Shown here: positions 1-64,000 of the stretch, piece after piece
Position numbering within the stretch: the first letter of the stretch is position 1
How the letters are laid out: the number at the start of each line of letters is the position of its first letter
Source: Desulfomonilia bacterium
GTDB lineage: Bacteria; Desulfobacterota; Desulfomonilia; UBA1062
Length of the DNA: 64,000 nt
NCBI GenBank assembly: GCA_050014195.1
Contig: JBEKDT010000006.1
Location: forward strand, 96,001 to 160,000
Direction of reading: 5' to 3'
Notes under the pieces: model-generated
What the model was told of the DNA's origin: nothing
The model's input: the letters and a program-made list of their open reading frames with translations, nothing else
Databases searched by the model: none
Translations under genes and position numbers: made by a program

Positions 1-1049
1 TCGTTGTAGAAGGCAAACAGCATGAGCATTATCAGGATGAAGAGCCCTATCTGCTGGGCGATTTCACGGGGTCTCCCCTCCACGGGTTTACCGGTTATAG
101 CCTCGATGAGGAAGAGCAGGAGATATCCGCCGTCCAAGACCGGGATAGGCAGCAGGTTGATAATGGCGAGATTGATGCTGATGAAGGCGATCAGGGAGAC
201 GAACGGCAGCAGACCGGCCTTGAATGTCTGCCCGGAAACCTGGGCTATCATGATCGGACCGCCGAGACTATCCTTGACGCTGATGGTGCCCTTGATCATC
301 TTCGAAAATGCAATGCCCGTGAGCTCGATGATCTTGTAACACTGCTTGAATCCGTAGCCGATGCCGCTTATGGGACCATACCTCTTCACGGCAGTTTTAT
401 CACCTGAGCTGATCCCGATCATGGGCCGAGAGATCTGTTCGCCAAAGAGGTTTTTGCCCTTGGTCATGATGGGTGTCACATGCAGCATGAACACCTTGGA
501 GTCACGCATGACCTCTATCTCTACACTCTTGCCCGGTGTCGAACTTTGAAGGGTGCTTGACACATCCTCCCATGCAGATACCTGCTTCTTGTTGATAGTC
601 TGGACCATATCCCCGGGCAGCAAGCCTGACATATCGGCCGGTGAGCCTTTCTGCACATCGCCTACTATGGGCAGGAGGTAAGGTACGCCCACCCAGGAAA
701 TGGTTGTGTAAATGACCACGGCTAAAACAAAGTTCGAGAAAGGGCCGGCAAATACGATTGCCCCCTTAACGCCAAGCCCTTTATGTGAGAAGGACTTCTT
801 TGGATCGATGTGGGTAAGCTGTTCCTTGTTATCCGGGTCTTCTCCCAGCATCTTGACATATCCGCCAAGGGGGAAAGCGGCTATCTGGTATTCCGTCTCG
901 CCGATCCTCTTCTTGATCAGCGCCGGCCCGAAGCCTAAAGAGAACTTCAACACGCCGACGCCGTTTGCCTTTGCCATGATGAAATGGCCCAGTTCGTGGA
1001 AGAAGATCAGGATTCCAAGGACAATAATGAATGCTAAGATCGTGATCAT
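1..1049 (-). CDS. rseP: RIP metalloprotease RseP (3' end runs off the window)
   Basis: Manual minus-strand translation MITILAFIIVLGILIFFHELGHF (HExxH) and NLLPIPVLDGG near 130-160; ATGA overlap with the dxr stop; canonical dxr-rseP order. Confidence 0.95.
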   Translation of the reverse strand, partial: MITILAFIIVLGILIFFHELGHFIMAKANGVGVLKFSLGFGPALIKKRIGETEYQIAAFPLGGYVKMLGEDPDNKEQLTHIDPKKSFSHKGLGVKGAIVFAGPFSNFVLAVVIYTTISWVGVPYLLPIVGDVQKGSPADMSGLLPGDMVQTINKKQVSAWEDVSSTLQSSTPGKSVEIEVMRDSKVFMLHVTPIMTKGKNLFGEQISRPMIGISSGDKTAVKRYGPISGIGYGFKQCYKIIELTGIAFSKMIKGTISVKDSLGGPIMIAQVSGQTFKAGLLPFVSLIAFISINLAIINLLPIPVLDGGYLLLFLIEAITGKPVEGRPREIAQQIGLFILIMLMLFAFYN

Positions 1050-2173
1050 GAAATGAACGCCTCTGCAGTCTCTCTTGATTTTCTGTCGAGTCTCATTACC
1101 TCTGCCGGACCTTCTACATCGGATTCGGCCAAGGTGTCCATGGTCTTTTTCACCACATGAGTAATCTCATCGAATCTGATCCGCCCTTGAATGAATGCAT
1201 TCACCGCCACCTCGTCCGCTGCGTTCATGATGCAGGGCAGCACATCAGGCCTGCGCATAGCATGCCTGGCCAGGTCCAGTGCGGGGAACTTCTTAACATC
1301 AGGCGGGAGAAAATCCAGTCGCAGGGAGTTGACGAGAGACAGCGGCGTGAGTGGGAGCTTCAAACGATTCGGCCAGGACAAAGCGTATGAAATGGCCATG
1401 CGCATATCCGGCACTGAGAGCTGGGCCTTGATGCTTCTATCCACGAACTCCACCATGGAGTGGACAATGCTCTGCGGGTGGATTGTCACTTCAATTCTGT
1501 CCATGTCGACTCCGAAGAGCCAGCATGCCTCAATGATCTCGAGGCCTTTATTCATCATGGTGGCCGAGTCGATCGTGATCCTCCTGCCCATGGACCAGGT
1601 AGGGTGATGAAGGGCCTCTTCGGGTGTAATTGCCTTGAAGGTCTCTGCCGGCCTGTCCCTGAAAGGGCCTCCGGATGCGGTGAGGATGATGCGGCTGATG
1701 GATGATCTCTCTTCCCCGGCAAGACACTGAAACACCGCAGAGTGTTCGGAATCTACCGGGATGATCGGTATGCCTTTCTTGTCCGCTTCAGCCATCAGGA
1801 AGGCCCCGCCGATGACGAGTGACTCTTTGTTGGCAAGCGCCAGGGTTGCGCCCGAGCGAACCGTCTCCAGGGAAGGCAGGAAGCCTGCCGCGCCGGAGAT
1901 GCCGTTTACCACGATATCGGGTTCAGCCCTCTTTATGATTTCCTCAGCAGCAGATTCGCCTTCAATGACATCACTACCGGATGGAAGTGGTTCCGATGGG
2001 GAAAGGATGCCGAGGTTCGTGACTCCGAATTCTTTTGCCTGGCCTGCAAGGAGCCTGATGTTGGACCCCGCAGTCAGCCCTACAAGCCGGAACTCGCCTG
2101 GACACATGCGGATGACATCCAGGGTTGACTCTCCGATGGAGCCCGTTGATCCGAGAACAACGACCTTTTTCAT
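1046..2173 (-). CDS. dxr: 1-deoxy-D-xylulose 5-phosphate reductoisomerase
   Basis: LGSTGSIG, LANKESL, PVDSEHSA, TASGGPF, HPTWSMG and NKGLE motifs. Confidence 0.98.
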   Translation of the reverse strand: MKKVVVLGSTGSIGESTLDVIRMCPGEFRLVGLTAGSNIRLLAGQAKEFGVTNLGILSPSEPLPSGSDVIEGESAAEEIIKRAEPDIVVNGISGAAGFLPSLETVRSGATLALANKESLVIGGAFLMAEADKKGIPIIPVDSEHSAVFQCLAGEERSSISRIILTASGGPFRDRPAETFKAITPEEALHHPTWSMGRRITIDSATMMNKGLEIIEACWLFGVDMDRIEVTIHPQSIVHSMVEFVDRSIKAQLSVPDMRMAISYALSWPNRLKLPLTPLSLVNSLRLDFLPPDVKKFPALDLARHAMRRPDVLPCIMNAADEVAVNAFIQGRIRFDEITHVVKKTMDTLAESDVEGPAEVMRLDRKSRETAEAFIS

Positions 2174-3001
2174 TCAGACTGCAACCTTGAGAATACCGTA
2201 GAGCAAACACCCCACGAACATGATGCCATCCATGCGGTCCAGCATCCCACCATGGCCGGGGATGAGGTTCCCCAGATCCTTGATCTGGAATTCCCGCTTG
2301 AACAGAGACGCGGTAAGGTCTCCCGCCAGGTCAAGAACGCCGATGCATGCGGACAGCAGGATCAGGAGCCAGACAGGATAGAAACCCTCCAGGGGATCCA
2401 ACTGATAATAGACGATAACCTTATTATATATAAGAAAGACGGCATAGCCGAGTACGATGCTCGAACATATCCCGCCGATGAAGCCTTCCAGGGTCTTCTT
2501 TGGGCTGAGCCTGGGCGCTATTTTGCGGCTCCCGAGGTTCTTGCCCACATAGTATGCCCCGACATCGGATCCGAAGACACCGACAAGGCCGAAGATCATC
2601 CAGAATCTGCCGTCCATGCCCACCCTTAACAATACCCAGAATCCGATCAATGCCATGGGATAGATCAGACCTGCCAGGGAATAGACAAGATCTTTAGCGC
2701 CTGCCCTGTTCTTCTCAAAGAGGAAGAGTGATGTGATCATGAGGATGACACCCGTGACGCCCACCACAAGAAAGCACCCGGCCATGTCTCCCTTATAGGC
2801 AAAAAGGAGGAACGGGACAGACGCGACAATGGCTACCAATGCCAGTGCTAAGGCGCTGGGGCTGATGGCCACCCGGAACAGCTCATACATGCATATGGGC
2901 ACCACCAGCATGGCGATAAGCAGCAATGCCCAGGCAGGACCGAAGACAGCAGGGATGGCGAAGATAATAATAAGGATAAGCGCCCCCATGATTCGTTTCA
3001 T
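2174..3001 (-). CDS. cdsA: Phosphatidate cytidylyltransferase
   Basis: SDVGAY, SPKKTLEG and IKDLGNLIPGHGGMLDRMD motifs; start placed at ATG 3001, overlapping the uppS stop. Confidence 0.95.
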   Translation of the reverse strand: MKRIMGALILIIIFAIPAVFGPAWALLLIAMLVVPICMYELFRVAISPSALALALVAIVASVPFLLFAYKGDMAGCFLVVGVTGVILMITSLFLFEKNRAGAKDLVYSLAGLIYPMALIGFWVLLRVGMDGRFWMIFGLVGVFGSDVGAYYVGKNLGSRKIAPRLSPKKTLEGFIGGICSSIVLGYAVFLIYNKVIVYYQLDPLEGFYPVWLLILLSACIGVLDLAGDLTASLFKREFQIKDLGNLIPGHGGMLDRMDGIMFVGCLLYGILKVAV

Positions 3002-3714
3002 ATGAGAGAGCCCCCCACCTGTTCGCCTGTCATGCCGAAGCGCCTCTGTCTGCTCGTAAACCACATGATGGCTTCATCCAGGGCATTCTCATTGAAATCG
3101 GGCCAGAGGATGTCGGTAAAGTAGATCTCGGTATAGGCCAGCTGCCACAGCAAAAAATTGCTCACCCGGCGCTCTCCTCCTGTCCTGATGAGAAGGTCAG
3201 GGTCGGGCATGAATGCGGTGTCCAGGGTGGAGGAAAAAGATTTTTCCGTAATCTCATCAGGGTTGATCCCGCTTGATACAAGCCTTTTCGCAGCCCTTAC
3301 TATTTCATCGCGCCCCCCGTAATTCAGGGCAATGGCCAGGTGCAGGTCGTTGTTGTCTTTTGTCAAGTCAAGGGTCATTTTGATCTTGTCCTGGAGCTTC
3401 TTTGAAAACCGGGACATATCACCGATGATATGGATGCACACCCCGCTCGTCTTGAGTCGCTTTACCTCTTCCTCGATGAAGTGCTCAAGAAGATTAAAAA
3501 GGCCTTCGACCTCTTCCTTGGGCCTGCTCCAGTTCTCAGATGAAAAGGCGTACAGCGTGAGGTATTTGATGGCCCTTGCTTTTGCCGCCTCAACGATCCT
3601 CAAGGTGGCCCTTGCTCCCATTTCATGGCCCTTAAGCCGTGGAAGGCCCTGCCTCTGAGCCCACCTCCCGTTGCCGTCCATGATGATGGCGAGGTGGTTG
3701 ACCTGGTTTTGCAT
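2998..3714 (-). CDS. uppS: Undecaprenyl diphosphate synthase
   Basis: HLAIIMDGNGRWA, FSSENWSRP, NYGGRDEI and RTGGERRVSNFLLWQ motifs; ATG at 3714. Confidence 0.97.
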   Translation of the reverse strand: MQNQVNHLAIIMDGNGRWAQRQGLPRLKGHEMGARATLRIVEAAKARAIKYLTLYAFSSENWSRPKEEVEGLFNLLEHFIEEEVKRLKTSGVCIHIIGDMSRFSKKLQDKIKMTLDLTKDNNDLHLAIALNYGGRDEIVRAAKRLVSSGINPDEITEKSFSSTLDTAFMPDPDLLIRTGGERRVSNFLLWQLAYTEIYFTDILWPDFNENALDEAIMWFTSRQRRFGMTGEQVGGSLI

Positions 3715-3722
3715 GAGTGAAC

Positions 3723-3751
3723 TTGTTAACACAGGGGGTATGGGGGGTCAA
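3723..3751 (-). promoter_or_regulatory. Putative sigma70 promoter of uppS, possibly leaderless
   Basis: TTGACC-17 nt-TAACAA with a TG extension; ATG lies 8 nt downstream with no Shine-Dalgarno. Confidence 0.4.
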
Positions 3752-3774
3752 CAATCAGTAGGGAGAGAATTTAT

Positions 3775-3882
3775 GGGTGAACAGTGATCAGTGACCAGTG
3801 AATAGTGCAAAGCGAACCGTGCATAGGTCGCGTTTCAATCGCAGGGTCATTGCGAGGAGCTGAAGGCGACGCGGCAATCTCA
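3775..3882. repeat. Left arm of a multi-layer inverted repeat (heptamer tract + 13-bp box + 39-bp RPE-like arm)
   Basis: 3844-3882 is the reverse complement of 6600-6638 (2 mismatches); 3814-3826 matches 6663-6676; CAGTGAW-type heptamers at 3775-3807 match 6718-6764. Confidence 0.85.
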
Positions 3883-3884
3883 CA

Positions 3885-3916
3885 CTAGGGTGGGTGGAGC
3901 GTCAGCGGAACTCACC
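3885..3916 (+). repeat. REP-like palindrome (TAGGGTGGGT..AACTCACC)
   Basis: GGTGGGT pairs with ACTCACC around an inner GC hairpin; resembles GTAG-family REPs. Confidence 0.45.
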
Positions 3917-3992
3917 TCTAATATCTCTTCCATTGAATAACCCATCGAATGGGGCTGGAACCAATTCATCATCTTGACAACTGCCAGCCATA

Positions 3993-4052
3993 TATAAACG
4001 ACAAAGCTCACCGGCGCGCGTCAGCGCGTCCGTGTGGATGCCCTTGTTCGCC
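3993..4052 (-). mobile_element. Integron attC site of the yefM-yoeB cassette
   Basis: Minus strand GGCGAAC-AAGGGCATCCACACGGACGCGC-TGAC-GCGCGCCGGTGAGCTTTGTC-GTTTATA, 13 nt after the yoeB stop. Confidence 0.8.
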
Positions 4053-4065
4053 TGATCACATCTGG

Positions 4066-4329
4066 CTATTCGTAGTGTGTCCACATACGGATGACTTTTA
4101 CTGTTTTGATGTCATCAAGTATTTGGTAAATCAACCGGTGTTGGATGTTTATTCTCCTGGAACATGCTCCCGACAGATCTCCAAGAAGCTTCTCAAAAGG
4201 TGGGGGAGTCTGGTATGGATCTTCTTTAAGGATATCTAGCAGGTGCTCTGCCTGATGTTTTAGACCTGAATGTGCGATCTTCTTGGCATCTTTTTTTGCC
4301 TGTTTGGTAAAGACCAATCGCCAAGTCAC
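4066..4329 (-). CDS. yoeB: Txe/YoeB-family (RelE superfamily) toxin
   Basis: PFEKLLGDLSGACSRRINIQHRLIYQ...MWTHYE, typical YoeB C-terminus; overlaps the antitoxin stop. Confidence 0.93.
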   Translation of the reverse strand: MTWRLVFTKQAKKDAKKIAHSGLKHQAEHLLDILKEDPYQTPPPFEKLLGDLSGACSRRINIQHRLIYQILDDIKTVKVIRMWTHYE

Positions 4330-4568
4330 CAGTCAAGATCCTCATTGCACTCCTCTACAGGAGTCTCAAGTCCCTTCTGAATAGATTCACGCATACCCGG
4401 AATAGAAGTGAGGTACAAAGTTTCCTGGATTGCTCGCCAATCCTCCTCTGAAATTAGCACTGCGGAACTTCTTTTGCCTACAATCTGAACCGGCTCATGG
4501 GATTCTTTCACCTCATCGACAAGGCTATATAATCGTTTTCTTGCTTCTGTTGCTGTAAGTGTAGCCAT
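4326..4568 (-). CDS. yefM: Phd/YefM-family antitoxin
   Basis: TATEARKRLYSL...HEPVQI...AVLISEEDWRAIQETLYL; SD AAGGAGG. Confidence 0.93.
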   Translation of the reverse strand: MATLTATEARKRLYSLVDEVKESHEPVQIVGKRSSAVLISEEDWRAIQETLYLTSIPGMRESIQKGLETPVEECNEDLDW

Positions 4569-4582
4569 TATTATGAACCTCC

Positions 4583-4625
4583 TTAGCGTACGATATAGCG
4601 TACGCTACAAAACATCCAGTGTCAA
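4583..4625 (-). promoter_or_regulatory. yefM-yoeB promoter with tandem palindromic operator
   Basis: TTGACA-17 nt-TACGCT; TAGCGTACGATA and TAGCGTACGCTA palindromes overlap the -10/+1, as in autoregulated Phd/YefM operons. Confidence 0.75.
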
Positions 4626-4635
4626 GCTATTTGAA

Positions 4636-4692
4636 GGCGAATGCCTGCGTCAGTGGGAGCCGGCTTTTTCGGCGATCCACCGGAAATTGGGG
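4636..4692 (-). mobile_element. Degenerate attC site of the middle cassette
   Basis: Shares the GGATCGCCGA..CCGGCTCCC.CTGACGC core with the attC at 5184-5246; core sites read CCCCAAT and ATTCGCC and the left arm is shortened. Confidence 0.7.
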
Positions 4693-4709
4693 ACGACGGC
4701 AAGCACTAC

Positions 4710-4976
4710 CTACCCCTTCTTACCCAGGATTGCCGCGATTTTCTGCGCAGGCGTGATGCAACTCTGTGGGGTTAAACTGAGATCAAATGCTTGATTGAGA
4801 ACCTCCATCACGAGCAGCTCTGGTTTTACGGAATTGCCCCGTACCTTTAGCCCAAAGATTATGTCGGAGGCCTCAACACGGTAACCATTAAGATCTGCAA
4901 CGTTTCTTGCGCCTTCTCCCAGTGGATTCCACTTGGCAAGAACGTTTGCGACAGCAGTGATTTGTTCTTCGTTCAT
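4710..4976 (-). CDS. Small helical protein, DUF1871-like (88 aa)
   Basis: ATG 4976 with AGAGGA SD; WNPLG...GYRVEASDI pattern; family assignment is from memory. Confidence 0.7.
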   Translation of the reverse strand: MNEEQITAVANVLAKWNPLGEGARNVADLNGYRVEASDIIFGLKVRGNSVKPELLVMEVLNQAFDLSLTPQSCITPAQKIAAILGKKG

Positions 4977-5167
4977 TTGTGTCCTCTGTGTTCTGGTCAC
5001 AATCTCGCCCAGAATTCCTGATATGGCATGACATGCTCATGCTTGGTTCGCCAATGTGCATCGATGCCGTCCCATCCGTTGCCTTGAAACACATGACCAC
5101 ACTCTGGACAAATGCGTGGCAAATCCTTATTTTGATTTTTATCGCAGCACGAACAGGATTTATTCAT
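4973..5167 (-). CDS. Small Cys/His-rich putative Zn-binding protein, interrupted by an in-frame TGA at 4997-4999 (absent from the ORF track)
   Basis: SD TAGGAG; MNKSCSCCDKNQNKDLPRICPECGHVFQGNGWDGIDAHWRTKHEHVMPYQEFWARL*PEHRGHK*; the second stop overlaps the next ATG. Confidence 0.7.
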
Positions 5168-5183
5168 GAGTATCTCCTAGAGC

Positions 5184-5246
5184 CCCCAACACGAGCGTCA
5201 GCGGGAGCCGGATTTATCGGCGATCCGCTGCACGCACTCGTTCGGG
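5184..5246 (-). mobile_element. Integron attC site of the nuclease cassette
   Basis: CCCGAAC-GAGTGCGTGCAGCGGATCGCCGATAAATCCGGCTCCCGCTGACGCTCGT-GTTGGGG, 2 nt after the stop; imperfect palindrome. Confidence 0.85.
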
Positions 5247-5248
5247 AA

Positions 5249-5917
5249 TCATCTTTTCCATACCATCCGTCCAATTGACACAAACTTGTTGACCGTCAAA
5301 GAACCCCGTTCGTTGCGGGCTTTTGATCCAGGACGCCTCAATTCTTTTTCTGTTTCTGGCCTCTTGGCCTCATGAATTTCCCGAACCTGAAAATCATGAC
5401 CAAGTAACGCAAGCAGGACAACATCCCATTCTTTCTCCAGGTTGATACTGCCCAGTCGTTGGCCTGGCTTGGGATTATCCGCCATTGCTCGTGACTTGAT
5501 CTGGATAAACTCTTCGCGACCGTCCACTCTTCGCACGGCATCGTACCCTGATTGCCTCACCGGTGCCCTATCCAATCCGAGCAACCGGCATGTCTCATGT
5601 TCGGCGATCTCGCCGGTAACACCGAGGGGGCGCCCGGTAGTTTCGTAGTATTGTTTTGCAACGATCCTGGCTTCTTCAATCAATTGATTTACGTAGTCGT
5701 TGTTATAGCTTTCATGCTGTTTGTGTGGATAGAGCCACCCCTTGATGATTCCGTCCCGGAAAAGAGCAGAGGCATATTCCTCAGAGCTCAGGTTCGACCT
5801 GTTTTTCCTTCGTTCGACAAGTCCCTTTCTCTCGGCGTCTGAATACGATTTAATGCATGCGGATTCATTGCCGTCGTGCTCAACGAAAAGCTGTTTCATG
5901 AGTTCCCGCTGTTTCAT
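5249..5917 (-). CDS. Putative PD-(D/E)xK nuclease (DUF6998-like) with an extra N-terminal module
   Basis: TGEIAE...QSGYDA...FIQIKSR gives an E..D..QxK restriction-endonuclease-like pattern. Confidence 0.65.
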   Translation of the reverse strand: MKQRELMKQLFVEHDGNESACIKSYSDAERKGLVERRKNRSNLSSEEYASALFRDGIIKGWLYPHKQHESYNNDYVNQLIEEARIVAKQYYETTGRPLGVTGEIAEHETCRLLGLDRAPVRQSGYDAVRRVDGREEFIQIKSRAMADNPKPGQRLGSINLEKEWDVVLLALLGHDFQVREIHEAKRPETEKELRRPGSKARNERGSLTVNKFVSIGRMVWKR

Positions 5918-5925
5918 GGTTTACT

Positions 5926-5993
5926 TCCCGAACTATTACTATACCGACACCACGAATATTGATATTTGTGAATTCGGTATAAGTGGCTAATAG
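5926..5993 (-). mobile_element. First-cassette core site (GTTCGGGAA) plus an upstream AT-rich hairpin (atypical attC or attI remnant)
   Basis: TTCCCGAAC at 5925-5933 is complementary to 5240-5248; TATACCGA..CACGAATAT-TG-ATATTTGTG..TCGGTATA stem. Confidence 0.55.
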
Positions 5994-6110
5994 ACACGGA
6001 ATGTGGAAAAGATGTGGTGGCTAACCCATGACCGTGACAATATCTCCATTTCATAATATTATAGCCTACATGATATGATGGTCTGCCGTAAGATATTTAA
6101 ATGGTCTAAA

Positions 6111-6471
6111 GAGCCAATTGCAAAAATTAAAAAGGTTCATCACAGTAAAGCATACTCGGCTCATTGAAGAGCACACAAAAGGGATATTCCACCACGAAGG
6201 ACACGAAGAGCACGAAGAAGATCTAAAAACCAGAACAAACACTCTTGGATCCATTGAACCGGTCAACGATTTCAAAAGGCTTTCTTTCTTCGTGTCCTTC
6301 GTGGTGAGAACAATGGGCTGGGAAGAGGATGCAAACCACGAAAGTATGCTTCACAGAGAAGAACCATTAAAAAAGAGTCACCTCCGCGAAAGCGGGGGTC
6401 CAGAAGTCCATGAAGAGACTGGATTCGAAGCTTTCGTAGGAATGACATCCAAAGAGTTTTGCAATTACCTC
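6111..6471. mobile_element. Non-autonomous element with GAG..AATTGCAAAA termini carrying a dRS3/RPE-like palindrome
   Basis: GAGCCAATTGCAAAA / TTTTGCAATTACCTC termini with TAAA on both flanks; inner GTCACCTCCGCGAAAGCGGGGGTCCAG...CTGGATTC...GGAATGAC at 6377-6446. Confidence 0.6.
6134..6365 (+). mobile_element. MITE copy A (23-bp imperfect TIRs, 8-bp TSD ATTAAAAA)
   Basis: GGTTCATCACAGTAAAGCATACT...AGTATGCTTCACAGAGAAGAACC; ATTAAAAA at 6126-6133 and 6366-6373; homologous to 61838-62196. Confidence 0.85.
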
Positions 6472-6525
6472 TAAAGACTAAAATTACTCGGCCGGGTGGA
6501 TGGAATGAAAGAAGGCATTGGGTGG

Positions 6526-6555
6526 CACGGGCCAAGGCTGGAGGCCTTGCCCGTG
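6526..6555. repeat. REP-like GC-rich hairpin
   Basis: CACGGGCCAAGGC-TGGAG-GCCTTGCCCGTG. Confidence 0.5.
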
Positions 6556-6599
6556 GGATTTATTTGTGGGTGTCATTGAATGAAACCTTCTCTACAGGA

Positions 6600-6764
6600 T
6601 GAGATTGCCACGTCGCCTTCGGCTCCTCGCAATGACCCCAGAATAATACTAATAATATTCCTCTATGCAACGGTTCTTTCATTATCTGTTCACAGTCACT
6701 ATTAAGTAATCGTTAATCACTATTCACTGTTAACTGATCACTGATCATTGGTCACTAAACACCC
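6600..6764. repeat. Right arm of the multi-layer inverted repeat
   Basis: Reverse complement of the three layers at 3775-3882, in mirror order. Confidence 0.85.
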
Positions 6765-6804
6765 TGTATCTTCCGCCCCTTTTCAATCATTCTCCCAGCT
6801 CTGA

Positions 6805-6853
6805 AAAATTTATTTTTTGCCCCTTGACTTTCCCCTAATCATTGAGATACAGA
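6805..6853 (+). promoter_or_regulatory. Putative promoter of the tRNA-tuf operon
   Basis: A/T-rich UP-like tract, TTGACT at 6824, weak -10 (TACAGA). Confidence 0.4.
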
Positions 6854-6887
6854 CTCTTGGTGCGCAAGCTATGGGTGCGCCCGGAAG

Positions 6888-6963
6888 GCTGGAGTAGCTC
6901 AATCGGTAGAGCAGCTGATTTGTAATCAGCAGGTTGCGGGTTCGAGTCCCATCTCCAGCTCCA
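6888..6963 (+). tRNA. tRNA-Thr(TGT)
   Basis: Cloverleaf, anticodon arm CTGAT-TTGTAAT-CAG, GTTCGAG T-loop, encoded CCA. Confidence 0.97.
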
Positions 6964-6974
6964 GAGAGACTTCG

Positions 6975-7059
6975 GGAGGGGTTCCCGAGCGGCCAAAGGG
7001 AACAGACTGTAAATCTGTCGGCGAAGCCTACGGAGGTTCGAATCCTCCCCCCTCCACCA
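6975..7059 (+). tRNA. tRNA-Tyr(GTA)
   Basis: ACAGA-CTGTAAA-TCTGT anticodon arm, long variable arm, CCA. Confidence 0.97.
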
Positions 7060-7121
7060 TAAGAATGAGGGATTGCAGGAGACGTGAGTCGTTTATGACT
7101 GCACAATCCTAAGAAAATGAT

Positions 7122-7198
7122 GCGGGAGTAGCTCAGTTGGCTAGAGCGTCAGCCTTCCAAGCTGAGGGTCGCGGGTTCGAATCCCGTTTCCCGCTCCA
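7122..7198 (+). tRNA. tRNA-Gly(TCC)
   Basis: TCAGC-CTTCCAA-GCTGA anticodon arm, CCA. Confidence 0.97.
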
Positions 7199-7225
7199 TA
7201 TCCCCTCTAGTTTTTGTGGAGACAT

Positions 7226-7303
7226 GCCCACGTAGCTCAGTAGGTAGAGCACTTCCTTGGTAAGGAAGAGGTTTCCCCGGTTCGATCCCGGGCGTGGGCT
7301 CCA
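7226..7303 (+). tRNA. tRNA-Thr(GGT)
   Basis: CTTCC-TTGGTAA-GGAAG anticodon arm, CCA; completes the canonical thr-tyr-gly-thr-tuf order. Confidence 0.95.
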
Positions 7304-7349
7304 CCTGAAAAGGCTTGTGCGGAGAAAAAAATTATAAAGGGGGAAGTAC

Positions 7350-8546
7350 ATGGCTAAGGAGACATTCAAGAGGACGAAGCCGCATGTGAATGTGGGGACG
7401 ATTGGTCATATTGATCATGGGAAGACGACGTTGACGGCGGCGATCACGAAGCATTTGGCGAAGAAGGGCATGGCCGAGTACGTGGCGTATGACCAGATAG
7501 ATAAGGCTCCGGAAGAGAAGGAGCGAGGGATCACGATCAACACGGCGCATGTGGAGTATGAGACGGAGAAGAGGCACTATGCGCACATCGATTGTCCTGG
7601 ACATGCGGACTACATCAAGAACATGATAACGGGAGCGGCGCAGATGGACGGGGCGATATTGGTGGTGGCGGCCTCTGACGGTCCGATGCCGCAGACGCGT
7701 GAGCACATTTTGTTGGCGAAGCAGGTGAATGTGCCGGCGATGGTGGTATTCATGAACAAGGTGGACCAGGTGGACGATCCGGAGTTATTGGAGCTGGTGG
7801 AGCTGGAGCTTCGGGAGCTTTTGAGTGCGTATGATTTTCCTGGGGACGAGATACCGATCATACGGGGGAGCGCGTTGAAGGCTCTTGAGACGGATGATTC
7901 GGATGGTGCGGATGCGAAGTGCATATTTGAGTTGATGGATGCGGTGGACAGCTACATACCCGAGCCGGTCAGGGACATAGACAAGCCGTTTTTGATGCCT
8001 GTAGAGGACATATTTACGATCAGCGGGCGCGGTACGGTGGTGACGGGCCGAGTAGAGCGCGGGATCATCAAGGTAGGGGACGAGGTGGAGATAATAGGGA
8101 TACGACCCACGATCAAGACGGTGTGCACGGGCGTTGAGATGTTCCGGAAGACGCTGGATGAGGGTCGTGCCGGGGACAATGTAGGGGTGCTGATCCGTGG
8201 GACGAAGCGTGAGGAGGTGGAGAGGGGGCAGGTAGTGGCGAAGCCCGGATCGATCAATCCGCACGTGCATTTCAGCTCTGAGGTATATGTATTAAAGAAG
8301 GAAGAGGGTGGTCGTCACACGCCGTTTTTCACGGGGTACCGGCCGCAGTTTTATTTTCGGACGACGGACGTGACGGGGGACATCAAGTTGCCCGAGGGGG
8401 TGGAGATGGTGATGCCCGGGGACAACGTGACGATGGAAGTGACGCTGATAGCGCCTATAGCGATGGAAGAGGGGTTGAGGTTTGCCATTCGAGAGGGCGG
8501 CAGGACCGTGGCATCCGGCGTCATCGTCAAGGTCATCCCGGACTAA
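7350..8546 (+). CDS. tuf: Elongation factor Tu (tRNA-linked copy)
   Basis: [16 protein letters not shown] and NKVD motifs. Confidence 0.99.
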
Positions 8547-8561
8547 ATAAGGTAGACATCC

Positions 8562-8711
8562 ATGAGAGACATTATTACTTTGGCATGTTCCGACTGCAAG
8601 AGGCGTAACTATACGTCCACTCGGAACAAGAAAAAGACCACGGACAAGCTGGAGGTGAAGAAGTATTGTCCTTCCTGCAGGGTTCATACGCTCCACAAAG
8701 AGACAAAGTAA
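8562..8711 (+). CDS. rpmG: 50S ribosomal protein L33 (Zn-binding form; absent from the ORF track)
   Basis: Manual translation [17 protein letters not shown]...[17 protein letters not shown]. Confidence 0.97.
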
Positions 8712-8718
8712 AACGTGC

Positions 8719-8795
8719 AGGCCAGTAGCTCTAATTGGCAGAGCGCCGGACTCCAAATCCGGATGCTGGGGGTTCGAATCCCTCCTGGCCTGCCA
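8719..8795 (+). tRNA. tRNA-Trp(CCA)
   Basis: CCGGA-CTCCAAA-TCCGG anticodon arm, CCA; located between rpmG and secE. Confidence 0.96.
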
Positions 8796-8815
8796 GTTTG
8801 GTTGGTAAGGAAGAT

Positions 8816-9028
8816 ATGGAAAACGAAAAATTAGCGGTAATCCTGAAGATCAAGCAGTTCTTCAAGGAAATCAGGGCCGAATGGGGCAAGGTCACCAAGA
8901 CCGGCAGGAAAGAGGTTATGAGCGGGACGATTGCAGTGATCATCTTGAGCGTAATAATCTCGGTGTTCTTGGCCGTTATCGACGCAGGCCTGTCCCAAAT
9001 GGTCAAGTTCATACTGAGTCTCGGGTAA
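8816..9028 (+). CDS. secE: Preprotein translocase SecE
   Basis: FFKEIRAEWGKVT followed by one TM helix; precedes nusG. Confidence 0.93.
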   Translation: MENEKLAVILKIKQFFKEIRAEWGKVTKTGRKEVMSGTIAVIILSVIISVFLAVIDAGLSQMVKFILSLG

Positions 9029-9033
9029 AAGCC

Positions 9034-9576
9034 ATGGATGAGAACTTAGAACATAAGTGGTACGTGGTACATACCCACTCAAATTACGAACACAAGGCGA
9101 AAAAGTCCTTGGAGGAACGCATCAAGGCCTTCAATTGCGAGGAATATTTCTCCGGAATCCTCGTACCCTCCGAGCAGATAAAGAAATCTGCCCCGGGAAA
9201 GAAGAAGACCTCGGCCAGGAAGTACTTCCCCGGGTATATTCTGGTCAGGATGGCCCTGACCGACAAGACCTGGCACGTGGTCATGAGTACGCCCAAGGTC
9301 ACGGGCTTCGTGGGTGGCAGGACTACTCCGTCCACCATCCCCGATGTCGAGGTGGAGACCTTGAAGTCGCAGCTCGAAGAAGGCATGGAGTCGCAGTCCC
9401 TCAGGTGCGAATTCGCCGTGGGTGATGCGGTTATAGTCAATGAAGGTCCTTTCCAGAACTTCAGCGGCATTGTGGATGACTGCAAACCCGATAAGGGAAA
9501 GGTGCGCGTGCTCGTGAGCATATTCGGTCGCTCAACGCCCGTAGAGCTGGGATTCGAACAGATAACCAAGAAATAG
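9034..9576 (+). CDS. nusG: Transcription factor NusG
   Basis: WYVVHT, FPGYILV, TPKVTGFVG and KOW GPF...SIFGRSTPVEL; start ATG 9034. Confidence 0.97.
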   Translation: MDENLEHKWYVVHTHSNYEHKAKKSLEERIKAFNCEEYFSGILVPSEQIKKSAPGKKKTSARKYFPGYILVRMALTDKTWHVVMSTPKVTGFVGGRTTPSTIPDVEVETLKSQLEEGMESQSLRCEFAVGDAVIVNEGPFQNFSGIVDDCKPDKGKVRVLVSIFGRSTPVELGFEQITKK

Positions 9577-9594
9577 ACCATCAGAGGAAAGCAT

Positions 9595-10020
9595 ATGGCA
9601 AAGAAACTATTGGCAAAAATCAAGATTCATATCCCTGCAGGCGAGGCGAAACCCTCGCCCCCCGTCGGGCCCGCGCTGGGCCAGCACGGGGTGAACATCA
9701 TGGAGTTCTGTAAGGCATTCAATACCGCAACGGACAAGCAGCGCGGATACAAGATCCCTGTTGAGATCTCCGTGTATGCGGATCGATCATTCACCTTCAT
9801 CACCAAGAGCCCGCCGGCTTCAACACTGCTTCTGAAGGCGGCAGGCCTCGAGAAGGGATCATCGATCCCCAATAAGGACAAGGTGGGCAGGGTCACCAGG
9901 GACCAGGTAATCGAAATCGCGAAGCAGAAGATGAATGACCTCAATGCGCAGGACATGGACAATGCCGTCAATATCATTGCCGGCACCGCCCGGAGCATGG
10001 GGATCGAGATTGTAGACTGA
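9595..10020 (+). CDS. rplK: 50S ribosomal protein L11
   Basis: [24 protein letters not shown]. Confidence 0.99.
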
Positions 10021-10034
10021 AGGAGATACACGCT

Positions 10035-10739
10035 ATGGCGAGGTGTGGCAAAAAATATGCTGAGGCGAGGAACAAGGTTGACCCTCAGAAGAAATACGCG
10101 CTGACCGATGCGCTCGCGCTGGTGATCGACAATGCCTATGCAAAGTTTGATGAGAGCGTGGACGTGGCCTTAAGGCTTGGGGTCGATCCCCGGCATGCCG
10201 ACCAGATGGTCCGCGGCTCCGTGGTGCTTCCGCACGGTACGGGCAAGACCACAAGGGTCCTGGTGTTCGCCAGGGGTGAGAAAGAGAAGGAGGCCAAAGA
10301 GGCAGGGGCAGACTACGTCGGTGCAGAGGACATCGCCGAGAAGGTCCAGGGCGGGTGGCTCGATTTCGACAAGGTCATTGCTACGCCCGACCTGATGGGA
10401 ACCGTGGGCAAGCTGGGAAAGGTCTTAGGCCCCAGAGGCATGATGCCGAACCCCAAGCTCGGCACTGTTACGTTCGATGTAACCAAGGCGGTCAGTGATA
10501 TGAAGGCCGGCCGGGTTGATTTCCGCGTGGACAAGGTGGGCATCGTCCATTGCAGCGTCGGCAAGGTGTCCTTCGGCAAGGAGAAGATCTTTGACAACCT
10601 CAAGGTCCTGCTTGAGATGATCATGAAGCTCAAGCCGTCTTCTAGTAAGGGGACGTATGTAAAGGGCGTGGCCGTGTCCAGCACCATGGGTCCGGGTGTG
10701 AGGATTGATCCGTTTGAGGTTTCAAACATACTAAAGTAA
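10035..10739 (+). CDS. rplA: 50S ribosomal protein L1
   Basis: [18 protein letters not shown]. Confidence 0.99.
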
Positions 10740-10743
10740 ATAA

Positions 10744-10833
10744 GTCCTGGTCAAAGACAGCGGGAGCACGCGTGAGCGTGCTTAAACATTCCCGCCGAGA
10801 TCTGGGTATCCCCTAGGCACCCTTTGACAGGAT
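10744..10833 (+). ncRNA. L10 leader (ribosomal protein autoregulatory RNA)
   Basis: AAGACAGCGGG..TTAA..CCCGCCGAG motif enclosed by a GTCAAAG/CTTTGAC stem, upstream of rplJ. Confidence 0.8.
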
Positions 10834-10865
10834 TAATCCAAAAAAGAAAGGGGTGAGGTGTTTCA

Positions 10866-11381
10866 TTGAAAAAGGACGAAAAAGAACAATTAGTGCAGGT
10901 CCTGCATGATGAGCTGGGAAAATCCCAGGCGTTTTTCGTGACCGACTACATGGGTTTGACCGTGGAGAAGATCACGAAGCTCAGGCGGGACATTAAAGGC
11001 GCAGGCGGTTCATACCAGGTCGTCAAGAATACCCTTCTCAGAAGGGCGTCCGTTGGGACGCCTGCAAAGGGCATCGAGCAGTTTTTTGTAGGGCCGACGG
11101 CTGTCGCTATTGCCAAGACGGATGCTGTTGCCGTTGCAAAGGCCCTGGTAAATTTTGCCAAGGACAACGATCAGCTCGAGATCCAGGCGGGCATGCTGGG
11201 CGAGCGGGCCATCACCGCTCTTGACATCCAGGAACTCTCTAAGATGCCGCCTAAGGAAGTGCTGCTGGCGAGGATGCTTGGTTCCCTCAACGCCCCGGTT
11301 TCAAACTTTGTGGGCGTGCTATCGGCCATTGTCAGACAGTTGGTTTATGTACTGAAAGCCATTGAAAACAAGAAAGCGTGA
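10866..11381 (+). CDS. rplJ: 50S ribosomal protein L10
   Basis: DYMGLTV, VVKNTL, GPTAVA; TTG start. Confidence 0.97.
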   Translation: MKKDEKEQLVQVLHDELGKSQAFFVTDYMGLTVEKITKLRRDIKGAGGSYQVVKNTLLRRASVGTPAKGIEQFFVGPTAVAIAKTDAVAVAKALVNFAKDNDQLEIQAGMLGERAITALDIQELSKMPPKEVLLARMLGSLNAPVSNFVGVLSAIVRQLVYVLKAIENKKA

Positions 11382-11393
11382 AGGAGTATAAAA

Positions 11394-11777
11394 ATGTCAC
11401 AGATTACCCGTGAGGATGTTATAAAATTCATCGAGAGCATGACCGTTCTCGATCTGTCGGAATTTGTTAAGCAACTTGAAGAGAAGTTCGGTGTTACTGC
11501 TGCCGCCCCGGTTGCCGCTGTTGCCGCCATGCCGGGTGCTGCCCCTGCCGCAGCTGTAGAGGAGAAGACCACCTTTGATGTGGTCCTTAAGGATGTAGGC
11601 CCGCAGAAGATCCAGGTCATCAAGGTCGTGCGCGCACTCACCGACCTTGGCCTCAAAGAGGCGAAGGATGCCGTTGAGGGAGTGCCCAAGACAGTGAAGG
11701 AGGGCGTAAACAAAGAGGAAGCCGAAGACGCCAAGAAGAAGCTCGAAGAGGTCGGTGCAGTCGTCGAGATTAAGTAG
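11394..11777 (+). CDS. rplL: 50S ribosomal protein L7/L12
   Basis: [25 protein letters not shown]. Confidence 0.99.
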
Positions 11778-11794
11778 AGAACAGGTACACCCTG

Positions 11795-11826
11795 AGCGGG
11801 GGATAGGCTCAGCCTGTCCCCCCGCT
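11795..11826 (+). terminator. Strong hairpin in the rplL-rpoB spacer (attenuator or processing site)
   Basis: AGCGGGGGATAGGCT / AGCCTGTCCCCCCGCT; poor U-tract. Confidence 0.5.
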
Positions 11827-11878
11827 GCTTCCCTCGTGTAGGAATCATAACTCTTAAAAAAGAGGAAGACTAAAAAAG

Positions 11879-14800
11879 ATGATAGAAAGCATCCTTTTAA
11901 ATCCGCAATTAAGGCGAAAGAACTTCGGAAAGAGGCAGACCATCCTGGACATACCCGACTTGGTTGAACTTCCGAAGTCGTCCTATAGCGCTTTTCTGCA
12001 AAAGGACATACCGCCGGAGAAAAGGAAGAACATCGGTCTTCAGCAGGTGTTCAAATCTGTATTCCCGATCAAGGATTTCAATGAGGACGCATCGCTAGAG
12101 TTCGTGGAATACCGGCTGGGTGAGTCGAAGTATGACATGGATGAATGCCTCCAGAAGGGCCTCACGTATGCCGCGCCGGTGAACCTCAAGGTGAGGCTCG
12201 TTGTCTATGACCGCGACGAGGAGTCGGGCACCCAGAGCATCAGGGATATAAAGGAGCAGGAGGTCTACTTCGGTGAGATACCGCTCATGACCCCGAGCTC
12301 CACCTTCATCATCAACGGTACCGAGCGGGTCATTGTAAGCCAGCTCCATCGGTCGCCCGGGATCTTTTTCGATAAGACCACGGCCCGGGCCGCCACGGGC
12401 GGGAGAGTCCTCTATTCGGCCCGGATCATCCCTGCCAGAGGCTCCTGGCTCGATCTGGACTTCGATGCGAAGAGCATCTTATATCTCAGGATCGACCGCC
12501 GCAGGAAGATGCCGGTGACTACGCTCATGAAGGCCATGAGTTTCTCGAACCAGGATGTCCTTGCCATCTACTACCCCAAGGAACGCTACACCTTCGAGAA
12601 GAAAGCGGTCCACAAGCATATCGACATAGAGAACCTCCTGGGGCTGAAGGTTGACTTCGATATTAAGCTGAAAGGTTCCGATGAGGCGGTTCTCAAGGCG
12701 GGACGCAAGGTCACGGCCAAGATCGCGAGCAAGTACAAGGGCAAGGTCTTCGAGCCCATTGTCATGGAAGAGAGCGAACTTTTAGGCAAGATCATAGCCG
12801 ATGATATCGTGAACATGGAAACCGGCGAGATCATCGTGGACGCCAATGAGGAGATCACCGAAGAGCTCATTGAAAAGCTCCATGAACACGGCATCAAAGA
12901 GTTCAAGGCCATCTATTTTGATGAGATCACCTACAGCAGTTCGCTGAGCAAGACATTGGCCCTTGATAAAGTGGACACACCGGAAGAGGCCCTCATCGAA
13001 ATATACCGACGCTTGAGGCCGTCGAATCCTCCGACCCTTGAGATAGCGACCCATTTCTTCGATAATTTGTTTTTCAACCCCTCCTACTATGACCTCTCCC
13101 GCGTGGGCAGGATGAAGATAAACCAGAAGCTTCATATCAGCGAGGAAGAGGCACCGCTTGACTATACGGTGCTCCGCAAGGAGGACATTCTCTTCACCGT
13201 GAAATACCTCCTGCAACTGAGAGACGGCATGCAGGGCAGGTCCGTGGATGACATCGACCACATGTCCAACCGCCGCGTACGATCCGTGGGCGAGCTCCTG
13301 GAAAACCAGTACCGGATCGGGCTGGTCCGGATGGAGCGGGCCATCAAGGAACGCATGAGCCTGCAGGACGTTGAGACCATGATGCCCAACAACCTCATCA
13401 ACCCCAAGCCGGTGACCGCGGTCATCAGGGAGTTCTTCGGCTCGGGCCAGTTGAGCCAGTTCATGGACCAGACCAATCCGTTATCCGCCATCACCCACAA
13501 ACGCAGGCTCTCCGCCCTGGGTCCCGGCGGACTCACCAGAGAGCGTGCCGTGTTCGAGGTGCGTGACGTGCACCCCTCCCACTACGGCCGCGTTTGTCCC
13601 ATCGAGACGCCGGAAGGCCCGAATATCGGTCTCATCGTATCGCTCTCCACCTACGGACGCGTGAACGAGTTCGGGTTCATCGAGACCCCGTATTACGTGG
13701 TGAAGGGCGGGGTGGTTACCGATGAGATTCACTACTTAAGCGCCATTGAAGAAGATGAGCAGGTTATTGTTCAGGCAACCGAGCCCCTGGATGAAGATAG
13801 TAAGATCATTGCCGACTTGGTGCGCGTGCGCGTAAGGAACGGCCAGTACTCTACGGTCACCCGCGACCAGGTCACCTATATGGACGTGGCCACGAACCAG
13901 CTCTTTTCCGTGTCGGCAAACCTCATCCCATTTTTGGAGCATGACGATGCCAACCGGGCGCTCATGGGCTCCAACATGCAGCGCCAGGCAGTACCGCTGC
14001 TCTTCTCCAGGCCGCCCATAGTGGGAACCGGCATGGAGCAGCTTGTGGCCAGGGACTCGGGTGTGTGTGTAGTGGCCCACCGGCCCGGGACGGTGCAGGA
14101 TGTGGACAGCCAGCGTATCGTCATCAAGGCCGACACCATGGGCAAGGACCGGGAGGACACCGGAATCGACATCTACCGGCTCACCAAATTCAAGCGTGCC
14201 AACCAGAACACCTCCTTTAACCAGAAGCCTATCGTGCGAAAAGGGCTGCACGTAGCCAGAAACGAGATCATTGCCGACGGCCCGGCTACCCGAAACGGTG
14301 AGCTGGCCCTGGGCAGGAATCTGATCGTCGCCTTCATGCCCTGGGGCGGCTATAACTATGAAGACGCCATCCTCATCTCTGAGCGAGTGGTGAAAGAAGA
14401 CTTCTATACCTCGGTGCATATCGAGGAATTCGAGGTCATGGCCCGTGACGTCAAGCTCGGCAGCGAAGAGATCACACGGGACATACCGAATGCCGGCGAA
14501 GAGGCCTTAAAAGACCTCGATGACTCGGGCATTATCCGCATCGGCGCCGAGGTCAAACCCGGCGATATCCTGGTGGGAAAGGTCACCCCCAAGGGCGAAA
14601 CCCAGCTCTCTCCTGAGGAGAAACTGCTGCGCGCCATCTTCGGCGAGAAGGCCAGCGAAGTGAAGGACACCTCCTTAAGGGTCCCGCCCGGCATCGAGGG
14701 AACCATCATTGACGCTCGCGTCTTCAACCGCAGAGGACAGGATAAGGACGAGCGGACACTCCAGATCGAGCATATGGAGATCGATAAGCTGAGGAAGGAC

Positions 14801-16021
14801 CAGGAAGACGAGATCGCAATCATCGTTGATGGAGGCAGGAACAGGCTTGAAGACCTGCTCATCGGCAAAAAGCTCTCAGGGCCGATGCTCTCCCATCTGG
14901 GCGACACCATCATCGCCAAGAAGGGGAATGTCATCAAGAAGGAGATGCTCGACCAGCTGAGGATAGACGATTTCAAAGACATCCGCGTCGCAGAAGGAAA
15001 TGAGGTTGAGCAGGAGATCGAGAAGGTCATCACGAGGGTGGACCATCAGAAGAAGCTCATCCTGGACTTCTATGACTCCAAGATCGAAAAGCTCTCCGCC
15101 GGAGACGATCTGCCGCCCGGTGTGAACAAGATGGTGAAGGTCTATGTAGCCATCAAGCGCAAGCTATCGGTCGGCGACAAGATGGCCGGCCGCCACGGCA
15201 ACAAGGGCGTCATCTCGCGGATACTCCCCGAGGAGGACATGCCCTTCTTTACCGACGGTAGGCCGCTGGACATCGTACTGAACCCCTTAGGCGTACCTTC
15301 GCGCATGAATGTCGGCCAGATCCTTGAAACACACCTCGGCTGGGCCATGCACGGCATCGGCGAGGTGATCAACAAGATGATAGAAGAGAAATATCCGGAC
15401 GAGGAGCTCAAGGGCATGCTCAAAAAGGTCTATGGCTCAAAGAAGATAAGCAGGATACTTGAGAAGGCCTCCCGCGAAGAGCTCCTTGAGCTTGCCAGCA
15501 AGATCAAGGAGGGCGGGCTCACCGTATCGGTACCGGTGTTCGATTCCGCAACGGAAAACGACATAGCCGGCATGTTCAAGCTGGCAGGCATAACGGACGG
15601 CGGACGTGTCACCCTGTACGACGGCAGGTCCGGAGAGCCCTTTGACTCTAAGGTCACCGTAGGCATCATGTACATGCTCAAGCTCCACCATCTGGTGGAT
15701 GACAAGATCCATGCCCGGTCCATCGGCCCGTACTCACTCGTCACCCAGCAGCCTCTTGGCGGCAAGGCCCAGTTCGGCGGCCAGCGCCTGGGAGAGATGG
15801 AGGTCTGGGCCATCGAGGCCTATGGCGCCGCCTACACCCTGCAGGAGTTTCTCACGGTCAAGTCCGACGACGTGGCCGGCAGGACCAGGATGTACGAGTC
15901 CATCGTCAAGGGCCAGCATGAGCTGGAGCCCGGAATACCGGAGTCATTCAACGTTCTCACGAGAGAACTCAAAAGCCTGGGCCTCGATATCTCATTGATC
16001 GAGGGGCAAGGCCAACACTAA
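11879..16021 (+). CDS. rpoB: RNA polymerase beta subunit
   Basis: [22 protein letters not shown] and GGQRLGEME motifs. Confidence 0.99.
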
Positions 16022-16033
16022 GGGGGGATAACA

Positions 16034-20365
<4,332 letters not shown>

Positions 20366-20372
20366 AAAGTCC

Positions 20373-20402
20373 TTGACAGGAGAAGGGTTGGATTGTTAGA
20401 AG
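20373..20402 (+). promoter_or_regulatory. Putative str-operon promoter
   Basis: TTGACA-18 nt-TAGAAG with a TG extension. Confidence 0.45.
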
Positions 20403-20469
20403 ACTGCGGCTATCTGAGCATGGATTAAGGAATTTTTTCCTATTGATGACACTAAGAGGATAGAAAGAA

Positions 20470-20841
20470 ATGCCCACACTGAATCAGCTTGTGAGGAAAG
20501 GCAGAAAGACCATCGAGAAGCGTCAGAAGACGAGGGCCCTACAGGCATGCCCCCAGAAGAGGGGCGTCTGTGTGAGGGTCTACACCACGACCCCCAAGAA
20601 GCCCAACTCGGCCCTGAGAAAGGTTGCCCGTGTGCGGCTTACCAACGGTTATGAGGTGACCTCGTATATCCCGGGCGAAGGCCACAACCTCCAGGAACAT
20701 TCAGTGGTGCTGATCAGGGGCGGCCGTGTCAAGGACCTGCCCGGTGTTCGCTATCACATCATCCGTGGCGTCATGGACTCCGAAGGAGTGCAGGAGCGCC
20801 GTAAAGGCCGGTCCAAGTACGGCACCAAGAGACCCAAGTAG
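20470..20841 (+). CDS. rpsL: 30S ribosomal protein S12
   Basis: [21 protein letters not shown]. Confidence 0.99.
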
Positions 20842-20850
20842 AGGTTTTTC

Positions 20851-21324
20851 ATGCCAAGGAAAAAGAGAGGAAGCCTGAAGAGGGGGATCTCATCGGACCC
20901 GAAGTTCGGTGACATCAACGTGGCAAAGTTCATCAACTGCCTCATGTGGGACGGAAAGAAGTCCGTGAGTGAGATGATCTTCTATGAGACATTGGAGCTC
21001 CTCGGCTCCAGGACCAAGGAAGACCCGCTTGAGGTATTCACCAAGGGATTCGACAATGTGAAGCCCTCCCTGGAGGTCCGATCCCGCAGGATCGGCGGCG
21101 CCACCTACCAGGTACCTCAGGAGGTTCGGCCCGACAGGAGGGACATGCTTGCCAGGAGATGGATCATCAATGCCGCACGCGAGCGCTCCGAACATACCAT
21201 GAGCGAGCGGTTGGCCGCCGAACTCCTGGACGCATACAACAACAGGGGAACTTCCATTAAGAAGAAAGAAGACACGCACAAGATGGCGGAGGCCAACAAG
21301 GCGTTTGCACATTATCGCTGGTAA
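20851..21324 (+). CDS. rpsG: 30S ribosomal protein S7
   Basis: [24 protein letters not shown]. Confidence 0.99.
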
Positions 21325-21335
21325 GGATTATTGTT

Positions 21336-23423
21336 GTGAAGAGATCAGTCCCGATAGAGAGACTCAGGAACATCGGTATCATGGCCCACATCGATGCGGG
21401 CAAGACCACGACTACCGAGCGCATCCTCTACTATACGGGGCGGAGCTACAAGATCGGCGAGGTGCATGACGGCCAGGCCACCATGGACTGGATGGAGCAG
21501 GAGAAGGAGCGCGGCATCACCATTACCTCGGCCGCCACGACCTGTTCCTGGAAAGACCACATCATCAACATCATCGATACCCCCGGCCACGTGGACTTCA
21601 CTATCGAAGTGGAGCGCAGCTTACGCGTGCTTGACGGGGCCGTGGCCGTCTTCTGCGCCGTAGGCGGCGTAGAGCCTCAGTCCGAGACGGTCTGGAGACA
21701 GGCTGAGCGTTATAAAGTCCCCAGACTCGCCTTTGTCAACAAGATGGACCGTGTCGGGGCCGACTTCCTGAATGTAGTAAGCCAGATCAAGAACAAGCTC
21801 GGGGCCAATGCCGTGGCACTCCAGCTCCCCATGGGGCAGGAGGAGCACTTCGCAGGCATCATCGACCTCGTCGAGATGAAGGCCGTCACCTTTGACGAAT
21901 CCAGCAAGGGTGCAAGTTACGGCTTTATCGATATACCGTTCGAGTACAAAGACATCGCAGATGAATACCGCGAGCGCCTCGTTGAATCACTCTGCGACGC
22001 CGATGATGCCATTATGGTGGCATACCTGGCGGGCGAGCAGATCGGAAACGAAGCCATCAAAAAGGCCGTTAAGAAGGGCACGCTCTTAGGCCTGGTAACG
22101 CCGGTTCTCTGCGGGTCGGCCTTCAAGAACAAGGGTGTGCAGCCGATGCTGGATGCCGTTGTGGACTACCTGCCGTCGCCTGTAGAGGTCGGTGCCGTCA
22201 AGGGAAAGAGCGAAAGCGGTGAGGATGCGAGCCGTAACCCAAGGGACGATGAACCCTTCTCCGCGCTGGCCTTTAAGGTGATGAACGACCCGTACGTGGG
22301 ACAGCTCACCTTTATCCGCGTGTACTCGGGCGTGCTGAATTCGGGCGATACCATCTATAACTGCAGCACGACCAAGAAGGAACGCATCGGAAGGCTCGTG
22401 CGGATGTATGCCGACAAGCGCGAGGAGATAAAGACGCTGTGTACGGGTGAAATCGCTGCAGTATTAGGACTCAAAAACACCATCACGGGCCACAGTCTGT
22501 GTGACCCTGATAAGCCCATTATCCTGGAGTCCATGGACTTCCCGGAACCGGTCATATCCATTGCCATCGAGCCCAAGAGCAAGTCCGACCAGGAAAGACT
22601 GGGCTTTGCGCTTTCCCGGCTTGCCATGGAGGACCCGTCCTTCAGGGTGCAGTCCGATCGTGAGACCGGCGATACACTCATCTCGGGCATGGGCGAACTC
22701 CATCTGGAGATCATTGTGGACAGGCTTAAGAGGGAGTTCAGCGTTGAGGCCAATGTCGGCAAACCCCAGGTGGCTTACCGTGAGACCATCACCAAGACCG
22801 TTCGGGAAACCGTCAAGTACGTCAAACAGACCGGCGGTCACGGGCAGTACGCCCATGTGGTCATATCCGTGGAGCCCCTGGAGCCGGCATCAGGTTTCGA
22901 ATTTGTGAACAAAATCGTAGGCGGCGTGATACCACGCGAATACATCCCTGCAGTAAAGAAGGGGATTGAAGAGTCTCTGGTGATAGGGCCCATTGCCGGA
23001 TATCCTGTCCAGGACATGCGGGTATCGCTCCTCGACGGGTCGTTCCACGAGGTGGATTCCTCCGAGCTTGCCTTCAAGATCGCAGGCTCCATGGCACTCA
23101 AGAACGCACTCAAAAAGGCAGGCCCCATCATGCTCGAGCCCATCATGGACGTCGAGTCGGTCTGCCCTGTTGACTATGTAGGAGATGTGATCAGCGACCT
23201 CTCTTCCCGGAGGGGCAAGGTGCTCGGCATGGACACCCGCTCCGATGTCAGGGTAGTGGCCGCCCAGGTCCCGCTGGCTGAGATGTTCGGCTATGCAACC
23301 GCGCTGCGCTCCTTGACCCAGGGCCGGGCAACCTTTACCATGCAGGTATCCCACTATGAGCCGGTGCCGGGGAACATCTCCGATACGTTAAAAGTTTCCA
23401 GAGGAGGGCAACTCTATGGCTAA
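21336..23423 (+). CDS. fusA: Elongation factor G
   Basis: [24 protein letters not shown]. Confidence 0.99.
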
Positions 23424-24612
23424 GGAGACATTCAAGAGGACGAAGCCGCATGTGAATGTGGGGACGATTGGTCATATTGATCATGGGAAGACGACGTTGA
23501 CGGCGGCGATCACGAAGCATTTGGCGAAGAAGGGCATGGCCGAGTACGTGGCGTATGACCAGATAGATAAGGCTCCGGAAGAGAAGGAGCGAGGGATCAC
23601 GATCAACACGGCGCATGTGGAGTATGAGACGGAGAAGAGGCACTATGCGCACATCGATTGTCCTGGACATGCGGACTACATCAAGAACATGATAACGGGA
23701 GCGGCGCAGATGGACGGGGCGATATTGGTGGTGGCGGCCTCTGACGGTCCGATGCCGCAGACGCGTGAGCACATTTTGTTGGCGAAGCAGGTGAATGTGC
23801 CGGCGATGGTGGTATTCATGAACAAGGTGGACCAGGTGGACGATCCGGAGTTATTGGAGCTGGTGGAGCTGGAGCTTCGGGAGCTTTTGAGTGCGTATGA
23901 TTTTCCTGGGGACGAGATACCGATCATACGGGGGAGCGCGTTGAAGGCTCTTGAGACGGATGATTCGGATGGTGCGGATGCGAAGTGCATATTTGAGTTG
24001 ATGGATGCGGTGGACAGCTACATACCCGAGCCGGTCAGGGACATAGACAAGCCGTTTTTGATGCCTGTAGAGGACATATTTACGATCAGCGGGCGCGGTA
24101 CGGTGGTGACGGGCCGAGTAGAGCGCGGGATCATCAAGGTAGGGGACGAGGTGGAGATAATAGGGATACGACCCACGATCAAGACGGTGTGCACGGGCGT
24201 TGAGATGTTCCGGAAGACGCTGGATGAGGGTCGTGCCGGGGACAATGTAGGGGTGCTGATCCGTGGGACGAAGCGTGAGGAGGTGGAGAGGGGGCAGGTA
24301 GTGGCGAAGCCCGGATCGATCAATCCGCACGTGCATTTTAGTTCCGAGGTATATGTATTAAAGAAGGAAGAGGGTGGTCGTCACACGCCGTTTTTCACGG
24401 GGTATCGGCCGCAGTTTTATTTTCGGACGACGGACGTGACGGGGGACATCAAGTTGCCCGAAGGGGTGGAGATGGTGATGCCCGGGGACAACGTGACGAT
24501 GGAAGTGACGCTGATAGCGCCGATCGCGATGGAAGAGGGATTGCGTTTCGCCATTCGAGAAGGCGGCAGGACCGTGGCATCCGGCGTCATCGTCAAGGTC
24601 ATCCCGGACTAA
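23416..24612 (+). CDS. tuf: Elongation factor Tu (str-operon copy)
   Basis: Protein identical to 7350-8546. Confidence 0.99.
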
Positions 24613-24649
24613 ATTTAAGGATATCGAGAAGAAAACAGGAGTAGACACG

Positions 24650-24958
24650 ATGGAGACCCAAAGGATACGCATACGACTGAAAGGTTACGACCACAAGCTC
24701 ATAGACCAGTCTGTGCAGGAGATCGTAGATGCGGCACGCAGGACCGGTGCCAGGGTGGCCGGGCCCATCCCCCTGCCCACGAAGATCGAGCGCTTCTGTG
24801 TCTTGAGGTCTCCTCACGTGGATAAAAAATCAAGGGACCAGTTTGAGATCCGCACCTTCAAGCGGCTCCTGGACATCCTTGACCCCACCCAGCAGACCGT
24901 GGACTCTTTGATGAAGCTGGATCTCTCGGCCGGGGTGGATGTGGAGATCAAGCTCTAA
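24650..24958 (+). CDS. rpsJ: 30S ribosomal protein S10
   Basis: [17 protein letters not shown]. Confidence 0.99.
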
Positions 24959-24964
24959 GCCAAT

Positions 24965-25606
24965 ATGGAGACAGCCATGATCAAGGGTATAATCGGAAAA
25001 AAGCTCGGTATGAGCCAGATGTTCAATGAGAACGGGGATCTTGTCCCGGTAACGCTCATTTTAATAGGGCCCTGTTATGTCGTCCAGAAGAAATTCAAGG
25101 ACAGGGACGGCTATGACGCCCTGCAGCTCGGCTTCGGCGAGAAGAAGGAAAAGCGTGTAAGCAAGCCGGACAAGGGGCACCAGGAAAAGGCAGGGAAGGG
25201 ATTTTTCTATAACTTGCGTGAAGTGGCATGCGACGACGTGAATACCGTGGAAGTCGGCCGGGAGATCAAGGTGAGTGAGGTCTTTGCCAAGGGAGAAGAC
25301 ATCAAGATCACCGGCATCTCAAAGGGCAAGGGATTTGCCAGCGTTGTCCGCAGGCACGGATTCGGCGGTTTGCCGGGAAGCCACGGCTCGCTCATTCTGA
25401 ATGAAACGGGCTCCATAGGCACCAATACCTCGCCGGGCAAGGTTATCAAGAACAAGAAGATGCCGGGCCACCTGGGCAACAAGCAGGTCACGGTCAAGGG
25501 TTTGAAGGTAGTGGATATCCAGGAAGAAAAGAATATGATAGCGATCCGCGGAGCAGTACCCGGTAGCAAGGGACAGCTCGTTATATTGAGGAAGCAAGAG
25601 GGTTAA
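24965..25606 (+). CDS. rplC: 50S ribosomal protein L3 (start may be 24977)
   Basis: GKKLGMSQ, DGYDALQLG, SKGKGF. Confidence 0.97.
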   Translation: METAMIKGIIGKKLGMSQMFNENGDLVPVTLILIGPCYVVQKKFKDRDGYDALQLGFGEKKEKRVSKPDKGHQEKAGKGFFYNLREVACDDVNTVEVGREIKVSEVFAKGEDIKITGISKGKGFASVVRRHGFGGLPGSHGSLILNETGSIGTNTSPGKVIKNKKMPGHLGNKQVTVKGLKVVDIQEEKNMIAIRGAVPGSKGQLVILRKQEG

Positions 25607-25609
25607 GCC

Positions 25610-26233
25610 ATGCCGGTTGTTGATGTGTTCAACGTTGCAGGTGATAAGGTTAAAGAGATCCGGCTCGATGATGCAATATTCGGGTGCGAGGTGAAGTCCC
25701 ACCTGATTTATGATGCCGTTATCTGGCAGAGGGCCAATAGAAGGGCTGCAACCGCCAAGACTAAGACCCGCACCGAGGTGTCGGGCGGCGGTAAGAAGCC
25801 CTGGAAACAAAAAGGGACGGGCCGCGCCCGGGCAGGCACCAACCGCTCGCCTTTGTGGAGGCACGGAGGCGTGATCTTCGGCCCGAACAACAGGAATTAC
25901 GTCATCGGCCTGCCCAAGAAGGTCCGCAGGCAGGCGTTATGCTCGGCATTAAGCATGAAGACACATGAGAACATGCTCAAGGTCGTGGATGTAATCGAGT
26001 TTGCCGAGCCCAAGACCAAGCAGTATGTGAAGGCCCTTGGTGCATTGGGCATGGAAAATTCACTGGTGGTCGTCGGCGGTGCGGACCCGAACGTTTTATT
26101 GGCATCCAGGAACCACGCCAAGAGCAAGCTTTTGGATGTAAAGGGCCTGAATGTCTATGACATCCTCAAATACAAAGGCCTGGTGATCGACCTGAAGGCC
26201 GTCGAGCTCATCGAAGAGAGGCTGAAGTCATGA
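25610..26233 (+). CDS. rplD: 50S ribosomal protein L4
   Basis: [14 protein letters not shown]. Confidence 0.99.
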
Positions 26234-26520
26234 AGACTGCAAGTAGCATACTCAAGCGGCCGCTCGTCACGGAAAAAGGGACTCAGCTCAGAGAGAAGGA
26301 TAACAAGGTGGTCTTCTCCGTGGCGAAAGACGCCAACAAGATCGAGATCAAGCAAGCCGTGGAAGAGTTGTTCAATGTACATGTCGAAGACGTCAAGACC
26401 ATGGTCATGAAGGGAAAAATAAAGCGCTGGGGATACCGACCCTACCAGCGCTCCGATTGGAAGAAGGCGATCGTCACGCTGAAAGCCGGCGAGACCATCG
26501 AATTCTATGAAGGGGTATAA
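26230..26520 (+). CDS. rplW: 50S ribosomal protein L23
   Basis: [21 protein letters not shown]. Confidence 0.98.
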
Positions 26521-26523
26521 CCG

Positions 26524-27345
26524 ATGAGCATACGCGGCTTCAAACCAACATCGGCGGGCAGGCGCTCCATGACGGTCTCCACCTTTGATGAGATCACGAA
26601 AGTCGAGCCCGAGAAATCGCTCACCTTCCGCCTCAAGAAGAACAGCGGCCGGAACAATCTGGGCCGTATCACAGTGCGCCATCAGGGCGGCGGGAGCACG
26701 AGACTCTACCGTATCATCGACTTCAGACGCGACAAGGTGGGCGTGCCCGGCAAGATCATGACCGTCGAGTACGATCCCAACCGCTCCGCTCGGATATCGC
26801 TTGTGCAGTACACGGACGGCGAGAAGCGCTATATCCTCTGGCCGGAAGGCTTGAGCGTGGGCAGCACGATAATCACCTCGGAAGAGGCGGAGATCAGGAC
26901 GGGCAATGTCCTGACCCTAAAGGCCATGCCGCTCGGTACATTCGTCCATAATGTCGAATGCAAGCTTGGTAAGGGCGGTCAGCTTATCCGTTCCGCCGGG
27001 ACCTACGGACAGGTGCTCGCCAAGGAAGGCGGCTACGTGCAGATAAAGATGCCCTCGGGAGAGGTGCGCAAGGTCTTTGCCGAGTGCAAGGCCACCATCG
27101 GCCAGGTGGGTAATGTCAGCCACCAGAACATCACCATCGGCAAGGCGGGCCGGAAACGCTGGCTTGGTATCAGACCTACGGTGCGCGGTGTTGCCATGAA
27201 CCCTGTGGATCATCCGCACGGCGGCGGCGAAGGCCGGGTGAAGGGTAATCATCCGGTGACCCCATGGGGCGTTTCCACCAAAGGTCACAAGACCAGGAAA
27301 CGCACGAAGGACTCTAATAAGTACATCGTGAAGAGGAGGAAGTAA
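26524..27345 (+). CDS. rplB: 50S ribosomal protein L2
   Basis: [21 protein letters not shown]. Confidence 0.99.
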
Positions 27346-27348
27346 GCC

Positions 27349-27630
27349 GTGTCCCGTTCACTGAAGAAAGGGCCGTTTATCGATGACCACCTTCTGAAGA
27401 AGGTTCTCCAGGCCCAGGAGTCAGGCAGCCGTAAGGTTATCAAGACCTGGTCGAGGCGCTCGGTCGTCCTCCCTGAGTTCGTGGGGCTCACCTTTGCCGT
27501 GCACAACGGCAAGAAGTTTGTCCCCGTATATTGCACTGAAGAAATGGTTGGGCACAGGCTCGGAGAATTTTCTCCGACCCGCACCTTCTACGGCCATGCC
27601 GGCGACAGAAAGTCATCGAGAAAGGGGTAG
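27349..27630 (+). CDS. rpsS: 30S ribosomal protein S19
   Basis: [19 protein letters not shown]. Confidence 0.99.
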
Positions 27631-27633
27631 GCC

Positions 27634-27966
27634 ATGGAGGCGAAAGCGATTTTAAGACACACCAGGGTCTCTCCCCAGAAGACGAGACTCCTTGCGGACC
27701 AGGTAAGAAGCAAGCAGATCGCGGATGCCCTGCGCATGCTCAATCTGCTCGGCACCAAGCGCGCCCGTATCATTGCCAAGGTCCTGAATTCGGCTGTGGC
27801 CAACGCGATGCATACCGGCATGATGGATGTGGATAATCTCTATGTGAAGTCGATCCAGATCGACGAGGGTCCGACCACGAAGAGGTTTAGGCCCCGCGCC
27901 CAGGGCAGGGCCAACAGGATCATCAAAAGGACTTCGCACATAGCCGTTGTTCTTGAAGAGCTTTAG
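27634..27966 (+). CDS. rplV: 50S ribosomal protein L22
   Basis: PRAQGRA...KRTSHI. Confidence 0.98.
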   Translation: MEAKAILRHTRVSPQKTRLLADQVRSKQIADALRMLNLLGTKRARIIAKVLNSAVANAMHTGMMDVDNLYVKSIQIDEGPTTKRFRPRAQGRANRIIKRTSHIAVVLEEL

Positions 27967-27981
27967 GAAAGGGGTCGATAA

Positions 27982-28629
27982 GTGGGACAGAAGATTCATC
28001 CGTACGGGTTTCGGCTCGGGGTCACCAAGGACTGGAAGGCCAAGTGGTATGCAGAGAAGAGTTTCGGAGGCCTGTTCGTGGAAGACCGCGGGATACGCAA
28101 CTTCATCAACAAGAATTTAAGCCATGCAGGGATCTCAAATATCATCATCGAGCGGGCGGCCAACAAGGTGAAACTTGTCATCTATACCGGCAGGCCAGGC
28201 CTTGTGATCGGCAGGAAGGGTCAGGGCGCTGAGACGCTCAAGAACGACCTCGCCAAGTTCGTGCACAAGGAGATCATGCTGGAGATCAAGGAAGTCAGAC
28301 GTCCCGAGACCGATGCCCAGATCGTGGCGGAAGGTATTGCAAGCCAGCTCGAGCGCAGGGTCGCGTACCGCAGGGCCATGAAGAGGGCCGTGAGCCAGGC
28401 CTTACGGATGGGCGCACAGGGCATCAAGGTGGCCTGTGCGGGCAGGCTTGCAGGCGCCGAAATCGCACGCAGGGAGTGGTATCGGGAAGGGCGTGTGCCG
28501 CTCCACACACTTCGCAGCGATGTGGACTACGGCTTCAAGGAGGCCTTCACCATGTACGGGGTCATCGGCGTGAAGGTGTGGATATACCACGGTGACATCA
28601 TGAAGAAGGCCGAAGAGGCGAGCGCGTAA
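27982..28629 (+). CDS. rpsC: 30S ribosomal protein S3
   Basis: [21 protein letters not shown]. Confidence 0.99.
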
Positions 28630-28646
28630 AGGGAGATTTTAAAACC

Positions 28647-29063
28647 ATGTTGATGCCGAACAAGGTAAAGCATAGAAAACAGATGCGGGGCCGCATGAAG
28701 GGGAGCCCCGAGCGGGGGGCACGGGTGGCCTTCGGGACATACGGCCTGCAGACATTAGAGCCCCACTGGATTACGGCCAGACAGATAGAAGCGGCACGTG
28801 TCGCCATCACCCGTTTCATCAAGAGGGGCGGCAAGGTATGGATCAGGCTTTTCCCGGATAAGCCCATCACCAAGAAGCCCGCTGAGACGCGTATGGGAAA
28901 GGGCAAGGGTGCGCCGGAAGAGTGGGTTGCACCGGTGAGGCCGGGCAGGATACTCTTCGAGATCGACGGGGTAACCGAGGAGCAGGCCAAAGAGGCCTTC
29001 CGACTTGCATCCCACAAGCTGCCGGTGAAGACCAGGTTTGTGGTAAGGGAGGGGGTCCTATGA
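28647..29063 (+). CDS. rplP: 50S ribosomal protein L16
   Basis: RQIEAAR, RMGKGKG. Confidence 0.99.
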
Positions 29064-29245
29064 AGGTCAAGGAAATCCGGGATAAGACGGCCGGCGAGGT
29101 CTCCCAGATCAAGACGAAACTCGAGCGCGACCTGATGAATGCACGCTTCAACAAGGCCATGGGCCAGCTCAAGGACAAGACCCTTATCCTCAAGCTGCGT
29201 CGTGATATTGCACGGATCAATACGATCACCCGGGAGAAACAGTAA
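29060..29245 (+). CDS. rpmC: 50S ribosomal protein L29
   Basis: MKVKEIRDK...[10 protein letters not shown]; ATG 29060. Confidence 0.95.
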
Positions 29246-29502
29246 TGGCAGACAAATCGAGAAAGCTGGAGTTGGCCGGAGTGGTCACGAGCGACAAGAT
29301 GGACAAGACCGTGGTCGTGACCGTCGAGCGGCTGGAAAAGCACCCTGTCTTTAAGAAATATATCCGCAGGCGTGCCAGGTTCAAGGCCCATGATGAACGC
29401 AATGAATGCAAGCCCGGCGACAAGGTTCTTATCCGTGAGTGCAGGCCCATCAGTAAAGACAAGAGCTGGAGGGTTGTGAAGATCCTCGAGAGACAGGAAT
29501 AG
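29245..29502 (+). CDS. rpsQ: 30S ribosomal protein S17
   Basis: [21 protein letters not shown]. Confidence 0.99.
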
Positions 29503-29528
29503 ATAGGTTTTAGTGGCGGAGGCTACCC

Positions 29529-29897
29529 ATGATCCAACAGCAGACAAGGCTCAAGGTTGCGGACAATTCAGGTGCAAAAGAGGTGATGTGCATCAAAGTG
29601 CTTGGCGGAACCAGACGCAGATATGCCTATTTGGGTGACGTGATCGTTGCGAGCGTGAAAGAGGCCATTCCCCGTTCCAAGGTGAAAAAGGGCGATGTGG
29701 TCAAGGCGGTGGTTGTAAGGACCAAAAAGACACAGAAACGCGCCGACGGGACGAGCATCCGGTTCGACGAGAACTCGGCCGTTATTCTCAACAACCAGAA
29801 TGAGCCCATCGGCACACGCATCTTCGGACCCGTGGCCCGCGAGCTCAGGGCAAAGAACTTCATGAAGATAGTCTCGCTGGCACCCGAAGTGCTCTAG
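29529..29897 (+). CDS. rplN: 50S ribosomal protein L14
   Basis: [16 protein letters not shown]. Confidence 0.99.
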
Positions 29898-29911
29898 TTA
29901 GGAGTAGAACA

Positions 29912-30247
29912 ATGGCAGTAGTGAGGTATGAGACAGGCAGGATCAAGAAGGGTGATACGGTGGTTGTCCTTGCAGGCAAGAACAAAGGCAAGCAGGGCAA
30001 TGTAATCCGGCTGCTCCACAAGAAAGACAGGCTCTACGTGGAGCGTGTCAACCTTATCAAGAGGCACACGAAACCCACGCAAAACTCCCAGGGCGGTATC
30101 GTGGAGAAGGAAGCAAGCATCCATACGTCCAATGTGGCGTTTGTCTGCCCCAAGTGCAAGAAGGGTGTGCGCATCGGGTACAAGGGGCATGAAGACGGCA
30201 CCAAGGTAAGGGTCTGCAGATCCTGCGGCGAGGAATTGGATAAGTGA
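29912..30247 (+). CDS. rplX: 50S ribosomal protein L24
   Basis: [17 protein letters not shown]; C-terminal CxxC...CxxC. Confidence 0.98.
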
Positions 30248-30255
30248 GGTTATAG

Positions 30256-30795
30256 ATGGCAAGGCTCAAGGATTATTACGTAAAGGAGATCGTGCCTGCC
30301 TTAAAGGCGGAATACGGATACACCAATGTCCACCAGATTCCCAAGGTCGTGAAGGTCGTCTTGAACATGGGTCTGGGTGAGGCCGTAGCCGACGTCAAGA
30401 TCATCGACAAGGCAGTGGAAGAACTTACGGCTATCACCGGACAGAAGCCGATCGTCCGGAAGGCACGCAAGTCTATTGCGGCATTCAAGCTCAGGGAAGG
30501 AATGCCTGTCGGTGTAGCCGTGACGCTCAGAGGCGGCATGATGTATGAGTTCTTAGATAGGCTCATCAATGCGGTCCTGCCCCGCGTGAGAGACTTCCGG
30601 GGCATCTCGCCCAAGGGTTTCGACGGGCGCGGGAACTACACGATGGGGTTGACGGACCAGACCGTGTTCCCCGAGATAGACTTCGACGCGGTTGACAAAC
30701 TCAGGGGTATGAATATAACCATTGTGACTACGGCTACAAGCGATGATCAGAGCAGGAGCCTGCTCGCAGCCTTTGGAATGCCCTTTCGGAAGTAA
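30256..30795 (+). CDS. rplE: 50S ribosomal protein L5
   Basis: [16 protein letters not shown]. Confidence 0.99.
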
Positions 30796-30804
30796 GAGGA
30801 TACT

Positions 30805-30990
30805 ATGGCAAAAAAATCTTTGATCGCAAAGCAGAAGAGGTCGCCGAAGTTCAAGGTGAGGCAGTATAACCGGTGCATGTTGTGCGGCAGGCCGCACGCA
30901 TATTATCGCAAGTTCGGCATCTGTAGGATTTGCCTGAGGAACTTTGCCATGAAGGGCGAGATCCCGGGCTTAAAGAAATCAAGCTGGTAA
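30805..30990 (+). CDS. rpsN: 30S ribosomal protein S14 type Z (Zn-binding)
   Basis: 61 aa; RCMLCGR...ICRIC. Confidence 0.98.
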
Positions 30991-31004
30991 GAGAGGAACA
31001 CTTC

Positions 31005-31397
31005 ATGCATACCGATCCCATTGCGGACATGATCACCAGGATTCGTAACGCGGCTTTAGCCATGAGGGAAAGTGTCGACATCCCGGCATCAAAACTCAAG
31101 ATCGATCTCGCCGAGATCCTCATGAAAGAGGGTTATATCAAGGCGTACCGGGTTATCGACGACGGAAAGCAGGGCACACTGCGGGTGAATCTGAAATATT
31201 TCAACTCCCGCCACGTCATCAGCGGCATCCAGAGGGTCTCGCGACCGGGCAGACGGATTTACAAGGGCGCAGGCGAAATCGCGGCCATACGCGGCGGCTT
31301 GGGCATTTCCATCGTGAGCACCTCTTCGGGCCTCATGACTGACCTTAAGGCCAAGGCCAGTAACGTGGGCGGAGAGGTCCTGATGAAGGTCTGGTAA
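31005..31397 (+). CDS. rpsH: 30S ribosomal protein S8
   Basis: DPIADMITRIRNA, SRPGRRIY; ATG 31005. Confidence 0.98.
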   Translation: MHTDPIADMITRIRNAALAMRESVDIPASKLKIDLAEILMKEGYIKAYRVIDDGKQGTLRVNLKYFNSRHVISGIQRVSRPGRRIYKGAGEIAAIRGGLGISIVSTSSGLMTDLKAKASNVGGEVLMKVW

Positions 31398-31406
31398 GGA
31401 GCAAAA

Positions 31407-31955
31407 ATGTCGATTTCAAGGATTGGAAAACTGCCTATTGCCATACCCAAGGGTGTGACCGTCACCCTGGATGGAGACACCATCAGGGTGAAGGGACCCA
31501 AGGGCGAGCTCTCTAAGAAGTGTGTGGGCAATATCGTAGTGAAGATCGAGGGTGGTGAGCTGCTGTTCACTCCCGGCGATGAAGAGCGAAAGACAAAGGC
31601 CTTCCACGGGCTCATGCGGGCGCTGGCCAACAACATGGTAACAGGCGTCACCGAAGGGTTCGTCCGGAGGCTCAGGATAGTGGGTATTGGATACCGCGGC
31701 GAGGCCAAGGGCAGCACGCTCGTACTGAGCGTGGGATATTCACACCCGGTGGAGTTCCCCCTTCCCAAGGGTATATCCGGCACAGTGACCAAAGAGGGTC
31801 TCATTGAGCTTACAGGCATTGACAACGAACTCTTAGGCGATGTTGCCGCCCGTATCCGCAAGGTCAGGAAGCCCGATTCCTATGCGGGCAAGGGCATAAG
31901 GTATGACGGCGAAGTGGTAAGGATAAAGCCGGGCAAGAGCGCCGCTAAAGGTTAA
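31407..31955 (+). CDS. rplF: 50S ribosomal protein L6
   Basis: SRIGKLPI, GKGIRY. Confidence 0.98.
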   Translation: MSISRIGKLPIAIPKGVTVTLDGDTIRVKGPKGELSKKCVGNIVVKIEGGELLFTPGDEERKTKAFHGLMRALANNMVTGVTEGFVRRLRIVGIGYRGEAKGSTLVLSVGYSHPVEFPLPKGISGTVTKEGLIELTGIDNELLGDVAARIRKVRKPDSYAGKGIRYDGEVVRIKPGKSAAKG

Positions 31956-31984
31956 GGGCTTTTTTTATAAGGAGTAGGTAAACC

Positions 31985-32347
31985 GTGAGCAAAAAGAGTG
32001 CAAAGGAAGCCTGGGAGCTCAGAAAAGAGCGGGTCCGTACGAAGATTTCCGGAACGCCTAATAGGCTGCGCCTGAGCGTGTACCGGGGCAACAGGAACAT
32101 CTACACCCAGATCATTGATGACACCAAAGGCGTAACGCTGGTGGCCGCATCAAGCATGAGTCCCGAGATCCGCGGAAAGGTGAAGGGATTCGGCATCGAG
32201 ACCGCAAAACAGGTGGGTGCCTTGCTTGCCCAAAAGGCCAAGGCTTTAGGGATCGAAAAGGTGGTCTTCGACCGCTCGGGCTACAGGTACCACGGTAAGA
32301 TAAAGGCCCTATCCGAAGCCGCACGGGAAGGCGGGTTGAAGTTCTAA
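31985..32347 (+). CDS. rplR: 50S ribosomal protein L18
   Basis: [21 protein letters not shown]. Confidence 0.98.
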
Positions 32348-32363
32348 GAAACGAGGTGGTGAA

Positions 32364-32870
32364 TTGGCTAGATTTGAAAAGATCGAAGAAGATAAGGATC
32401 AATTGATCGACAAGGTTGTATATATCAACCGCGTCGCCAAGGTCGTCAAGGGAGGCAAACGCTTCCGGTTCAGCGCGCTCGTTGTGGTGGGCGACGGCAA
32501 CGGCAAGGTCGGCCACGGGCTCGGCAAGGCCAAGGAAGTGTCGGTGAGCATCCGCAAGGGTGTCGAGGCCGCCAAGAAGGCAATGGTGGATGTGCCCATC
32601 ATAAAAGGCACGATACCCCATGCCATTACCGGTGAGTTCGGGTCCTCCAAGGTGTATGTAAAACCCGCTCCCGAAGGCACGGGCATTATTGCAGGCAACG
32701 CAGTCCGCGCCGTCATGGAGGCGGCAGGGTACCGGAACGTAGTGGCCAAGACTTTAGGCTCACGAAACCATAACAACGTCATCCGCGCCACTCTTGATGC
32801 CCTGGAGCGCTTGGAGACGAAGGAGTTCGTCGAGGCCAAGCGGGGCAAGTCTCTCGATGCGGTATTGTAA
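32364..32870 (+). CDS. rpsE: 30S ribosomal protein S5
   Basis: NRVAKVVKGGKRFRFSALVVVGD. Confidence 0.99.
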   Translation: MARFEKIEEDKDQLIDKVVYINRVAKVVKGGKRFRFSALVVVGDGNGKVGHGLGKAKEVSVSIRKGVEAAKKAMVDVPIIKGTIPHAITGEFGSSKVYVKPAPEGTGIIAGNAVRAVMEAAGYRNVVAKTLGSRNHNNVIRATLDALERLETKEFVEAKRGKSLDAVL

Positions 32871-32897
32871 ACCCAAAAAAGGGATGGAAAAGAAATC

Positions 32898-33080
32898 ATG
32901 GCTGGTAAGATAAAGGTGACATTGAGCCGTTCGGTGATCGGCTGTACGGTAAAGCAGAGGGCGGTCGTAACGGCATTGGGCCTGAAGAGGCGCGGCAGGT
33001 CGAGGATATTGCCCGACAACAAGGCAACCCGCGGTGCCATCAACAAGGTGCCTCATCTTTTAACCTGGGAGGAGGCATAA
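32898..33080 (+). CDS. rpmD: 50S ribosomal protein L30
   Basis: IKVTLSRSVIG...LGL...KVPHL. Confidence 0.96.
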   Translation: MAGKIKVTLSRSVIGCTVKQRAVVTALGLKRRGRSRILPDNKATRGAINKVPHLLTWEEA

Positions 33081-33081
33081 C

Positions 33082-33528
33082 ATGCTCGATCTATCAAACC
33101 TGAAACCGGCGGAAGGGTCACGGAAGAAGAGAAAGAGGGTCGGAAGAGGCAATGCATCGGGCATGGGCACCACCAGCGGCCGCGGCGCCAAGGGCCAGAA
33201 GGCGCGCTCCGGCGGCAGTGTTCCCCACTGGTTTGAAGGCGGGCAGATGCCCATATACCGCAGGCTCCCGAAGAGGGGTTTCAAGAATTTCTTATTCCGC
33301 AAGGAATATGCAGTGGTGAACATCCGGGACCTTACCATATTCGAAAAGGGCAGCCTGGTGGACCGCAAGGCCTTGAAGGACAAGGGGAAGATCCCGAATT
33401 TGAGCGTCTCCGTCAAGCTGCTGGCAGACGGGGATATTGACATTCCATTGACAGTGAAGCTGGATAAGGCATCCCAGGCAGCCCTTGACAAGATCGTAAA
33501 GGCCGGCGGGACCTTCGAGGCTCTTTAG
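33082..33528 (+). CDS. rplO: 50S ribosomal protein L15
   Basis: RVGRG, FEGGQMP, RLPKRGF. Confidence 0.99.
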   Translation: MLDLSNLKPAEGSRKKRKRVGRGNASGMGTTSGRGAKGQKARSGGSVPHWFEGGQMPIYRRLPKRGFKNFLFRKEYAVVNIRDLTIFEKGSLVDRKALKDKGKIPNLSVSVKLLADGDIDIPLTVKLDKASQAALDKIVKAGGTFEAL

Positions 33529-33540
33529 GGGTTAATAAAA

Positions 33541-34848
33541 GTGAGCTACGGATTCGACAATATTGCAAAAGTACCTGAGCTGCAAAAGCGCATCATCTTT
33601 ACGCTGCTCATGCTCTTGGTCTACCGGGTCGGGATTCATATCCCCACACCCGGCATCGATTCCGCAGTGATGGCGGAATGGTTCGACCAGCAGAAGGGCA
33701 CCTTGCTGGGCATGTTTGATATGTTCGCAGGCGGCGGTTTCAGGAGTCTTTCCATCTTTGCCCTGGGTGTCATGCCCTACATCAGTTCCTCCATCATCGT
33801 ACAGCTCTTGTGCATGATCTATCCGCCATTCGAACAACTCCAGAAAGAGGGTGCGGCAGGCAAGCACAAGCTCACCGTGTACACACGCTACGGCACGGTC
33901 TTCCTCTGCATGGTCCAGAGTTATTTCATGGCCTTCGGCGTGGAACAGATGAGCATGGGCGGCCAGTCGGTGGTTATCATGCCGGGTTGGGGGTTCAGGC
34001 TCGTAGCCATGCTCACCATGACCACGGGCACCTGCTTCCTCATGTGGCTCGGCGAGCAGATCACGGAGCGCGGCATCGGCAACGGCATATCGCTCATCAT
34101 CTTTGCAGGTATTGTCGCGAGGCTGCCGGTGGCGGTCTACAACAGCGTAAGGCTTGCGCGTACCGGTGAAATGTCCATCTTCATACTGCTCTTTGTGGTG
34201 GTACTGATGCTGGCGGTCATCGGCGGCATCGTATTCATGGAGACTGCGCAGCGCAGGGTGCCCATCCAGTACCCCAAACAGATCAAGGGCCGCAAGGTCT
34301 ACGGCGGGCAGAGCACCCACCTGCCTCTGAAGATAAACATCTCGGGCGTTATTCCTCCCATCTTCGCTTCGTCCATCATCGTGTTTCCGGCCACCATTGC
34401 ACAGTTCTTCCCGGATGTGGGTTTTATGAAGTCGGTAGCGAATGCGCTGCATCCCAGGGGGATTGCATATAATGCCATATACATACTAGCGATCATCTTT
34501 TTCACGTATTTCTATACCGCGGTCATCTTCAACCCGTTGGATGTCGCCGAGAACCTCAAGAAGAACGGGGGATACGTCCCGGGTATCAGGCCGGGAAAGG
34601 CAACGGCCGAGTATCTTGACAAGGTGCTTTCAAGGCTCACGTTTATCGGGGCCATTTATCTGTGCGTCGTCTGCGTCCTGCCCATACTGCTCACGGCCAA
34701 GGCCAACGTGCCGTTTTATTTCGGCGGTACCTCGCTCCTGATTGTCATCGGCGTCTCTTTGGACACCATGAGCCAGATCGAGTCTCATTTGATAAGCAGG
34801 CAGTATGACGGTCTGTTAAAGACGGGCCGCATTCGTGGCAGAAGGTAG
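33541..34848 (+). CDS. secY: Preprotein translocase SecY
   Basis: SIFALGVMPYI, GIGNGISL, PGIRPG, FGGTSLLI. Confidence 0.99.
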   Translation: MSYGFDNIAKVPELQKRIIFTLLMLLVYRVGIHIPTPGIDSAVMAEWFDQQKGTLLGMFDMFAGGGFRSLSIFALGVMPYISSSIIVQLLCMIYPPFEQLQKEGAAGKHKLTVYTRYGTVFLCMVQSYFMAFGVEQMSMGGQSVVIMPGWGFRLVAMLTMTTGTCFLMWLGEQITERGIGNGISLIIFAGIVARLPVAVYNSVRLARTGEMSIFILLFVVVLMLAVIGGIVFMETAQRRVPIQYPKQIKGRKVYGGQSTHLPLKINISGVIPPIFASSIIVFPATIAQFFPDVGFMKSVANALHPRGIAYNAIYILAIIFFTYFYTAVIFNPLDVAENLKKNGGYVPGIRPGKATAEYLDKVLSRLTFIGAIYLCVVCVLPILLTAKANVPFYFGGTSLLIVIGVSLDTMSQIESHLISRQYDGLLKTGRIRGRR

Positions 34849-34878
34849 CTCATACAACCTTAAGAGGGGGGAATCATC

Positions 34879-35523
34879 ATGAATATTATTTTAATAGGAC
34901 CGCCGGGTGCCGGTAAGGGAACACAGGCCACGAGAATGATCGACAGACTGAAGGTTCCCCAGATCTCCACGGGCGATATGTTCAGGGCAGCCGTCAAGGA
35001 AGGCACGCCCATGGGCACAAAGGCCAAGGAATATATGGACAAGGGTGCGCTGGTGCCGGACGATGTAGTCATCGGCGTAGTGAAAGAGCGCTTCGGCAAG
35101 CCCGACTGCAAGAAGGGGTTCATCCTTGACGGGTTCCCCAGGACATTGGAACAGGCCAAGGCCCTGGACGGGTTGCTGAAGGATCTCAAAACCAAGCTCG
35201 ATCATGTCGTGGTCATCGACGTGCCGGACGACTATCTGGTGGAAAGGCTCACCGGCCGCAGGACATGCAGGGGCTGCAACTATATGCACCACATCGAGTT
35301 CGATCCGCCCAAGAAGGCAGGCGTTTGCGACAAGTGCGGCGGCGAGCTCTATCAGAGGGACGACGATAAGGAAGAGACCATACGCCAGAGGCTGACGAAC
35401 TATCACAACCAGACGTCGCCCCTTATCGAATATTACGGCAAGCAGGCAATCGTCAGAAAAATCAACGGAACCTTAAGCATGGAGAAGGTTCAGGACGAGA
35501 TCAAAAAGGCGATCGGCGCTTAA
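34879..35523 (+). CDS. adk: Adenylate kinase (Zn-binding lid)
   Basis: [16 protein letters not shown], CxxC...CxxC lid. Confidence 0.99.
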
Positions 35524-35534
35524 ATAGGATACGT

Positions 35535-35750
35535 ATGGCAAAGGATGTAATCGAGGCTGAAGGTGTCGTTCTAGAACCGTTGCCGAACGCCATGTTCAAG
35601 GTGGAGTTGGTCAACGGGCACCAGATTCTCGCGCACATCTCGGGCAAGATGAGAATGCACTACATCCGGATATTACCAGGCGACAAAGTGCAGGTGGAGA
35701 TATCGCCCTATGATCTGACAAAAGGGCGGATCGTCTACCGATCAAAGTAA
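35535..35750 (+). CDS. infA: Translation initiation factor IF-1
   Basis: LPNAMF, HISGKMR, SPYDL. Confidence 0.99.
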
Positions 35751-35763
35751 TGATGAGGCGGAT

Positions 35764-35877
35764 ATGAAGGTAAGCGCATCAATCAAGAAGCGGTGCAGGA
35801 AGTGCAAGATTATCAGAAGAAGCGGGACAGTCAGGGTAATCTGCGAGAATCCGCGTCATAAACAGAGACAGGGTTAA
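35764..35877 (+). CDS. rpmJ: 50S ribosomal protein L36 (absent from the ORF track)
   Basis: Manual translation [37 protein letters not shown]. Confidence 0.97.
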
Positions 35878-35892
35878 AAGGAGGCAGGAGTC

Positions 35893-36261
35893 TTGGCTAG
35901 GATTGCAGGAGTAGACTTACCACGGAACAAGCGCATCGATATCGCACTGACCTACATCTACGGTATCGGCAGGGCAAAGGCTTCCGAGCTCATCACGGCC
36001 GTTAATATCGATCCGGCAAAGAGGAGCGATGACCTTTCGGAGCACGACATTTCGTCGATCAGGGACTATATCGACAAGACCTTGACCGTAGAGGGCGATC
36101 TGCGCAGAGAGATCACCATGAACATCAGACGCCTGATGGACATTGCCTCCTACCGGGGTATCAGGCACCGCAAAGGCCTGCCCTGTCGCGGACAGCATAC
36201 CCACAACAACGCCCGTACCAGGAAAGGTCCGAGACGGGCCGTGGTCGGCAAGAAGAAATAA
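35893..36261 (+). CDS. rpsM: 30S ribosomal protein S13
   Basis: ARIAGVD, IYGIG, NARTRKG. Confidence 0.99.
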
Positions 36262-36287
36262 CCTTTTTAAGGTAAGGAGTGCTTTTC

Positions 36288-36680
36288 ATGGCGAAAGTGA
36301 GAGCGAAAACAGGCAGAAAAAAGGCCAGGAAAGAGGTGAGCGAGGGTGTCGTTCATATCCAGGCCACTTTCAATAACACCATCGTGACCATCACGGACCA
36401 GCAGGGGAATACCCTGGGCTGGTCGTCTGCAGGGTCGCAGGGGTTTAAGGGCTCCCGCAAATCCACTCCGTTTGCGGCCCAGATCGCAGCCCAGGAGGCG
36501 TGCAAGAAGGCGGCCGAATTCGGGGTTAAGAGTGCATTCGCATACATAAAGGGGCCCGGCGGCGGCAGGGAATCGGCTTTAAGGGCGATCAATGCGAGCG
36601 GCATCCGGATCACCGGTATCCGCGATATTACGCCGATCCCTCACAACGGCTGCAGGCCGCCTAAGCGAAGAAGGGTATAA
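36288..36680 (+). CDS. rpsK: 30S ribosomal protein S11
   Basis: [23 protein letters not shown]. Confidence 0.99.
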
Positions 36681-36700
36681 ACAAGCAAGGAGGAATAATC

Positions 36701-37327
36701 TTGTCGAGATATGCAGGAGCTGTTTGTAAGATCTGTCGCAGAGAAGGAATGAAGCTCTTCCTGAAAGGAGAGCGGTGCTTTACGGACAAGTGCGCCATTG
36801 AGCAGCGGGAATATCCTCCCGGGCAGCACGGCCAGGGCCGCGTCAGGACCACCGAATACCGGATCCACTTAAGAGAGAAGCAGAAGGTCAGGTACACGTA
36901 TGGGGTATCCGAGGCCCAGTTCCGCAAGTATTATGATATGGCAAAGCGCCGCAAGGGTGTTACCGGCGAGCTGCTCCTGCAGCTTCTGGAACGGAGGCTC
37001 GACAACATAGTATACCGCCTCGGGTTCTCGCAGTCACGCAACGGGGCACGCCAGCTTATCAGCCACGGACATATCACGGTGAACGGGCATAAGGTCAACA
37101 TCCCCTCATTTCTCGTGGATGCCGGAGACGAGGTCGAGGTGAAGGAAAAGAGTAAAAAATTAGACTTCATCGGAGTGTCTCTGGAAAATCGTGAACAGCG
37201 TGGTTTTACCGAGTGGCTCGAAGTCGATAAGGATGCCAAGAAAGGCAAGGTAAAGGCGCTGCCGGAGCGCAAGGATATGCCAATGTCGGTCCAGGAGACC
37301 TTGATCATTGAGTACTATTCGAGATAA
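36701..37327 (+). CDS. rpsD: 30S ribosomal protein S4
   Basis: CRREG, LERRLDN, ARQLISHGH. Confidence 0.99.
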   Translation: MSRYAGAVCKICRREGMKLFLKGERCFTDKCAIEQREYPPGQHGQGRVRTTEYRIHLREKQKVRYTYGVSEAQFRKYYDMAKRRKGVTGELLLQLLERRLDNIVYRLGFSQSRNGARQLISHGHITVNGHKVNIPSFLVDAGDEVEVKEKSKKLDFIGVSLENREQRGFTEWLEVDKDAKKGKVKALPERKDMPMSVQETLIIEYYSR

Positions 37328-37357
37328 GACTTTTAAGCCTTGGGGTGAGGGTGAGGG

Positions 37358-38395
37358 ATGATTGAGAAGAACTGGAAAGAAATTATAAAACCGACCAAAT
37401 TGGAGATAGTGGAAGACACGTACACGGATACCTACGCCCGCTTTAATGCACAACCTCTGGAACGCGGCTTCGGTGTCACCATCGGGAATTCGCTGAGGCG
37501 GATTCTTCTGTCCTCCATCTACGGCTCTGCTATCATTGGGGTGAAGTTTGAAGAAGCCTTGGGCGTTCTCCATGAATTTTCCAGCATCTCGGGTGTTTAC
37601 GAGGATGTCACGGACATCATCCTGAACCTCAAGAAGGTGGTGCTGCGCATGCATACGGATAAACCCCAGACCGTGTCCCTTGAAAAGAAGGGCCCCTGCG
37701 AGGTTAAGGCCGGCGACATCGAAACCGGCGGCAAGATCGAGGTGATAAACCCGGATCAGCTCATCGCCACTATCCAGAGCGATATCACGCTGAAGGTTGA
37801 TATGCGGGTGGACTGGGGAAGGGGCTATGTGCCTGCAGAGCTTATCAAGGAAAAGCTGGATACCCACGGCTGGATCCCCATTGATGCCATCTTTTCTCCG
37901 GTGAGAAGGGTGTCTTTTAATGTGACGCCCACCATCGTCGGCCGAAGGACGGACTATGACAGGCTCTCACTTGAGGTATGGACCAACGGCGTGGTGACCC
38001 CGGATGACGCCCTGGCATTCGCCGCCAAGATCCAGAAGGAGTATATGGACGTGTTCATCAACTTCCAGGAGGAGGAGATAGAGCACGAGTTGCGGGAAGA
38101 AGAGAAAGACAAGGAATTGAACAACAACCTCTTCAGGACCGTGGAGGAACTCGAACTCTCGGTTCGTTCCGCCAACTGCCTGAAGAACGCGAATATGACT
38201 TATATCTATGAGCTCGTGCAGAAGACGGAGGCCGAGCTTTTAAAGACCAAGAACTTCGGCAGGAAGTCCTTGGAAGAGATCAAGGAAAAGCTCTCTAAAA
38301 TGGGTTTGCACATCGGGATGAAGCTCCCGGATCTGCCCTCGGTCGACGAGATCGAGGCGCGGCGCAAGAGAATGGAAGAAGAGGAAAGCAAGTAG
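37358..38395 (+). CDS. rpoA: RNA polymerase alpha subunit
   Basis: [30 protein letters not shown]. Confidence 0.99.
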
Positions 38396-38411
38396 GATCG
38401 GAGCATAAGAC

Positions 38412-38906
38412 ATGAATCATCACATTGCAGGAAGAAAACTCGGACGGACAACGGATCATAAGCTCTCGATGCTCAAGAACCTGGTGACATCGCTGATCAT
38501 CCATGACAGGCTCACCACTACCGAGGCAAAGGCAAAAGAGCTCAGAAGGATCGCCGATAAAATGATCACCCTGGGCAAGAAGGGCGACCTCGCAGCGATC
38601 CGCAGGGCCCACCAGACAATAAGATCAAAGGAAGCCCTCGGCAAGCTCTTCAAAGACCTTGCACCGCTTTTTGCCGCACGTAACGGCGGGTATACCCGCA
38701 TCATCAAGTATAAGAACCGCCACGGCGACCATGCTCCTCTTGCCATCATCGAATGGACGGAGTCGGCAGCAATAAATGTCCCGGAAAAGAAGGCACCCGA
38801 GAAGAAGGCTTCGGCGAAAAAGGCCTCCGAGAAGAAGGCGCCCGAGAAAAAGGCCGCCCCGAAGAAGAAGGCTGCAGCAAAGAAGGCTGACGAGAATAAG
38901 GATTGA
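38412..38906 (+). CDS. rplQ: 50S ribosomal protein L17 with a Lys/Ala-rich C-terminal tail
   Basis: TTEAKAKELR, RNGGYTRI; tail of (P/S)EKKA repeats. Confidence 0.98.
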   Translation: MNHHIAGRKLGRTTDHKLSMLKNLVTSLIIHDRLTTTEAKAKELRRIADKMITLGKKGDLAAIRRAHQTIRSKEALGKLFKDLAPLFAARNGGYTRIIKYKNRHGDHAPLAIIEWTESAAINVPEKKAPEKKASAKKASEKKAPEKKAAPKKKAAAKKADENKD

Positions 38907-39706
38907 TCCGGAAGGAAACACAACACACTGCATTAACACTATCTGGAGTTACTTTTTCCTATCCCAACAAAAACGCTCTGGCGGGTATCGATCTCACGGT
39001 ACCCGCCGGTTCTTATTTCGGCATTGTGGGTCCGAACGGCAGCGGCAAGACCACACTGGCCTTTCTCATCTCAGGCATTCTCAAGCCCGCTTCCGGCCTC
39101 ATCGACACGCACGGCATGCGGGTCGGTCTTGTCCTTTCCAACCCCGCCAATCAGATCGTGAGCCTTGTAGTGGAGGAAGACATCGCCTTCGGACCCGAGA
39201 ACATGGGTCTTCCGAGCCACGAGATCAGGGCCAGGATCGATTACGCACTGGGGGCCATCCACGGCGAGCACCTTCGTCACTCACTCACCTCGACTCTCTC
39301 CGGCGGCCAGCTCGCCAAGGTTGCCTATGCGGGCCAGCTTGCACTGGATGTGGATGTCCTGGTCTTAGACGAGGGCACGGTAATGCTCGATCCCTCAAGC
39401 CGGGCTGCCCTTTTAAAGACCATAAAAGAGCTGAATGCGGATCTGGGCACTACCGTCATCCACATCTCTCACCGCCTGGAAGACCTGCAGAGCGCTCATT
39501 GCGTGCTGGTCATGGAAGAAGGCGTTATCAGGCTTACAGCAGAGGGTGCCCTCGATCTCATAAAAAGGCTTTCACAAGATACTACACCGGGGATAGAGGC
39601 CGGTCCCGAACTGATCTATCGCGGGTTCTTGCATGACCACGGGATCGATGAGACTGATCTCGAAAAGGCGACAAGAATATGTGCCGGCCTGATGAAGAAA
39701 ACCTGA
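38903..39706 (+). CDS. ECF transporter ATPase (EcfA/CbiO/BioM family)
   Basis: GPNGSGKT, VEEDIAFGPEN, LSGGQ, LVLDE, ISH. Confidence 0.9.
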   Translation: MIRKETQHTALTLSGVTFSYPNKNALAGIDLTVPAGSYFGIVGPNGSGKTTLAFLISGILKPASGLIDTHGMRVGLVLSNPANQIVSLVVEEDIAFGPENMGLPSHEIRARIDYALGAIHGEHLRHSLTSTLSGGQLAKVAYAGQLALDVDVLVLDEGTVMLDPSSRAALLKTIKELNADLGTTVIHISHRLEDLQSAHCVLVMEEGVIRLTAEGALDLIKRLSQDTTPGIEAGPELIYRGFLHDHGIDETDLEKATRICAGLMKKT

Positions 39707-39725
39707 TCCTGCACCATTCTGTGCG

Positions 39726-40505
39726 TCAGACCCCCTTGTCGTTCAACCATGCAATGATATAGTCGGCTACCTCTTGCCAGTTCTTTTGTCCGATGATGAA
39801 GTGCGTTCGTCCGGCGAACTCCTTGAAGTCGGTTATGGATGGTGACCTCTTGTATTTGTTATAGTTGGTCTTGTTGAGCGAAGCCGGGATTATGTTGTCA
39901 TCAGAACCGGCAATCAAGAGTAGAGGGGGGTGTTGTTTTTTGAAGTCAATCCCGGCAACGCTGGTGAGTGACTCACGGGGCACCCTTCGTGATTCGGGCA
40001 CCACATATCTTTCATAAGCTGCTCGTTGTTCTGGTAACGACATCGTATTCACGAACGTGTACTGAAAGTGTTCAAACGGCATTTGCATGGGTTGGCCCTT
40101 GGGCACAAATGGGTTAATCGCTGGCCAGTTGGACTTGATAAAGGACCACTTGATGGTGAATACACCGGGCGGCGGCGCGGAATCAATCGCAACGCCTGCA
40201 ATAGCCAGATCTCTCTGAAGTAATAATTGCACGATCAACCCCCCCATCGAATGACCGATGAGAATGGGCTTTGCACCCAGTGGTTTGATGGTTTCCACGA
40301 GAGACTCAATGACGGCGCTCAAGGTGAGCTTGCCTAGTTGCGGATCGGGGTAGTTCTTGCGCAGTGTTTCGACGGGCTTTTCTCTGCCGGGCCAGGCCGG
40401 GGCGATGCACGTATAGCCTTTGGTTTGATAGTGCTTGATCCAGTGCTCCCAACACAACGGGTTCATGAACATTCCGTGTATGAATAAGATAGTCCCGGTC
40501 TTCAT
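39726..40505 (-). CDS. Alpha/beta-hydrolase
   Basis: FIHG, GHSMGG nucleophile elbow, GSDD acid, GRTH His; SD AAGGAG. Confidence 0.92.
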   Translation of the reverse strand: MKTGTILFIHGMFMNPLCWEHWIKHYQTKGYTCIAPAWPGREKPVETLRKNYPDPQLGKLTLSAVIESLVETIKPLGAKPILIGHSMGGLIVQLLLQRDLAIAGVAIDSAPPPGVFTIKWSFIKSNWPAINPFVPKGQPMQMPFEHFQYTFVNTMSLPEQRAAYERYVVPESRRVPRESLTSVAGIDFKKQHPPLLLIAGSDDNIIPASLNKTNYNKYKRSPSITDFKEFAGRTHFIIGQKNWQEVADYIIAWLNDKGV

Positions 40506-40705
40506 GATCAAACTCCTTTTTTAGAGATGGATAACGATATAAAGTGCCTTCGGATGCCCCTCCGGAATCCTTGTTCATACTTTCATGTAATATAAGAGCC
40601 AGACCGTCCCAGGCAAGGAATCTGCAGAGCTGGAATAATAGTAAGAACGCCTTCAGGCGAGATCGGACACAGGGAAGAAAGGGAACAGATTTATTTTCTA
40701 AAGGG

Positions 40706-40803
40706 GCCTAACCATCGGTTTCACGAGGACCGCCAGGACCGTCCGGCCCTGCAAAGTTAAACGTACACTTTGCCCTAGCGGCCGCTGATGCCTACCGTTT
40801 CGG
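40706..40803 (+). mobile_element. attC-like site upstream of hicB-hicA
   Basis: GCCTAAC...GCAAAGT/ACTTTGC hairpin...GCTGATGCCTACC-GTTTCGGTG; its 3' core nearly complements CACCGAAC at 41296. Confidence 0.6.
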
Positions 40804-40831
40804 TGTATGAGTGCACGGCGAAAAACCAGTA

Positions 40832-40860
40832 TTGCATATCCACTTTGTGTACGATACTAT
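40832..40860 (+). promoter_or_regulatory. sigma70 promoter of hicB-hicA
   Basis: TTGCAT-17 nt-TACTAT. Confidence 0.65.
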
Positions 40861-40878
40861 GTTTTATAAGGTGACCTC

Positions 40879-41079
40879 ATGAGAATCGAGATAGAAAGAG
40901 AGGATGATGGCCGCTGGATAGCTGAAATCCCAGAGCTGCCCGGTGTATTAGCCTATGGAGATACTCGTAAACAAGCCATTGCAAAGGCAGAAGCGTTGGC
41001 GTTGCGAGTTCTGGCTGACCGACTTGAGCATGATGAAGAGATTCCAGAACTCAAGGAAGTGTTTGCAGTCTCCGCATGA
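40879..41079 (+). CDS. hicB: Short HicB-family antitoxin
   Basis: EREDDGRWIAEIPELPGVLAYGDT..A; no DNA-binding domain. Confidence 0.9.
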   Translation: MRIEIEREDDGRWIAEIPELPGVLAYGDTRKQAIAKAEALALRVLADRLEHDEEIPELKEVFAVSA

Positions 41080-41291
41080 GTCAGTGGCCATCAACTAGGC
41101 CCCAGCAAGTTCTAGCAGCTCTTTTTCGTATTGGTTGGGTGATCAAAAGACAGTCTGGTACATCTCATCGTATTCTTGCTCGTCCGGGTTGGCCTGATTA
41201 TGTTTTCGCCTTTCATGATCGTGAAGAGATCGGTCCGAAAATGCTGGCACGGATTTCGAAACATACAGGTCTTACTCCTAAAGATTTGTGA
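41076..41291 (+). CDS. hicA: HicA-family mRNA interferase toxin
   Basis: GW..KRQSGTSH...FHDREEIGPKMLARI. Confidence 0.9.
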   Translation: MSQWPSTRPQQVLAALFRIGWVIKRQSGTSHRILARPGWPDYVFAFHDREEIGPKMLARISKHTGLTPKDL

Positions 41292-41296
41292 TAATC

Positions 41297-41360
41297 ACCG
41301 AACAAAGGCATCCAGAAGGACACGGGCTGCCGCCCGCGCTACTGATGCGTGTCGTTGAAT
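41297..41360 (+). mobile_element. Integron attC site of the hicBA cassette
   Basis: ACCGAAC-AAAGGCATCCAGAAGGACACGGGC-TGCC-GCCCGCGCTACTGATGCGTGTC-GTTGAAT; related to the attC at 3993-4052. Confidence 0.8.
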
Positions 41361-41398
41361 GAATATCCCTGCGATTAACAAACAGTCGTATTTTTCAG

Positions 41399-41702
41399 TT
41401 ATGAATCGGAGATCTCAAGATGAGATCGTCAGTGTATTTTCTCTCATAGAGGGAATTATTTAAATGAGGGCTTGGCTCTCAGCCGTCCCCGATAAAACTG
41501 CTGACTACACCTTTCAGGTATTGAGCAGGATTAATCCGAGCCATATTCTTTATGATATCGATGTTGGAGTGGAGATGTCGGGTGTCCAGCACCCACATGA
41601 TATGACGTTTCTTATACGGGATACCTGCCCTGTCCATGTACTCGCACGGGAAGATCTGTACCGTGACCGTTTTTATGTCATAATCTTTGCCGCACTCACA
41701 GA
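41399..41702 (-). pseudogene. 304-bp direct-repeat copy of 56054-56357 (3' end of the PilZ gene plus downstream DNA)
   Basis: About 6 mismatches by eye; offset 14,655 bp. Confidence 0.92.
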
Positions 41703-41716
41703 AGCCTAAACATTAA

Positions 41717-41745
41717 TTGACATATGCTTTAATTGTTGATATCAT
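41717..41745 (+). promoter_or_regulatory. sigma70 promoter of the TPR membrane protein gene
   Basis: TTGACA-17 nt-TATCAT. Confidence 0.7.
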
Positions 41746-41763
41746 GTAAGTGATTATAATTAG

Positions 41764-43998
41764 GTGACATTATTGAGGAGGGATGTTTTGATAGGGTTCA
41801 CTTCATCTCCAGAAGCTAAAAACACCACTCAGGAAACCACCGGTCACCTATTTTACATAGTTCTTATTTGCGTTTTGCTCACCATAATAACTCTATCTGT
41901 TTATTGGCAAGTAATCGGATATAATTTCATAGCGTTTGATGATTCAACATATGTTGTTAATAATGATATTGTCAAACAAGGAATAAGCTTTGATGGAGTC
42001 AGAAGAGCTTTTTCAGAAGTTTATGCAGGCAACTGGCACCCAATGACTTGGATCTCACATATGCTTGATGTACAGTTTTTCGGAATCAACCCAGGTATGC
42101 ATCACTTAACCAATTTGATCTTCCACATACTCAATACCATACTGCTTTTCCTTGTTTTGGATAGGATGACTGGGGCTATGTGGAGGAGTGCCTTAGTAGC
42201 AGGGTTGTTTGCCATACATCCACTACATGTTGAATCGGTGGTTTGGATCTCCGAACGAAAGGATGTTTTAAGCACCTTCTTTTGGATACTCACCATGATG
42301 GGTTATCACTATTATATACTGAAACGCACTTTATGGAGATATCTCATTGTAGTTCTATTCTACGTCTTAGGGCTTCTATCCAAACCTATGTTAATGACTT
42401 TACCGTTCGTATTACTACTCTTGGATTACTGGCCGTTAAACCGACTGGGGGCCCTTCAGAAAGGAGAGAATAAAAGTGGACATAGCACAGGTATAATGGG
42501 ATCTAGCAACCGGTGTTCGTCCCTTTCAGTTCTTATAATAGAAAAGATACCGCTTATTGTGTTTGCAATGATCTCATGTTGTGTGACCTTCTATGCACAG
42601 AAAAGCGGTGGGGCAATGAGAACAATTGCTGTGATAGGTATGGCCCCCAGGATAGTAAATGCTATAAACACATATATAGCCTATCTAGGGAAGACACTTT
42701 GCCCAGTCAACCTTGCAATATTCTACCCATATCCAGATACATTTAATCCTCTTTGGGTAATATTGTGTGCCCTGCTTCTTTTGTTCATCTCCGCATTTGT
42801 CTTGTTTTCTGTAAGGAGGTTCCCCTACCTCGCAGTGGGTTGGTTCTGGTATCTCGGTACGTTAATCCCGGTCATTGGGATCGTACAAGTGGGAGACCAG
42901 GCAATGGCTGACAGGTACACATATATACCACTTGTTGGTATTTTCCTTATGATCGTTTGGGGACTTGGGGATTTGTTTGCCAAGTGGCATTACAAAAAAG
43001 TTTTCCTAGAAGTTGTAACAGTCATCGTTTTTACACTTCTTATTGTATTTACGTGGTTGCAGATTGGCTTTTGGAAGAACAATGAGACCCTCTTCAGGCA
43101 CACACTTGCTGTCACTGAAAACAACTACCTAGCACATGGAATCCTTGGGAAGGTTCTTATCAGTCAAGGTAATGTGGATGGGGCCATCAAGGAGTACAAG
43201 GAGGCTATTCGGATAAACCCGTATTACTATCTGGCATATTTCCGTCTTGGACAGATGTTTACAAAAAAGAAGGAAGATGGAAAGGCTATTGAATATTATT
43301 CAAAAGGATTGGAAATCAAGCCTGATGATATCTTAGCCCACAATTATCTAGGCGACCTGTTAGTAAAGATGGGAAAAACAGATGAGGCTATTAGTCGATA
43401 TAATGACTCATTGCGAATAAATCCACACCAGCCAGTAGTCTACAATAATCTTGGGAATATCTACCTTCTGAAAGGGAATACTGAAAAAGCTATTGAATGT
43501 TATCAGTATGCTGTAAACGAAAAATCTGATTATTCTAAGGCAATAATTAATCTCAAAAATGCACGGATGATCCAAAGTGTACAAGAATTGTTGAAGGCCA
43601 ATCCTCAGAATTCTGCACTGCACACAAAACTCGGCAATATCTACAGTCAAATGGGTGGATATGATGAAGCTATTGCTCAATATCAAAAAGCGATCTCAAT
43701 TCAACCCAAATACATCCAAGCCATGGACGGTCTTTCACGCATATATTCTAACGGTCAGGATTACGATAAGGCTCTGAGTGTGCTTAAAAATATGCAGAAG
43801 ATGCAGCCCGGAAATCCAACTATCTACTATAATATTGCGTGTATTTATGCAAAACAGAATAATATTGTTGAATCCATTGTTTGGCTAAAACATTCAATTG
43901 AGAAGGGATTTCATAATTGGGACCTGATTAAGAAGGACCCCGATCTTGCAAACATCAGAAACACCTCTTTTGTTAATGAATTGATAAAAAATCATTAA
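41764..43998 (+). CDS. GT-C/TMTC-like multi-pass membrane protein with C-terminal TPRs (putative protein glycosyltransferase)
   Basis: FDD..YV, WHPMTWISHMLD, HPLHVESVVWISERKDVL, ADRYTYIP, then multiple TPRs; AT-rich. Confidence 0.85.
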   Translation: MTLLRRDVLIGFTSSPEAKNTTQETTGHLFYIVLICVLLTIITLSVYWQVIGYNFIAFDDSTYVVNNDIVKQGISFDGVRRAFSEVYAGNWHPMTWISHMLDVQFFGINPGMHHLTNLIFHILNTILLFLVLDRMTGAMWRSALVAGLFAIHPLHVESVVWISERKDVLSTFFWILTMMGYHYYILKRTLWRYLIVVLFYVLGLLSKPMLMTLPFVLLLLDYWPLNRLGALQKGENKSGHSTGIMGSSNRCSSLSVLIIEKIPLIVFAMISCCVTFYAQKSGGAMRTIAVIGMAPRIVNAINTYIAYLGKTLCPVNLAIFYPYPDTFNPLWVILCALLLLFISAFVLFSVRRFPYLAVGWFWYLGTLIPVIGIVQVGDQAMADRYTYIPLVGIFLMIVWGLGDLFAKWHYKKVFLEVVTVIVFTLLIVFTWLQIGFWKNNETLFRHTLAVTENNYLAHGILGKVLISQGNVDGAIKEYKEAIRINPYYYLAYFRLGQMFTKKKEDGKAIEYYSKGLEIKPDDILAHNYLGDLLVKMGKTDEAISRYNDSLRINPHQPVVYNNLGNIYLLKGNTEKAIECYQYAVNEKSDYSKAIINLKNARMIQSVQELLKANPQNSALHTKLGNIYSQMGGYDEAIAQYQKAISIQPKYIQAMDGLSRIYSNGQDYDKALSVLKNMQKMQPGNPTIYYNIACIYAKQNNIVESIVWLKHSIEKGFHNWDLIKKDPDLANIRNTSFVNELIKNH

Positions 43999-44019
43999 GA
44001 TATTTTATGGAAGAAGAAG

Positions 44020-44285
44020 TTCGGAAGTCCTCCAGTGCATAATGGGTCCTCTTCTTGTGCCCATAACGTTCCTGCTCAGCGAACCGAGGGTCCCTTGTCC
44101 GGAATCCCCTGTCCGGGATATAGGCATCCACTTCCTCTTCAGGTCATTAACCGATCCGCTCCACTGCTTGGATGCATTACTCGAGAGCTTGCAGCCATCC
44201 AATGCAAACAGCGTCCCCCCAAGCAGTGCCATCTCCTCACAGACCAGCAGTACATCCTGAAACAGAGGCAGGATCTCCTCTCACA
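44020..44285 (-). pseudogene. IS1182-family transposase remnant with a large internal deletion
   Basis: LLVCEEMALLGGTLFALDGCKLSSNASKQWSG joined out of frame to VDAYIPDRGFRTRDPRF...EDF. Confidence 0.75.
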
Positions 44286-44425
44286 CGATTTCAGAGTGTG
44301 TCCTCTGGCACGCGATCTATATTTTATAACTTTTATGATGTTCTCTGACCTTTCAGTTCTTATAGATGTCGTTATTTCATTTGAATCATGCCGGGTGAGA
44401 GTTATGTTCAGAAACATTCCCGATT

Positions 44426-44477
44426 AAAAAAAAGCACCCGACTCCCAGCTCTCATTGCGGGAGAGGAAGACGGATGC
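44426..44477 (-). terminator. Intrinsic terminator of the mcp-cheW operon
   Basis: GCATCCG..CTCCC..GGGAG..CGGGTGC followed by T8 on the minus strand. Confidence 0.6.
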
Positions 44478-44543
44478 AAGGGAGGTTGTTTCTCTTTTAT
44501 TCGTTTAATCAGGCATTATAACCCCTGATTACCGTTTCTTTCC

Positions 44544-44776
44544 TTAGGCCTGAGTGACCTGGCGCTCTACTTCAAGATCTTCGGCGGAAAAGACCTTATC
44601 GATGTCGAGGATCATGACCAATTCCTCACCCCGCTTACCCATGCCCTTTAAAAACTCCGTGTTCAGCCGGTCCCGATCCTGGGAGCCGGCTCGATGTTCT
44701 CCGGTTCAATATCCATGACCTCATGTACAGAGTACGCCAGTACACCAAGCATGATATCATTGCCGTCGATGTCCAT
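44544..44776 (-). pseudogene. cheW: Truncated, frameshifted second cheW
   Basis: LGVLAYSVHEVMDIEPENIEPAPRIGT / 1-nt deletion / RLNTEFLKGMGKRGEELVMILDIDKVFS; 5' half missing. Confidence 0.88.
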
Positions 44777-44809
44777 GCCCAATTCCCTCCAGAGGACCTT
44801 CCAGGGACC

Positions 44810-47449
44810 TCAGTAGCTCTCGAACTCTTTATCGACTTCATCGCCCTTGGATTCTCCATCATGGAGGTCGATGATGGCACCCGAAGTTCTGACTTCTCCG
44901 TTATTTCTGCCTTTGATGACCGGGGGTATCTCATGGTGCACTTTTCCTGCCTGTGGCTTTGGGGACATATGACCGATCTTTGCCGTCCTTGCCATTGCAG
45001 AGACCTTATTCGCACCCTGCTTCTCAACCTTGAAGAATGAAATAGCCTCCTGGAGCTGGACCGCCTGGGATGAGAGCTCCTCGGATGTGGAAGACATCTC
45101 CTCGGCTGCAGAGGCGTTCTGCTGCACCACCTGGTTGAGCTGCTGGATGGCCGAGTTGATCTGCTCGGCCCCGGTATTCTGCTCGTTGCTCGCCGCGGTA
45201 ATCTCCTGAACAAGCTGGGAGGTCTTCTGGATGTCGGGCACGATCTGAGAGAGGAGCTTGCCTGCCTTTTCAGCCACATCCACGCTGCTCACCGAGAGCT
45301 TGCTGATCTCGCCTGCGGCCTCTGCGGACCGCTCGGCAAGCCTCCTCACCGCTGCGGCCACCACCGCAAACCCCTTGCCGTGTTCCCCGGCCCGGGCGGC
45401 TTCGATGGCGGCGTTTAAGGCCAGCAGGTCGGTCTGACGGGCGATCTCCTCAACGATGTCGATCTTCTCCGCTATGGTCTTCATGGCCGAGACCGTCTCA
45501 AGTACGGCCTTGCCGCCCTCACGGGCGTCTTCCGCCGACTTGACGGCAATCTTCTCGGTCTGCTGGGCATTGTCCGCGTTCTGGCGGATGTTGGATGCCA
45601 TCTGCTCCATGGAGGAAGATGCCTCCTCGGCAGCAGAGGACTGCTCGCTTGCACCCTGTGACATCTGCTCGGCAGTGGAGCTCATCTGCTCACTGCCCGC
45701 GGCAACATTGTCTGCCGCACCCTTGACATTCTGGACTATATCGGAAAGCTTTTCCACCATATCCTGGATAGAGATCATGAGCTTGTCCTGATCGGAACGT
45801 TTCTGGACCTTCACGGTCAGATCGCCCTGCGCGATTTTCTCGGCCGTTTCAGCCACATCATTCATGGCCTGAATGAGCATGTTGAGGTTGTTCTTGATGG
45901 TATTGAAATCACCATTGTAGCTCTCGGTGATCTTGGACGGTATATCACCCTTGGATATCCGGTCCACATACTCCGCGGTCACATTCAGCGGGCCTATGAC
46001 GGCATCAAGAAGCTGGTTGACACCATCGATAGCTCTTTTATGAATCCCTTGATATTGGGACGTATCGGCTCTATAAGACAGCTTTCCCTGTATTGCGGAT
46101 TCGATGAGCAGACCGACGTCCTTACCGCGGCTTTCCAAGACATCGATCAGTACATTCAGGTTGTTTTTGATGGTATTGAAATCTCCATTATAAGAGTCCG
46201 TAATCCTGGCCGGGATGTTGCCTTTGCTTATATCGTCAACATACTTAGCGGCTATATTAAGAGGACCGATCACTGTATCCAGGGTGTCGTTCACACCTTC
46301 AACAACCTTCCTGAAATCTCCCTGGTGCTTGGTCGCATCCGCTCTCGTGGCCAGTTTCCCTTCCACAGCTGCTTTGGAGAGCACATTGACATCTACTACC
46401 AGGGTGTTAACCGTGCCGATTAGGTTTGCCAGGGCCTTCATTAACTCATCCTTTTCCGAGCGCTGTTTTACCTCAAGGTTTGTATTTCCGATCGACATCT
46501 CCTTTGCTATTTCAGTCACTTTTTGTATAGCATCGATCAACATGTTCAGGTTGTTCTTGATCTCGTTGAAGTCGCCATTGTAAGAATCCGTGATCTTCGG
46601 AGGAATATCACCCTTGGATATACGGTCCACGTACTCGGCTGCCACGTTGAGCGGCCCGATCACTGCGTCGAGAATGTTATTGATGCCCTTGATGATATCC
46701 CGGAATTCAAAGTTGATCTTCTGAGGATCGCCCCTTGTGGTAAGCTTGCCCTCTACGCACGCATTGGTCAGAAGATTAGTCTCCTCCAGCATCCCGCTGA
46801 TGATTTTTGTGATGCTGCGGGTCATGGCGATGGCATAGGTCAAGCTCCCGATACCGATTACAAGCAGGACGGCAAAGATGATATAAAACAGACTTGAAAA
46901 GGACTTCTGCATATCATCAATATAGATTCCGGAACCGACAACCCAGCCCCAAGGCTTAAAAAGCTTAACATAGGATATCTTGTCAACGGGCTTTTCTGTT
47001 CCCGGCTTCTCCCATTTATACTCAACCAAGCCTTCGCCTTTTTCTTTGCAAATATTAACCATCTCCACAAAGAGCCTTTTCCCTTTTGGGTCCTTGTTCT
47101 CCGATAGGTCTTTGCCATTCAACTCGGGTTTGAAAGGATGCATGATCATCTTTGGGGTCATGTCGTTAATCCAGAAATATTCTTTTTCGGCATAACGAAG
47201 GTTTTGCACTTCCATGGCGGCTTTGCCCTGTGCTTCTGCCAGCGGCATCTTTCCTTTTTTCACTAGGTCATCATACTGGACAAGGATGCTGTAGGCCACA
47301 TCGACCAGACGACGCGTCGCTGTAATCTTTTCGTCATAAATCCTTCCCCTGGAAGTTATATAGAGCCCTCCTATAACAAGGGTGAAAAGGATAATAGTAA
47401 CGACAGACTGCATCATGATCCGGCTTGAAAGTTTCAGTTTTAATGACAC
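44810..47449 (-). CDS. Methyl-accepting chemotaxis protein (sCache sensor, poly-HAMP)
   Basis: YFWIND..MIMHP..PEL.G, Y.W.KPG, repeated GDF..IKNNLN HAMP units, [24 protein letters not shown]. Confidence 0.96.
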
Positions 47450-47493
47450 ATGATCCTCCTTGATCTACGATTCATCATGCCCGGGAAGGTGCA

Positions 47494-48015
47494 TCACAGG
47501 GCTGACTCGATCGCCTCGGCATTGACATGGGTCTGTCCCGCAAGATTGACCATGGACAGGTCATCAGAGGAGAAGACCTTGTCGATGTCCAGGATCATGA
47601 CGAATTCCTCGTCGCGTCTTCCCATGCCTTTGATAAAATCCGTGTTAAGCCTGGTGCCTATCCGGGGGGCCGGCTCGATGTTCTCCGGTTCAATATCCAT
47701 GACCTCGTGAACCGAGTCTGCCAGTACCCCGAGTACTGTCTCATCGCCTTCGATTGAGATCTCGCCGATGATGATCCTCGTATTCACCGTCTTTTCCGTG
47801 TCCTTGATCCCGAACTTCCTGTTGAGGTCCACCACCGGCACCACTGAGCCCCGCAGGTTGATCACCCCTTTCATAAAATCCGGGGTCTGAGGCACCTTGG
47901 TTATCTTGGTGAAGTCGAGCACCTCGCGGACCTTGGATATGTCCAGTGCGAATTCCTCTTCATCGAGCTTGAACGAAAGGTACTGCCTGGTCTCGGTTAT
48001 TGTCTCCACACTCAT
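47494..48015 (-). CDS. cheW: Chemotaxis coupling protein CheW
   Basis: QYLSFKL, GVINLRGSVVPVVDL; SD AAGGAG before ATG 48015. Confidence 0.96.
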   Translation of the reverse strand: MSVETITETRQYLSFKLDEEEFALDISKVREVLDFTKITKVPQTPDFMKGVINLRGSVVPVVDLNRKFGIKDTEKTVNTRIIIGEISIEGDETVLGVLADSVHEVMDIEPENIEPAPRIGTRLNTDFIKGMGRRDEEFVMILDIDKVFSSDDLSMVNLAGQTHVNAEAIESAL

Positions 48016-48172
48016 GGTTTTCTCCTTCTTCTCTTCAGCATAATCTTCAACCCGATCGATACTATCAGCATCAGGGGGAACAGGCCCTTCATGGGTGCTG
48101 TATCTTTGGGCGCTGAATGCCCCTTGTAGCTGTCCATGCCCAATTTCCCTGCGAGGACCTTCCAAGGGGTCC

Positions 48173-50149
48173 TCAGTAGCTCTCGAAATCTTTATCGGCT
48201 TCATCGCCCTTAGATTCTCCATCATGGAGGTTGATGATTGCACCCGTCTTTTTAGCTTCTCCGTTATTCCTGCCTTTGATGACTGGAGGTATCTCATGGT
48301 GCACCTTCCCCACCTGGGGATTGGGGGACATGTGACCGATCTTTGCCGTCCTTGCTATTGCAGAGGCCTTATTCGCACCCTGCTTGTCGATTTTGAAGAA
48401 GGAAATGGACCCCTGGAGCTGGACCGCCTGGGATGAGAGCTCCTCGGAGGTGGATGACATCTCTTCGGCTGCAGAGGCATTCTGCTGCACCACCTGGTTG
48501 AGTTGCTGGATCGCGGAATTTATCTGGTTCGCACCGGTGTTCTGCTCGTTGCTCGCCGCAGTGATCTCCTGGACCAGTTGGGAGGTCTTCTGGATGTCGG
48601 GCACGATCTGAGAGAGGAGCTTGCCCGCCTTTTCAGCCACATCCACGCTGCTTACCGAGAGCTTGCTGATCTCGCCTGCGGCCTCTGCGGACCGCTCGGC
48701 AAGCCTTCTCACCGCTGCGGCCACTACCGCAAACCCCTTGCCGTGTTCCCCGGCACGGGCCGCCTCGATGGCGGCGTTTAAGGCCAGCAGGTCGGTCTGA
48801 CGGGCGATCTCCTCAACGATGTCAATCTTCTCCGCTATGGTCTTCATGGCCGAGACCGTCTCAAGTACGGCCTTGCCGCCCTCACGGGCATCTTCCGCCG
48901 ACTTGACGGCGATCTTCTCGGTCTGCTGGGCATTGTCCGCGTTCTGGCGGATGTTGGATGCCATCTGCTCCATGGAGGAAGATGCCTCCTCGGCAGCGGA
49001 GGCCTGCTCGCTTGCACCCTGGGACATCTCCTCGGCCGTGGAGCTCATCTGCTCGCTGCCTGCTGCCACATTGTCCGCTGCGTTCTTGACATCCTGAACA
49101 ACGTTTGAGAGCTTATCCACCATGTCTTGCAGAGAGATCATGAGTTTGTCTTGTTCGGAACGTTTCAGAACTTTAATGGTTAGATCACCGTTTGCGATCT
49201 TTTCAGCCGTCTCGGCCACATCATTCATGGCCTGAATGAGCATGTTGAGGTTGTTCTTGATGGTATTGAAATCGCCGTTGTAATTGTCGGTGATCTTGTC
49301 CGGGATATCTCCCTTGGATATCCGGTCCACATACTCGGCTGTCACATTCAGCGGCTTGATAAGGGCATCGAGGATATTGTTGACACCTTGCACAATACCC
49401 TGGAACTCGAAGTTGATCTTCTCAGGATCACCGCGTGTATCAAGCTTTCCTTCCAGGCATGCCTCGGTAAGGTGCTGTGTTTCATTCAAGATAGACTTTA
49501 TGATGTTGACTACGTTCTTCATTAAGATAGTACCAAGAACACCAGCAAGCAGGGCACCTAAAATGATAATAGATATCATGGTATTTGTGGCACGACTTGT
49601 TGTAGCCTGATTGTCCTCCATGGTCTTCTTGCCACTGTCGACATTGTATTTCGTGACATTATTAAGGGTGTCTTCAACTGCAGTATATTTTTTATCAAGA
49701 TCACCTAACAGGAGAGTAAGGGCCTCGGCTTTTTTATCAGCTTTAGCAAGATCGATACACTGGTTCGTCTCGCTGACAGCCAAATTCCTGGCATCAAGAT
49801 AGGTTTGCCAATTTTTCTTGTCTTGTTCATCCAGGTTTGTCTTGGCATAATCATCTTCGGTTTTTTTTATTGATTCGAGATCACCCTTAACTTGATCCTG
49901 CATCTTTAGTCTTTCAGAAGGGTCCGTCTTGATAAGCATATCACGGAGATCTACTTGAAGTGTCTGGATTTCTCGTCCAAGGTCACCAAGGGCGGCAATT
50001 GGTACGGTTACCTGCTCATAGAGAATGGTATCAGCATTGTCTATTTTCTTGATGTTCATGATGCCGCAAACACCAATCGCTAGGGAAATGATGATCATTA
50101 CTGCCAATGCACTGATAATTTTGGGCCCCATCTTCATATTTTTAAACAT
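48173..50149 (-). CDS. Methyl-accepting chemotaxis protein (four-helix-bundle sensor)
   Basis: Two TMs around a helical periplasmic domain, HAMPs, signalling domain nearly identical to 44810-47449. Confidence 0.96.
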
Positions 50150-50642
50150 TGTTCTTCCCTCCTTGGTATGTATTCGTTGAATTACATGGATCTGACGGTG
50201 AATATCTTGTACAGCTCATAGCCTTATCCTTGTTCTTTTCTTCCATGGTGTCCGGCGGATCGTTCTCGTAGTGCAAGTGGTCGGCGCCAGCGGTCTTTGT
50301 ATGGCATTCATGTCCTAGAAGTATGCCGTTTACCTTTTCAATGAGGTCATAGTATGGAGTGATCCCCAGTATGCTTCCCATGATTTTACCCCGATCAAGA
50401 ATGAGATATGTGGGTGTACCCCTGGTGGAGTACTTTTCACTGAAGTAGGGGAACACGTCTTCCAGTGTGTAGTATACAGCTAGGCTCCCCTTGAAGTGAT
50501 CAGCAATGTGTTTGAGGGTTATGAGCTGATCCTGAAACTTATGGTCCCTTCGTATGCACGCAATAAGGATAGGGGCATGTGCCCTGTTCAGATCAGTAAT
50601 GGTATCTTGGGTAATCTGAGATACCTCGTATCTCGAATGCAT
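50142..50642 (-). CDS. Thioredoxin-fold protein lacking CxxC
   Basis: [17 protein letters not shown]...G matches the Trx cis-Pro region; single Cys at the active-site strand. Confidence 0.6.
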
Positions 50643-50692
50643 CGCCTATACCCCCCTGGGGAAAGAACCTGTCTTTCCCGCGGTTCCTCCTA

Positions 50693-50709
50693 CTCAACAT
50701 GCGTGCCAT
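50693..50709 (-). promoter_or_regulatory. Variant sigma54 -24/-12 promoter
   Basis: TGGCAC-GCATG-TTGAG (GA in place of GC at -12), immediately downstream of a sigma54 activator gene. Confidence 0.55.
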
Positions 50710-50799
50710 AGGGCCGGATGGATGGGGATTATCAGCAAACGATAATTATATTGGTAAGTTAAAATGAATTACGCTTTTGAAAGATGTGCAAACGGCTGG

Positions 50800-50844
50800 T
50801 GTAAAGTTACAGGAATTAACTGTAAGGAGAATGTAAGTTTTACA
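50800..50844. promoter_or_regulatory. Candidate enhancer (UAS) palindromes for the adjacent activator
   Basis: TGTAAAGTTACA (50800-50811) and TGTAAGTTTTACA (50832-50844), about 90-135 bp upstream of the -24. Confidence 0.5.
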
Positions 50845-52582
50845 CTTCTTCAGTAGGAATACAAATATTGTAATCCTTCATCTTTTGATAGAGGCTTGGG
50901 CGGCTGACGCCGAGGATGCGTGCCGCCTGAACCTTGTTCCAGCCGGTGTTTTCCAGGGCGCTGTAAATGTCTTCTCTGGTCAGGGGGGTTTTCTTTCGAC
51001 TGTGGCTGGTTTCATGCGAGTGATATATGCTGAGGTGTTCTCTTATCTCCTGGGGCAGATTATCCATATTTATGGTCTGTGACCGGCATACCACAAAGGC
51101 ATGCTCGAGCACATGCATGAGTTCCCTGATGTTGCCGGGCCAGTCATACCCCATGAAGCAGATCTCGACTTCCTTTGAGATACCCGTGATATTCTTTTTG
51201 AATTTTTTATCGAATGAGCTGATTAAATGATCGACCAGGAGGGGAATATCCTCCCTTCTTTCCCGAAGGGGGGGCACCTTGATCTCGACCACTTTCAGGC
51301 GATAATACAGGTCTTCCCGGAATTCGCCCTTCCTCACCTTGTCCATAAGGTCCTGGTTCGTGGCGGACAGTATCCGGACATCCATCCTGATGGGCGTGGG
51401 GTCGCCCACCCGTTCGAACTCCTTTGTCTCGAGCACCCTCAGGAGTTTGACCTGCGTCCTGGGAGATATGTCTCCGATCTCATCGAGGAAGAGGGTGCCA
51501 TGGTTTGCCAGCTGGAAACGCCCGACTTTATCCTTCACCGCTCCGGTAAAGGCCCCCTTGACATGGCCGAACAGCTCGCTCTCGAGGAGGCTCTCTGTCA
51601 GCGCCGAGCAGTTGACAACCACAAAGGGCTTGTGCGCCCGTACGCCGGAATAATGGACCGCCCGGGCTATGAGCTCCTTGCCTGTCCCGCTAGGCCCTGT
51701 GATGAGAATGGTGGTGTCCATATCCTTCAGATTTTCGAGCAGGCTGTAGATGTCCTGCATCTTCCTGCTCCTGCCGATGATATTGTTGAACTGGTTCCTG
51801 TCCTGGAGCTCCTTCTCGAGGTGAGACAACCGTGAGATGTCCCTGATGACCATGACCCCGCCTATCTGGTTTTCCTCGGTATCCTTGAGTGGTGTGACAT
51901 TCAGCAGTACAATCTGCAGGGGATTTCTGGCATGTTCGCACTCGATCCGGTAATCCCGGATGTAATTCCTGCTGAGCAGGGCATCCTCGAAGACACTCCA
52001 GCATCTCAGGCTGCACCTGTTTCTAATCTGAGGTACCATGTTTCCTAAAATGGAAGATGCACCGCAGATACTCTTGAACGCATTGTTCACCCGGGTCACC
52101 TTCATCTGGTTGTCAACCGTGACGATGGCATCCTCGACACTCTGGAAGATGGCCTCCAGGTGCGCCTGGTATGCCTTGTTCTCGCGCTCGATGGCTTCCT
52201 TTTCATCCTGAAAGGCCTTGAATTGGATGGCGTGTTTTGTCACGCGGATCAGGGTGTCGGCAAAGATAGGCTTTGCGATGTAATCAAAGGCCCCGTAGCG
52301 CACTGCAGCAGCAGCGGTTTCGATTTCAGGCTCACCGGTGATCATGATCACCGGACTGTCGAGGTCGAGGGTCTTCGCCTCCTTGAGGATATCGATGCCC
52401 GAGCGTTCCTCGAGGATGATGTCCGCAAAGATGACATCAAAGTGGGTTTGTGAGATAGCAGCCATGGCCGAGTCATAATCATCAGCCGTGTGCACGATGT
52501 ACCCGTGATTACCGAGCACCGCACTGAAGGTCTTCAGGATGCTTTCATCATCGTCTATGATGAGGATCTTTGATTGAATCAT
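50840..52582 (-). CDS. Sigma54-dependent response regulator (REC-PAS-AAA+-HTH)
   Basis: IIDDD, GPSGTGKE, ESELFGHVKGAFTGA, WPGNIREL, Fis-type HTH. Confidence 0.97.
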   Translation of the reverse strand: MIQSKILIIDDDESILKTFSAVLGNHGYIVHTADDYDSAMAAISQTHFDVIFADIILEERSGIDILKEAKTLDLDSPVIMITGEPEIETAAAAVRYGAFDYIAKPIFADTLIRVTKHAIQFKAFQDEKEAIERENKAYQAHLEAIFQSVEDAIVTVDNQMKVTRVNNAFKSICGASSILGNMVPQIRNRCSLRCWSVFEDALLSRNYIRDYRIECEHARNPLQIVLLNVTPLKDTEENQIGGVMVIRDISRLSHLEKELQDRNQFNNIIGRSRKMQDIYSLLENLKDMDTTILITGPSGTGKELIARAVHYSGVRAHKPFVVVNCSALTESLLESELFGHVKGAFTGAVKDKVGRFQLANHGTLFLDEIGDISPRTQVKLLRVLETKEFERVGDPTPIRMDVRILSATNQDLMDKVRKGEFREDLYYRLKVVEIKVPPLRERREDIPLLVDHLISSFDKKFKKNITGISKEVEICFMGYDWPGNIRELMHVLEHAFVVCRSQTINMDNLPQEIREHLSIYHSHETSHSRKKTPLTREDIYSALENTGWNKVQAARILGVSRPSLYQKMKDYNICIPTEEV

Positions 52583-52746
52583 GTGAGTCCGCCTTTGGTT
52601 ATGATTCAATTGCTATTAGATTATACCAGTTCATAGGAATCTTTTACAAAAGAAAGAATGCAGCATGGATGTGAAACCTTTTTCATACTGCAGCCCCCAG
52701 GCTCCAGCCCATAATTCAAGGGACGCATCTTTACCTGATCCCGCCG

Positions 52747-55700
52747 TCATTCTCCCATCTGCCGTCGGATCACCTGGGAAATCAACCTTTTTGTGAAGGG
52801 CTTCTCTATATACTCCCGTATACCTGCAGCCTTTGCCTTGTCCTGATCAACCGACTCGCTGTAACCGGTCATGATGATGATGGGAAGCTCCGGGCGTATC
52901 TTGAGCAACTCCACGGAGAGCTGCAGACCGGTCATCTCGGGCATCACTTGATCCGTGATGACAAGGTCGTAGCGCTGCGGCGCCGAGCGGAAGAGCATAA
53001 GGGCGTCCATGCTCGAGGTCAAGCTTGTGACCGGGTACCCGAGCTGATCGAGCATGATCCTGGTGAAATGGATGATGGACTCCTCATCGTCCACCACCAT
53101 GATGTGCTCTTTTTTGTGAAGAGTCGGTTCCTCATACTCTTCCTTGGGGAGATCCTCTGCGGGCAGACGTCCGGAGATGGGCAGGTACACCGAAAAGGTG
53201 CTTCCTCCCCCCGGGTTGGAGTCGACAGTGATGGCGCCTCCCAGCTCGGTGACGATGCCGTAGACCGTTGCCAGGCCGAGCCCGGTACCTTTGCCCTTTT
53301 CCTTGGTGGTGAAGAAGGGGTCGAATATGCGCTTCATGGTATGCTCATCCATACCATATCCCGTGTCGTTGACAATGAGCCGCAGGTGCGCACCCACCTT
53401 CAGGGGCGGGAGCTGCTGAACGTAATTCTCATCCAGGTTTACGGTATTGAGGGTTATGGTCAAATCGCCGCCGTCGGGTACCATGGCATGGTATGCATTG
53501 GTGCACAGATTTATGATGAGCTGGTGGATCTTGGCCGGGTCGCCATCCACCGGTCCTGCCCCGGGGTTGATACGATCGATGATGGTGATGTTCTTGGGGA
53601 TGGATGACCGGAGGAGCTTGATGGTTTCCCTGGCGATGAGCTGTACCTTTACCGGCTCCCGCCTGGATTCTACCTGGTGGCTGAAGGTGAGGATTTGTTT
53701 CACAAGGTCCCTGGCTCTCTCCCCTGCGTGGAGGACTTCCATGACGTGCTCATATGCCGGGCTCTTTCGCGGGACCTCTTCCTTGACGAGCTCCGAGAAG
53801 CCGATGATTGCCGAGAGAATGTTGTTGAAGTCGTGCGCAATACCGCCTGCCAGTGTGCCGATAGCTTCCAGTTTCTGGGATCGCAGCAGCTGCTCCTCGA
53901 GCTCCATCTCCTTGGTGATGTCCTTCTTGACCGCAACAAAATTCACGATATTCCCGGCCTTGTCCCGGATGGGGGAGATGGAGGCGTCTTCGTGGTACAG
54001 GGTGCCGTTTTTCCTGCGGTTGACGAAGCGGCCTGACCACGTGCACTCGCTGGTTATGGTCTCCCACAGACCCTTGTAGAAGGCCTCGTCCTGCATGCCG
54101 CTCTTGAGGATGCGGGGGTTCTGTCCCATAGCCTCCTCTTTGCTATAGCCCGTGATCCTCTCGAAGGCCGGATTGACATACTGGATCAGGCCTTCCCGAT
54201 CAGTGATGACCACACATTCCGCGGCCTGTTCGATTGCAGAGGCAAGCTTCATCATTTCCTCCTCTGCCTGCTTGCGCTCGGTGATGTCTATGATGGATCC
54301 TTCTAGTATCCCCTGTTCCTGGTAGAGTCGCAACGACGTGAGGCACGTCCTCACCTTGCCCTGCTTGTCCAGCATCCTGCATTCGAAATCGATGACATAG
54401 CCCTCAGCATTAAGCCTGCGGGACATTTCATCCCGTTCACCCGGATCGGCCCAGTGGATCACTGATGGATTTCCCTGCATCTCCTTACGTGTGCGTCCGA
54501 AGATTTTGAGGTATTGTTCGTTAAAATCCAGGATCTCGGACCCGTCAATTCTGGTCCTGAACATACCCACTTCGGCATTATAGAAGAGGTTCCGGAACTT
54601 TTCCTCGCTTTTTTTAAGAGCCTCCTCCGCCTGCTTGCGCTCGGTGATGTCCACCATGCTCCCCTGGAAATAGAGGATGGACCCATAGTCTGCCCGGAAT
54701 GTTGCCCCACCGATGGAGACCCATATGATACTGCCGTCCCTGCGCCTCAGCCTGGCTTCATAGTTGCTGAGGGTGCCGTTTTCTTCGAGGGTTCGTTTGA
54801 CCTCCCGGCGCTGTGATGGGTCGACATATACCTGGGAGCCGATATCGGTGATGGTCGAAACCAGCTCTTCAGGGGAATCATACCCGAGCATACGCGCGAG
54901 CGATGGGTTTGCCTGCAGGAACCTGCCTTCCGGCGTTGTCTGGTAGATCCCCTCCACCGCCTGCTCGAAGATGGTCTGGTACTTCTCTTCAGCCTGCTTC
55001 TTCTCGGTGATGTCCTGGATGATCCCGTCATAGGAGACGAGACGGCCACTGCGGTCATGGTATGGCACCGGGGTGTTCCTTACCCAGCGCAGCTTGCCGT
55101 CCTTGCGGATGATGCGGTGCTCGATGGCTTTAAAGGACCGGCCATTGAGGATATCCTCAGCCTGCCTCATCACGGCCTCCCGGTCCTCCTGGTGAACCAT
55201 GGTGATCCAGAGGTTCAGGCCATCAGAGAATTCCTCTACGGTATAGCCTGTGACGGCGACACATGCATGGCTGTGGAGGGTCTCGACGGCCTTGCGGTTC
55301 TTCACCGTGACGGTGAAGATGTAGTCGATCATCGTATCGGTGATCTTCCGGTAGCGCTCCTCGCTCTCCTTGAGCTTCCTGTCCATGTTATGCCGATAAA
55401 GCGCGATCTCGATTGTTGCCACAAGCTCGCGATCCGGTACGGGCTTGACCAGGTATCCATATGGTGCAGTGACCTTGGCCTGTTGGAGCAGAGGGTCCCG
55501 CGAGTAGCCGGTGAGGTAGACGACCGGGATGTCCAGATTGGCCCGGATGGTCTCGGATGCCTCGATGCCGTTCAGCCTTCCGAGAAGATCAACGTCCATG
55601 AGCACGAGGTCGGGCCTGTTGTCTGTGGCTGCAGCGATAGCCCTGTCGCCTGTCGCCACAGGATCGAGGACTGCGTATCCAAGTCGCGAAAGTGTCTCTT

Positions 55701-55764
55701 TCAGGTCAATGGCAATGATCCCATCATCCTCCACAATAAGGATGGTTTTTCCCCCCATGGTCAT
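52747..55764 (-). CDS. Hybrid histidine kinase (REC-4xPAS-HisKA-HATPase-REC)
   Basis: IVEDD, PAS/PAC repeats ending DITE, GGIAHDFNNIL, PFFTTK, GTGLGL, C-terminal VVDDE. Confidence 0.96.
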   Translation of the reverse strand: MTMGGKTILIVEDDGIIAIDLKETLSRLGYAVLDPVATGDRAIAAATDNRPDLVLMDVDLLGRLNGIEASETIRANLDIPVVYLTGYSRDPLLQQAKVTAPYGYLVKPVPDRELVATIEIALYRHNMDRKLKESEERYRKITDTMIDYIFTVTVKNRKAVETLHSHACVAVTGYTVEEFSDGLNLWITMVHQEDREAVMRQAEDILNGRSFKAIEHRIIRKDGKLRWVRNTPVPYHDRSGRLVSYDGIIQDITEKKQAEEKYQTIFEQAVEGIYQTTPEGRFLQANPSLARMLGYDSPEELVSTITDIGSQVYVDPSQRREVKRTLEENGTLSNYEARLRRRDGSIIWVSIGGATFRADYGSILYFQGSMVDITERKQAEEALKKSEEKFRNLFYNAEVGMFRTRIDGSEILDFNEQYLKIFGRTRKEMQGNPSVIHWADPGERDEMSRRLNAEGYVIDFECRMLDKQGKVRTCLTSLRLYQEQGILEGSIIDITERKQAEEEMMKLASAIEQAAECVVITDREGLIQYVNPAFERITGYSKEEAMGQNPRILKSGMQDEAFYKGLWETITSECTWSGRFVNRRKNGTLYHEDASISPIRDKAGNIVNFVAVKKDITKEMELEEQLLRSQKLEAIGTLAGGIAHDFNNILSAIIGFSELVKEEVPRKSPAYEHVMEVLHAGERARDLVKQILTFSHQVESRREPVKVQLIARETIKLLRSSIPKNITIIDRINPGAGPVDGDPAKIHQLIINLCTNAYHAMVPDGGDLTITLNTVNLDENYVQQLPPLKVGAHLRLIVNDTGYGMDEHTMKRIFDPFFTTKEKGKGTGLGLATVYGIVTELGGAITVDSNPGGGSTFSVYLPISGRLPAEDLPKEEYEEPTLHKKEHIMVVDDEESIIHFTRIMLDQLGYPVTSLTSSMDALMLFRSAPQRYDLVITDQVMPEMTGLQLSVELLKIRPELPIIIMTGYSESVDQDKAKAAGIREYIEKPFTKRLISQVIRRQMGE

Positions 55765-56059
55765 CTCCTGTTCCTGGGCCTGAACATGATGGTGACCCGT
55801 GTCCCGCCCGCCCTGTCCACTTCGATGGTGCTGCTGAGCTGGTGCTCGCCGAGCATCCGTACGATCCTAAGCCCCAGGTTCTTTTCCGATGCCAGGTCAA
55901 CATCCTCAGGAAGCCCCCAGCCGTTGTCCGCCACCGTGAGGGTATGTTGGTCACCGTCCCACCCTATGGTCACCATGATCTCGTTCGCCTCGGCACCGAT
56001 ATAGGGTCTGCCCTCAGGAAAGGCATACTTGAGGGCATTGGTTACAAGCTCGCTTATGA
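55761..56059 (-). pseudogene. C-terminal HATPase fragment of a 5'-truncated histidine kinase
   Basis: ISELVTNALKYAFP...VADNGWGLP...LGLRIV; the frame runs into the direct-repeat boundary with no start or H-box. Confidence 0.85.
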
Positions 56060-56357
56060 ATCGTAGATCTCAAGATGAGATCGTCAGTGTATTTTCTCTC
56101 ATAGAGGGAATTATTTAAATGAGGGCTTGGCTCTCAGCCGCCCCCGATAAAACTGCTGACTACACCTTTAAGATATTGAGCAGGATTAATCCGAGCCATA
56201 TTCTTTATGATATCGATATTGGAGTGGAGATGTCGGGTGTCCAGCACCCACATGATATGACGTTTCTTATACGGGATACCTGCCCTGTCCATGTACTCGC
56301 ACGGGAAGATCTGTACCGTGACCGTCTTTATGTCATAATCTTTGCCGCACTCACAGA
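56054..56357. repeat. Direct repeat (partner of 41399-41702)
   Basis: Sequence identity read directly. Confidence 0.92.
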
Positions 56358-58242
56358 TGGCTGCATGGAGCACATACCAGGGGACGGAGCTGTTCTGAGG
56401 CACAATAACCTTAATACTGTTGATCAGGTCGGAAAGATTAACGCCCCTGTCGCTCTGGTCGACGACAAAGTATGCTTTGGGATTGTTGTCATGGAATAAA
56501 GTATAGGAGCTGCATGTCCTTTTGAGCCCGTATTTTTTATAAATATCCCCGATGGATTCCCCGGGGCGTTTCGGTGAATCGAGACATAAGGCATCCACAA
56601 AGATGCCATCGGAGAGCTGCTTGTATGCAGCCCTGAGATTCTGGATGTCTTTGGGAGAGCTCTGTCTCATAGTCCAGCCCTTGGGCAGATCGGGAATTGA
56701 TTGGGGCAGATCTATGTTCAAATATGCAAAAATGTCCATAGAGAGGTGCGACGGGTTGTTCACTGCTTTATAGGCGTTGCTGAAAAAATTATTAGGGAAA
56801 CGGTTTTCAGGGGGGAAATAGATGATCATATAATCCATACCGATTGACGGCATCCGGGTGATACTGTCGAGATAGTTAAGTATCTGTTTCAGGACATATG
56901 GTCCGGTAATTTTCAGACCAATATCTTTGGTGGCAAGGTGGTTTACCAGCCATGACTTTTCATATGCCTTGATCAGAGAAACATGGCCATAGATCACACC
57001 ATTGCGCTCATACGTTAAATTCGCAAATATATCAGGACATTGATGGTACAGTTTTTTATATGTTTCTTTAAAATCGTCTTTGTACTGAGCGATGCTGGTG
57101 TATTTCTCCGGGTATATAAACCCGGACTCAAAGAAGAAGTTCCATAAGGATGCCATATCCACATCATAAGATACCCGTGCATAGGGGTCGTCGGCCCTTG
57201 ATATGACGTTGAACAGCTGATTGTAGGAACTAACATCAATATCGGTGATCGAAAAACCGTACTTGATACTGTTCTTTTTCTTCTTTTCTCCATAGACGAC
57301 CTGGACCGGGCACTTCAGATTGAGGCCGCCCGCAAACTCTATGAAGGCTTCATCAATAATCATGCCGGGCATGAGGAGCGACGAGTCTGATTCCACCATC
57401 ACGGAGAAGCCCGAAGAGTTGATGTCGACTATGTCATAGGAGACCCTCATCCCCGTCAGGGGATGCGTGAATTTTACTTCAGGGCTTGGAACGAGATTCA
57501 GACGCGGATTACGGTTTTTCCGCTCGCCGTATCTTTTCTGAGGAATATTCATGGGTGCGAGAACAATGGTTTTGCCCTGGTTCTCAGTACGGATGAGTTT
57601 GGACATACCCGAAAATATCAGCCTGCCACCACGCATAAGCTCTACTTTAATGGGCTCGTCGGTGGAGACCTGGGATTCGGATGTTGCCCATGGGATACCT
57701 TTCAATTCGATTCGCAGCCCTGCAGGATTGAACTCGTAAAGGGCTCCGGCATATTCGATGTCATCATGACTGACCCGTGCATTCACGTTTTGGCACTGAT
57801 ACCTTTTGGCATGACGGGCTTGATATATCACACCGGTCTTCCGAAGCTTGACATTTAATAGTCGTGATGTGATGAGAAGAGGATCCGCCTGCATCATTAT
57901 CACGGACTTTCCGTTGTCCACCAGGAGGCCCTTGAAAATGAAGTCTTCAAAGTCTTGGATGGATCCTTCCGGCAGCGAGAAAGTTACCTCGCTTCCGGTG
58001 CACGGCCCCGGGATTACCTTGAAGAGAAACTCCTCTTTGGTATGCGGGAAGATCATGTGTGCGAAAATTTGATCGTCAACAAAGTTCCTGAAATTCATTG
58101 CATTGATGAATTGTTTCTGATCAATGCTGGAGGAGAAAAATGGGGATCGCTTCAGGTCAGATCGCCTGAAAGGGATAAGGAAAGGGTTGTCAAGTAAAGA
58201 ATTTTCCTGGAGTTCTTTTCCGCCATGAACATCACTGCTCAT
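56134..58242 (-). CDS. Large PilZ-domain protein with an uncharacterised C-terminal half
   Basis: RxxxR motifs (RHAKR, RNPR) paired with EFNPAG and DINSSG; C-terminal LWNFFFESGFIYPEKY...GHVS...WLVNHLA. Confidence 0.7.
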   Translation of the reverse strand: MSSDVHGGKELQENSLLDNPFLIPFRRSDLKRSPFFSSSIDQKQFINAMNFRNFVDDQIFAHMIFPHTKEEFLFKVIPGPCTGSEVTFSLPEGSIQDFEDFIFKGLLVDNGKSVIMMQADPLLITSRLLNVKLRKTGVIYQARHAKRYQCQNVNARVSHDDIEYAGALYEFNPAGLRIELKGIPWATSESQVSTDEPIKVELMRGGRLIFSGMSKLIRTENQGKTIVLAPMNIPQKRYGERKNRNPRLNLVPSPEVKFTHPLTGMRVSYDIVDINSSGFSVMVESDSSLLMPGMIIDEAFIEFAGGLNLKCPVQVVYGEKKKKNSIKYGFSITDIDVSSYNQLFNVISRADDPYARVSYDVDMASLWNFFFESGFIYPEKYTSIAQYKDDFKETYKKLYHQCPDIFANLTYERNGVIYGHVSLIKAYEKSWLVNHLATKDIGLKITGPYVLKQILNYLDSITRMPSIGMDYMIIYFPPENRFPNNFFSNAYKAVNNPSHLSMDIFAYLNIDLPQSIPDLPKGWTMRQSSPKDIQNLRAAYKQLSDGIFVDALCLDSPKRPGESIGDIYKKYGLKRTCSSYTLFHDNNPKAYFVVDQSDRGVNLSDLINSIKVIVPQNSSVPWYVLHAAICECGKDYDIKTVTVQIFPCEYMDRAGIPYKKRHIMWVLDTRHLHSNIDIIKNMARINPAQYLKGVVSSFIGGG

Positions 58243-58343
58243 TGTATACCCCCCCTGAGTGAATGATATGGTATCTAAATTATCCTACCCCCCGGTGCGG
58301 ATATTATAAAGAATTACTTCTTATGATCATACATGGATTCTCT

Positions 58344-58360
58344 CTCAACACAAGTGCCTT
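58344..58360 (-). promoter_or_regulatory. Second variant sigma54-like promoter, upstream of the PilZ gene
   Basis: AGGCAC-TTGTG-TTGAG, same GGCAC-N3-TGTTGAG pattern as 50693-50709. Confidence 0.45.
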
Positions 58361-58467
58361 TTTGTGGCGATGAATAGGGAAGTCGAGAATTTTATAGTTT
58401 TATCATTCATATATCATTGCATCGGTTCACAATTTAGCTATATTGATATTATAATCATGAGTGACGC

Positions 58468-61170
58468 ATGATTTCACATGGGGATGATATGAAAGATGAC
58501 AATAAGACAAACCAGCAGCTCATAGAAGAGTTATCAGAAGCACACCGGCGCATCGCTGAATTGGAAAATTCGGTATATGAGGGCAAACGCATGGAAGAGG
58601 CTATGAAAGGGAGCGAAGAGCGCTACCGAATCCTTGCCGAGAATGCCCATGATTTGATCTGGGTCTTCGACCTCAACTTCGGCTACACCTATGTGAGCCC
58701 ATCAGTCAAACATCTTAAGGGATATACTGTTGAAGAGGCTATGAAACTTAAGCTTCATGAAGTCCTCACGCCTGATTCCTACACGAAGGCAATGGAGATA
58801 TTAACAAAAGAACGTTTCCTCGAGGAGGCCGGGCAGCGGCATGGTCCTGACTGGTCAAAGACCATCGAGCTTGAGATGTTCCGGAAGGATGGCTCGAAAG
58901 TTTGGACAGAGGTTACGCTGAACCTTCTTTACAATGAAAAAGGCTGGATCAAAGGCATTATGGGGATTACCCGCGATATTTCCGAGCGCAAGCAGGTTGA
59001 GGAGGCACTCAGGGCTTCGGAGGCAAAGTATCACCGATTATATGACAGTATGACGGATGCCTTTGTCAGTACTGATATGGACGGTCAAGTAAAGGAATAT
59101 AATGAAACGTACAGGAACATGCTCGGCTATAAACCGGAAGAAATCAGCGCGCTTACCTATTCCGACCTTACCCCTGAGAAATGGCATGCGCTTGAAGCCG
59201 ACATTGTTGAAAAACAGGTTCTTCAAAGGGGGTATTCGGATATCTATGAAAAGGAATACCGTAAGCAAGATGGTACGGTTTTCCCTGTGGAGTTGCGGAT
59301 GTTCCTCCTCAAGGACGATGGCGGGAAACCCACCGGTATGTGGGCAATCGTACGTGATATCACCGGGCGCAGACAGGCTGAGGAAGAACTGAAGGACCAT
59401 CGTGACCATCTGGAAGATTTGGTCAAAGATCGCACACTTAAACTCACGAAGGCAAATGAGAAGCTTAAGCTGGAAATAGAGGAGCGCAAACAAATAGAGA
59501 AAACGTTAAAGAAGAGTGATGAAAAATACCGCAGCTATTTCTCCCTCACCGATGATGTTATGTTCTCCTATGATAGCCAGTTCCGGGTCTTAAGCGTCTC
59601 TCCGAACGTAGAGAGGGTCCTTGGGTACAAGCCCGAGGAACTGGTCGGGAAGTACTTTCAGGACCTAACAATGCTCCTGCATCCGGAAGACGTGGGGGAT
59701 GCTTTTGATAATGCCCTGCATGTGCTCTCTGGTAAGACAATCTATACCAACATTTACCGGTTTATCACCAAAGACGGGGAAGTGAAATTTGGGGAGGCAA
59801 ACGGTGTTCCGATCATTCGCGATGGCCGTGTTGTTGCGATGATCACCGTGGCCAGGGATATCACCAAGCGCATCGAGATGGAAAATTCACTGCAGGAAAG
59901 CGAGGAAAGATACCGTATCACCCTTCAGAGCATGCCGGATGCCGTGAGCATTATAAAAATCAAAGATATGCGATATCTCTATGTAAATGATACATTCTGC
60001 AAGATAACCGGATACTCCTTTGAAGAAACCATCGGGAAAACGCCCTTTGACCTGAATCTGTCTGTGAGTTCCGAAGATTTTGATTATTATATTAAGCTCA
60101 TAAAAAACGACGAATTGGTTGACAGCCTGGAGTGCCAGTGCCGGACAAAAGAAGGGAATATTTTAGATACCCTCGTATCCGCCAGGGCGGTACACTACAG
60201 CGGAGAAGACGGTATGGTCATGGTAATGACCGATATCACCGCTCTTATAGAGATCAAAGAAGAGAAGAAGAGGCTGGAGATTCAAACGCAGAAAATGGAG
60301 TCAATCGGAACACTGGCAAGCGGTATAGCCCATGATTTCAACGACATTCTGACAACCATTATCGGCTACACCAAGATGTCGATGAAAGATATCATGGACC
60401 TGACGAGGGGGGATAAAGACTTAAACGTAGTACACGCTGACCTCAATGAAGTGCGTAAAGCGGCTATCCGGGCGAGAGACCTTGTAAATCAGATCCTTGC
60501 CTTCAGCCGGCATGCGGAGAAGGAATATGTCCCGGTAGTGCTCGATTCTACCATACGTGAATCGCTTAAAATGTTGCGGCCGTCATTACCCGCAAACATC
60601 AAGATCCGTGAGATGCTTGCCCCTTCAGGACAGATCCTGGGAGATCCGGCTCAGATTCACCAGGTTATGACTAACCTTTGTACCAATGCAGCCCATGCTA
60701 TGGGTGAGACCGGGGGAGAATTGGAAGTGAGCCTTCAGAGAGTTTTTATCGACAGTGATGCCGCCCTTAATCTGGATGTACCGCCTGGACCTTATCTCAG
60801 GATGACGGTAAGGGATACCGGTCATGGAATGACCTCAAAGGTTATAGCACGAATCTATGACCCCTATTTTACCACCAAATGGAAAGGACATGGTACAGGT
60901 CTGGGGTTGTCGATTGTTCATGGGATTGTGAAAAGCCATGGAGGTGCAATCAGCTGTAAGAGCGCTCCGGGACAAGGAACCGCTTTTGATATTTATCTAC
61001 CCGAGCTCGGATTTAAAAGAGAGGTGGTGGAAGATCTCGTTGAGATGGCCGACATGGCCGGAAACGAGAGAATCCTTAACCTTGATGAAGAGCTCCCTCG
61101 TGTTGAGTTGATGAGCAAGGAGAAAGCGGATCCCGGGACACACGTTAAAGACAGAAACAAGCGGTATTAA
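58468..61170 (+). CDS. Multi-PAS histidine kinase with a vestigial C-terminal receiver (start may be 58489)
   Basis: Four PAS/PAC units, SGIAHDFNDIL, PYFTTK, GTGLGL; ends just after NERILNLDEE. Confidence 0.93.
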   Translation: MISHGDDMKDDNKTNQQLIEELSEAHRRIAELENSVYEGKRMEEAMKGSEERYRILAENAHDLIWVFDLNFGYTYVSPSVKHLKGYTVEEAMKLKLHEVLTPDSYTKAMEILTKERFLEEAGQRHGPDWSKTIELEMFRKDGSKVWTEVTLNLLYNEKGWIKGIMGITRDISERKQVEEALRASEAKYHRLYDSMTDAFVSTDMDGQVKEYNETYRNMLGYKPEEISALTYSDLTPEKWHALEADIVEKQVLQRGYSDIYEKEYRKQDGTVFPVELRMFLLKDDGGKPTGMWAIVRDITGRRQAEEELKDHRDHLEDLVKDRTLKLTKANEKLKLEIEERKQIEKTLKKSDEKYRSYFSLTDDVMFSYDSQFRVLSVSPNVERVLGYKPEELVGKYFQDLTMLLHPEDVGDAFDNALHVLSGKTIYTNIYRFITKDGEVKFGEANGVPIIRDGRVVAMITVARDITKRIEMENSLQESEERYRITLQSMPDAVSIIKIKDMRYLYVNDTFCKITGYSFEETIGKTPFDLNLSVSSEDFDYYIKLIKNDELVDSLECQCRTKEGNILDTLVSARAVHYSGEDGMVMVMTDITALIEIKEEKKRLEIQTQKMESIGTLASGIAHDFNDILTTIIGYTKMSMKDIMDLTRGDKDLNVVHADLNEVRKAAIRARDLVNQILAFSRHAEKEYVPVVLDSTIRESLKMLRPSLPANIKIREMLAPSGQILGDPAQIHQVMTNLCTNAAHAMGETGGELEVSLQRVFIDSDAALNLDVPPGPYLRMTVRDTGHGMTSKVIARIYDPYFTTKWKGHGTGLGLSIVHGIVKSHGGAISCKSAPGQGTAFDIYLPELGFKREVVEDLVEMADMAGNERILNLDEELPRVELMSKEKADPGTHVKDRNKRY

Positions 61171-61205
61171 GGTTCTCTTGATGGAAAAATATACCTATTT
61201 ACTTA

Positions 61206-61769
61206 ATGAATTTATTATATTATTCCCATGTAACTGTGGATAGAAACAAGTTGGCCCTCATGGCACTCTGCGCTGCACTCACTGCAGCGGGTTCTTTTAT
61301 CAAGATTCCACTCTGGCCTGTAGCAATCACTCTTCAGACCTTCTTTGTCATACTTTCGGGGATTATCCTTGGCCCTCGCGATGGGGCCTTTAGCCAGCTT
61401 GCCTATCTGATAGTGGGTTTGCTCGGGCTTCCGGTCTTTTCCGGCGGGGGAGGACTTGCGTATCTTATGCAGCCGTCATTCGGGTATCTTATCGGTTTTG
61501 TGATTGCACCTCTTGCAGTCGGGAGTCTGCTGAGAAATAAAACGCTTACCCATAAGTCGGTATTCATCGCCGCGCTTGCAGGAACACTCGTCATCTATAG
61601 CATCGGCATCCCCTATCTGGCTGTCTATATGCGTATGGTGTTGAAGAAACCTGACGCCATAAACTTCGCTATCAAGACCGGAGCCCTGGTATTTCTGCCC
61701 GGAGATCTCCTCAAATGTCTGATTCTGGCTATGATCGCGCCCAGACTCAAGTTACAGAGGCATACATAG
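61206..61769 (+). CDS. bioY: Biotin transporter S component BioY (start may be GTG 61236)
   Basis: ITLQTF, GLLGLPVFSGG, PSFGYLIGF, FLPGDLLK. Confidence 0.95.
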   Translation: MNLLYYSHVTVDRNKLALMALCAALTAAGSFIKIPLWPVAITLQTFFVILSGIILGPRDGAFSQLAYLIVGLLGLPVFSGGGGLAYLMQPSFGYLIGFVIAPLAVGSLLRNKTLTHKSVFIAALAGTLVIYSIGIPYLAVYMRMVLKKPDAINFAIKTGALVFLPGDLLKCLILAMIAPRLKLQRHT

Positions 61770-61837
61770 GGTATGATGTGAGAGTGATCTTTTCAGGTTC
61801 TCGATCAATATCTAAGGGACACAACATTCTTATTCCG

Positions 61838-62196
61838 GATTCTTCTCTGAGAAGCATACTTATATGGTTAACATCTTTTCCTCAGCCCATTGTTATCACC
61901 ACGAAGGACACGAAGAGTGGTTCGCATCCTAATTCTTTTCTCACCACGAAGGACACGAAGAGCACGAAGATGATCTAAAAAATGCAAACAAACACGCTTA
62001 GACCCTTTGAACTGGTCCGCAATTTCTATAAAATCCTTTTTTCGTGTCCTTCGTGCTCTTCGTGGTGAAGTACTCTTCTGTCTGCTAGAGCCCATGCTCC
62101 ATTTTGGTTGCGGCTATGCTGCGCTAAGCTCTTCGTGGTGGAATATCCCTCTCTCGTGCTCCGCAATGATCCGAGTATGCTTTACTGTGATGAACC
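61838..62196 (-). mobile_element. MITE copy B (8-bp TSD TTATTCCG)
   Basis: Inverted homolog of 6134-6365; TTATTCCG at 61830-61837 and 62197-62204; four CACGAAG-repeat arms. Confidence 0.85.
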
Positions 62197-62251
62197 TTAT
62201 TCCGGGTTGGGGGATACTGAATGCTAAACCCTGACATCGGTCTCACAGCAG

Positions 62252-63130
62252 CTAGCTCTTTCCAAGGCGTTGGATCATGAGCCCGGTGATGATGAATACG
62301 AGCCCTGCAAAGGTGGATGGGAAGATCTCCTCACCCACGATGAAGTGGATGAACAAGAGCGACAGGAATGGGGAAAGGAAGATGAGGTTGCCCACTTTGG
62401 CAGTATTCTCGGAGAGCCTTAATGCCGTGAGCCAGAATACAAAAGTGATTCCCATCTCAAAGGTGCCGACATACGCTGCCCCCCAAAGCCCTCTGAAATC
62501 AGGAACGTTAAATCCTGTAGTCACAAGGGCTGTAATAAAGATGAAGGGGAGGCCAAAGAGAAAGGCAAGCAGCAGACTCGCTACCGGGTCCCGTTTGTCC
62601 TGGGTGTTGTAGATCCAGGAGAGTGACCACACAAGCGTACTGGAAAGGGCCAGTGCGACACCCAGGGTATTGAACGAACTGAAGCTTACGAGGGAGCCTT
62701 TACTCGATATCACCACAACACCACAGTAACAGATAACACCTGCAACGATGTCTCTCATGCCGATTTTCTGTTTCAGAAGTGGTATAGATAGGAATGTCAG
62801 CGTAAGCGCCCAGGTGTAATTGAGCGGCTGGGCCACCTGTGCGGGCAGGAGGTCATAGGCCTTGAAGAGGATGAGGTAATAGAGAAAGGGATTAAGAAAC
62901 CCAAGCTTCAGAGAGCTTAAATACTGACCACGTGAGTAAGACAGTATAATGCTCAGGTTTCCCTGAACCAGCAGGATAAGGCTTAAGGTCAAGATAGACA
63001 CGACAGAGGCATAGAAGAGGAGTTGTATGGGCTTGAGGAACTGAAGAGAGATCTTAAAGGCAGAGGCTACGGTAGACCACAGCAGCACTGTCAACAGGCC
63101 ATAGAGGTATGCCTTCTGCTGATTTTTCAT
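62252..63130 (-). CDS. DMT/EamA-family transporter
   Basis: About 10 TMs in two repeats; GFLNPFLYY, AQPLNYTW. Confidence 0.92.
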   Translation of the reverse strand: MKNQQKAYLYGLLTVLLWSTVASAFKISLQFLKPIQLLFYASVVSILTLSLILLVQGNLSIILSYSRGQYLSSLKLGFLNPFLYYLILFKAYDLLPAQVAQPLNYTWALTLTFLSIPLLKQKIGMRDIVAGVICYCGVVVISSKGSLVSFSSFNTLGVALALSSTLVWSLSWIYNTQDKRDPVASLLLAFLFGLPFIFITALVTTGFNVPDFRGLWGAAYVGTFEMGITFVFWLTALRLSENTAKVGNLIFLSPFLSLLFIHFIVGEEIFPSTFAGLVFIITGLMIQRLGKS

Positions 63131-63223
63131 AAGACAAGGATTAGGTGTTAACTTATATGGAGAAAGTATTTACCCCAGGGCCGTACGCCAGGAACCTAGG
63201 TCTTTAAACTCAAGACCTAAAAC

Positions 63224-63919
63224 TTATTGCCCCTTTCCTACAAGCTTGATGAAGCTTTCTCTGAACCTGAGCACATCGGGTGATGCCATTTCCACCTTAC
63301 CCCAGAGGACATCATGGGCGCTCAACCCTCTTTTTCCGTAGAGGGTTGCGGTTGCAGTATCGTCCATGCGCATGGTGGCTCCCTGGAGCGCGAACCCAAC
63401 ATTCAAACCTGCCGAGCGGGAGAAAGAATATATCTCGGCCCTCAGATCGGCCTCGGTATTTTCATCCATGTGGAGAGCCATGGTCCCGGCTACGATGGAC
63501 ACGTCGGTTCCCAGGAGGATATCCTCTTTAGCCTTTGTTTCGAGGGCTCGGCTTCTCCTGAAGACCAACACAAGATCGGTGGATTGCATGCCCATCTGCA
63601 GGCCGAAGCTGCCGCCGTTGATGGTGATGAGAACAGGGTTGCTCCAATGCCCGTCTTTGTCTCTTACTATGAGTACGCCCTTGCCCAATCTCGCACCCAC
63701 AAAAAAACTGGCCTTTATCATATTGGGTATAATGGCTATGCCTTCAGCCTTCTGGAGGAGTACCGGCGGTATGGCACTTTGGGGAGATGACATGATCTTT
63801 GAGAATGTCTGCAGCGAATCCTGCAGGCGAGCCGTCATAGTGGGATCGGTGACGGCCGGGCTATATGAAGGAAAGAGAATGGCCAGCAGCACAAGCATCA
63901 GCAACCTTGATCGTTTCAT
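63224..63919 (-). CDS. Ysc84/SYLF lipid-binding domain protein with a signal peptide
   Basis: IP..LL.KA.GIAIIP, GKGVL, WSNP, GGSFGLQMG..STDLVLVF, IYSFSRSAGL. Confidence 0.9.
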   Translation of the reverse strand: MKRSRLLMLVLLAILFPSYSPAVTDPTMTARLQDSLQTFSKIMSSPQSAIPPVLLQKAEGIAIIPNMIKASFFVGARLGKGVLIVRDKDGHWSNPVLITINGGSFGLQMGMQSTDLVLVFRRSRALETKAKEDILLGTDVSIVAGTMALHMDENTEADLRAEIYSFSRSAGLNVGFALQGATMRMDDTATATLYGKRGLSAHDVLWGKVEMASPDVLRFRESFIKLVGKGQ

Positions 63920-64000
63920 GTGTTCTCTCTCCTTGCCATGCAGTCCGTCATGAACAGGCAAAGTCTACTAAAAAGATCATCATCAGTCCATTCCATTAAT

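Follow-up and report, generated by a model that had tools for sequence, protein, structure and literature searches.

Palindromic repeats of bacteria include MITEs and REP/BIME-type elements such as Correia, ERIC, Nezha and REPINs; REPs are usually species-specific, and Rickettsia palindromic elements (RPEs) are noted for inserting in-frame into genes. The heptamer repeats of cyanobacteria (STRR) were reportedly described by Mazel et al. in 1990. According to the account in PMC2670836, STRR are 7-bp, hairpin-forming repeats of unknown function. Integron-type cassette arrays without an integrase (CALINs) were described in 2016; as reported there, most CALINs are small and half of the CALIN-bearing genomes have no IntI (PMC4889954). 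SALIN and the insertion of cassettes at attG sites were described by Loot et al. (bioRxiv 10.1101/2022.09.11.507474).

In this study, which was based on a 64-kb window (the whole stretch of DNA that was analysed) from the genome of a peat and wetland metagenome organism (G000), the pocket between uppS and tRNA-Thr(tgt), flanked as originally predicted, proved to be real but largely ordinary: the element is of a known kind, and it is the setting that is curious. Its cargo is a CALIN. The likeness lies in two or more attC sites on the same strand within 4 kb of each other with no intI close by, in the small size of the array, its small ORFs without family match, its TA pair and defence gene, and a genome without IntI. 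The array differs in that a clade-specific model, not IntegronFinder, was used to call its sites, in that these four sites include two degenerate ones, and in that it is bracketed by inverted MITE halves and then nested repeats. The parts of PMC4889954 and bioRxiv 10.1101/2022.09.11.507474 at hand contain no such inverted-MITE bracketing of a CALIN.

Results

The cassettes encode a methyl-directed restriction enzyme, a pair of ORFs of 56 and 96 aa and Phd-YoeB, and a degenerate last site follows (Table 1). Sites were called with our own clade-specific covariance model, R1, which was built solely from eight attC sites of the relatives G009 and G019 and is distinct from the model of IntegronFinder; 80% of the cells in its training alignment were paired vs at most 41% when the alignment was slid. 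The two best matches of R1 in the window, attC1 and the attC of the restriction-enzyme cassette, both immediately follow a stop codon and are on the coding strand. The attC1 match is not independent of R1, because the orthologous sites of G009 and G019 are in the training set; the other match is independent of that set. In the restriction-enzyme attC, the coding-strand stem carries unpaired bases in its 5' half; the site folds as ssDNA with -18.6 kcal/mol (z -2.9). The attC of cassette 2, which R1 did not detect at E up to 10, is identical to attC1 at 29 of 32 positions in its central part; its R' reads ATTCGCC vs GTTCGCC in relatives, and its R'' is unrecognisable. The hairpin that abuts the left arm, likewise missed by R1, is probably either an empty cassette or the final attC in degenerate form; it has GAGCGTCAGCGG in common with attC1 (12/12) and matches the sequence adjoining the right arm of the sister species G003 at 26 of 31 positions. 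The 5' end of the first cassette is undefined, and neither an attI nor an attG-like junction was recognisable at the array.

Homologs of the TA cassette (71-85% at the nucleotide level) occur at other loci in five relatives, and the homology stops at the GGCGAAC / GTTCGCC core sites. The 96-aa ORF has an 80% nucleotide homolog in G007:C9 and an Atlas feature score of 0.91 to clusters that partly carry DUF1871; neither this ORF nor the 56-aa one matched a family in Pfam, PADLOC or NCBIfam. The restriction enzyme had no Pfam match and no PDB sequence match, and none of the 51 family genomes held a homolog at E 1e-10 or better. No other copy of the cargo at 3883-6099 was found in the genome. Regarding the integrase, the best TIGR02249 match in G000 reached 82.7 bits vs a cut-off of 265, and the sole intI trace found by tblastn was a 48-aa C-terminal remnant at C10:179410-179553; attC matches numbered 36 genome-wide. 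IntI above the cut-off was present in 25 of the 52 family genomes, including eight of the 14 other genus members. The attC matches, the PADLOC and Phd-YoeB matches and the lack of an intact IntI thus bear out the original prediction of an integrase-less array that carries both defence and TA genes.

Table 1. Annotated features of the pocket and its flanks, with positions in the window (strand: +, - or. where unassigned)
Feature	Position	Strand	Evidence
uppS (undecaprenyl diphosphate synthase), conserved left flank	2998..3732	-	Pfam Prenyltransf E 1.4e-84; syntenic in relatives
Left heptamer tract, NAGTGAN units, STRR-like	3775..3807	+	TRF; inverted match to 6718-6747
Left box GAACCGTGCATAG	3814..3826	+	corresponds to genus-MITE terminal inverted repeat (GAGACCTTTGCATAAC)
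Left long arm GGGTCATTGCGAGGAGCTGAAGGCGACGCGGCAATCTCA	3844..3882	+	37/39 complementary to 6600-6638
Short hairpin with attC-type L' core (CCGCTGACGC on minus strand)	3890..3916	-	abuts left arm
attC of Phd-YoeB cassette (attC1), R'' GGCGAAC ... R' GTTTATA	3992..4052	-	R1 42.9 bits, E 1e-9
yoeB/txe-type toxin, 87 aa	4066..4329	-	TIGR02116 E 2e-27, above cut-off; Pfam YoeB_toxin, ParE_toxin
phd/yefM antitoxin, 80 aa	4326..4568	-	Pfam PhdYeFM_antitox E 1.5e-17; TIGR01552
Degenerate attC of cassette 2	4640..4709	-	direct repeat; alignment with relatives
ORF, 96 aa (probably 88 aa from internal ATG)	4710..5000	-	DUF1871-like as lead only
ORF, 56 aa, two CxxC pairs, zinc-ribbon-like by eye	4997..5167	-	translation
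attC of restriction-enzyme cassette, R'' CCCGAAC ... R' GTTGGGG	5183..5246	-	R1 23.1 bits, E 3.5e-4
Type II methyl-directed restriction enzyme, 222 aa, defence cassette	5249..5917	-	PADLOC mREase_II E 2.1e-38
Family A, nested-palindromic MITE-like repeat	6100..6370	.	inverted repeats; 41 other loci in genome
Family B, dispersed repeat	6367..6466	.	12 other loci; 6376-6403 fits published SRM pattern (regex)
Family C, dispersed hairpin repeat	6486..6564	.	16 other loci
Right long arm, then ~16 nt MITE loop sequence inward	6600..6638	-	inverted-repeat match
Right box GAACCGTTGCATAG	6663..6676	-	box pattern search
Right heptamer tract	6716..6764	-	TRF period 7, 5.9 copies; inverted match
tRNA-Thr(tgt), first gene of right flank	6888..6963	+	ARAGORN; Rfam tRNA

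The mirror-ordered inverted repeat that had been proposed for 3775..6764, with 2.7 kb in its loop, is present in all three layers (heptamer tract, box and long arm). The 39-nt arms are 95% complementary and 2717 nt apart, and the tracts match in inverted orientation at 27 of 30 positions (3778-3807 / 6718-6747). Their period-7 arrays (TRF: 3777-3807, 4.4 copies, and 6716-6756) are the only two of the NAGTGAN-type unit in the window; genome-wide, there are 26 tracts of at least three units, which are intergenic, often just past stop codons and sometimes in inverted pairs, and box plus arm follows four of the tracts examined. Two of the five genome-wide matches to the strict box pattern lie at this locus. 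At one mismatch or fewer, GTCATTGCGAGG occurs twice in the window vs 0.26 expected; two occurrences were reached in 4 of 100 shuffles. The fear that the arms might be too abundant to be informative proved unfounded, as only four copies of the 39-mer were found at up to 8 mismatches in the 4,215,580-base genome.

By alignment, the arms and boxes are the left halves of a ~140-nt genus MITE. Of the 13 arms in G002, most lie within nearly identical MITEs of 140 nt that end in the box; about nine such copies are ORF-free with terminal inverted repeats. Both modules of G000 align to the left half only; the left one does so from the box through GGCAATCTC and the right arm through ...ATCC..AGAGAAG, with no short arm after it in the alignment. 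At the core of the MITE is a palindrome; its exact 33-mer, part of the left long arm, was matched at 121 or more loci in other genomes from many phyla, and the short partner arm normally lies 10-60 nt from the 33-mer arm, in line with the predicted family with arms tens of bases apart. Canonical copies fold as long hairpins (z -6.8 to -9.0), which form only from a left-plus-right pair; one arm alone showed no self-fold (z +0.7 and +1.1). Pairing of modules is not obligatory, since solo modules occur at C6:54470-54585 and C4 near 1445.

The uppS / tRNA-Thr spacer varies between species of the genus. It is 149-947 bp long and repeat-free in 10 relatives and holds other genes in three; two inward-facing modules were found only in G000 and its sister species G003. 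The right flank has the conserved order Thr-Tyr-Gly-Thr-tuf, and the G003 flanks are 95% identical to those of G000, with box and arm at both ends, but the 8.2 kb that they enclose bear no relation to the G000 cargo (TetR, acyl-CoA dehydrogenases and thiolase, besides a single cassette whose attC scores 56 bits). The proposed comparison of relatives yielded short, bracket-free intervals and one allele with alternative cargo, whereas the anticipated empty palindrome was seen in none of the 10 short intervals. From this comparison, the bracket reads as older than the cargo. The right arm of G003 is split by ~190 nt, and one ~80-nt repeat is found both in the G003 left arm and in the MITE at G000:C5:182457-182533, each time between GACGTGG and CAATCTC.

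The G003 left module aligned better with the right module of G000 (77/95, score 102) than with the left one (75/106, score 48), the G000 arms differ from each other by two substitutions that show a crosswise distribution in G003 (by eye), and the outermost heptamer units are conserved by side. In these two genomes, over stretches of up to 95 nt, this pattern suggests one past inversion. Gene conversion between inverted copies would give the same pattern. A simple flip of one array would not predict the orientation in G003, where the single detected cassette is directed away from the attC-like remnant beside the arm. In contigs of four metagenome runs (2018-2025), a comparison that is blind to rare variants, the region was colinear with no differences over 3000-6190, 6295-6628 and 6609-6923, in a single fixed arrangement and one orientation, with no strand-change joint listed. 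The predicted inversion is thus suggested on the evolutionary scale and was not seen in these contigs.

Discussion

The closest described relatives of the arms are the NTS/SRM hairpins tied to Ssn nucleases (Chenal et al. 2025, PMC11893778). The outer frame GTCATT ... stem ... AATC(C/T) is identical, both are hairpin-forming with many copies in many phyla, Sphingomonadaceae being prominent, and both G002 and G003 have a small GIY-YIG gene that lies amid or between repeats of this kind. However, the arm stem reads GCGAGG... vs CCCGCG..., the arms do not match the degenerate SRM search pattern as published there, and canonical copies form a longer palindrome of two arms, its internal loop being asymmetric; G000 shows no SRM enrichment (34 matches vs 21-34 expected). 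The G002 copies resemble MITEs and REPs in their terminal repeats, their lack of ORFs and the nesting of elements in each other, but differ from REPs in a core 33-mer that is identical across phyla, and neither an IS nor a RAYT-type transposase was identified as their parent. The NAGTGAN tracts resemble STRR, as far as these are described, in being tandem 7-nt units in intergenic DNA, some in inverted pairs; the host is not a cyanobacterium, the unit differs and the tracts adjoin MITE ends. The predicted resemblance to RPEs held for the palindromic, dispersed, non-autonomous type and was generic only: the arms are not inserted in-frame in genes, and NTS/SRM are closer.

The reading that we consider moderately probable is that of a passive mosaic, with known kinds of mobile DNA occupying a variable spacer and no dedicated machine. 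The inverted modules, without a recombinase of their own, would as long inverted repeats probably have let the segment between them flip at least once in RecA-type fashion after the G000/G003 split, with the crossover probably in the heptamer tracts. As for the origin of the paired modules, we lean slightly towards one symmetric palindrome split by insertion over two truncated MITE copies. Two left halves cannot arise from insertion into the common long-arm/short-arm palindrome; the split would require a symmetric long/long form, of which there are examples in other phyla (L072, L082 and L097) while none was seen in this genus.

It is rather unlikely that a symmetric palindrome in the spacer, with its hairpin- or cruciform-prone centre, was a preferred and reused target, including for IntI-mediated cassette insertion. 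Long/long palindromes elsewhere, and a bracket common to G000 and G003 around unrelated cargo with at least one attC each, agree with this idea; however, this is a single sister pair, in which two uses are indistinguishable from turnover inside one old insertion, and no empty palindrome was found in the short intervals. The ~80-nt repeat and the ~190-nt insert show arms serving as insertion targets. Two of the eight G000 arm loci (this one and C5:182.4-184.5 kb) lie within 5 kb of an attC match vs roughly 0.3 expected by our estimate, an association that is confounded since accessory regions gather all repeat kinds. IntI is described as inserting cassettes at non-att genome sites, but the attG sites in that description are double-stranded and unstructured (bioRxiv 10.1101/2022.09.11.507474), and a GWT-type junction was unrecognisable at the arm ends.

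That the modules are terminal repeats on which a trans-acting enzyme (transposase, invertase or GIY-YIG nuclease of the Ssn type) moves or flips the cassette block appears improbable. The inverted ends around cargo do resemble a composite element, the crosswise module relation fits inversion, and a 92-96-aa GIY-YIG gene lies amid hairpins in G002:C1, there between two inverted arms, and in the orthologous G003:C41 (Pfam E 1.4e-18 and 2.6e-16); NTS-ssnA-NTS was compared with insertion sequences in PMC11893778. The same account, however, describes Ssn enzymes as ssDNA nucleases that affect transformation and not as transposases, and a GIY-YIG ORF lay within 400 nt in none of 80 arm loci from other phyla. 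The claim that the arms form a unit moving the cargo was not supported: the cargo is single-copy, neither a target duplication nor a second copy of the element was seen, no transposase, invertase, IntI or GIY-YIG nuclease able to act on the arms was found in the genome (GIY-YIG by tblastn: nothing better than E 1.3), the identical chromosomal site holds other cargo in G003, and the contigs show one orientation. Finally, that this repeat-rich genome (26 tracts; families A, B and C) has enough repeats for the mirrored order to need no shared history is extremely improbable and effectively refuted by the GTCATTGCGAGG shuffles and the arm, box and tract counts, since four long arms in 4.2 Mb give a probability of about 0.004 (arithmetic) for another within 3 kb of a given arm, the order holds for all three layers, and G003 has the same bracket.

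For the lineage, the passive mosaic would mean that an integron integrase acting in trans delivered and exchanged the cassettes while the lineage still had one. Because intI would since have been lost from G000, the array may now be frozen, with its core sites decaying to ATT where relatives show GTT and with one R'' gone.

Results

The spacer between uppS (- strand) and the tRNA-Thr/Tyr/Gly/Thr-tuf cluster (+ strand) holds a cassette array that is enclosed by two inward-facing modules, each of which consists of a heptamer tract, a box and a long arm. These three mirrored layers had been described in the original prediction and all of them were found where it had placed them. The arms are separated by 2717 nt and match at 37 of 39 positions, while the inverted match of the heptamer tracts is 27/30; no other period-7 array built on this unit was found in the window. 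The 12-mer core of the arm occurred twice in the window (0.26 expected), and in the assembly of the genome that holds the window (G000; 4.2 Mb, 29 contigs) there were four occurrences of the 39-mer arm at up to eight mismatches, 26 NAGTGAN tracts of at least three units and five matches to the strict box pattern, two of which are those of the bracket. The mirrored arrangement is not due to chance, and the probability that we would leave to a coincidental origin is negligible. A single arm alone does not fold, which corrects the original prediction. A promoter and terminator scan of 3650-6950 showed no excess over shuffled sequences (5 vs. 4.1; 5 vs. 3.2), and an Rfam scan of 3600-7400 at E up to 1 returned tRNAs only.

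Features of the bracket, its cargo and related loci (positions without a contig are those of the window)
Feature	Location	Strand	Description
Left heptamer tract	3778-3807
Left box	3814-3826	+
Left long arm	3844-3882		39 nt
Last attC fragment	3890-3916		L' core alone, without AAC or GTT
attC match	3992-4052	-	42.9 bits, E 1e-9
attC-like site	4640-4709		ATT at R'; R'' gone
attC match	5183-5246	-	23.1 bits, E 3.5e-4
Repeat families A, B and C	6100-6570		41, 12 and 16 further loci
AGTCACCTCCGCGAAAGCGGGGGTCCAG	6376-6403		within family B; fits the SRM pattern
Right long arm	6600-6638		39 nt
Right box	6663-6676	-
Right heptamer tract	6718-6747
222-aa protein		-	PADLOC type II methyl-directed restriction enzyme model, E 2.1e-38
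56-aa ORF		-	two CxxC pairs; no family hit
96-aa ORF		-	no family hit; weak DUF1871 lead
Phd/YefM and YoeB		-	TA pair of the array
tuf copies	7350-8546, 23416-24614		99% nucleotide identity
attC-like end (...GCGGCCGCTGATGCCTACCGTTTCGG)	near 40770-40803		by eye
HicB-like gene	40879-41079
HicA gene	41076-41291
attC match after HicA	41297-41361		20.3 bits, E 0.002
Family A, further copy	61840-62201		MITE-like; CACGAAGAA 9-mer runs at 61945-61970 and 62041-64
Largest attC array	C1:150,627-164,388		at least 16 matches
attC array	C7:209,936-213,889		5 matches
IntI remnant	C10:179,410-179,553		48 aa, C-terminal
IntI remnant and first C10 attC match	C10:179410-180339
MITE and cassettes	C5:182360-185100		attC at 184398-184456
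Composite module, recurrences	C6:54,470-54,585; C4 near 1,445		C4 copy diverged
~80-nt repeat within an arm	G003 pocket 138-217; G000:C5:182457-182533		between GACGTGG and CAATCTC
~80-nt repeat, other loci	C15:128565/128738, C16:117319/117488, C3:202837/202988		examples
~100-nt palindromic element	L021 2690-2792; G000:C5:182582-182684; C1:149389-149485		ATATACTGCA...TGCAGTATAT
GIY-YIG gene	within G002:C1:83827-84215 (L045 5827-6215)		96 aa
Cargo genes of G003			TetR, two acyl-CoA dehydrogenases, split thiolase, unknowns

The arms enclose five ORFs, each of them encoded on the minus strand, and an imperfect hairpin follows every gene group. The toxin-antitoxin (TA) block has homologs of 71-85% nucleotide identity elsewhere in the genomes of five relatives, and this homology ends exactly at two points: GGCGAAC, which directly follows the yoeB stop codon, and, upstream of phd, GTTCGCC, for which G000 itself has ATTCGCC. 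In two of the relatives, G009 and G019, these homologs are part of arrays with repeats laid out like classical attC sites (xxxxAAC, a bulged stem, a loop, a stem and GTTxxxx). Eight of these sites were used to build a clade-specific covariance model, R1, which took the place of the curated model of IntegronFinder. In the training sites, 80% of the cells pair compared to at most 41% when the partner is slid, and the structure was kept with compensatory changes (seven pairs altered on both sides). When the entire window was searched with the filters off, the two best matches were on the coding strand, directly past stop codons and 1.1 kb apart; the stronger is an ortholog of two training sites, while the other (5183-5246) is independent of the training. 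The site at 4640-4709, which was not detected in this search, was found by repeat comparison and alignment alone: it has 29 of 32 central bases in common with 5183-5246, and both of its core triplets are lost. Canonical attC sites are about 57-141 nt long, with the inverse core sites RYYYAAC (R'') and GTTRRRY (R'), and AAC...GTT was present in two of the four candidates (5183-5246 and 3992-4052). Their stem is imperfect, with unpaired (extrahelical) bases, canonically G/T, and their loop is variable; in agreement with this form, the fold of 5168-5250 contains a stem-loop of 60 nt in which some bases are bulged out (z -2.9).

Judged by sequence, the array at the bracket has two sound and two decayed attC sites. 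In the definition outlined in PMC4889954, a CALIN, i.e., a cassette array without an integrase, comprises two or more attC sites that are clustered (up to 4 kb) on one strand. Because two sound sites lie on one strand, the cargo would be classified as a CALIN, with R1 standing in for IntegronFinder's model. What the arms enclose is thus shown to be a cassette array of the integron type. No second copy of the segment 3883-6099 exists in G000, and no recombinase ORF was found within 3733-6887. The putative restriction enzyme of 222 aa was absent from all 51 other family genomes searched, and a PDB sequence search with it found no relative.

With an E-value limit of 0.1, R1 had 36 matches in G000. 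The best match to the integron integrase family (NCBIfam TIGR02249) in this genome scored 82.7 bits vs. a cut-off of 265, and a tblastn search with the IntI of the relatives found only a remnant, which adjoins the first attC match on its contig. This remnant and the arrays without an integrase indicate that G000 lost its integron integrase. Of the 52 family genomes that were searched for IntI, 25 have a match above the cut-off, and eight of these are among the 14 other members of the genus. A second small cassette unit, which encodes a HicB-like protein and HicA, lies at 40700-41361 of the window and has neither arms nor heptamer tracts. On contig C5, a MITE that carries a short arm and an interrupted long arm lies directly upstream of cassettes in the order ORFs of 244 and 310 aa, attC, a Phd-like (100 aa) and a ParE/RelE-like (96 aa) gene, the families of which were assigned by eye. 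Together with the bracket, this makes two of eight arm loci in G000 that have attC matches nearby, an association that general clustering in accessory regions may also produce. The two tuf copies of the window are 16 kb apart.

The uppS-tRNA interval was extracted from 12 relatives. In ten of them it is 149-947 bp long and has no arm, box or heptamer tract, and conservation is limited to the leader of uppS and the promoter region of the tRNA. By their coordinates, the intervals of G016, G019 and G021 are also short. Those of G012 (4.6 kb) and G009 (~5 kb) contain ordinary genes (an APH-type kinase and sulphur-transport proteins), and no attC was found in them. Among the relatives, the bracket is present only in the sister species, G003, the flanks of which are 95% identical to those of G000. 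There, the box and the arm are found at both ends in mirror order and both arms are interrupted, the left by a dispersed repeat of ~80 nt that separates GACGTGG from CAATCTC, exactly where the C5 MITE of G000 (182.5 kb) has it, and the right by ~190 nt inserted after GTCATTGCGAG. The 8.2 kb between these arms is unrelated to the cargo of G000 and absent from that genome; translocation from G000 was rejected as its source, since the matches were limited to dispersed repeats and to similarity at the level of paralogs (65-70%). One strong attC (56 bits) follows a 247-aa ORF next to the right arm, so that cassettes lie inside the bracket in both species. As the same bracket encloses unrelated cargo, it is older than its present contents.

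The arm pattern was found in four of the 15 genomes of the genus, with 13 occurrences in G002, where the arms are part of near-identical elements of ~140 nt. These open with a terminal inverted repeat (GAGACCTTTGCATAAC..), after which come the long arm, ~30 nt of loop, the short arm (GGGATTGCTTCGCTGCGCTCGCAATGAC) and the inverse terminal repeat; because of this order, the box of the bracket is the terminal repeat of this element. The element folds (z -9.0) and is a MITE, being short, multi-copy, without an ORF and bounded by terminal inverted repeats. Inspection of its copies in G002 by eye showed no consistent target-site duplication, and no parent element was found. In a scan of one genome per species, the exact 33-mer of the arm, TCATTGCGAGGAGCYGAAGGCGACGYGGCAATC, was present at at least 121 loci, and the hosts among the matches listed included Sphingomonadaceae, Beijerinckiaceae, Nitrospirae, Patescibacteria, Chloroflexi, Planctomycetes, Rhodothermales and Oscillospiraceae. 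The short arm lies 10-60 nt downstream in nearly all of the 80 loci with readable flanks (L057-L136), a few of which have the long arm on both sides; the usual element at these loci, all in other genomes, is a two-arm hairpin of 75-110 nt. An Rfam search with 11 canonical loci of the arm (E limit 0.1) gave no family, and a literal literature search by sub-strings of the arm showed, judged by title, nothing relevant among the papers listed, although the element may be described under another name.

Both bracket modules align solely to the left half of the MITE, from the box through the long arm. The right module retains ~16 nt of the MITE loop and the short arm is absent from both; a separate short partner close to each of the arms was therefore rejected, as the alignment stops before the short arm in both cases. 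To the right of the right arm, CAATGAC may be a remnant but was too weak to count. The composite of tract, box and long arm recurs at two further loci of G000 with the same internal order each time. The G002 MITE has no heptamer tracts, which in G000 often adjoin other dispersed repeats. By eye, 6-7 of the 26 tracts had a loose inverted partner within ~100 nt; under a strict rule (at least two perfect inverted units) one of 26 had a partner inside 200 nt and a further pair was separated by 311 nt, and the notion that inverted heptamer pairs generally represent an 'empty palindrome' was rejected. Three other repeat families are nested in the right third of the pocket. The ~80-nt repeat, which interrupts the arm in two independent copies, has about 17 other loci in G000, often as pairs ~170 nt apart. 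Additionally, a palindromic element of ~100 nt, with about 15 loci in G000, sits just upstream of the first cassette-unit ORF in G003 and at C5, and one copy on C1 lies ~1.1 kb upstream of the first attC match of the big array; a further MITE, a promoter and an operator are all conceivable identities for this element.

In Chenal et al. 2025 (PMC11893778), NTS/SRM hairpins (CGTCATTCCCGCG..GCGGGAATCYRG) are tied to small GIY-YIG (cd10448) single-strand nucleases, and these hairpins have a GTCATT...AATC frame in common with our arms. The published SRM pattern, HGTCWYN(0-2)YYVSBRHN(0-5)WNVSBRGN(0-2)RNCYNB, matched neither the arms nor the short form on either strand. Its 34 matches in G000 are not above chance; the commonest were of the GTCACCCCCGC type (6/34). 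In G002, a GIY-YIG gene lies between two inverted arms, and its ortholog in G003 (contig C41, L056) is found among related, NTS-like hairpins (GTCATTCCCGCG...); these may be Ssn-type nucleases with a new repeat specificity. No GIY-YIG homolog was found in G000, nor was one within 400 nt of the arm at any of the 80 loci from other phyla, and a nuclease of this type was rejected as the mover of the cargo. Because the arms miss the SRM pattern and a GIY-YIG gene is lacking both in G000 and at these 80 loci, Ssn is treated as the closest known analogue and not as an established partner.

The modules of the two species correspond crosswise. The left module of G003 matched the right module of G000 at 77/95 positions (score 102) and the left one at 75/106 (score 48). 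Of the two substitutions that distinguish the arms of G000, the left arm of G003 has, by eye, both right-arm letters, and its right arm has the left-arm T. Moreover, the 31 nt just inside the left arm of G000 match the sequence just inside the right arm of G003 at 26 positions, the sole inner-flank pair above background. The outermost heptamer units are conserved by side. The crosswise modules and the side-conserved outer units are what would be expected after a past inversion with its crossover in the inverted heptamer tracts, with gene conversion between the inverted copies as the alternative to a flip; a simple flip of one array does not fit the orientation of the single cassette detected in G003.

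The stretch was present in 24 peat/wetland runs, and contigs of four of these (2018-2025), which cannot show rare forms, were compared. They were colinear without any difference over 3000-6190 (left junction and array), 6295-6628 and 6609-6923 (right arm and tract), and no strand-change joint was listed, i.e., these contigs had one orientation only. A joint 6448->6733, which skips 284 nt, was common to the four runs, at a depth equal to that of the organism, with a shorter side of only 24 letters; it most likely represents another family B copy beside a heptamer tract elsewhere and was not counted.

Discussion

All parts of this locus are of known kinds: a CALIN, a MITE/SRM-like palindrome and STRR-like tracts. 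What is unusual is the way in which they are arranged, together with the evidence from two species that the bracket outlives its contents. The account that we favour, and hold to be probable, is that IntI acting in trans would have delivered and exchanged the cassettes, that the loss of intI would then have frozen the array, and that the inverted modules are presumably passive, serving as substrates for homologous recombination and not as recognition sites of a dedicated enzyme.

The original prediction had offered two readings, a repeatedly used landing pad or a unit that moves or inverts its cargo, and its interpretation is borne out in part, with the landing pad the better of the two. If the palindrome centre were the true insertion target, the different cargo of G000 and G003 in the same bracket, the repeated insertions into the arms and the second neighbourhood of an arm and an array (C5:182.4-185.1 kb) would all fit; however, these are very few independent events and we regard this explanation as rather unlikely. 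A related proposal, to which we assign a low probability, is that SRM-like hairpin palindromes might be preferred docking and breakage sites for single-strand-acting recombination, where cassettes would enter and after which the two halves would flip the array; if true, this would be a mechanism for seeding CALINs away from attI. That an enzyme in trans moves or switches the block is improbable. A composite or non-autonomous transposon would be expected in more than one copy or at another site, with target duplication, but the cargo was found at no other locus and the bracket occupies one site only in both carriers. For an invertase switch, both orientations and an adjacent invertase would be expected, but the contigs of the four runs, in which rare forms would not show, had one orientation, and 3733-6887 has no recombinase ORF.

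The locus bears on the origin of CALINs, which are common and for which integrase loss, rearrangement and insertion at secondary sites are the candidate routes. It offers a dated natural example: a lineage with active integrons, one species without intI and several frozen arrays, among them a small array inside a bracket of repeat halves that the sister species fills with different DNA. The arm is of interest in itself, as its 33-base core is letter-identical from Patescibacteria to Sphingomonadaceae and lies outside the published SRM pattern and Rfam. If the association between these palindromes and cassette arrays holds beyond G000 and G003, structured DNA would become a candidate for the place where cassettes enter.
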